32,000 bases of DNA. Source: Candidatus Methylomirabilis oxygeniifera. Lineage in GTDB: Bacteria > Methylomirabilota > Methylomirabilia > Methylomirabilales > Methylomirabilaceae. Under the pieces are notes generated by a model. The model saw only the letters and a list, made by a program, of their open reading frames with translations, did not search any database and was not told where the DNA came from. A program made the translations under genes and the position numbers. This document shows positions 1 to 32,000 of this stretch, piece after piece; position 1 is the stretch's first letter, and the number at the start of each line of letters is the position of its first letter. The stretch is from assembly GCA_000091165.1 (NCBI GenBank), contig FP565575.1, positions 2,610,001 to 2,642,000 of the forward strand, in the 5' to 3' direction.

Positions 1-1479
1 CAGACGGGTCAGCTTGGCGAACTCCGGAATATAGGCCCCAAGTACGCCAAGTTCATGCATGCTCCGAAGTGTGGCGGCCACCCCCTTCGGCTCTCGCAGG
101 ACGGTCAGGAAAAAGCCAAGGGCCCGGCTCGAGCGTCGTACCCCCTCATCGATGAAATGCGTATCGGCCCTGATAGCGTCCTGGATCTCCTGGCTCAACG
201 TGTACCCCATCTGCTGCGCATACCAGAAAACCTTCAGCAACCGGACGGGGTCATCCTGAAACAGGCCCCGATGTTTTGGCGACACGTATATGCACCGATC
301 GATTTCTGTTAAATCATCGCCGATATCGCGAGCCTTCAGCCTCCGTATCACCCTCTCCACCTGCGACCTCCCTTGCGTGCAGCGCGAGATCACCTGCGCC
401 GATAACTGCGAGATATCCTTTGCAGCCAGATAATAGCGCTGCATGAACTGTTCTACCCCGTACGAACGAGCCGTATCCAGAAACCCAAGGTTGGCCGCCA
501 CCTGCTCTTGCACGGAGAGCGAGAGTACGTCGTTCTTGCCCCGGTGCAGGTAATGAAGTTCATTCCGCAGGCGGAGCACGAAATCCAGGGCCAGGTCCCA
601 CCGTTCGCGCTCCTCCTGTCCAAGTAGCCCTTTTTGCGCCAATTCAGACGACGTACCGACTCGCTGAGTGATCCTGGCAATACAAAGGGCAGCGTGAAGA
701 TCTCTCAGGCCGCCGGGACCTTCCTTGATGTGCGGCTCCTGCACATAGATCGATGTGCCGTACCGGTAGTGGCGTTGATGTAACTCCTCGATCTTTTGCT
801 TGACGAGGGTGTCGGCGTGCTTGTACAAGACCGATCGTCCCAATTTCGCGCTGAACGCCTGATAGATTGCCGGGTCGCCGGCGAGGTGTCGGGCTTCTAT
901 CATCGAGCTGCAAGAGGGCAGGTCCGTTCGAGCCATCCGTACACAGTCATCAATAGAGCGGCAACAATGTCCTACGACGAACCCCACGTCCCAGAGAGTA
1001 CTCAACACCGGATGGAGGATCGTGTCCAGATAGGTATCGGCCCTTCGGGGGTACACAAACATAAGATCGACGTCGGAGGCCGGATTCATCTCCCGCCGGC
1101 CATAGCCGCCCAGAGCGATCAGCGCGCACCCGTCGCTGCGCCGCCTCAACGTCGGATCACAGGCTGTTTCTGACAGTTGAAAGAGTGAGGTGACGACCGC
1201 ATCAGTAAGTGTGGCGATGGATCGAACTACCGCCTGCCCGGTTCCCCCATTCCGATGGATCTCAAGAATCCGGGCCCGCTCATCGGCGATGAACCCTCTG
1301 AGGACCGAAATGAGACCGTTGGCCGCATGGCCGCCTTGCAGCAGGGAGTGCAGAGTGCCGGCCAGCGTTGAACACTCTACGGAGGCCGTGGGCGTATCGC
1401 CGGTAGGACTCGCGGCATTCGCCCCTCGGTGTCGCAGCAATGCGAAACGGCCCTTTGTGATGACCTGAAATCGTTTCAT
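1..1479 (-). CDS. glnD: [protein-PII] uridylyltransferase/uridylyl-removing enzyme, N-terminal ~493 aa; gene continues past the left edge
   Basis: Absent from the ORF track because it has no stop inside the window. Manual minus-strand translation from the ATG at 1479-1477 stays open to base 1: MKRFQVITKGRF...CALIALGGYGRREMNPASDVDLMFVYP...YVQEPHIKEGPGGLRDLHAALCIARI...FMQRYYLAAKDI. It shows the GGYGRxE...SDVDL nucleotidyltransferase motif and the GlnD-type EPxIKxGxGGLRD box. Confidence 0.85.
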   Translation of the reverse strand, partial: MKRFQVITKGRFALLRHRGANAASPTGDTPTASVECSTLAGTLHSLLQGGHAANGLISVLRGFIADERARILEIHRNGGTGQAVVRSIATLTDAVVTSLFQLSETACDPTLRRRSDGCALIALGGYGRREMNPASDVDLMFVYPRRADTYLDTILHPVLSTLWDVGFVVGHCCRSIDDCVRMARTDLPSCSSMIEARHLAGDPAIYQAFSAKLGRSVLYKHADTLVKQKIEELHQRHYRYGTSIYVQEPHIKEGPGGLRDLHAALCIARITQRVGTSSELAQKGLLGQEERERWDLALDFVLRLRNELHYLHRGKNDVLSLSVQEQVAANLGFLDTARSYGVEQFMQRYYLAAKDISQLSAQVISRCTQGRSQVERVIRRLKARDIGDDLTEIDRCIYVSPKHRGLFQDDPVRLLKVFWYAQQMGYTLSQEIQDAIRADTHFIDEGVRRSSRALGFFLTVLREPKGVAATLRSMHELGVLGAYIPEFAKLTRL

Positions 1480-1510
1480 TGTCAATCCGTACTGGCGTTC
1501 TGAGCGTCGA

Positions 1511-1557
1511 ATTGCGAGTTTTGTGTTTCGAGTTCTTCACTCAACACTCAACACTTG
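1511..1557. repeat. imperfect palindrome of GAGTT-like units facing tandem ACTCAAC units
   Basis: attgcgagttttgtgtttcgagttcttc ACTCAAC ACTCAAC ACT, about 30-80 nt upstream of the glnD start. Same motif family as 13411-13491. Confidence 0.55.
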
Positions 1558-1610
1558 CAGTCTGCTGTTAGTATAGGCGGGCCTGCCGGACAGGGTCAAG
1601 GTGTATGTAA

Positions 1611-1688
1611 AGCCGTCAGCCATCAGCACTCAGCCGTCAACTCCGGACAAAACCGTGGGCACACCAGAAAAGCTGACAGTTGATAGCT
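1611..1688. repeat. inverted pair of GTCAGC/ATCAGC low-complexity motifs
   Basis: agccgtcagccatcagcactcagccgtcaac (1611-1641) versus agctgacagttgatagct (1671-1688; reverse complement agctatcaactgtcagct). Related strings occur at 18296-18318 and 26885-26908. Confidence 0.55.
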
Positions 1689-1835
1689 TCCTTATGGGGC
1701 GTAGCCGTGCTAAATTAGGGCTGGCATCAAGAATCCTGGAGCCTATCCTGTGGGTTCATCAATGCCACTTGGATCATTGCCAACGACGTGATGATGGGCG
1801 AGGCAGTGTAGCGAGGCGCTGGAAAGGGGATAACC

Positions 1836-2252
1836 ATGCTGGGGTTTCAGCTTGCGATTACCTTCCACCTTGTAGGGATTATTTTCTGGCTTGGCGGCTT
1901 GAGCGCCAGACTGGTCCTCCTCGCCTCTGCCCAGTCCGGCACCGAGGCGGGATGGCGATCCCAACTCTGCCGGCTCCAGCGAAAGATTCACTTGATGATG
2001 GAGACGCCCGGCTTTACGGTTGCCCTGATAGCCGGACTGTACTTGACCCATGCGACCAGGGTTACCCCGTCCCTGCCCTGGTTTAGGGCCAAGATTGCAT
2101 TGATCCTCGGTATCATTGTGATCGGCCTGCTCACCTCACGCCAGTTTAAGACCTTCAACGCGAGCGGACGGGCAGGACACGCCATGGGACTCTTTGCCGG
2201 CCTTGTTGTCTTTACCCTGTTGACGCTGGTCGCCGTACTGACCAAATTTTGA
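1836..2252 (+). CDS. small 4-TM membrane protein, HemJ/CopD-like (UPF0093-like); function uncertain
   Basis: 138-aa ORF with a GGAAAGGGGA RBS about 5 nt upstream of the ATG and four hydrophobic segments. The first helix ITFHLVGIIFWLGGL resembles the His-bearing first helix of HemJ-type proteins (..FHLIGIVVWFAGL.., from memory). RLQRKIHLMMETPGF and PWFRAKIALILG align loosely with the later HemJ helices. Confidence 0.45.
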   Translation: MLGFQLAITFHLVGIIFWLGGLSARLVLLASAQSGTEAGWRSQLCRLQRKIHLMMETPGFTVALIAGLYLTHATRVTPSLPWFRAKIALILGIIVIGLLTSRQFKTFNASGRAGHAMGLFAGLVVFTLLTLVAVLTKF

Positions 2253-2281
2253 TAAAGGTCTCGTTACGCTCGAGATCCGCG

Positions 2282-3109
2282 ATGACGCGGCCGTTACCCG
2301 TTCTCATGCTGACCCTGTTGCTTACCGGAGGGTGCGTGGAGGCGCTGGAAAACAGCCTCATCTTCTTCCCGGACAAGCGGATTGAAGCAACGCCGCACAA
2401 CTTGGACTTGGCCTACGAAGAGATATCCTTTACGACCCAGGATGGGGTGCGTCTGAACGGCTGGTGGATTCCCGGGGCCGGGTCGCCCTTCACACTCCTC
2501 TGGTTCCACGGTAACGGCGGCAATATCAGCTATCGACTGGACAATATCAAGCGCCGCCATGATCTGCTGGGGACCAGCATCTTCATCTTCGACTATCGCG
2601 GGTATGGCCGGAGCGAAGGTCGGACGTCAGAGGAGGGAACCTATCGGGATGGTGATGCGGCAATCCGGTATCTGCGTAGTCGTGGGGACGTAGACCCCAA
2701 TAAGATCGTCTTCCTTGGCGAATCGCTCGGGAGCGCCGTGGCGGTCGAGATGGCGATCCGGCACGGCTGTGCCGCCCTGGTCCTGGAGTCGCCCTTCCTC
2801 TCTATTGCGGAGATGGCGAAGGTGACCTTCCCGCTCCTCCCCATCGGCTCTTTCATCCAGACTAAATACGACACCCTCTCCAAGATCGGACAGGTCAGCG
2901 TTCCACTCCTGATCGTCCATGGCGACAGCGATGAGATCGTTCCGTTCCGGCATGGGCAACGCCTCTTTGAATCCGCGAACGAACCGAAGGAGTTCTACCG
3001 CATCAAGGACGCCCACCATAACGATCTCTACGTGGTGGGCGGCACGGCCTACCTGGAGACCCTCAACCGTTTCCTCAGTAGGATGATCGGGGATACACCC
3101 TCGCCGTAA
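2282..3109 (+). CDS. alpha/beta serine hydrolase (Bem46/ABHD13-like), predicted lipoprotein
   Basis: The ORF-track entry starts at TTG 2249; I prefer ATG 2282 (MTRPLPVLMLTLLLTGGC = signal peptide plus lipobox Cys). WFHGNGGNISYR, the GESLGS nucleophile elbow (GxSxG), HGDSDEIVP (Asp) and DAHHND (His) give a Ser-Asp-His triad. Confidence 0.8.
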   Translation: MTRPLPVLMLTLLLTGGCVEALENSLIFFPDKRIEATPHNLDLAYEEISFTTQDGVRLNGWWIPGAGSPFTLLWFHGNGGNISYRLDNIKRRHDLLGTSIFIFDYRGYGRSEGRTSEEGTYRDGDAAIRYLRSRGDVDPNKIVFLGESLGSAVAVEMAIRHGCAALVLESPFLSIAEMAKVTFPLLPIGSFIQTKYDTLSKIGQVSVPLLIVHGDSDEIVPFRHGQRLFESANEPKEFYRIKDAHHNDLYVVGGTAYLETLNRFLSRMIGDTPSP

Positions 3110-3119
3110 CCACCTTGTG

Positions 3120-5021
3120 TCATCTCCCTACTATTTCCGGTCTCGCCGGTGGCGTCAGTGGGAAACATATTGTAAAACAGCTCCCGCAGCCTGCGCCATC
3201 TGAGGCGGCCCAGATCCGCCCGCCGTGCAGCTCGACGAGCTGTTTCGTAAGCGCAAGGCCGAGGCCGGTTCCATGGTACTGCTTGGCGAGGGTGGGGTCC
3301 AGTTGGGTGAAGGGCTGAAAGAGCCTGGACAGGTTCTCCGCCGTGATCCCGATCCCGGTATCCGCCACGGCGATTTCTACGAACTCGCCAGGGTAGAGGG
3401 TATCGGGTATAGGGTTTAGGCGAGCGCCTTCACTAGACCCTATGTGTGCGGTGACCGTAATCCGGCCGCCTTCGGGGGTAAACTTGATGGCGTTGGAGAG
3501 AAGGTTGTAGATGATCTGTTTGAATCGGAGGGGGTCGGCAGTAAGGGGAACCAGGGCGGTGTCCGCGTGCAGCGTCAGCGTCAAGTGCTTCTGGTCGGCC
3601 AACGGCCGGATGTCGGCGAGGGCGGCCAAAATCGCTTTATCGATGTCGAAAGGCTCCGGGTGCAACTGGAGCTTACCCGCCTCGACTTTCGCGAGGTCAA
3701 GAAGATCGTTCGTGATGACGAGCAGGTGCTTACCGCCTGCCTGGATGTGGGTGAGGTGCCGGGCTTGCTGCTCATTGAGCGATCCGATGGCTGGGTTTCG
3801 CAGGAGCTCTGAGAAGCCGAGGATTGCGTTGAGCGGTGTCCGCAGCTCATGCGACATGTGGGTCAGGAACTCGGATTTGTGGCGGGAGGCCGCTTCAAGT
3901 TGCGCGTTCACCGCGCGCAGCTCTCGCGTCCGCTCATCGACGACGGCTTCGAGCTCGCCGGCGTGGCGTCGCTGTACCTCCTCACTCTGTTGCAGCGTGG
4001 CGATATCCTGTTTGATCGCGCGAACAATCACGATCCCAAGCCACACCGCGACGGCGATCACCAGCGCAATGAAACCGATCGTCGTGTCCTGCCCATTCCG
4101 TAACGCGCCGATGCGTGCCTGTAGCGCCCCTTCCAGGTCTATCATCGCTTGATCGAGCAGCGCGAACTGCCCGTCAATCGCCTGGGTGAATATCGCAAAG
4201 TAATCGGTCGGCGAATAGCTCAGCTTCTCGGCTTCCACCACCTGGGTTCTGGCCACATATGCCGCCCTCTGCGCGAGTATCATGCTTCCCTGTGCGATGT
4301 GGCTCAGACGGGTCTTCATCTGAGGGTTCAGCGCCATCGCCTTGTCTAACTCGCGCTCCATGTACTCGTGTTGCCTCTCGACATTGCTGATAAGACCGAT
4401 CAGCGCGGTGCGATCCGCCAGGGTAATGCGCTTCTCCGCTAAAAGGAGCATACCGCGCGCCCGCGCCTGGCCGAGGAATTCGGTGAGGGTCGGCATGTGA
4501 ACCAATAGCGCCATGGTGAGGTGGTAGTCATGACCGGTTGGGTCGTACGAGAGGCCGAAGTAATCCAACATCAGATCGAGCAGCTTCAGATTGTCGCTGA
4601 TGAGTGCCGTATGGGCGGCAAAACTCTCCTCACCGGAGATCGAGCACGAGGAGACGCCGTTCGCAAGCCGCCTCCAGGCATCGAATGCCCCGCGCCAGGC
4701 GGCGGTGAGTCCGGGATCATGGATGTCGGACGTGACGATCGCATCAAACGCCTCAACCGTCTTGTCGGTTTCGGTTTGCTTGGCGGCGCGTTGCGCCTCC
4801 ATTATCGTGTTGCCGCCCAGAACGCCGGCTGAGAGCCCCCGGTGCTGTTGCTGTAATTGCACCATCCTCAGTAGCGCTTTTGACGGTGCAATCCCGATAT
4901 GCTTCAGGCCGGCCGATCGCAGCGCCCTGCTGCTTTGCACCATGTACATGGTCAGCGGCGCCGCCACCAGGGCAAGGCACACCAGTCCGAACCCGAGTAG
5001 CAATCTGGCTCTTATTGTCAT
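3120..5021 (-). CDS. sensor histidine kinase with periplasmic NIT (nitrate/nitrite-sensing type) domain
   Basis: 633 aa with an N-terminal TM. NIT-like signatures are MVQLQQQHRGLSAGVLGG and, in the second half, LGQARARGMLLL. A second TM (TIGFIALVIAVAVWLGIVIV) and a coiled coil follow. The HisKA H-box is SHELRTPLNAILGFSELL; HATPase boxes are NLLSNAIKFTPEGG, DTGIGI and GTGLGLAL. No response-regulator gene is adjacent. Confidence 0.85.
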   Translation of the reverse strand: MTIRARLLLGFGLVCLALVAAPLTMYMVQSSRALRSAGLKHIGIAPSKALLRMVQLQQQHRGLSAGVLGGNTIMEAQRAAKQTETDKTVEAFDAIVTSDIHDPGLTAAWRGAFDAWRRLANGVSSCSISGEESFAAHTALISDNLKLLDLMLDYFGLSYDPTGHDYHLTMALLVHMPTLTEFLGQARARGMLLLAEKRITLADRTALIGLISNVERQHEYMERELDKAMALNPQMKTRLSHIAQGSMILAQRAAYVARTQVVEAEKLSYSPTDYFAIFTQAIDGQFALLDQAMIDLEGALQARIGALRNGQDTTIGFIALVIAVAVWLGIVIVRAIKQDIATLQQSEEVQRRHAGELEAVVDERTRELRAVNAQLEAASRHKSEFLTHMSHELRTPLNAILGFSELLRNPAIGSLNEQQARHLTHIQAGGKHLLVITNDLLDLAKVEAGKLQLHPEPFDIDKAILAALADIRPLADQKHLTLTLHADTALVPLTADPLRFKQIIYNLLSNAIKFTPEGGRITVTAHIGSSEGARLNPIPDTLYPGEFVEIAVADTGIGITAENLSRLFQPFTQLDPTLAKQYHGTGLGLALTKQLVELHGGRIWAASDGAGCGSCFTICFPLTPPARPEIVGR

Positions 5022-5176
5022 GCGGTTAGTGCGCCACGACGAACGAATTGCACGGCGCCGATTTCACATCGTTGTGATTGTCTTCAACCGGCAGGAATGC
5101 TATCAGGTTTCTAATCGGCGGGGATCGTCTCCTCCGAGCAGATAGTATACACGACGACACACGTCGCAGCCAGTCT

Positions 5177-5266
5177 GTTATTCCGGGCTTGTCCCGGAAT
5201 CCGATACGTTTCTGGATTCCCGCTTTCCGCTTCAGACATGCGGGAACAAGTTTCGCGGGAATGCCG
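5177..5266. repeat. CGTCATT-family multi-hairpin intergenic element, copy 1 (degenerate left end)
   Basis: gttattccgggcttgtcccggaatcc...ttctggattcccgctttccgc...tttcgcgggaatgccg. It shares ATTCCGG..CCGGAATCC, TTCTGGATTCC and GCTTTCGC..ATG.CG blocks with the copies at 11841 and 28730. Confidence 0.75.
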
Positions 5267-5318
5267 TTCATTGTTGTGACTCTCGACCTACGTACAGGAG
5301 GTCGAGAATACGCCTCCG

Positions 5319-6164
5319 CTATGTGACCGTAACCCGCAAATAGAGGTCGCCGTGCGTTCCATCCCGGCCTTCAAGCCCTTTGCCCTTCAACCGCAGCCTG
5401 GTTCCGGATCGGGTGCCGGGAGGGATCGCCACCATCAGCTCTTCGATCTGGTCGCCCCGCATGAAGCTGACGCGCTTGCGCACGCCGGAAGCGGCCTCTT
5501 GAGCGGTAATGGTCAGATGATACCGGAGATTCTGGCCCCCCTCGGCGGAGTCTGAATCCCCGGCGCTCCACCGTTTCACCACGTCAAAGCCCGCCTTAAG
5601 CCCGCGTCCGATTACGGAAAGCAGGCCGCCTGATCCTGTTAGCTGATTGCTGTTCGCTGAGAGCTGAGCGCTGTCTTTCTTCACCGCCATGCGAGAGGCG
5701 CGTCGTCGGAGCACTCCGATCGGCGCGCCCATAAAGACGCCGCCGAAGACAAATCCGCGACTCCCGAAGAAGACCTGGCGCACGAAGGCGTCATCGAATC
5801 GGATGCCGGCTCTGGCGAATTCACGGTTCATCTCAGCAAAGATCGACGACATGGCAGGATTGGAGAAGAGATCCCGGAAGATCTCCTCCTGAGAGTACTG
5901 AAATCCACCTGCTTGGCCGCCCACCCCGGCCTGGGTCCCGCGAAAGGCATCGTACTGCCGTCGCTTGCCCTGATCCATCAGGACGGCATACGCTTCGCTG
6001 ATCGCTTTGAATCGCTCCCCCGCTTTGGGATCTCCCGGATTCTTGTCGGGGTGGTGCTGGAGCGCGAGTCGCCGGTACGCCCTGCGCAGCTCCTCCTCCG
6101 TGGCCTGCTCCGTGACGCCGAGAGTAGTGTAATAGTCTTTCCCGTTATCGCGCATGCGGGCCAT
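5319..6164 (-). CDS. J-domain co-chaperone (DnaJ/CbpA-like, no zinc-finger domain)
   Basis: The ATG at 6164 ([17 protein letters not shown]) lies 5 nt after the stop of the upstream gene. It has a J domain with HPD ([13 protein letters not shown]...[11 protein letters not shown]), a Gly-rich linker ([13 protein letters not shown]) and a DnaJ-type C-terminal beta domain (RLRLKGKGL...GDLYLRVTV). The ORF-track start at 6245 overlaps the upstream gene and is rejected. Confidence 0.8.
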
Positions 6165-6169
6165 GTCTG

Positions 6170-7126
6170 TTACTCCGGCTTCGGGTACAGCGCAAGATAA
6201 TCCTTGATGGCGTCGTGGGCGCTGCGGAACGCCAGGTCCTCCCACGGAATCCGGGTCGGGGGGAAGACCTGTGCATCGAGCGCTTCGTCCTTCGCGACAA
6301 GCTCGCCCCCAACCACGCGCGCCGCGTAGGCGACGATCACGACCCCTGAGTCCTCATAGGAGTAGACATTCAGGAGCCGGTCGATCTCGACATCAAGGTT
6401 GACCTCTTCTTTCGTTTCGCGAACGGCCGCCGCCTCGACCCGCTCGCCCTTATCGACGAAGCCGCCTGGAAAGACCCATTTGCCGTACGCCGGGGAGATC
6501 GCCCGCCGGACCAGTACGATCCCACCGTCAAGCGTAAACAGGGCGCCTGCCGCCACCTTTGGGTCAGGATACTGGATGAATGAGCAACCTTGACAGGCCG
6601 GCAGTTCCGGCCCGTCCGGCTTCAGCCGTCTGGGTGTAAGCGTCATCCCGCACCGCGGGCAATATCGGAACGAGTCGTCAGAGCGGTGCATATGGCCATG
6701 AGCGCGTTTGCCATCGCCGGACGCCTCGCGTTCCGATTGAGTTGCGCCCATCGGATCATCGCCATCCGATTCGGTGATCCGTTCCAGGATCACCTCGCCG
6801 ATCTTCGGATGGACGCCCAGCGGCCGGGTAATCCGGTAGGTGATGCCGGGGTGCCGGCCGGCCGCCTGCCTGACAAGGTCGGGAATGCCGACAGCGACGT
6901 GCTTTCCCGCGCTGAGGAAGTACGGGTGGACGATCACCTCATCGGCCCCATCGGCAACGCAGGCATCAAACCCCTGCTGGATGGTCGGCTCCCCAAGCTC
7001 CATGTGGGCGTAGTGCACGATGCGCAGGCCGAACTGCTCCCCCATCAGGCCGGCGACCTTACGGAGCAGGTCGTTTGATCCTTCGCGGCGGCTACCATGA
7101 TCAACGATAAGAAGGGCTTGTTTCAT
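6170..7126 (-). CDS. fusion protein: CbiX/SirB-type sirohydrochlorin chelatase + zinc-ribbon NUDIX hydrolase
   Basis: ATG at 7126. [14 protein letters not shown]...[14 protein letters not shown] matches a small CbiX chelatase with both active-site His regions. An acidic/His-rich linker follows (ESDGDDP...[13 protein letters not shown]), then a CPRCG...CQGC zinc ribbon and the Nudix box [24 protein letters not shown]. The frame is single and uninterrupted. Confidence 0.75.
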
Positions 7127-7267
7127 ATACGCATAGTATACTACGCAGGATAGCAGGTGACAATCTTGCCCGCTAAGCGGACCTGTTCCAGCGCCAAAGT
7201 TTGACACACCTCCGGTGATTTTCTTAGAATACGTCATGGCCCAAGGGCCACCCATGCGTCATGAAAA

Positions 7268-7339
7268 CCCCCCTTTATCGAAGGGGGGCAGACGCTCCTC
7301 TTTTTCCCCCTTTGGGAAAGGGGGATCGAAGGGGGTTTG
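7268..7339. repeat. cluster of G5-6/C5-6 hairpins (CCCCCCTT-tatcg-AAGGGGGG; TCCCCCTTT-ggg-AAAGGGGGA; extra AAGGGGG)
   Basis: Perfect 8-bp (7268-7288) and 9-bp (7305-7325) stems read directly. The cluster lies in the divergent intergenic region between the cbiX-nudix fusion and pgeF. Confidence 0.85.
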
Positions 7340-7385
7340 TCCGAGGCTGACCGCTGAACGTTATTTTCAAAGGAATAGCTCCAAC

Positions 7386-8153
7386 ATGAAGATTCTTCGT
7401 CTGGAAGTGCCACACTGGCAACAATTTGACGGCCTGGTCCACGGCTTTCTTGGCCGTGTGAGCGGCCAGGATCGTTCGTCTAACGCCGCCTTTCGCCTGT
7501 CATCCGATAACGGCGACGACGCTGAAGCCGTCAAGTCCAACTGGTGCGAGTTAAAGATGGTGCTTCGTCTGCGCGACCTCGATATTATCACGGCCACGCA
7601 GGTTCACGGCAACGCGATCCTTCAGGTCTGCAGCGGGACCGGCAAACTAGCGGGGATCGGGGATGGGCTGATGACCGATGCGTCCAGCCTCTGCGTGGGG
7701 GTGATGGCGGCCGACTGCGTCCCGATCCTGTTCATGGAGCCAACGCGCAAGATTGCCGCCGCGGTCCATGCCGGATGGCGGGGGACGGCTGCGGGTATCG
7801 CCGCGCGGACGGTCGCGTCGATAGAAGAGGTGTATGGGATCGACTCCAACGCGCTTCATGTGGCAATGGGACCGTCGATCGGCCCTTGCTGTTACGAGGT
7901 GGGACCGGAGGTCGCAGCACAGATCGCAGCGAACTGGCGAGAGGAGTTAAGGGACGCCTGGAGGCCCGATGGGGTCAAGGGCCGCCTTGATCTGAGGGCT
8001 CTGAACGAGGCCCAGCTTCTCGGCGCGGGTATTCCTCAAATGCAGATCAGCAAGATCGGTCCCTGCACAGCCTGCCACATCAAAGATTTCTACTCCTACC
8101 GGAAAGAGGGAAAAAGCGGCCACCAATTAAGTTTCATTGGCTGGCGGGCGTAG
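7386..8153 (+). CDS. pgeF: peptidoglycan editing factor PgeF / YfiH (DUF152, laccase-domain protein)
   Basis: ATG at 7386 ([11 protein letters not shown]). The ORF-track extension from 7215 translates a G/C hairpin repeat. Family signatures: [43 protein letters not shown]. Confidence 0.85.
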
Positions 8154-8160
8154 CTACGCG

Positions 8161-8574
8161 ATGCGATTCCGCACCGAATATCTGGTCTTCCATACCAAGC
8201 GGCAGCGCGACTACATCAACATCACCGGACAGATCGAGGCCGCGCTGAAGAAGAGCGGAGTCCAGGAGGGGATGATTCTGATCTCGGCGATGCACATTAC
8301 CGCGTCCGTCTATGTCAACGACGCCGAGGATGGGCTAATCCAGGATATCGACGAGTGGCTCGAACGGCTGGCCCCTTATCGGGACGACTACCGGCACCAT
8401 CGGACAGGTGAGATGAACGGAGACGCCCATCTAAAGAACCTTCTGCTGCACTATCAGGTCATCGTTCCCGTGACCGATGGCCGATTGGACCTTGGTCCGT
8501 GGCAGCAGATCTACTACGCAGAATTCGACGGCCAGCGCAAGAAGCGGGTGATCATTAAGGTGATGGGCGAATGA
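8161..8574 (+). CDS. yjbQ: YjbQ/UPF0047 family protein (secondary thiamine-phosphate synthase enzyme)
   Basis: ATG at 8161. [37 protein letters not shown] and [13 protein letters not shown] are typical of UPF0047. Confidence 0.8.
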
Positions 8575-8616
8575 AACCTAAGGGCCTGAACCTCGATGGT
8601 TGCTCTGCTACTGTCG

Positions 8617-9048
8617 TTACGTCTTCAGCCGAGTTGCCTTCCGAGGGTCCACCCGGATGATCCCTTCGATGACATCAAAGTGGCTGTCGACACTGATAAT
8701 GTGCTTCAGGCCATGGTTCAGCGCAGTGGCCGCATGGACCGCATCCCGGCTTGTTATCATAGCCCTATAGCGCGCGACGAGGTCGAAAGCGCGCTGCATG
8801 TCCGCAAGGGTGACCGGGAGGATCTCGCCACCGACTTGGTCTACGGCCAACCGAGCTAAGTGAAGACCTCTTTCCCCCTCCTCGATGGCACGATACCGAT
8901 AGAGGATTTCCTGGAGCACCTCTGCGTTGGTCAGGGCCTCCAGCTCATCGAGGGCTACTCGTCTGAGAATCGCGACGCACGGCCCCTTCATGGGATGCTC
9001 TCGACCGGCCGCGTACATGAAGATGTTGGTGTCCAGGAACGATTTCAC
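8617..9048 (-). CDS. vapC: PIN-domain ribonuclease toxin VapC
   Basis: The GTG start at 9048 overlaps the antitoxin stop (GTGA). The PIN acidic residues sit in FLDTNIF, EVLQEI, SRDAVHA and SVDSHFD. Confidence 0.8.
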   Translation of the reverse strand: MKSFLDTNIFMYAAGREHPMKGPCVAILRRVALDELEALTNAEVLQEILYRYRAIEEGERGLHLARLAVDQVGGEILPVTLADMQRAFDLVARYRAMITSRDAVHAATALNHGLKHIISVDSHFDVIEGIIRVDPRKATRLKT

Positions 9049-9332
9049 GGCCTCTTCCGGCTCCCTGCCTGTGCGGCGGGCAGCTCGGCGGTATGCTCAC
9101 GCTCGATCTCGTCCTCCATCTCCGGCCACTCGGCCACGGGGAGCGACATGGCGGCGATCTCCTCGAAGGCCTTCCGCTTGGCTGCCTGGCGGGCCTCTAT
9201 GAGCAGCTTGTCCACGACCGCCTCCCGCAGCAGGACACTGAGCGGCTTCCCGCGAGCCTTTACCAGCTTAAGAAGCGCTCGGTGCTGCTCATCAGTCAAG
9301 AGGATCTGAACTTTCTGGGTCAGGGTGGTCAT
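9045..9332 (-). CDS. vapB: VapB-type antitoxin (ribbon-helix-helix-like N-terminus)
   Basis: 95 aa, 4-bp overlap with vapC. The N-terminus KVQILLTDEQHRALLKLVKARGKPLSVLLREAV fits an RHH/CopG-like fold, and the C-terminus is acidic. Perfect palindromes lie upstream. Confidence 0.65.
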   Translation of the reverse strand: MTTLTQKVQILLTDEQHRALLKLVKARGKPLSVLLREAVVDKLLIEARQAAKRKAFEEIAAMSLPVAEWPEMEDEIEREHTAELPAAQAGSRKRP

Positions 9333-9348
9333 CCGCTCAAGTTCCTCC

Positions 9349-9365
9349 AGTGTATTTCATACACT
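9349..9365. promoter_or_regulatory. perfect 7-bp inverted repeat AGTGTAT-TTC-ATACACT immediately upstream of the vapB RBS; candidate VapBC operator
   Basis: Read directly at 9349-9365. The related half-sites GAGTGT (9391-9396) and ACACTC (9419-9424) form a second inverted pair further upstream. Confidence 0.4.
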
Positions 9366-9428
9366 CTAATCGATAATACCTCACAGCGCTGAGTGTGTCC
9401 AGGAAAAGCGTGAGCGTGACACTCCGGA

Positions 9429-10190
9429 TCAGGCGCTTTCTAAGGATTCGCGCTCCTGAAAATAGCGCTCGACGCGAGCGAGATCCTCTTCGGTGTCTAC
9501 CCCTATGGTGTCGTACGGGGTCTCGACGACAGAGATCGGTATGCCATGCTCCAGGAACCGAAGCTGTTCAAGCTTCTCTGTCTGTTCCAACAGTGACGGC
9601 AGAAGCTGGTGGAAGCGTTGAAGCGCGGGTCCGGTATACGCATAGATGCCCAGGTGTTTGAAGTAGCCAATCTCAGCGATCCGGTCCCGGTTGTAGGGGA
9701 TGGCATGGCGAGAGAAATAGAGCGCTCTTCCGTCGAGATCCGTTACGACCTTGACGCAGTTGGGGTTGTGCGCCTCCTCCGCCGTGATAAGGGTTTTTAC
9801 CGTACCGACCTGGACAGAAGGATCTTTCAGGAATGACTGCAAGAGGACCTCAAGGTGCGCAGGCCTGATCATCGGCTCATCACCCTGGATATTGACATAG
9901 ATATCGGCCGATAATGTCTGCATGACCTCGTGAATCCTGTCGGTCCCGGATGCATGGCAACTCGAGGTCATACGGACCTTCATCCGATTTCCGACACAGT
10001 AGTCATATACCTCCTTCGAATCGGTCGCAACCACCAGGTCATCCAACAACCCGCATCGGCTCGCGCGCGCAAAGACGTGATAGAGCATCGGCCGGCCACA
10101 GATCGGCCGAAGGACTTTACCCGGCAGCCTCGTCGAGGCTAGCCGCGCCGGGATAACGCCGACAATCGTTCTCTTTGCGTGATGCTGCAT
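9429..10190 (-). CDS. kdsB: 3-deoxy-manno-octulosonate cytidylyltransferase (CMP-KDO synthetase)
   Basis: IVGVIPARLASTRLPGKVL, GTDRI and NIQGDEPMI are the characteristic KdsB N-terminal and catalytic motifs. 253 aa, ATG at 10190. Confidence 0.9.
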   Translation of the reverse strand: MQHHAKRTIVGVIPARLASTRLPGKVLRPICGRPMLYHVFARASRCGLLDDLVVATDSKEVYDYCVGNRMKVRMTSSCHASGTDRIHEVMQTLSADIYVNIQGDEPMIRPAHLEVLLQSFLKDPSVQVGTVKTLITAEEAHNPNCVKVVTDLDGRALYFSRHAIPYNRDRIAEIGYFKHLGIYAYTGPALQRFHQLLPSLLEQTEKLEQLRFLEHGIPISVVETPYDTIGVDTEEDLARVERYFQERESLESA

Positions 10191-10210
10191 CGTGTCCTGG
10201 CTGCCACCCG

Positions 10211-10519
10211 CTATGATTTTTTCTCCGATACCTGGATAACCTCGTGCATCTCGAAGACGCTTCGACCTGCGAACATCTCCTTAGGCGCCGGGTTGGCGTG
10301 GGCCTGCTTGAACGATTCGCTCTGCATCCAGGCCTCGAATGCCGCCTCGCTCTCCCAATAGGTTAGGACCACGTAGCAATCACCCTGAAGAGGCCGGAGG
10401 ACCTCGTTTCGGATGAATCCCGGCATTCGGTCAACCGCTCCAAGGCGCCGTTCGAACCGCTTCTCAAACTCCTGCTCGTATCCCTTCGTAATCGATACCC
10501 TGTTGGCCGTGACGATCAT
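10211..10519 (-). CDS. IsdG/HmoA-type heme-degrading monooxygenase (ABM domain)
   Basis: ATG at 10519 with an AAAGGGGGG RBS. ANRVSITKG and TYWESEAAFEAWMQSESFKQAH parallel S. aureus IsdG ENRLTLTKG and [22 protein letters not shown]. The Asn/Trp/His catalytic triad positions are conserved. Confidence 0.7.
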   Translation of the reverse strand: MIVTANRVSITKGYEQEFEKRFERRLGAVDRMPGFIRNEVLRPLQGDCYVVLTYWESEAAFEAWMQSESFKQAHANPAPKEMFAGRSVFEMHEVIQVSEKKS

Positions 10520-10656
10520 GGCGTCCCCCCTTTCACGACAACTCACCCTCGTTCGGCCGAATGATCAGCATCATAACTTGCTGCGGATGGGTCGTCAACG
10601 TGTCCCTCTTGGACCCAGAAACAGGACAAGAAATCCTTACCCTAGAAACCTTCGCG

Positions 10657-10774
10657 CGTCATTGCGAGCGACCAACGGGAGCGTGGCAATCTCAATGTTC
10701 CATCCTCCCTCGCGAGTTGCAGAAGGCGAAGATAAAAAACGGTTGGATTGCTTCGCCTGCGGTTCGCAATGACG
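10657..10774. repeat. 118-bp element bounded by a perfect 10-bp terminal inverted repeat CGTCATTGCG / CGCAATGACG; each end carries an ATTGC...GCAAT hairpin
   Basis: cgtcattgcgagcgaccaacgggagcgtggcaatc (10657-10691) and ggattgcttcgcctgcggttcgcaatgacgg (10745-10775) are inverted relative to each other. The element lies in the intergenic region between the ABM gene and add. Confidence 0.8.
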
Positions 10775-10789
10775 GATAGATGCGATCTC

Positions 10790-11818
10790 TTAGCCGGGAT
10801 GCGCTTGCATGAAGCGGTCAAGTTCAGTAATGAAGCGTCGTTTCTCATCGGCGCGCAAGAAGCTCGCCTCGAAGGCGTTCCTTGCGAGCGCATAGATATC
10901 ATGCCGGGTCAGCCCAAGAGCCTTCTGCGAAGCCAGGAGATTTTCGGTGATATAGCCGCCGAAGTAGGCGGGATCGTCGGAATTCACGGTCACGCACAGC
11001 CCGAGATCGAGCAGCTTCTTGAGATTATGATTCTCCAGCGACTTGAAGACGCAGAGCTTGACGTTTGAAAGGGGACAGACGGTGAGAGGAATCCTTTCCC
11101 TGGCCAGTCGTTGAATTAGCGCTGGATCCTCAAGGCACCGGACGCCATGGTCTAACCGCGACACGTGGAGCAGGTCGAGTGCCTGCCGGATATAGTCCGG
11201 GGGACCCTCTTCCCCCGCGTGGGCGACGGTCAAATACCCCTCCGCTCTGGCCCGTTCAAACACCTCAACAAACTTGTTGGGGGGATGATTCAGCTCTGAG
11301 GAGTCTAATCCGACAGCCACAATCCAGTTTTTGAACCGGAGCGACGCCTCGAGCGTCAGCATCGCCGTATCCGCCTCCAGGTGGCGGAGAAAGCACATAA
11401 TCAGCCTTGATGAAATGCCGAGTTGCGGGATGGCCTCTTCGAGAGCACGATGGATACCCCTGATCACCGTGTCAAATGGGACGCCCCGATCGGTGTGGGC
11501 CTGAGGATCAAAGAAGATTTCCGTGTGACGAACATGCTGCTGCGCGGCACGCTCAAGGTAGGCCCAGGTCAGATCGAAGAAATCCTGCTCATGAAGAAGC
11601 ACCTCGACCCCTTCGTAATAAATATCCAAAAAAGACTGGAGGTTGTGAAAGCGGTAGGCTCGGCGAAGCTCCTCGACCGTGGCAAATCGAAGAGCCAGGT
11701 GATTGCGCCTGGCCAATTCATGCAGCAGCTCGGGTTCCAATGTGCCCTCAATATGCACATGCAGCTCTGCTTTCGGAAGATCGCGAATGAGTTGTTCCAG
11801 GTCATTAGTGTGGCTCAT
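10790..11818 (-). CDS. add: adenosine/adenine deaminase (amidohydrolase superfamily)
   Basis: [19 protein letters not shown] (HxH metal ligands), TVAHAGEEG and [13 protein letters not shown]. 342 aa. Confidence 0.9.
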
Positions 11819-11840
11819 AAATTCGGCTCTTGTTTCGTGA

Positions 11841-11930
11841 CGTCATTCCGGCCACGTCCGCGATAGCGGGCACGAGCCGGAATCCAGGAAATGCGAAGAG
11901 TTCTGGATTCCTGCTTTCGCGGAGATGACG
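11841..11930. repeat. CGTCATT-family multi-hairpin intergenic element, copy 2 (termini CGTCAT...ATGACG)
   Basis: cgtcattccggcc...ggccggaatccag...ttctggattcctgctttcgcggagatgacg. Nested stems are ATTCCGGC/GCCGGAAT and ATCCAG/CTGGAT. Confidence 0.8.
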
Positions 11931-12092
11931 ATAAGAATGGATCTCCCCACGCAACAAGGATACATCACTGATCGCCTGTGTCTAGATTTTTTGAAGTGAA
12001 TGAACCCTTGCCCACTTCTGAGGTGTGGACGTATAATTCGCCAAGCCTATCATTGTCCCAGGGATCTGATAGCGGATCAGGGGGAGGTTCTG

Positions 12093-13409
12093 ATGCCGAC
12101 GATTGTTGCTGCATCTCAGCTTGCGCGGATGGTCACTGACGCTCACGAGCGAACTCTCGGACTGGTTCAAGATCTGGCGGATACCCAACTGGTTGTTCCC
12201 CAAACGGAGATCGTCAATCCTTTCCTCTGGGAGCTTGGGCATACCGCCTTTTTTTATGATGTCTTTCTCCTGCGAACTCTCGGCGCCACCACGTTCCTTC
12301 TGGAAGGGGCGGAGAATGTCTACGACTCGTTCAAGATCGATCACTGCGACCGCTGGGGTCTGCCCCTGCCTTCGAGGGAGCACACCCTTGATTATAAGAA
12401 CAGGGTGCTGGAGTCGGCCCTGAAGCATCTCGGTTCCCACCAGCCCGGCGCTGAAGAGACCTACCTGTATCTCCTCTCCGTGCTGCACGAAGACATGCAC
12501 GGGGAGGCCTTCACCTACATGAGGCAGACCCTGGAGTATCCCGCCCCGGAACTCAGTCTCACTGGGAATGGGTCGAGCCCTCGCGAGATTGGTGGTGGCC
12601 CGTTGCCGGGCGACGTCGAGATTCCGGGAGGGATGTTTCAATTGGGCGCCACGCCTGATCTGCCCTTCGTATTCGACAATGAGAAATGGGCGCATCCCGT
12701 GGAGATCGCCCCGTTCAGGATTGCCAGGGCACCGGTGACCAACAGCGAATTCGATGAGTTTGTCGGGGATCAGGGCTACTTGCGGCGTGAGTTGTGGAGC
12801 CAACAAGGATGGATTTGGCGCACAAAAACGGGAGCGCAACGCCCGCTCTATTGGCATCGCGGGCCGAACGGCTGGCTACGCCGACATTTCGACCGGCTTG
12901 TTTCACTTGAAGCGCATGCCCCCATCCTTCACGTGAACTGGTACGAGGCGGAGGCGTACTGCCGGTGGGCAGGCAGAAGGCTTCCCACAGAGGCGGAGTG
13001 GGAAATGGCCGCCAGTGCAGAGCCCACCCCTGACGGCACACGCATCATCGGGCACAAGCGACGCTACCCCTGGGGAGATGGGCCGCCTTCTCCTGAGCAC
13101 GCCAATCTGGATTCAACTATGTCGGGCTATGTCGATGTGGGCGCGTTTGCAGCCGGTGACAGCGCCTTCGGCTGTCGCCAGATGATCGGCAATATCTGGG
13201 AATGGACCGCGTCCCCCTTCTTTTCATTCCCCGGATTTACGGTCGATTCACCGTACAAAGAGTATTCGGCGCCCTGGTTTGGCTATCGCAAGGTCTTAAA
13301 GGGAGGGGCGTGGGCTACCCGATCGCGTCTGGTCCGCAACACTTTTCGTAACTTTTTTTTGCCGGACCGACGTGATGTCTTTGCAGGATTCCGCACCTGC
13401 GCCCTGTGA
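12093..13409 (+). CDS. EgtB/OvoA-like sulfoxide synthase (DinB_2 + FGE-sulfatase/SUMF1 domains, non-heme iron)
   Basis: ATG at 12093 preceded by a GGGGGAGG RBS. NPFLWELGHTAFF and LLSVLHEDMHGEAF give the 3-His site (H...HxxxH). The C-terminal FGE-type domain shows HVNWYEAEAYCRWAGRRLPTEAEWE, GNIWEWT and KVLKGGAWAT. Confidence 0.75.
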   Translation: MPTIVAASQLARMVTDAHERTLGLVQDLADTQLVVPQTEIVNPFLWELGHTAFFYDVFLLRTLGATTFLLEGAENVYDSFKIDHCDRWGLPLPSREHTLDYKNRVLESALKHLGSHQPGAEETYLYLLSVLHEDMHGEAFTYMRQTLEYPAPELSLTGNGSSPREIGGGPLPGDVEIPGGMFQLGATPDLPFVFDNEKWAHPVEIAPFRIARAPVTNSEFDEFVGDQGYLRRELWSQQGWIWRTKTGAQRPLYWHRGPNGWLRRHFDRLVSLEAHAPILHVNWYEAEAYCRWAGRRLPTEAEWEMAASAEPTPDGTRIIGHKRRYPWGDGPPSPEHANLDSTMSGYVDVGAFAAGDSAFGCRQMIGNIWEWTASPFFSFPGFTVDSPYKEYSAPWFGYRKVLKGGAWATRSRLVRNTFRNFFLPDRRDVFAGFRTCAL

Positions 13410-13410
13410 T

Positions 13411-13491
13411 AGTTGAGTCGATTGAGTCGTCGAGTCTATTGGGTCTGTTGAGTTCACTCAATGAGCTCCACCAACTCAATACACTCAATGA
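13411..13491. repeat. 81-bp imperfect palindrome made of about five tandem 9-mers (TTGAGTCG-type) facing about four tandem 9-mers (ACTCAAT-type)
   Basis: gttgagtcg|attgagtcg|tcgagtcta|ttgggtctg|ttgagttc // cactcaatg|agctccacc|aactcaata|cactcaatg. It starts 2 nt after the stop of the sulfoxide-synthase gene. Confidence 0.8.
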
Positions 13492-13515
13492 CCTAGTAGC
13501 ACGGAAGAAACCAGC

Positions 13516-14715
13516 ATGGACTTCAGCCTGACTCCGGAACATGAGGCCGTCCGCAACGCCACGCGGGAGTTCTGTCGCCGCGAGATCGGCCCGCATCTGC
13601 GCGACTGGGAACGGGCCGAGCAGATCCCCGCCGACCTCGTCTCCAAGATAGCCGCACAGGGCTTGCTGGGGCTTTGCATCCCGCGTCGCTATGGCGGATT
13701 GGGCTTGGATTACCTGAGTCTGGGTATCGTCAGTGAAGAGTTGGAGCGCGCCGATACCGCGTTTCGCGTCCTTATCGCTGTCCATCTTGGCCTCAACTCG
13801 CTGGCACTGTTCCAGTGGGGAAGCGAAGAGCAGAAGCAACGATACCTTGTCCCGCAGGCGCGCGGCGAGAAGCTGGCGGCGTTCGCCCTGACCGAACCGG
13901 ACGCCGGAAGCGATGTCGCGGGCATCCGCGCGACCGCCCGGCGCGACGGCGGAAGCTACATCCTCAACGGCGAGAAGACCTGGATCAGCCTGGCCGACGT
14001 CGCCGACCATTTCCTGGTCTTTGCGTACACTGATCGTTCAGCCGGAGCGCGCGGTATCTCGGCGTTTATCGTCGAGCGCGGCTTTGAGGGAGTCAGCAGT
14101 TTCAGCATCCACCACAAGTTGGGCGGGCGGATCGGCAACACCGGCAGCATCGCGTTGCAGGATGCGCGCGTACCGGCCGATAACCGCATCGGCGCGGAAG
14201 GCGTAGGGCTCAAGATCGCCCTCAGCGCGCTGGACAATGGCCGCTATACAGTCGCAGCCGGCGCGGTCGGCCTGATGGAGGCATGTCTTGAGGCCAGTGT
14301 CGCGTACGCCGAGCAGCGGCAGAGCTTCGGACGCCCTATCGGGGAGCACCAACTGGTTCAGCAAAAGATCGCCCGCATGGTTGCCGGCCGCGACGTCGGA
14401 CGGCTGTTGTATTACCAGGTCGGTTGGCTGAAGAATCAAGGGATGCGCTGCACGCGGGAGGTCAGCCTGGCCAAGTGGATCAACTGTGACAACGCCTTCC
14501 GGGCCGCTGACGACGCGGTCCAGATCCATGGGGCGTATGGCTACAGCGACGAGTTCCCGGTTGAACGCTACTTCCGCAACGCCCGAGGATCACTGATCTA
14601 TGAAGGCACGCAGGAGATTCACCAGTTGATTCAGGCGGAGTATGCGCTGGGCCACCGTACCGACAAGTCCCTTTCGTGCCCCTTACCCCCTTACCCCTTT
14701 GCGGAGGACGCGTAG
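13516..14715 (+). CDS. acyl-CoA dehydrogenase
   Basis: 399 aa. LTEPDAGSD, NGEKTWISLA and QIHGAYGYSDEFPVERYFRNARGSLIYEGTQEI (catalytic Glu region). Confidence 0.9.
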   Translation: MDFSLTPEHEAVRNATREFCRREIGPHLRDWERAEQIPADLVSKIAAQGLLGLCIPRRYGGLGLDYLSLGIVSEELERADTAFRVLIAVHLGLNSLALFQWGSEEQKQRYLVPQARGEKLAAFALTEPDAGSDVAGIRATARRDGGSYILNGEKTWISLADVADHFLVFAYTDRSAGARGISAFIVERGFEGVSSFSIHHKLGGRIGNTGSIALQDARVPADNRIGAEGVGLKIALSALDNGRYTVAAGAVGLMEACLEASVAYAEQRQSFGRPIGEHQLVQQKIARMVAGRDVGRLLYYQVGWLKNQGMRCTREVSLAKWINCDNAFRAADDAVQIHGAYGYSDEFPVERYFRNARGSLIYEGTQEIHQLIQAEYALGHRTDKSLSCPLPPYPFAEDA

Positions 14716-15905
14716 TGACCGGCGCCTTGGACGGCATTCGCGTTCTCGACCTGTCGCGACATCTGGCGGGACCTTACTGCGCGATGATGTTGGGCGACCT
14801 CGGCGCAGAGGTCATCAAGATCGAGCGCCCTGGCGTCGGCGATGAGTCGCGCCACTGGGGGCCGCCGTTCTTCGGCGGGGAGTCGGCCTATTACCTGTGC
14901 TGTAACCGCAACAAGCAGAGTCTCACGCTGAACCTCAAACACGAACGCGGCGTCGCCATTGCCCGCGAACTTGCGCGACGCAGCGATGTGGTGATCGAGA
15001 ACTTTCGTGTCGGCGTCCTGGACCAACTCGGTGTGGGTTACGAGGACCTGAAGGCCATCAACCCGCGCCTGGTGTACTGCTCGATCAGCGGATTCGGATA
15101 CACCGGCCCAGACCGGGAGTTAGGGGGCTACGACTTTCTCATTCAGAGTCGCGGCGGTCTGATGTCGATCACCGGCGAGCCCGATGGTTCGCCCATGAAG
15201 GTCGGAGTGGCCATTGCGGACATGACCGCCGGCCTGTTCGCAAGCAACGCCATCCTCGCCGCGCTGTTGGCCCGCGAGCGAACGGGCGCCGGGCAGCATC
15301 TCGACATCGCGCTCTATGATTCGCAGATCGCCTGCCTGGCGAACGCGGCGAGCAACTACCTCTGCTCAGGCGAGGTGCCGGGCCGTTGGGGTAATGCGCA
15401 CGGGAGCATCGTGCCGTATGAAGCGTTTCAGGCGGCGGACGACTACCTGATCCTGGCCATCGGCAACGATGAGCAGTGGCAGCGGTTCTGCGCCGTAGCG
15501 GGCGTCGCCGCATGGGCCACGGATCCACGGTTCGCGGCCAATCCTGAGCGTGTGGCCAATCGAGCGGTGCTCGTCCCGCTGGTCCAGGGTCTGCTCCGCA
15601 GCAAGACGGTCGCCGAGTGGCTGCAACTGTGTGCTGACGCTGATGTGCCGGCCGGACCGGTCAATACGATCGACAAGGTCTTCGCGGACCCGCAGGTGGC
15701 TGCACGAGGGATGATCGTTCAGATGCCGCACCCGACGCTAGGGACCGTACGGCTGGCCGGTACGCCACTCAACCTCTCCGCAACGCCGGCGCAGATGCGC
15801 CTGTCGCCCCCGCTGCTTGGCGAGCACACCGACGCGATCCTCGCTCGTCTGCTTGCGTTGGATGAACGCGCCATTGCAGAGCTGCACCGGGATGGGGTCG
15901 TGTGA
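14715..15905 (+). CDS. CaiB/BaiF family (class III) CoA-transferase
   Basis: The GTG at 14715 overlaps the upstream TAG (taGTG), with GGAGGA upstream. LDGIRVLDLSRHLAGPYCAMMLGDLGAEVIKIERP is the family N-terminal signature. The ORF-track start at 14676 lies inside the previous gene. Confidence 0.9.
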   Translation: MTGALDGIRVLDLSRHLAGPYCAMMLGDLGAEVIKIERPGVGDESRHWGPPFFGGESAYYLCCNRNKQSLTLNLKHERGVAIARELARRSDVVIENFRVGVLDQLGVGYEDLKAINPRLVYCSISGFGYTGPDRELGGYDFLIQSRGGLMSITGEPDGSPMKVGVAIADMTAGLFASNAILAALLARERTGAGQHLDIALYDSQIACLANAASNYLCSGEVPGRWGNAHGSIVPYEAFQAADDYLILAIGNDEQWQRFCAVAGVAAWATDPRFAANPERVANRAVLVPLVQGLLRSKTVAEWLQLCADADVPAGPVNTIDKVFADPQVAARGMIVQMPHPTLGTVRLAGTPLNLSATPAQMRLSPPLLGEHTDAILARLLALDERAIAELHRDGVV

Positions 15906-16063
15906 GGGGAATCGATAGATGATCGTTTTGCATTCCGGAGTCAATGACGGTCGAGTCCTTCTCTGGGGCGAAACGCTTGCACAATCGGAGACTGTTCTTC
16001 CCGGTAGGCGGTGCGGCCGAAAGCCGGAGGTCTCCTACCCCCTCATCGCGGAGTGTATCTGAC

Positions 16064-17380
16064 CTAGAGCATCCTACCCCGATATGACCAGTGCAAAAGC
16101 TCGACAGGGTGCATGACCCGGACCTGAAGCCCTCGCTCTCTGATCCCCTTCTCGATCTGGAGGGAGCAGCCAGGGTTGCCGCTAACCACTACGTCGGCCC
16201 CCGTCGCCTTGATCCGATCGATCTTCCGATCGAGCAACTGCTGAGCCACGTCGTGGTGCAGCAGATTATAGGTCCCGGCGCTTCCACAGCAGAAGTCGGA
16301 TTCTTTCAGCTCGACGAGCCGGAGCCCGGGGATCTGTGTGAGGAGTGCCCTTGGTTGCTGCCGAATCTTCTGGCCGTGCACCAGGTGGCCAGCGTCGTGA
16401 TAGGTGACGGTCAGGTTCAGCATCTGGAGCTCGCCGCGCAGCGGGGTCTCTGCCAACAGCTCCGAGACATCCCGCACCCTTGCGCTGAAGCTGTCAGCCT
16501 TGTTGGTATAGGCTGGGTCCGTCCGGAACAGCTCCCCGTATTCCTTCATGGCTGAGCCGCACCCAGCTGCGTTCACGACGATGTAATCAACGTTGGCCGA
16601 CTCGAAACAATCGATAATCCGCCTTGCCTTTATCTTTCCCTGCTCCCGCTCGCCCTCGTGAACCAGGAGCGAACCACAGCATTCTTGTTCCCTCGGGACG
16701 ATCACCTCGTAGCCATTCTCGCTCAGCACCAGGACCGTGGCGGCATTCACGTGGGCAAAGAAGAACCGTTGGACACAGCCGAGCAGGAGCCCAACCCGCC
16801 CACGCCGCTGACCTTTGGCTGGTGTAACCTCGGGGAGCGCGTACAGGCGAGAATCCGGGATGGAAGGAAGAAGAGCCTCCATCCGGCCCAGACGACCAAA
16901 GAAGCCCAAGAGTCCTGAAGCCCTGATGAGCCGCTGCAAGCCCGACCTCTGATACAACCGAAGGAGGCTGGTGAGCATCTGCAAGCGACCGATATTGGTG
17001 AAGGTGTGCACGAGGACATGGCGGAATCGCCGCTCGGCAGCAGGGTACTGATAACTCCGCGCAATCTGGCCCCTGGTCGCCTCCATCAGGAGGCCAAACT
17101 TCACACCCGAAGGGCAGGCCGTCTCGCAGGCCCGGCAGAGGAGGCACAGATCCATGTGCCTGGCAAAGCTGTCGGAGATGCCGATCTTGCCTTCGGAGAC
17201 AGTTCGGATGAGGTGGAGCCGTCCGCGCGGGCTGTCCATCTCGTTACCGAGGACGAGGTAGGTAGGACAGGTGGGCAGGCAGAACCCGCAGTGGACGCAG
17301 TCGAGAAAGAGTTCGGGATCAGGCGGATCGAATTGATCGAAGGCGCCGGCGCCGATCGTTTCTGTTGGCTGGCTCACCAT
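16064..17380 (-). CDS. glcF: GlcF-like (Fe-S)-binding oxidoreductase subunit (2x[4Fe-4S] ferredoxin motifs + two CCG domains)
   Basis: CVHCGFCLPTCP and CLLCRACETACP are CxxCxxCxxxCP motifs. The two cysteine-rich CCG signatures are EQECCGSL and SDFCCGSAGTYN. No glcD/glcE-like flavoprotein gene is adjacent. Confidence 0.75.
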   Translation of the reverse strand: MVSQPTETIGAGAFDQFDPPDPELFLDCVHCGFCLPTCPTYLVLGNEMDSPRGRLHLIRTVSEGKIGISDSFARHMDLCLLCRACETACPSGVKFGLLMEATRGQIARSYQYPAAERRFRHVLVHTFTNIGRLQMLTSLLRLYQRSGLQRLIRASGLLGFFGRLGRMEALLPSIPDSRLYALPEVTPAKGQRRGRVGLLLGCVQRFFFAHVNAATVLVLSENGYEVIVPREQECCGSLLVHEGEREQGKIKARRIIDCFESANVDYIVVNAAGCGSAMKEYGELFRTDPAYTNKADSFSARVRDVSELLAETPLRGELQMLNLTVTYHDAGHLVHGQKIRQQPRALLTQIPGLRLVELKESDFCCGSAGTYNLLHHDVAQQLLDRKIDRIKATGADVVVSGNPGCSLQIEKGIRERGLQVRVMHPVELLHWSYRGRML

Positions 17381-17440
17381 CTGTTCAATAGATTTCGCCT
17401 CTTGCAGTATATTATTACTCAGAGCAAAAATCGCTTGTCT

Positions 17441-17517
17441 CCCCCTTTAGCAAAGGGGGGTAAGGGGGGTTTTGAACGATCGGGAAAACCCCCTCAGTCC
17501 CCCTTTTTAAAGGGGGA
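17441..17517. repeat. cluster of three G5-6/C5-6 hairpins, same family as 7268-7339
   Basis: CCCCCTTT-agc-AAAGGGGG (17441-17459), GGGGGTTTT-11 nt-AAAACCCCC (17465-17493) and TCCCCCTTT-tt-AAAGGGGGA (17498-17517). The last has arms identical to the 7305-7325 hairpin. Confidence 0.85.
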
Positions 17518-17530
17518 AGTTGCTGGAGAT

Positions 17531-18283
17531 TCAGTTGTCTGCCTCGCCGACGTAGGCTTCGTGCAGCTTCACCGGCTCGGCGCGAACCTTTCTCAGCCGT
17601 AAGTTGAGCAGTTCTACAACGATCGAGAACGCCATCGCAAAGTAGATGTACCCTTTGGGAATATGCTGATGCAGACCCTCGACGATGAGGGTAAAGCCGA
17701 TGAGCAGGAGAAAACTCAACGCCAGCATTTTGATGGTGGGATGACGATCCACAAAACTGCTGATCGGCCCGGCGGACACAATCATCACGCCTGCTGCGAT
17801 GATGACGGCGGCGATCATGATCGTCAGTCGGTCGACCATGCCGACGGCGGTAATCACCGAATCGAGCGAAAAGACGACATCCAGCAGGAGTATCTGCACA
17901 ATGACGCCGGCAAACGAGGGGTGGACGTGGGCCGAAGCGTGTCCCTCGGCGCCCTCTAGTTTTTGGTGAATCTCATGTGTACTCTTCCCCAACAAAAACA
18001 GGCCGCCGAGAATGAGGATGATGTCCCGCCCGGATATCTCATACGTGAGCACCGAAAACAGCGGTTCGGTGAGACCGATGATCCATGAAAGCGAGAGCAG
18101 AAGCAGGACGCGCGAGATGATTGCCAGTCCCAGGCCGATGGTACGCGCCCGGTCTTGCTGATGGGCGGGAAGTTTCCCGGCTAGAATCGAAATGAAGATG
18201 ACGTTGTCAACACCGAGAACGAGTTCAAGTACGACGAGCGTAATAAATGCGATCCATGTTTGGGGGTCAGCGAGCCAATCCAT
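17531..18283 (-). CDS. TerC family integral membrane protein
   Basis: 250 aa, multi-TM. FITLVVLELVLGVDNVIFISILAGKLP and LLLDVVFSLDSVITAVGM are the duplicated TerC DN/DS motifs. Confidence 0.85.
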   Translation of the reverse strand: MDWLADPQTWIAFITLVVLELVLGVDNVIFISILAGKLPAHQQDRARTIGLGLAIISRVLLLLSLSWIIGLTEPLFSVLTYEISGRDIILILGGLFLLGKSTHEIHQKLEGAEGHASAHVHPSFAGVIVQILLLDVVFSLDSVITAVGMVDRLTIMIAAVIIAAGVMIVSAGPISSFVDRHPTIKMLALSFLLLIGFTLIVEGLHQHIPKGYIYFAMAFSIVVELLNLRLRKVRAEPVKLHEAYVGEADN

Positions 18284-18631
18284 ATGCCGATTCTCCTGGC
18301 CGTCAGCGGACAGCTACGCAGGACCTCGCGGGTCCCGATCAGTGTACTCGCCTAAGCGATGACGATAAGGTTATTGCCGGTGAAAAACTCGGCCCCCGCT
18401 ATCACTCTGCTTGATTGTCGCCAATATAGTCTCACGTTCTAATGGGGTCAAGGATTCATGCGGCATCATCTTTGCTGTAGCGCTTTTGCTCCACCCACCC
18501 TATACTAAGAGTCAATTGTAAGCGGCCCTCATTTCGTCACCATTGGACAGATGCCGGATTCCATATGACTTGAAACGTGGAATGTGGCATCTGGAACTTT
18601 GGACATAGAACGTAGAACGAGGTTTTGGACT

Positions 18632-20572
18632 ATGAACCAGAGCGTTGCTCCACCGCTTGCCGGCTTGACCGGCCTTACCGTAGTCTCCTTTGAGAGTCGC
18701 CTGGCTGCTCCGATGGCCGACCTGATCAGCCGTCAAGGGGGTATTCCTGTCTCTGCGCCTGCGCTCCGCGAAATCCCATGTACGGAACATGCGGAAGCCA
18801 ACGAGTTTGCAAAGGCATTACTGGCCGGCCGGATCGATATGGTTGTATGGCTGACCGGCGTGGGCGCCCGCGCCTTGCTGACCGCTGTGGAAGGGACCGT
18901 TTCGCGCGCGGAGTGTCTGGCAGCCCTGAGCCGAATCCCAACCATTGCCCTTGGTCCAAAACCCCAAGCGGTTCTACGGGAACTGGGTATCCCGATTACG
19001 CTGGCTGTTCCGGAGCCGAACACCTGGCGCGAGATTCTGACGGCTATCGACAGCGCGGCTATCCCTCTGCTTGGTCGACGGGTAGCGGTCCAGGAATACG
19101 GTCGCAGCAACCCGGAGCTGATTGCGGGACTGCAGACGCGCGGCGCCAGTGTCCTGCGGGTTCCGGTCTACCAGTGGGCATTGCCCGAGGATTGTGGTCC
19201 TTTGCGGCAGGCGATCAAGGCTATTGCCAATCAGCAGGTCGATCTGGTCCTGTTTACGACCGCTGTACAGGCAGATCATCTGCTGCAGGTCGCGGCGGCG
19301 GACGGTCTGGAGGAGCCGCTGCGAACAGGATTACGCGATACGGTCGTTGCCTCAATCGGCCCCACCTGCAGCAAAGCACTCCGCGAACATGGCCTGACGG
19401 TCGACCTGGAGCCGGAGCATCCCAAAATGGGCCATCTGGTTCAGACGGCAGCGCGACACGCCCACGTGCTGCGGCGGATCAAGCGAGCCGGAACAGTGCA
19501 GGCGACCGGAGGCCGAAGACCGGAGACCGGAGGCGCGAATCTCTTGCAGGAGAGTCCGTTCCTGAAGGCCTGCCGCTTGGAGCCGGCCCCCTATACCCCG
19601 ATCTGGATCATGCGGCAGGCCGGGCGCTACCTTCAGGAGTATCGGGAGATTCGAGGGAAGCTGTCGTTTCTGGAGCTGTGTCATCGACCTGATCTGGCGG
19701 CGGAGGTGACGGTCACGGCCGCCGAGCGGCTCGGTGTGGATGCCGCGATCATCTTCGGCGATATCCTCCTGGTGGTGGAGCCGATGGGGGTCGGGTTGGA
19801 GTTTACTAAGGGGGACGGTCCGGTCATCCATCATCCGATACGGTGCGGGGCCGACCTGAAACGGCTGCAACCGGTCGATGTGCAGGGATCGCTTTCGTTT
19901 CTCTTTGAAGCGGTGCGCCTAGCGCGCGCAGCGCTACCGGCGAATATCCCCCTCATTGGGTTCGCCGGGGCGCCGTTCACCCTGGCATCGTACCTGATCG
20001 AGGGCCGCGGGTCGCGCCAGTATCAACAGATCAAGACGCTCATGTACCGCGATCCCGCTGCGTGGCACGCCCTCATGGAACGGCTGTCCGATGTCGTATC
20101 CGACTACCTGAATGGTCAGATCGCCGCGGGGGTCCAAGTGGTGCAGTTATTCGATAGCTGGGTCGGCTGTCTGAGCCCTGACGACTATCGGGAGTTCGTC
20201 CTGCCCCACACGAAACGGGCTATCGCGCGACTTGTACCCGGCGTGCCGGTCATTCACTTCGGGACCGACACGACATCGCTGCTGCCGCTGATACGGGAGG
20301 CCGGCGGGAATGTGATCGGACTGGACTGGCGAGTGGATCTTGGGGAGGCCTGGGCCGGGCTAGGATATGAGGTCGGTGTACAGGGCAACCTGGATCCGGT
20401 GGCGCTATTCGCCGAACCCGATAAGATTCGCCGCCAGGCCGATCGGATTCTTGAGCGGGCAGCGAAACGACCAGGCCACATCTTCAATCTCGGTCATGGC
20501 ATCCTCCCGCAAACCCCCGTAGACCACCTGCGCGTGCTCATCGACTATGTCCACGAAGCGACAGCAAGGTGA
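18632..20572 (+). CDS. hemE: fusion protein: uroporphyrinogen-III synthase (HemD) + uroporphyrinogen decarboxylase (HemE)
   Basis: ATG at 18632. The N-terminal ~310 aa look HEM4-like (LTVVSFESRLAAPMADLISRQGGIPVSAPALREIP...DMVVWLTGVGARALL...DLVLFTTAVQADHLL). The C-terminal ~340 aa are canonical URO-D (PIWIMRQAGRYLQEYREIR, IIFGDILLVVEPMG, GFAGAPFTLASYLIEG, VQLFDSW, GHIFNLGHGI). Confidence 0.85.
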   Translation: MNQSVAPPLAGLTGLTVVSFESRLAAPMADLISRQGGIPVSAPALREIPCTEHAEANEFAKALLAGRIDMVVWLTGVGARALLTAVEGTVSRAECLAALSRIPTIALGPKPQAVLRELGIPITLAVPEPNTWREILTAIDSAAIPLLGRRVAVQEYGRSNPELIAGLQTRGASVLRVPVYQWALPEDCGPLRQAIKAIANQQVDLVLFTTAVQADHLLQVAAADGLEEPLRTGLRDTVVASIGPTCSKALREHGLTVDLEPEHPKMGHLVQTAARHAHVLRRIKRAGTVQATGGRRPETGGANLLQESPFLKACRLEPAPYTPIWIMRQAGRYLQEYREIRGKLSFLELCHRPDLAAEVTVTAAERLGVDAAIIFGDILLVVEPMGVGLEFTKGDGPVIHHPIRCGADLKRLQPVDVQGSLSFLFEAVRLARAALPANIPLIGFAGAPFTLASYLIEGRGSRQYQQIKTLMYRDPAAWHALMERLSDVVSDYLNGQIAAGVQVVQLFDSWVGCLSPDDYREFVLPHTKRAIARLVPGVPVIHFGTDTTSLLPLIREAGGNVIGLDWRVDLGEAWAGLGYEVGVQGNLDPVALFAEPDKIRRQADRILERAAKRPGHIFNLGHGILPQTPVDHLRVLIDYVHEATAR

Positions 20573-21509
20573 CGTGGTCCCGCCGTGTGACGCCGTCCTG
20601 ATGATCGCCTTTGGGGGTCCTACGAAGTCCGAGGAGATCCGCCCATTTCTCGCCAATGTGCTTCAGGGTGTACCGGTCCGACCGGAGCGGCTGGAGGAGG
20701 CGGCCCGTCACTACGAAGCGCTCGGTGGCCGGTCTCCCATCACTGAGTTGACCTTTGGGCAGGCGAAGAGCCTGGCTGCGCTGTTGGAGCGCGAGGGGTC
20801 GAGGCTGCCCGTCTATGTTGGGATGCGCTATTGGCATCCCTTCGTTACCGAGACGGTGGAGCAGATGGTTCGGGATGGCAGACGGCGTGCAGTCGCGTTG
20901 ATCATGGCGGCACACGATTCCGGAGCGGCAGGCTGGAACAGATCGGTAGCGGCGGTAACCACCGCGCTTGACATTGCCGGTCCCAGCGCGCCGAAAGTGG
21001 ACTTCGCTCAGCCATGTTATGACCACCCGGATTTTATCACGGCGATGGCCGAGCGGGTTTACACGCAACTGCAGGCGATCCCCCATACTCACCGCCACGG
21101 AACGCCGCTGGTCTTTACGGCGCACAGCATCCCGGCTTCAATCGCCGCCTCATCGCCCTATGTGCAGCAACTCGAGACATCCTGCCGACTTGTGGCGGAG
21201 GTCTTGGGGCATCCCTGCTGGTTCCTGGCCTATCAGAGCCGCAGCGGCGATCCCAGAGAGCCGTGGCTTGAGCCCGATGTGGCCAACGTCCTGCGCACGC
21301 TCCATACCGAGGGCCACCGGTCGGTGGTGGTGGCCCCCATCGGCTTTGTATGCGATCACGTTGAGGTGCGCTACGATCTGGACGTGGAGGCCAAGGCGCT
21401 GGCCGACACGCTCGGGATCGATTTCAAGCGGGCCGGCACGGTGAACGATCATCCTCTGTATATCCGCACCCTGGCCGATCTGGTGCGTCGGCGTATGGCG
21501 CAGGGCTAG
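20547..21509 (+). CDS. hemH: ferrochelatase (possibly coproporphyrin ferrochelatase type)
   Basis: AVLMIAFGGP, GMRYWHPF, LVFTAHSIP and GFVCDHVEVRYDLD. The ATG at 20547 overlaps the hemE end by 26 nt; an in-frame GTG at 20574 is an alternative start. Confidence 0.9.
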   Translation: MSTKRQQGDVVPPCDAVLMIAFGGPTKSEEIRPFLANVLQGVPVRPERLEEAARHYEALGGRSPITELTFGQAKSLAALLEREGSRLPVYVGMRYWHPFVTETVEQMVRDGRRRAVALIMAAHDSGAAGWNRSVAAVTTALDIAGPSAPKVDFAQPCYDHPDFITAMAERVYTQLQAIPHTHRHGTPLVFTAHSIPASIAASSPYVQQLETSCRLVAEVLGHPCWFLAYQSRSGDPREPWLEPDVANVLRTLHTEGHRSVVVAPIGFVCDHVEVRYDLDVEAKALADTLGIDFKRAGTVNDHPLYIRTLADLVRRRMAQG

Positions 21510-21529
21510 CGCACCCTCGACGGACGTCA

Positions 21530-23017
21530 ATGGCGACGGAACAGCACAGCGGCAGCAGGCGTATCGTGGTGGTGGGGAGCGGCATCGCGGGTCTGGCTGC
21601 CGCCTATCGGCTGCAGGAGCGGTGCGAGCAGGACGGCCCGCCTTGCGAGGTGCGCGTATTGGAGGCCGCTGCACGGCCCGGCGGTGCGATCAGTACCACG
21701 CACCGGGATGGTTTTGTTCTTGAATCTGGGCCCGATACCATTTTCACCGATAAGCCGTGGGGATTGGATCTGATCAGACGCCTCGGTCTGAGCGAGCAGG
21801 TCATCGGGACCAATGAGGCGCACCGCCGGACCTTTGTTGTGCGGGACGGCGCACTGCACCCGCTGCCCGAAGGGTTCGCCTTGATGGGGCCGACCAAGCC
21901 TTGGCCGTTTCTGCAATCAGGGCTGCTGTCATGGCGCGGCAAGGCAAGGGCGGCTCTGGACCTGGTACTGCCGCGAGGGGGACCATCCGACGACGAGAGC
22001 CTGGCGTCGTTCGTTCGGCGTCGTTTCGGACAGGAGTTTCTCGATCGGCTGGCCCAACCGATGATCGGTGGAATCTATGGCGCCGACCCGGAGCGGTTGA
22101 GTCTGCGCGCTACCTTCCCGCAGTTTCTGCAGATGGAAGCGACGCATCGCAGCGTGATCCTCGGCCTGCGACGAATGCGCCCCGCCGGCCGCGGCGTAGG
22201 TCATACCAGCAGCGGCCCGCGCTATGGCCTGTTTGTCACGCTGGATCACGGGCTGCAGGCCCTCGTCGATGCCATGGTAAAAAGGCTGCCGGCTGGGACG
22301 CTGCGTCTCCGCGCGCCGGTTGATAGAATCGCGCACACAGAGCAAGGCTGGACCGTTCGACTTGGAGACGGCGCGAGCCTGCAGGCCGATGGCCTTATTC
22401 TCGCCGTCCCCGCATTTGAGATTGCCAGGCTTACCCACGACCTGGACCAAGACCTGGCTCGTCAGCTCGAGGCCATGCCCTACGCCTCTTCGGTCACGAT
22501 CAATCTGGCCTATCGTAGAGAGGCGATCCACCATCCGCTCGACGGGTTTGGATTTGTGGTGCCGGCCTGCGAGGGGCGCACCATCATTGCCTGTTCGTTC
22601 AGCAGCGTGAAGTTCGCTCATCGGGCGCCGGCCGGTCACGTCCTGCTGCGTGCCTTCGCGGGCGGCGCGCTGCAGCCGGAGCCGTTCACCTGGGATGACG
22701 AGACGCTGCTGAGCGCAGTGCGCCGCGATCTGGAGGAGCTGCTGGCGATTCACGCGCCGCCTTTGTGGAGCCAGTTGGTCCGACATCCTCGTGTGATGCC
22801 CCAGTACCAGGTCGGCCACCTGGGCCGGTTGGCGGCGCTCGAAGAGACGCTTCGGCGGTGGCCGACCCTCAAGCTGACCGGTAACGCCTACAGAGGTGTC
22901 GGTGTGCCGGATGTGGTTCACAGCGGGGAGACGGCCGCCGATTCATTATTGGCAGAGCTGGCCCCGTCACCGACCGAGCCGACCCCCGCTTGTACCGAAG
23001 GCGATTCTCGCCTATAA
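21530..23017 (+). CDS. hemY: HemY-type FAD-dependent protoporphyrinogen/coproporphyrinogen III oxidase
   Basis: RIVVVGSGIAGLAAAYRL (GxGxxG) and VLEAAARPGG. 495 aa, and the C-terminal GNAYRGVGVPDVVHSG is typical of HemY. It is the third gene of a hemE-hemH-hemY array. Confidence 0.85.
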   Translation: MATEQHSGSRRIVVVGSGIAGLAAAYRLQERCEQDGPPCEVRVLEAAARPGGAISTTHRDGFVLESGPDTIFTDKPWGLDLIRRLGLSEQVIGTNEAHRRTFVVRDGALHPLPEGFALMGPTKPWPFLQSGLLSWRGKARAALDLVLPRGGPSDDESLASFVRRRFGQEFLDRLAQPMIGGIYGADPERLSLRATFPQFLQMEATHRSVILGLRRMRPAGRGVGHTSSGPRYGLFVTLDHGLQALVDAMVKRLPAGTLRLRAPVDRIAHTEQGWTVRLGDGASLQADGLILAVPAFEIARLTHDLDQDLARQLEAMPYASSVTINLAYRREAIHHPLDGFGFVVPACEGRTIIACSFSSVKFAHRAPAGHVLLRAFAGGALQPEPFTWDDETLLSAVRRDLEELLAIHAPPLWSQLVRHPRVMPQYQVGHLGRLAALEETLRRWPTLKLTGNAYRGVGVPDVVHSGETAADSLLAELAPSPTEPTPACTEGDSRL

Positions 23018-23099
23018 TCTTGTACTCCGGGGCCAAATACGAATGGGCAAGTCGATCCAGCGAGTGACCCAGCCGTAAGCGCGAATAAGGAGATCACCT

Positions 23100-24368
23100 A
23101 TGCACGCAAGAAAGATCGTTATCCTGTGTGGGTTCATGGCCGCTATAATCTTCAGTGCGGGTTGCGCGACCACGCTGTCGAAGGTCGCCTATATCGTCTC
23201 GGAAGATCAGGGAACAACCTCGGTTCTGGTTCAGAACGCCGATGGCAGTAATCCCGTCCGCGTTCCGGGCCTGTCCGGGGTAATCTCGGAGATTGCCATA
23301 TCGCCTAGTGGCCAGCGGCTGGCCTATGTGATTGGCGGAACCACCACCGGCCTCGAACAGGTGTTTGTCGCCGAACTGGATGAACACAGTAACATCGTAG
23401 GGGTCAGACGCAACGTTTCGGATGAACTGCCGACCGCGAGAAGCTTCTCGCCGAAGTTTCTCGACGACAATCATCTCCTGTATCTTTCGGAGAACCAGGG
23501 TGACCGGATTCTGGTTCTGATAGATTTACTCACCGGAGGTAAGCAGAAGATCTCCGCGATCAGCGGAACGATCGACACGGTGATCCGGTACAACATTGAC
23601 GACAAAGACGCCCTCTTTTTTGGGCTGAACAAGGAGATGCGACGATTTGACCTTCCGACCGGGCCGCTTCGGTCGGTTGTGGCGAATACGGGGAGCGTCT
23701 CCGCGCTGACCTATGAGAAGATGGGGATTTTTGAGAATTCCCTTATTTTTAGTACTCAGGTCACTCCCGAGGAACGGGTCATCTCACACATGCGTCTGGA
23801 TGGAACAGGGCTCAAGGTTGTTGCTGAGGTCCCCTCTGAACTGGTTTTTTCGATCATTAGGCTGGCGCAGGAACCGGCATCGCGGGTCCAGCGATTCGGT
23901 CTGTTTGACTTCACTCTGGTGACAAGGCCCGAGGACGAGGCAGACCTGATTACGCTGGAAGGCTACGAGATAACCGCACAGAAGATCACTGAACGGCACC
24001 TCTTCTGGGTCGTGCGAGATCTGCGGAGCCCGGACCTGGTCCGTGCGGTCTACGCGGCGAAGGGCTTAGAGGATCTTAGAACAGGGGCCCACGGAAGATC
24101 GGTCTACCTCGCATCGACGGGGAACATGCTGGTCTGGTATGATCCTGCCAACAAAAAGATATGGGGCGTGCCGATCGACCAGATCGGCGAGAATCCGGTC
24201 GATCTCTCGGCCGGCGTAACCAGAGTGGCCAATCGTCCTTTTTCGATTTCAGCAAACAATATCGGTGTAGTTACTGAAGAGGGGAAGCTCTATTTACTTT
24301 CAACCAACCGCACGTCGCTGCCCCGCTTGTTGGGGCAGGGAATTCACATGAGCATCACCCGCCCGTGA
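23100..24368 (+). CDS. hypothetical lipoprotein, TolB/PD40-like beta-propeller suspected
   Basis: AAGGAGA RBS. MHARKIVILCGFMAAIIFSAGC is a signal peptide plus lipobox. Repeated strand-rich segments such as ISPSGQRLAYVIGG...VFVAELD and LYLSENQGDRILVLIDLLTG resemble PD40 repeats. No specific family recognised. Confidence 0.55.
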   Translation: MHARKIVILCGFMAAIIFSAGCATTLSKVAYIVSEDQGTTSVLVQNADGSNPVRVPGLSGVISEIAISPSGQRLAYVIGGTTTGLEQVFVAELDEHSNIVGVRRNVSDELPTARSFSPKFLDDNHLLYLSENQGDRILVLIDLLTGGKQKISAISGTIDTVIRYNIDDKDALFFGLNKEMRRFDLPTGPLRSVVANTGSVSALTYEKMGIFENSLIFSTQVTPEERVISHMRLDGTGLKVVAEVPSELVFSIIRLAQEPASRVQRFGLFDFTLVTRPEDEADLITLEGYEITAQKITERHLFWVVRDLRSPDLVRAVYAAKGLEDLRTGAHGRSVYLASTGNMLVWYDPANKKIWGVPIDQIGENPVDLSAGVTRVANRPFSISANNIGVVTEEGKLYLLSTNRTSLPRLLGQGIHMSITRP

Positions 24369-24431
24369 CTCGCCTCCACGTCGCGAGGGGAGAATGCAGG
24401 CAAAGGGCGCTGTATAGTTGAGGAGGGAGTG

Positions 24432-26105
24432 ATGACGTTCGATCCGAGACATAAGAGCCGTACGCTGTTGGATGGGCCGGATCGCGCGCCGGCACGGGCG
24501 ATGCTCAAGGCCATCGGTTTCAAGGACGAAGATCTTACGCGACCGCTCGTCGGCGTGGCCCACTGCTGGATCGAGGTGATGCCCTGCAACATCAACCACC
24601 GGGCGCTGGCCGAGCGGGTCAAGGCAGGCATTCGGGCGGCCGGTGGAACCCCGATCGAGTATAACACGATCGGGATCTCCGACGGAATCTCCATGGGCAC
24701 CGAAGGGATGAAGACGTCCCTGGTGAGCCGGGAGGTTGTAGCCGACTCCGTCGAATTGGTGGCCAGAGGACACCTATTTGACGGCTTAGTCGCCATCTCC
24801 GGCTGTGATAAAACGATTCCTGGTACGGTCATGGCGTTGACTCGTCTGAATATCCCTGGCCTCATGCTCTATAGCGGCTCTACCGCCTTCGGCGAATACG
24901 ATGGTCGCCATCTCACGATCCAGGATGTCTTTGAGGCGGTGGGTGCCTACAATGTCGGTAAGATGCCGTCCGAGGAGCTTCGTGCCATTGAGAACTGCGC
25001 CTGCCCAGGCGCCGGCGCCTGCGGCGGTCAGTTTACCGCCAACACCATGTCTACCGCCTTTGAGATGCTGGGCATCTCACCGATGGGCTGGAACGGCGTC
25101 CCGGCGACGGATGCCCAGAAGGAAGAGGTCGCCTTCGAGAGTGGGAAGCTGGTCATGGAGCTGCTGCGGCACGGCATCACACCCAAGCGGATCCTTACCC
25201 GTAACGCCTTTCGCAACGCCATCGCCGGTGTGATGGCTACGGGCGGATCTACCAACGCTGTGCTTCACCTGATCGCTGTGGCCAAAGCCGCCGGTGTCAA
25301 GCTGTCGTTGGACGATTTCGATCGGATCTCGAGAAAAACTCCGCTCCTGGCTGACCTGAAGCCGTGGGGACGCTTTACTGCCCCGGACATGTACATGGCG
25401 GGCGGCATGCCGGTGGTGGCTAAACGCCTGCTTGATGCCGGCCTCCTGTATGCCGACGAGCTGACGGTCACCGGTAAGACGATCGGGAAGGAGGCGCGGG
25501 CTGCGCGCGAGACCCCGGGACAAGCGGTCATCTATCCGCTCCGGAAGCCGATCAAACCGACCGGAGGGATGGTCATCCTGAGAGGTAATCTTGCGCCGGA
25601 CGGGTGCGTGGCGAAGGTCGCCGGTCATGAGCGGATGGTCCATCGCGGCCCGGCGCGGGTCTTTAACCGGGAGGAGGACGCTTTCATCGCCGTCAAGGCC
25701 GGGAAGGTCAAGGCGGGTGACGTCGTCGTGATCCGCTACGAGGGGCCCAAGGGCGGGCCGGGGATGCGCGAGATGCTTGGGGTCACCGGGGCGCTTGCCG
25801 GTGCTGGCCTTCTGGACTCCGTAGCCTTGATGACGGATGGGCGGTTCTCGGGCGCGACGCATGGCCTGATGATCGGGCACATCGCGCCTGAGGCGGCGGT
25901 GGGCGGACCGATCGCCGCACTGCGCACGGGGGACACCGTCCTCCTCGACATCAACAAGCGTCGCCTCGACGTCGAACTATCGGCCGCCGAATTGAAACGG
26001 CGGCTCCGAACATGGAAGCCACCCGCTCCCCGCTATAAGAGCGGTGTTATGGCCAAGTACGCCCGCACGGTCTCGTCGGCGTCGGAGGGCGCCGTTACCG
26101 ATTGA
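24432..26105 (+). CDS. ilvD: dihydroxy-acid dehydratase
   Basis: [35 protein letters not shown] and [15 protein letters not shown] 24432 is preferred over GTG 24429 because of spacing from the GAGGAGGGA RBS. Confidence 0.95.
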
Positions 26106-26129
26106 GAAGCTGTCAGCACCAGGCGCAAA

Positions 26130-26188
26130 AGGCTGAAGGTAGATAGACTGAAGGTTTCGAGAATTCTTAAGCCTTCAGTCTTCAGCCT
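26130..26188 (+). terminator. long imperfect hairpin after ilvD built from CTGAAGG/CCTTCAG units (possible terminator)
   Basis: agactgaagg (26145-26154) pairs perfectly with ccttcagtct (26072+100 = 26172-26181), and aggctga (26130-26136) pairs with tcagcct (26182-26188). The loop contains the AGAATTCT palindrome. It is followed by ...ctgctttt, which is not a strong U-tract. Confidence 0.4.
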
Positions 26189-26224
26189 GACCACCTGCTT
26201 TTAACGTTGAGGGCTGCTGTTAAA

Positions 26225-26860
26225 ATGGAATGGCTCTGGAGTCTCTTTCACACCGTCTATGATGTAGAAGGCCTGGTCCGCGTCGGCGGCCTCATGGCGC
26301 TTATCGTCATCGTCTTTGCGGAGACCGGCCTTCTGATCGGCTTTTTTCTGCCCGGTGACTCTCTGCTGGTTACGGCTGGACTGTTCGCGGTCAGCGGCCA
26401 TCTGGAACTGTGGAGTCTGTTCCTGTTTGTCAGCCTGGCCGCTATTGTGGGCGATGCAGTCGGCTACTTTATTGGGGTGAGAACCGGTCCCAGAATCTTC
26501 TCCAGAGAAGATTCCCTCCTCTTTCACAAGAAACACCTCATCAGTACCAAAGAGTTCTACGATCGCCATGGCGGCATCACCATCGTTCTTGCCCGGTTCA
26601 TGCCGATCCTCCGCACCTTTGCGCCCGTCGTGGCGGGGGTCGGCAATATGCAGTACGGTCGATTCGCCCTCTATAACGTGATGGGTGGGATCGGATGGGT
26701 CGTCAGCATGACCTCCATCGGCTATTTCCTGGGTAAGACCATCCCGGATATCGATCGATATATCCACGTGGTCATTGCCGCAGTGATCCTACTTTCCTTG
26801 ATTCCCGGGGTGATCGCATTTCTGCGAAGCAGGCGGCGGGTTCGCACGCTTTCTCTATAG
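26225..26860 (+). CDS. dedA: DedA family membrane protein
   Basis: ATG at 26225. FAETGLLIGFFLPGDSLLVTAGLFA, GDAVGYFIG and VLARFMPILRTFAPVVAGV are DedA/SNARE-associated signatures. Confidence 0.85.
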   Translation: MEWLWSLFHTVYDVEGLVRVGGLMALIVIVFAETGLLIGFFLPGDSLLVTAGLFAVSGHLELWSLFLFVSLAAIVGDAVGYFIGVRTGPRIFSREDSLLFHKKHLISTKEFYDRHGGITIVLARFMPILRTFAPVVAGVGNMQYGRFALYNVMGGIGWVVSMTSIGYFLGKTIPDIDRYIHVVIAAVILLSLIPGVIAFLRSRRRVRTLSL

Positions 26861-27004
26861 CCCCCCATGGGTACGGAAGCCATGAGCCTTCAGCGGTCAG
26901 CTATCAGCTTTTTCAGTCCGTTCTCTGCTTTTTATGAGGCCAAGAGATGAATTATGATCGTTAAACGCTAGTTATCGAACTTTTCTGGACTTTTCTCCAA
27001 TGTG

Positions 27005-27042
27005 GCCTCACCCTGTCAATCTAGTGAGGCTGCTGTTTTTTT
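27005..27042 (+). terminator. rho-independent terminator-like hairpin, 145 nt downstream of dedA
   Basis: GCCTCAC (27005-27011), a 12-nt loop, GTGAGGC (27024-27030), then tgctg and T7 (27036-42). No annotated gene ends directly at it. Confidence 0.5.
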
Positions 27043-27241
27043 AGGCTTGCCTCGCTTCAAGAGGCGGGTTATCTTTACTCTGTACTCGCTCCACGCGAAC
27101 CTCTCTTTGCGGACGATCATCCGAGACAATACCGATAGCGACGAGTTCTTTACCGTTTGGGACGCCGCAGTATAAGATTTTCCTGTCATCATGATGGCTG
27201 GGCCCGCCCTCTTCACGCGGTATCGATGATGGTTGACGGCA

Positions 27242-27772
27242 ATGGATCTATATCTTAGCGAGAATGCCTTCGTCGGACTGTTGGTCTCGACGATCGAGGT
27301 CTATCGAAAGGAATGCTTCGGTGTGCTCCTGGGCCAGGTGACGTCCGACCGGGTTCTGGTCGATTTCGTCGTGCCGTACCAGACGGCCAACCGGAAGTTC
27401 CGCGAGGTACACGTCGATCTGATGCGGAGTCAACGGGTCGAGGAGGCCGTCAGGAGCACCTCGCGCTGGGAGTGTGTGGGCGACTACCACTCCCACCCGA
27501 TGTACGGCACAGCCAGGGCGACCACGACGCTGAGTGCGGTCGATCGAAAGTTCTTCAAGGATGAGAATATCGCGATTGTCGTGGCCATTAACGATTCGGC
27601 GCGGCAGCAGCGGTGGAGCTACGTGCGGGGCGGTGGTGTGTCCGGCAGTATTAACGGGTACAATATCCGGATCGCAGGTTACCACAAGGCAAACGGGACC
27701 ATCGAGCGAGCGCCGGTCCACTGCCCGTATGCCATTGGGTTTCAGGCCAAGGAGTTGAACAACAAGGAGTGA
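27242..27772 (+). CDS. JAB/MPN+ (JAMM) family metallopeptidase, stand-alone
   Basis: Complete JAMM signature: RKECFGVLLG (Glu), GDYHSHP (HxH), LSAVD (SxxD). ATG 27242 is preferred; the ORF track uses TTG 27233. The stop TGA 27770-72 abuts the next ATG. Confidence 0.7.
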   Translation: MDLYLSENAFVGLLVSTIEVYRKECFGVLLGQVTSDRVLVDFVVPYQTANRKFREVHVDLMRSQRVEEAVRSTSRWECVGDYHSHPMYGTARATTTLSAVDRKFFKDENIAIVVAINDSARQQRWSYVRGGGVSGSINGYNIRIAGYHKANGTIERAPVHCPYAIGFQAKELNNKE

Positions 27773-28624
27773 ATGGTCGCCATGGCCATGCGCTCGCACG
27801 CGCAGCTCAAGGCACTCCTGGATGAGTTGTATCACCGCTATAGTCGGCCTGCCTTTCTCTCAACCGACCCTATCAGCATTCCCCATGAATATCGTTGCCC
27901 GGACGACCGCGAGATCGCAGCCTTCGTCGCCGCCTCTCTTGCCTATGGCAACGTCAAGCAGATCCACCGCAGCGCTACGGCCGCGCTCGAGGCGATGGGG
28001 AAGAGCCCGGCCCGGTTCATCCGGCGATTCGATCCAGCCCGGGATCCGGCGCGGCTCCGACACGTTGTCCACCGTTTCAACTCGGGTGTCGATCTGGCGA
28101 TTCTCTGCTATCTCCTCTGTCAGGCGATTGCAACAGCAGGATCGCTTCAGGCCTTCTTTCTCAAAGGGCATGATCCCGTTCACGACGATATCGAGCCTGC
28201 CCTGACCAGCTTTGTTGAGCGGATGCTGTCGCTGGATGTCTCGCCGTTCTACCCTTCCGGCATACTTCCGGCAAAGGCCGGCGTCCGCTTCTTTTTCCCC
28301 TCGCCGGCGGGAGGGTCAGCCTGCAAGCGTCTCAATCTATTCTTGCGCTGGATGGTGCGTCGCGACGATGCGATCGATTTCGGGCTCTGGACAGAGGTCT
28401 CACCGGCGAAGCTGATCGTACCCCTCGATACGCATGTCGCGCGGATCGCGCGACAACTCGGCCTGACCAGGATCAAGCAGGCCAACTGGCGAATGGCCAC
28501 AGAGGTGACGCGACGGCTCCGAGCGTTCGATCCAGAGGATCCCGTAAAGTACGACTTCGCCCTCTGCCGCCTCGGTATCCTGAAGCAGCCGATCCCAGAC
28601 CACCGCCAAGCCCGGTTAACCTGA
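27773..28624 (+). CDS. TIGR02757/DUF2400 family protein; HhH-GPD DNA-glycosylase-like by motif
   Basis: AAGGAG RBS inside the end of the JAB gene. ASLAYGNVKQI, GGSACKRLNLFLRWMVRRD, LIVPLDTHVARIARQLGL and DPVKYDFALCRLG match my recollection of TIGR02757. PLDTHVxR....LGL parallels endonuclease III VDTHIFRV (catalytic Asp segment). Confidence 0.6.
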   Translation: MVAMAMRSHAQLKALLDELYHRYSRPAFLSTDPISIPHEYRCPDDREIAAFVAASLAYGNVKQIHRSATAALEAMGKSPARFIRRFDPARDPARLRHVVHRFNSGVDLAILCYLLCQAIATAGSLQAFFLKGHDPVHDDIEPALTSFVERMLSLDVSPFYPSGILPAKAGVRFFFPSPAGGSACKRLNLFLRWMVRRDDAIDFGLWTEVSPAKLIVPLDTHVARIARQLGLTRIKQANWRMATEVTRRLRAFDPEDPVKYDFALCRLGILKQPIPDHRQARLT

Positions 28625-28729
28625 CAGGTGTGAATAGGCTGTGAGATGCAGGCTCTAGTGGGCGCCGAATAACGCTTGACCACCGGATGAATATGTCGTA
28701 CGGTATGACGTACGATTTCTGCTCTAGTC

Positions 28730-28794
28730 CGTCATTCCGTGCTTGACACGGAATCCAGTCGGGTTCTCTGGATACCGGCTTTCGCCGGCATGAC
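28730..28794. repeat. CGTCATT-family multi-hairpin intergenic element, copy 3 (compact form)
   Basis: cgtcattccgtgcttgacacggaatccagtcgggttctctggataccggctttcgccggcatgac. Three consecutive hairpins (ATTCCG/CGGAAT, ATCCAG/CTGGAT, CCGGC/GCCGG) are flanked by GTCAT/ATGAC. Confidence 0.8.
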
Positions 28795-28815
28795 AAACTT
28801 GCGGTAAGCCGCAAA

Positions 28816-28825
28816 GAATCGATTC
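28816..28825. promoter_or_regulatory. perfect 10-bp palindrome GAATCGATTC 23 nt upstream of the yefM ATG; candidate operator
   Basis: Read directly. It lies between the repeat element at 28730-28794 and the GAAAGGA RBS. Confidence 0.3.
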
Positions 28826-28847
28826 TCTACAGATTGAAAGGACCGAT

Positions 28848-29090
28848 ATGACCAGCATCACAGCTACTGAGGCTCGAAAAAGACTGTACGCGCTCCTGGA
28901 CGATGTCGCCGATTCCCATGAACCCATCCAGATCGCCGGCAAGCGCCATTCCGCAGTGCTCGTGTCGGAAGCCGACTGGCGCGCCATCCAGGAGACGCTG
29001 TACCTGGATGCCATCCCAGGAATGCGCGCCTCGATTCGCAAGGGCTTGAAAACCCCCGTCGAGAAGTGTCACGAGGAGCTTGATTGGTAA
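28848..29090 (+). CDS. yefM: Phd/YefM family antitoxin
   Basis: ITATEARKRLYALLDDVADSHEPIQIAGKRHSAVLVSEADWRAIQETLYL is a canonical YefM N-terminal domain. 80 aa. Confidence 0.85.
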   Translation: MTSITATEARKRLYALLDDVADSHEPIQIAGKRHSAVLVSEADWRAIQETLYLDAIPGMRASIRKGLKTPVEKCHEELDW

Positions 29091-29350
29091 GATGGAAGCT
29101 CGTCTATACCGGCCAGGCGAGGCGTGATGCCAAGAAGCTGGCGCGTTCGGGACTTAAACTGCAAGCTGAGCGCCTCCTAAAAATCCTCGAACGGAATCCC
29201 TACCAGAATCCGCCTCCATTCGAACGACTCGTTGGGGACCTTGCCGGCGCCTTATCTCGCAGGATCAGCATTCAACATAGGCTCGTGTACCAAGTGCTAA
29301 ACGACATCAAGACCGTCAAGATCATCCGTCTATGGACCCATTACGAATGA
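29084..29350 (+). CDS. yoeB: Txe/YoeB family mRNA interferase toxin
   Basis: The TTG start overlaps the yefM end. KLVYTGQARRDAKKL...LLKILERNPYQNPPPFERLVGDLAGALSRRISIQHRLVYQV...VKIIRLWTHYE; the C-terminal HY(E) is typical of YoeB. Confidence 0.85.
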   Translation: MVRWKLVYTGQARRDAKKLARSGLKLQAERLLKILERNPYQNPPPFERLVGDLAGALSRRISIQHRLVYQVLNDIKTVKIIRLWTHYE

Positions 29351-29526
29351 CCCATCATCGTGCGTCGGCAATGACTGCGCCTGAAACATATTGGCAAGCT
29401 CCTCGAACGGCAGCATCGCTACAGACCTTGGAGTTCCAAGAACGTATTAGGCCGACCAGTCCAATATCGATAGCCTGACTAGGCTAATCGCTGGTTGAGC
29501 ACGTAACTGATAGATGTGGGGGAGTT

Positions 29527-30057
29527 ATGGCAGATCCTGTTAATGGTGGGGCTATAGGTGCGGAGAGCGGGAAGAGGGATATGAATGATGCTGACAAGAT
29601 ACCGTGCAACTGTTGCAGAGAGCTAATAACAAAATGGGCACCCGTGTGCTACCATTGCGGGAGAAATCAAAAACCTCTGATGCGCTATCTGACTGCGGCA
29701 CCCGTGATGATATCTCTCACTTTAGTAGTGTTATCATGGTTTCAATTCTCTGAAGCTAGGCGTCAAAGACAAAGTGCTGATGTAGCCCTTCTTAGAGCAG
29801 AGGCCACCGAGCGTAGGGAGGAACAAATAGCGAAAGCCACCAATGCAGCACTTGGTAGAGCCGAGGCCGCCGAGCGCTGTGTAACCAAAATCGCGAAAAC
29901 TGCGATTCCGATTTTTGAGTCTCTTTTAGAATCAAAAGGCACTTTCGGCACTTACTCGTCGAAGGAAATGGGGAAACTGCTAAAGCCATTTAAGAATGCA
30001 ATAACTGAATGCTCAGAAAGCCGAACCGGGCCTGTAGAGACTTTATTAAAGAATTGA
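29527..30057 (+). CDS. hypothetical protein: N-terminal zinc ribbon, one TM helix, repeat-containing coiled-coil C-terminus
   Basis: GGGGGAG RBS. CNCC-x11-CYHC zinc ribbon, TM YLTAAPVMISLTLVVLSWFQF, and an internal duplication LLRAEATERREEQIAKAT / LGRAEAAERCVTKIAKTA. Hand-counted lines are 42-43% G+C versus about 60% in core genes. Confidence 0.5.
   Translation: MADPVNGGAIGAESGKRDMNDADKIPCNCCRELITKWAPVCYHCGRNQKPLMRYLTAAPVMISLTLVVLSWFQFSEARRQRQSADVALLRAEATERREEQIAKATNAALGRAEAAERCVTKIAKTAIPIFESLLESKGTFGTYSSKEMGKLLKPFKNAITECSESRTGPVETLLKN
29788..29904 (+). repeat. in-frame tandem duplication (period 63 nt) inside the zinc-ribbon protein gene
   Basis: cttcttagagcagaggccaccgagcgt... versus cttggtagagccgaggccgccgagcgc... 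11 of 18 encoded residues are identical. Confidence 0.7.
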
Positions 30058-30156
30058 CCTGCTGCGTGGTCCAGCTAATCGCGTGATTTTCACGTACTGG
30101 ATGACCTTGGTGTGGACCAAAGTGAAAGCCGAATCAGATTCTCTTATACCATACCC

Positions 30157-30888
30157 ATGAAACAGGATGACATATTGCGGAATCTTTCGGCGCGGGCCGG
30201 TCGGGCGGTGGCCCATTACTGGGCAACCAGGGCTGCCCAACGAGACAGGCAGAAGCAGACCGGAAAGGCCGATCAGGGGCTGCGCAGCGCTGTGACCGGC
30301 GGAGCGCAGATGGATGGATTCATTGACCTCTTCACCGAACTCATTACGGCCGCCGGGATACCTGCGCGGTACATCTTTCGGAGCAAGGACGTGGAGCTTC
30401 CGGGATTCTTCCGTCCCACCAAGGAATGGGACCTGCTCGTCATCCGCGAGAAAACGCTACTCATTGCCATTGAAGCTAAGTCACAGGTCGGACCGTCGTT
30501 CGGCAACAACTTCAACAACCGAACCGAGGAGGCGATGGGAAGCGCGCTCGACCTCTGGACCGCGTATCGGGAACATGCCTACCTCGCAAGTCCTCAACCG
30601 TTCCTCGGCTACTTCTTCATGTTGGAGGACTGCGATGCCTCCAACAACCCGGTGAAAGTGCGGGAACCGCACTTCAAGGTTTTTCCGGAGTTTGTCGGCG
30701 CGTCGTATTGTCGTCGGTACGAACTCTTCTGCCGAAAGCTTGTGCTTGAGCGATACTACACAACATCAGCGTTCATCACCTCGACGGCCAGCGACGGTAG
30801 CAGGGGCCTGTTTTCAACGCCGGCGGACGACCTCTCGCTTGAGCGTTTCGCCAAGATTCTTGTCGGCCATTTGGCGGCCTTTGTGTGA
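30157..30888 (+). CDS. type II restriction endonuclease, PaeR7I/XhoI-like (PD-(D/E)xK)
   Basis: ATG 30157 (MKQDDILRNL). WDLLVIREKTLLIAIEAKSQ gives D...ExK. SQVGPSFGNNFNNRTEEAMGSALDLWTAYRE and PHFKVFPEF match my recollection of the PaeR7I/XhoI family. It sits directly upstream of a methyltransferase. Confidence 0.55.
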   Translation: MKQDDILRNLSARAGRAVAHYWATRAAQRDRQKQTGKADQGLRSAVTGGAQMDGFIDLFTELITAAGIPARYIFRSKDVELPGFFRPTKEWDLLVIREKTLLIAIEAKSQVGPSFGNNFNNRTEEAMGSALDLWTAYREHAYLASPQPFLGYFFMLEDCDASNNPVKVREPHFKVFPEFVGASYCRRYELFCRKLVLERYYTTSAFITSTASDGSRGLFSTPADDLSLERFAKILVGHLAAFV

Positions 30889-30892
30889 CCAG

Positions 30893-31801
30893 ATGGGAAC
30901 AACGATGCACAGGCTGATCAACGGGGATTCGCGGGACCTCTCGTTCCTGCCGGACGCATCAGTCCATCTTATCGTCACGTCACCGCCGTACTGGAATCTC
31001 AAGCGGTATAACGAGAATCCGGACCAGCTTGGGCACATTCAGGAGTACGAAGCCTTCCTGTTTGAGTTGGAGAAGGTCTGGCGGCATGTCTACCGAATTC
31101 TCGTGCCCGGCGGTCGTTTAGTCTGCGTGGTCGGAGATGTGTGCGTTGCTCGGCGCGATTTTGGCCGGCACCTGGTTTTTCCACTGCATGCCGATATTTG
31201 CGTCGTATGCCGGCGGATCGGATTTGATAACTTAAACCCGATCATCTGGCACAAGATCGCTAACGCCTCCTATGAAGTTGAGAACGGGTCCAAGTTTCTT
31301 GGGAAGCCGTACGAGCCGAACGCCATCATCAAGAATGATATGGAATTCATCCTGATGCAGCGAAAACCCGGCGGGTACAGAAAGCCAACGAATCAACAGC
31401 GTGATGCAAGCCGAATCCGGAAAGATGACTTTGGCCAATGGTTTCAGCAGATATGGACTATCCCAGGCGCTTCGACTAAACAGCATCCCGCACCGTTCCC
31501 ATTGGAACTTGCCACCCGTCTGATTCGTATGTTCTCCTTCACGGGCGACACCGTCTTAGATCCTTTTTGCGGTTCCGGGACCACAATGATTGCGGCTCTG
31601 CGGACAGGCCGAAACAGCATCGGCGTTGAGATCGATCCGGAGTATTGCCGAATGGCTGCACGCTACCTCAAAGCTGAGGCCGGCGATCTTTTCTCGACCG
31701 TCCAGCTCCTGTTTGAAAAGACGGCCACCGAAACAGCGAGCCTTGTCAAGGAAGATCACGCTCTCTACGAAGTTCGACCAGCGAGGAAAAAACTCGAATA
31801 G
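30893..31801 (+). CDS. DNA methyltransferase, beta-class (motif IV before motif I), SPPY type (N4-cytosine or N6-adenine)
   Basis: The ATG at 30893 lies 4 nt after the REase stop (an alternative ATG is 30905). Motif IV is HLIVTSPPYWNLKRY and motif I is VLDPFCGSGTTMIAA. The ORF-track start at 30692 overlaps the REase gene and is rejected. Confidence 0.85.
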   Translation: MGTTMHRLINGDSRDLSFLPDASVHLIVTSPPYWNLKRYNENPDQLGHIQEYEAFLFELEKVWRHVYRILVPGGRLVCVVGDVCVARRDFGRHLVFPLHADICVVCRRIGFDNLNPIIWHKIANASYEVENGSKFLGKPYEPNAIIKNDMEFILMQRKPGGYRKPTNQQRDASRIRKDDFGQWFQQIWTIPGASTKQHPAPFPLELATRLIRMFSFTGDTVLDPFCGSGTTMIAALRTGRNSIGVEIDPEYCRMAARYLKAEAGDLFSTVQLLFEKTATETASLVKEDHALYEVRPARKKLE

Positions 31802-31840
31802 GCCAACAAGCACATGCGGCGGGCGGTGGTGATGGCCGGG

Positions 31841-32000
31841 TTAACGCTCCAGGGCCAGGACGCTGAGTATTTCATTATGGAGCAGGCTGTTACTGGCTAC
31901 AATCTGTGGATTCGAAAGGACATATGGTCTGCCGCGAAGATCGGTGACCCGCCCGCCCGCCTCTGTTGCCATCAGCGAACCCGCCGCTATGTGCGGATAC
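31841..32000 (-). CDS. inositol monophosphatase family protein, C-terminal 53 aa (gene enters from the right edge)
   Basis: Not in the ORF track. Manual translation gives ..YPHIAAGSLMATEAGGRVTDLRGRPYVLSNPQIVASNSLLHNEILSVLALER*, which resembles the IMPase/SuhB C-terminal (W)DxAAGxLxxxEAGGxVTD block. The usual Asp is His here. Confidence 0.55.
   Translation of the reverse strand, partial: YPHIAAGSLMATEAGGRVTDLRGRPYVLSNPQIVASNSLLHNEILSVLALER

Follow-up and report, generated by a model that had tools for sequence, protein, structure and literature searches.

The EndoIII/MutY-type Fe–S cluster loop is a DNA-backbone-binding element of endonuclease III (EndoIII) and its relatives, and a four-cysteine loop of this type is carried by most members of DUF2400/TIGR02757, a family of at least 7984 proteins in many phyla and some Bacteroidales phages. 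JAB domains are known in standalone JAMM proteases and, combined with an HhH-containing module, in RadC, the N-terminal module of which is a simple HhH DNA-binding motif and not a glycosylase domain. Our literature search on DUF2400/TIGR02757 found no characterised member, and nothing relevant was found on JAB with HhH-GPD or on DNA repair in Methylomirabilis. Here, we analyzed a JAB–DUF2400 gene pair within a window of 32 kb, the whole stretch under study, from the methane-oxidizing bacterium Candidatus Methylomirabilis oxygeniifera. Our best explanation, which we regard as probable, is that the pair constitutes an operon of two genes, inherited vertically on the core chromosome of the Methylomirabilales (NC10), in which gene 1 encodes a JAMM protein and gene 2, judged from sequence and predicted structure, a cluster-less member of the EndoIII-like branch of the HhH DNA-glycosylase superfamily, with the neighboring toxin–antitoxin (TA) and restriction–modification (R-M) genes being an unrelated insertion.

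Both genes are on the plus strand, and their ORFs and translations confirmed the arrangement first described in a sequence-only reading of the locus. Gene 1 (27242..27772; ATG at 27242, TGA at 27770–27772) encodes a standalone JAMM/MPN+ metallopeptidase of 176 residues, and gene 2 (27773..28624; ATG at 27773, TGA at 28622–28624) encodes a DUF2400/TIGR02757 protein of 283 residues. Direct inspection of the sequence revealed a Shine-Dalgarno-like hexamer, AAGGAG, at the end of gene 1 (27764..27769, plus strand), directly before the gene 1 TGA, 3 nt 5′ of the ATG at 27773 and 12 nt 5′ of an ATG at 27782; a second AAGGAG copy is located at 27749–27754. Translation of gene 2 may in fact begin at a second ATG, 27782 (Met4); its close homologs start MAMRS..., and the called gene in one relative begins 9 nt past the JAB stop. 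The alternative start means that the genes are separated by 0 to 9 nt; the adjacency and the AAGGAG near the gene 1 stop stand as originally noted, but exact abutment depends on which start is used. Among relatives, the JAB–DUF2400 gap is about −18 to +49 nt. Cotranscription of the two genes is very likely, and translational coupling is plausible.

Upstream of the pair, the sequence, a terminator scan and blastn identified two tandem hairpins 3′ of dedA (27007..27070, plus strand), consisting of GCCTCAC...GTGAGGC followed by a T-run and a second, terminator-like stem at 27044–27070. These hairpins overlap a conserved island of ~50 nt (27027–27083), which blastn recovered at 87–92% in four relatives, and they probably delimit the operon on its upstream, dedA side. 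Alignment of the upstream regions of Methylomirabilis relatives revealed a further conserved block of ~55 nt in the dedA–JAB spacer (27092..27146, strand unassigned), roughly 100–150 nt 5′ of the JAB start. The block is without a consistently open reading frame in the aligned relatives; it may be what is left of a gene, or else serve the operon as promoter, operator or leader. A promoter scan 5′ of JAB returned nothing convincing, and Rfam gave no match anywhere in the 32-kb window, upstream structured RNA included. A small ubiquitin-like (Ubl) ORF was also sought 5′ of JAB, and no conserved small ORF was present in the relatives.

Gene 1 contains the motifs KECFGVLLG (E24), GDYHSHP (H83 and H85) and LSAVD (S98 and D101). 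In an alignment of 32 homologs, E24, H83, S98 and D101 are invariant, H85 is found in at least 90% of the sequences, and the start Met is identical. The spacer from H-x-H to S comprises 12 residues versus the canonical 7. The protein matched Pfam Prok-JAB (PF14464) with 29.2 bits (cut-off 25) and JAB (PF01398) with 26.6 bits (cut-off 22.5), and its AlphaFold model (pLDDT 83) returned 177 PDB matches at E ≤1e-3 in Foldseek, led by Rpn11 homologs, BRCC36 and CSN5, with an E of 9e-8 for the Caldiarchaeum Rpn11 homolog. The conserved C-terminal beta extension ends in CPYAIGF, of which P-Y-A-x-G-F is invariant among the 32 homologs. Pfam scores, motif conservation and the MPN fold thus bear out the complete JAMM signature recognized earlier, and gene 1 is a predicted, active-looking Zn2+ JAMM (iso)peptidase that belongs to a distinct standalone JAMM subfamily of ~180 residues from NC10 and an Acidobacteria-type group. 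The usual JAB partners (Ubl/E1/E2, CD-NTase, ThiS/MoaD, phage tail genes) had been reported missing, and indeed we found none in the 32-kb window. The NCBIfam desampylase profile scored 19 bits against gene 1, far under its cut-off of 130.

Gene 2 matched Pfam DUF2400 (PF09674) with 259 bits over profile positions 1–224 of 225 and NCBIfam TIGR02757 with 200 bits (cut-off 139). With both profiles above cut-off and the literature search essentially empty, its earlier placement in a family of no assigned function is correct. Both LIVPLDTHVARIARQLGL and YDFALCRLG were found in the protein. In an alignment of 34 homologs, D219 of the PLDTH motif is invariant, as are P176, P178, S182, C184, K185 and R186; N188 is nearly so, and H221 is invariant or nearly so. 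The gene 2 model (pLDDT 92.9) shows a two-lobe, all-helical glycosylase fold, in which a helix (170–174), a Gly-rich loop (175–184) and a second helix (185–195) follow one another. The Gly-rich loop/K185 pattern resembles GVGRKTAN, a comparison of patterns only, in a region outside every significant alignment. The candidate catalytic residues would be D219 (PLDTH) and K185 (CKRLNL). The C terminus of gene 2, ...CRLGILKQPIPDHRQARLT, contains a single Cys, and hence the protein has no C-terminal [4Fe-4S] loop of the form C-x6-8-C-x2-C-x5-C. The Fe–S motif was missing in all 33 JAB-paired DUF2400 homologs and present in 32 unpaired homologs, and many Acidobacteria DUF2400 proteins carry a variant motif. 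Loss of the motif as a hallmark of JAB pairing was considered and rejected, because the motif is also missing in unpaired lineages, Ignavibacteria among them.

All Foldseek PDB matches of gene 2 with a probability of at least 0.6 were to HhH-superfamily enzymes (Qng1/DUF2419, OGG1, EndoIII-1, TAG, MUTYH and MagIII), and so the folds expected from the sequence-only reading, an HhH glycosylase for gene 2 and MPN for gene 1, were both recovered. Using an EndoIII query confirmed to be identical to PDB 2ABK, hhalign placed D219 of gene 2 on D138 of EndoIII with an E of 5e-4 and a probability of 31%, the alignment covering the C-terminal third only, and hmmsearch aligned PLDTH to PVDTH in a further two EndoIII structures. 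These profile alignments agree with the previous suggestion that PLDTH mirrors the catalytic-Asp segment of endonuclease III. At the family level, the profile alignment set the DUF2400 pattern C-x8-C-x2-C-x5-C on the EndoIII Fe–S cysteines. Pfam HhH-GPD (PF00730) gave no match at E up to 10 for gene 2 and two distant homologs, and therefore the relationship between gene 2 and HhH-GPD is at the superfamily/fold level only. When the gene 2 sequence alone was searched against the PDB, nothing but designed Kelch-repeat "SAKe" proteins came up; these matched by chance through a repeated stretch of 30 residues and were rejected. We infer that gene 2 has DNA-glycosylase activity, in which D219 and K185 would take catalytic roles. 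Several observations weigh against a glycosylase reading: K185 and D219 are 34 residues apart versus 18–19 in EndoIII and OGG1, the Fe–S loop is missing, the hhalign probability is low, K185 was matched by pattern only, and the best structural match, Qng1, is a nucleotide hydrolase and not a DNA glycosylase.

The genes 3′ of the pair are those named in the sequence-only reading, namely YefM (28848–29090), YoeB (29084–29350), an unassigned 176-aa ORF (29527–30057), an XhoI-family endonuclease (30112–30888) and an N4/N6 methyltransferase (about 30914–31801); the remaining genes of the window are housekeeping. The Methylomirabilis backbone ilvD–dedA–JAB–DUF2400–inositol monophosphatase is kept in five relatives (L094, L095, L101, L103 and L104). 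Of these, three (L094, L101 and L104) lack the TA/R-M block, and the other two have only part of it. The JAB–DUF2400 pair has a native GC content of 0.59–0.61 versus 0.48–0.57 for the block, and no direct repeats bounding the block were found. Thus, the block from yefM–yoeB through the 176-aa ORF to the XhoI R-M genes is a strain-specific, lower-GC insertion that is unrelated to the pair. A different set of neighbors recurs among relatives: nfo (endonuclease IV; TIGR00587, about 290 bits, cut-off 130) is directly 3′ of JAB–DUF2400 at six loci (L087–089 and L120–122) and is near the pair at a seventh (L005), where an ogt-like gene encoding a PCHR motif precedes JAB and overlaps its start. The presence of these neighbors indicates that the context of the pair is base-excision/DNA repair. 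A DNA context is also seen in phages, where DUF2400 homologs are found within DNA replication, recombination and modification modules and one homolog is annotated as N-glycosylase/DNA lyase.

To describe the distribution of the pair, we surveyed loci of both families; gene calls at these loci came from a longest-ORF heuristic, such that single neighbor calls are fallible and recurring patterns robust. Across 80 loci carrying DUF2400 in diverse phyla, a JAB neighbor was found once, and the other 79 loci have housekeeping neighbors, such as pyrR/pyrB/pyrC, dtd and glycosyltransferases. Consistently, there was no JAB among 150 immediate neighbors of DUF2400 outside one lineage. Seen from the JAB side, the pair is present at 24 of 24 loci with JAB identity of at least 83%, and the loci of the subfamily as a whole divide into about 39 with DUF2400 and about 34 without. 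In a sister NC10 clade, JAB is paired with an unrelated, LRV-like gene of 264 aa, and in the Acidobacteria-type group with an amino-acid-type ABC ATPase. The 264-aa partner was considered as a diverged glycosylase and rejected (hhalign probability against DUF2400 of 0.6%, no PDB match, weak LRV-repeat matches). The gene arrangement maps cleanly onto the JAB tree, indicating vertical inheritance. The JAB–DUF2400 link is therefore a lineage-specific operon arrangement and not a universal partnership, and an obligate one is unlikely given its phyletic pattern. Within NC10, the tight adjacency persists across deep subclades while flanking genes turn over, an observation that weighs against our best explanation in that it could mean functional coupling.

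If gene 2 is an EndoIII-like glycosylase, it would bind duplex DNA via the conserved hairpin–helix P-x-P-x-x-G-S-x-C-K-R-L-N-L-F-L and flip a damaged or modified base into its pocket. D219 would then cleave the N-glycosidic bond, K185 might act as a Schiff-base nucleophile, and the abasic site would be passed to an AP endonuclease, such as Nfo, for which several relatives have a gene directly 3′ of the pair. Gene 2 might cooperate with JAB. One alternative is a functionally coupled repair module in which the JAB peptidase acts on or with the glycosylase, by removal of a regulatory peptide, control of enzyme turnover, or proteolysis of DNA-trapped repair proteins (a Schiff-base-trapped glycosylase or alkylated Ogt). 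Three observations speak for such a module: the two genes stay adjacent in three deep NC10 subclades, even where JAB identity falls to ~65% and DUF2400 identity to about 55–60%; repair genes recur around JAB (DUF2400, nfo and ogt-like); and the JAMM catalytic residues are invariant or nearly so. However, about half of the JAB-subfamily loci have the 264-aa gene or the ABC ATPase in place of DUF2400, nearly all DUF2400 loci lack JAB, and, of 597 representatives of the JAB subfamily, the best 150 contained no JAB–DUF2400 fusion; moreover, we know of no JAMM enzyme that acts on DNA–protein crosslinks. We therefore consider a coupled module unlikely.

Gene 2 might also not be a repair enzyme, being instead a nucleoside/nucleotide N-glycosidase (like Qng1/DUF2419, which acts in queuosine salvage) or a same-fold transferase that modifies DNA or RNA bases. 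Qng1 tops its structural matches in the PDB (7u5a; E of 0.028, probability 0.99, TM 0.43), and a phage amino-acid:DNA transferase matched with a probability of 0.89. In Vicinamibacterales, DUF2400 follows the nucleotide-metabolism genes pyrR–pyrB–pyrC. In LoVEphage, the DUF2400 gene is located among DNA-modification genes. Against a non-repair function, the Fe–S loop of most family members has its cysteines aligned to the EndoIII ligands, the sequence-level PDB similarity of DUF2400 is to endonuclease III only, and nfo is directly 3′ of the pair in NC10 relatives. We judge this second alternative quite improbable.

A bolder extension of the repair reading, to which we give a slim chance, slightly below that of a non-repair gene 2, is that the Methylomirabilales recruited a JAMM peptidase into base-excision/alkylation repair, where it would be coexpressed with a glycosylase that is EndoIII-like and cluster-less (in relatives also with nfo or an ogt-like gene) and would process the repair enzyme itself. 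Such a peptidase might, for example, clear covalently trapped glycosylase–DNA or alkyltransferase–DNA adducts or control enzyme turnover, and if this is true, it would be a bacterial JAB-based counterpart of DNA–protein-crosslink or repair-factor proteolysis.

The antiphage defense or DNA-targeting module proposed in the sequence-only reading, in which a glycosylase attacks modified phage DNA under regulation by JAB, is very improbable and largely refuted by synteny. In its favor, the pair of the strain studied adjoins yefM–yoeB and type II R-M genes, JAB domains are known in CBASS and ubiquitin-like defense systems, which explains the weak, generic JAB-domain matches of gene 1 in PADLOC (E of 4e-6 to 1e-2), and DUF2400 homologs occur in Bacteroidales phages. 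Against it, the TA/R-M genes were inserted and are not shared by close relatives, whereas the pair is on the backbone with native GC, PADLOC contains no gene 2 model and gave zero matches for DUF2400, PHROGs gave zero for gene 1 and gene 2 alike, the JAB subfamily had no matches in phage and plasmid collections, inheritance is vertical, co-occurrence with JAB is absent outside one lineage, the pair occupies a conserved housekeeping locus in Methylomirabilis, and DUF2400 has housekeeping neighbors at the 79 other loci.

The best explanation, a core-chromosome operon with an EndoIII-like gene 2, removes a false lead: the defense-like context of the pair is a strain-specific insertion, and the locus is therefore not a priority as a new immune system. 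The large DUF2400/TIGR02757 family would gain a concrete assignment as an EndoIII-like DNA glycosylase, usually with an Fe–S cluster, and Nfo would be the likely downstream enzyme. The NC10 JAB–glycosylase(–nfo) operon is itself a small curiosity, which could bring to light a proteolytic helper of base-excision repair.

Among known systems, CBASS Cap3 and the Bil/Bub-type JAB deconjugases share with gene 1 generic JAB-domain similarity only; unlike these, the pair has no CD-NTase, E1/E2 Cap2 or Ubl and is core-chromosomal and vertically inherited. RadC (UPF0758 N-terminal HhH plus JAB) also combines JAB with an HhH-containing module, but the resemblance is nominal. Gene 1 has no match to the RadC profile (PF04002), Prok-JAB and JAB being its only Pfam matches, a bona fide RadC gene is separately encoded near JAB at one relative's locus, and the idea that the pair is a RadC split over two genes is superficial. 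Gene 1 resembles standalone JAMM proteases, including the Caldiarchaeum Rpn11 homolog (6fnn), Haloferax desampylase and DSY2949 (2kks), in being small and single-domain, in its MPN fold with an E...HxH...S..D zinc site, and in weak similarity to the NCBIfam desampylase; it differs from them in having no nearby ubiquitin-like/SAMP, E1 or ThiS/MoaD gene, in its longer HxH–S spacer (12 versus 7) and in its family-specific C-terminal beta extension. Gene 2 resembles Qng1/DUF2419, the queuosine-5′-phosphate glycosylase, in being a cluster-less protein with an HhH glycosylase fold from a once-uncharacterized family. However, Qng1 is 12% identical to gene 2 with no sequence-level relationship, and its substrate is a free nucleotide and not DNA, whereas DUF2400 proteins mostly have the Fe–S loop and adjoin nfo in relatives. 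Relative to EndoIII, gene 2 has a K-to-D spacing of 34 versus 18 with a conserved insert (D199, D202, G204 and W206), an extra N-terminal helical region and no PF00730 match, and it lacks the Fe–S loop, as do all its JAB-paired relatives. Nevertheless, its predicted all-helical two-lobe fold is that of the E. coli Nth (PDB 2ABK)/MutY branch, and DUF2400 proteins share with EndoIII a conserved Asp in x-[PV]-x-D-T-H-[VI] aligned to the catalytic D138 and, in most members, a terminal four-Cys motif that aligns to the [4Fe-4S] ligands; their conserved Lys-x-x-Asn after a Gly-rich hairpin resembles G-V-G-R-K-T-A-N in pattern and may be its counterpart.

Gene 1 (27242 to 27772, 176 aa), the JAB protein, and gene 2 (27773 to 28624, 283 aa), the DUF2400 protein, are plus-strand ORFs read from the sequence. 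As called, the TGA of gene 1 abuts the ATG of gene 2, and AAGGAG hexamers lie on the same strand at 27764 to 27769 and 27749 to 27754. An alternative start for gene 2 is the ATG at 27782 (Met4). Because close homologs begin at the equivalent position and the DUF2400 gene of the surveyed locus L001 starts 9 nt past the JAB stop, we give the gap as 0 to 9 nt in the window; in relatives it ranges from about −18 to +49 nt. Thus, the abutting ORFs, ribosome-binding hexamer and motifs described in the sequence-only reading are all present, with a start that may lie at 27782. Cotranscription of the two genes is very likely, and the translational coupling which that reading had asserted is only plausible.

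Gene 1 scored above the Pfam thresholds for both Prok-JAB and JAB. In the homolog alignment, residues E24, H83, S98 and D101 do not vary and H85 is nearly invariant, and the model of the protein (pLDDT 83) matches Rpn11 homologs, BRCC36 and CSN5 at E ∼1e-7. The complete JAMM signature and the MPN fold expected earlier were therefore both recovered; by fold, motif and profile score alike, gene 1 is a genuine member of the JAMM/MPN family, and its residues predict an active-looking peptidase. It falls in a separate subfamily of standalone proteins, typically of about 180 aa, which counts 756 members among 90%-identity clusters and 597 representatives after clustering at 50%. As the best 150 of these 597 representatives are all 68 to 263 aa long, none of the 150 is a fusion to DUF2400. 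No Ubl, E1/E2, ThiS/MoaD or CD-NTase gene lies near gene 1 in the window, as had been noted, and no conserved small ORF was found upstream of it.

Gene 2 is a full-length match to DUF2400/TIGR02757 in Pfam and NCBIfam, a family of at least 7984 members to which it had already been assigned. In an alignment of 34 homologs, D219 and H221 of the PLDTH motif are invariant, as are P176, P178, S182, C184, K185 and R186 of the segment P-x-P-x-x-G-S-x-C-K-R-L-N-L, in which N188 is nearly so; most non-NC10 members in this alignment also carry C-x8-C-x2-C-x5-C at the C terminus. A PDB profile search with the gene 2 family returned only endonuclease III (EndoIII), with weak matches (E 0.2 to 0.6) that fall exactly on the PLDTH segment and the Cys loop. 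Using hhalign with an Escherichia coli Nth query sequence identical to that of 2ABK, gene 2 residues 216 to 283 aligned with Nth residues 135 to 207 (E 5e-4, probability 31%), placing D219 opposite Nth D138, as the sequence-only reading of the PLDTH block had anticipated, and the DUF2400 family cysteines opposite the Nth [4Fe-4S] ligands. From the sequences we infer that K185 and N188 correspond to K120 and N123 of the EndoIII hairpin-helix; the K-to-D spacing is 34 residues in gene 2 versus 18 in EndoIII.

The Fe-S motif is absent from gene 2 and from all 33 of 33 JAB-paired homologs. Some unpaired DUF2400 lineages also lack it, ruling out its loss as a mark of JAB pairing. Among the C termini of the surveyed loci (L007 to L086), the canonical spacing occurs in Desulfobacterota, Planctomycetota and others, and many Vicinamibacterales have a differently spaced variant with three to four cysteines, C-H-x-G-M-M-x-x-C-G-x(9-10)-C-P-L-x-G-x-C; DUF2400 proteins of Ignavibacteria, some Acidobacteria and NC10 have no C-terminal Cys pattern. 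This lineage dependence suggests that the cluster was repeatedly lost or remodeled. In several Vicinamibacterales and Rokubacteria loci (L025, L030, L043, L048 and L068) the DUF2400 frame is open far upstream, giving apparent ORFs of 700 to 1000 aa, either candidate N-terminal fusions or merely open frames in high-GC DNA.

General cooccurrence of JAB and TIGR02757 genes, implied by the sequence-only reading, was not borne out. In 80 DUF2400 loci from different species (Acidobacteriota, Desulfobacterota/Geobacter, Planctomycetota, Nitrospirota, Ignavibacteria, Rokubacteria and others), a JAB gene of the gene 1 type lay within 5 kb in 1/80, the NC10-like MAG L007, and a Pfam scan of 150 immediate DUF2400 neighbors found JAB nowhere else. 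The recurrent neighbors are instead dihydroorotase, pyrB, pyrR, D-Tyr-tRNA deacylase and glycosyltransferases. The converse survey covered 80 metagenomic JAB loci plus looked-up contigs. Close JAB homologs are all NC10/Methylomirabilales; DUF2400 is downstream in 24/24 loci at ≥83% JAB identity and in only some at 65 to 72%, with about 39 JAB loci paired overall versus about 34 unpaired. In unpaired NC10 loci, the gene directly upstream of JAB encodes a conserved protein of 264 aa (46 loci, for example L144:1082-1876, L090:5168-5962 and L005:6900-7646) and never occurs together with DUF2400. Apart from weak LRV-repeat matches, Pfam, NCBIfam and the PDB gave no assignment for this protein; we rejected it as a diverged DUF2400, finding no relation. 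In the Acidobacteria-type JAB branch (about 40% identity), the next gene invariably overlaps JAB and encodes a GlnQ-like ABC ATPase, two acidobacterial VWA-domain genes precede JAB, and the location is between cysS and ddl (L172:6001-7259; also L173 to L176). Because a neighbor-joining JAB tree separates these configurations cleanly, with DUF2400 in several deep subclades and the 264-aa gene in a single clade, the pattern is that expected from vertical inheritance with a rearrangement rather than from a mobile module. A genuine functional coupling of JAB to a repair enzyme is, with one paired locus in the DUF2400 survey, unlikely; in its favor, the JAB–glycosylase(–nfo) adjacency persists across deep NC10 clades, which is a minor point.

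The genes that do recur beside the pair belong to DNA repair. The AP endonuclease gene nfo (endonuclease IV) lies directly downstream of JAB–DUF2400 on the same strand in L087 to L089 and L120 to L122 (for example, L087:7498-8331 and L121:5477-6400), scoring about 290 to 297 bits against a TIGR00587 cutoff of 130, and forms a three-gene cluster with the JAB and glycosylase-like genes in two NC10 subclades. In L005, from one NC10 lineage, the start of JAB is overlapped by a 125-aa ogt-like gene (L005:7643-8020), whose product has an Ogt C-terminal domain and an intact PCHR active-site motif; nfo follows 2.3 kb downstream (L005:10912-11745), an ogt-like–JAB…nfo order without DUF2400. Phages also encode DUF2400 homologs of about 30% identity, within DNA replication, recombination and modification modules: of the 15 records, 14 come from Bacteroidales phages or from unnamed gut phages. 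Examples are Bacteroides phages LoVEphage (MW660583, 5953 to 6705) and C1_85S2P (OR296437, 6028 to 7176); the latter protein, of 382 aa with a C-terminal extension, was annotated by its depositor as an N-glycosylase/DNA lyase. A nonrepair activity is improbable for gene 2. The repair-gene neighbors, the phage DNA modules and the family's Fe-S loop, of the type typical of DNA-binding EndoIII/MutY enzymes, favor DNA as the substrate over a nucleotide like that of the fold match Qng1, which is the less likely alternative.

Elsewhere the window consists of ordinary chromosomal sequence, with genes for a NIT-domain histidine kinase, adenosine deaminase, an EgtB-like protein, acyl-CoA dehydrogenase, CoA-transferase, ilvD and dedA. 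It also holds apparent CbiX–NUDIX hydrolase (6170 to 7255, with a zinc ribbon) and HemD–HemE (uroporphyrinogen-III synthase and uroporphyrinogen decarboxylase, 18584 to 20572) fusions, a 495-aa ORF (21530 to 23017) that, going by its sequence, we take to be a putative protoporphyrinogen oxidase (hemY) and, between this and ilvD, a 422-aa ORF without a Pfam match (23100 to 24368) whose start, MHARKIVILCGFMAAIIFSAGC, may be a lipoprotein signal. Blastn of window positions 24 to 32 kb against close relatives revealed a shared backbone: ilvD, dedA, a variable spacer, JAB, DUF2400 and, on the opposite strand, inositol monophosphatase. Within the spacer, two tandem hairpins with a T-run after the first (27007 to 27083) overlap a 50-nt island that is 87 to 92% identical in L094, L095, L097 and L103, amid unaligned sequence, and probably represent either the terminator of dedA or a conserved element of small size. 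A ∼55-nt block at 27092 to 27146, conserved in Methylomirabilis relatives within otherwise diverged spacer, matches no Rfam family and lacks a consistent ORF on both strands, and could be an operator, leader or decayed gene remnant. L087 has a minus-strand MazE-family antitoxin gene at the equivalent position.

In L094 (a 322-kb contig), L101 and L104, no more than about 80 nt separate DUF2400 from the phosphatase gene that comes after it, but in the window that gene begins only at about 31.84 kb; the intervening stretch at about 28.65 to 31.83 kb, absent from those three relatives, is therefore strain-variable cargo. It comprises yefM-yoeB (28848 to 29350), a further, unassigned 176-aa ORF with a weak match to phrog_8032 (29527 to 30057), an XhoI-family endonuclease (30112 to 30888) and an N4/N6 methyltransferase (about 30914 to 31801). 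Its GC content is 0.48 to 0.57 versus 0.59 to 0.61 in the pair, and no flanking direct repeats were found. Only yefM-yoeB of this block is present in L095, L097 and L103; the R-M genes are absent from L095, and in L103 about 2 kb without a match to the window follows. The site between DUF2400 and the phosphatase gene is an insertion hot spot. A defense role for the pair, proposed in part from its position beside yefM-yoeB and the R-M genes, is very improbable: this block is an insertion and the pair sits on the conserved backbone, PADLOC recognizes the R-M genes, has no match to DUF2400 and matches gene 1 through generic JAB-domain models alone, PHROGs match neither protein, searches of the phage and plasmid collections returned no JAB of the gene 1 type, and the pair shows no defining feature of a defense system.

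On balance, we favor a vertically inherited core-chromosome operon whose gene 2 is likely an EndoIII-like base-excision glycosylase and whose JAB link is lineage specific. Most likely, gene 2 excises bases as a DNA glycosylase and represents a new EndoIII-like family, here in a variant that lacks the cluster, with D219 as its probable catalytic Asp and K185 as a possible Schiff-base Lys; its AP sites would be passed to Nfo. Gene 1 is an active-looking JAMM peptidase whose link to gene 2 is specific to the lineage. For a very large orphan family this yields a functional hypothesis concrete enough to be tested, and it removes the defense hypothesis for this locus. Compared with known systems, the locus resembles RadC in no meaningful way, and the split RadC architecture suggested earlier falls away. 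The Fe-S loop characteristic of the EndoIII subgroup is missing from gene 2, and the Pfam HhH-GPD profile does not match it even at E up to 10. Its kinship with EndoIII is therefore at the superfamily level, and gene 2 belongs to the HhH glycosylases by fold and active site.
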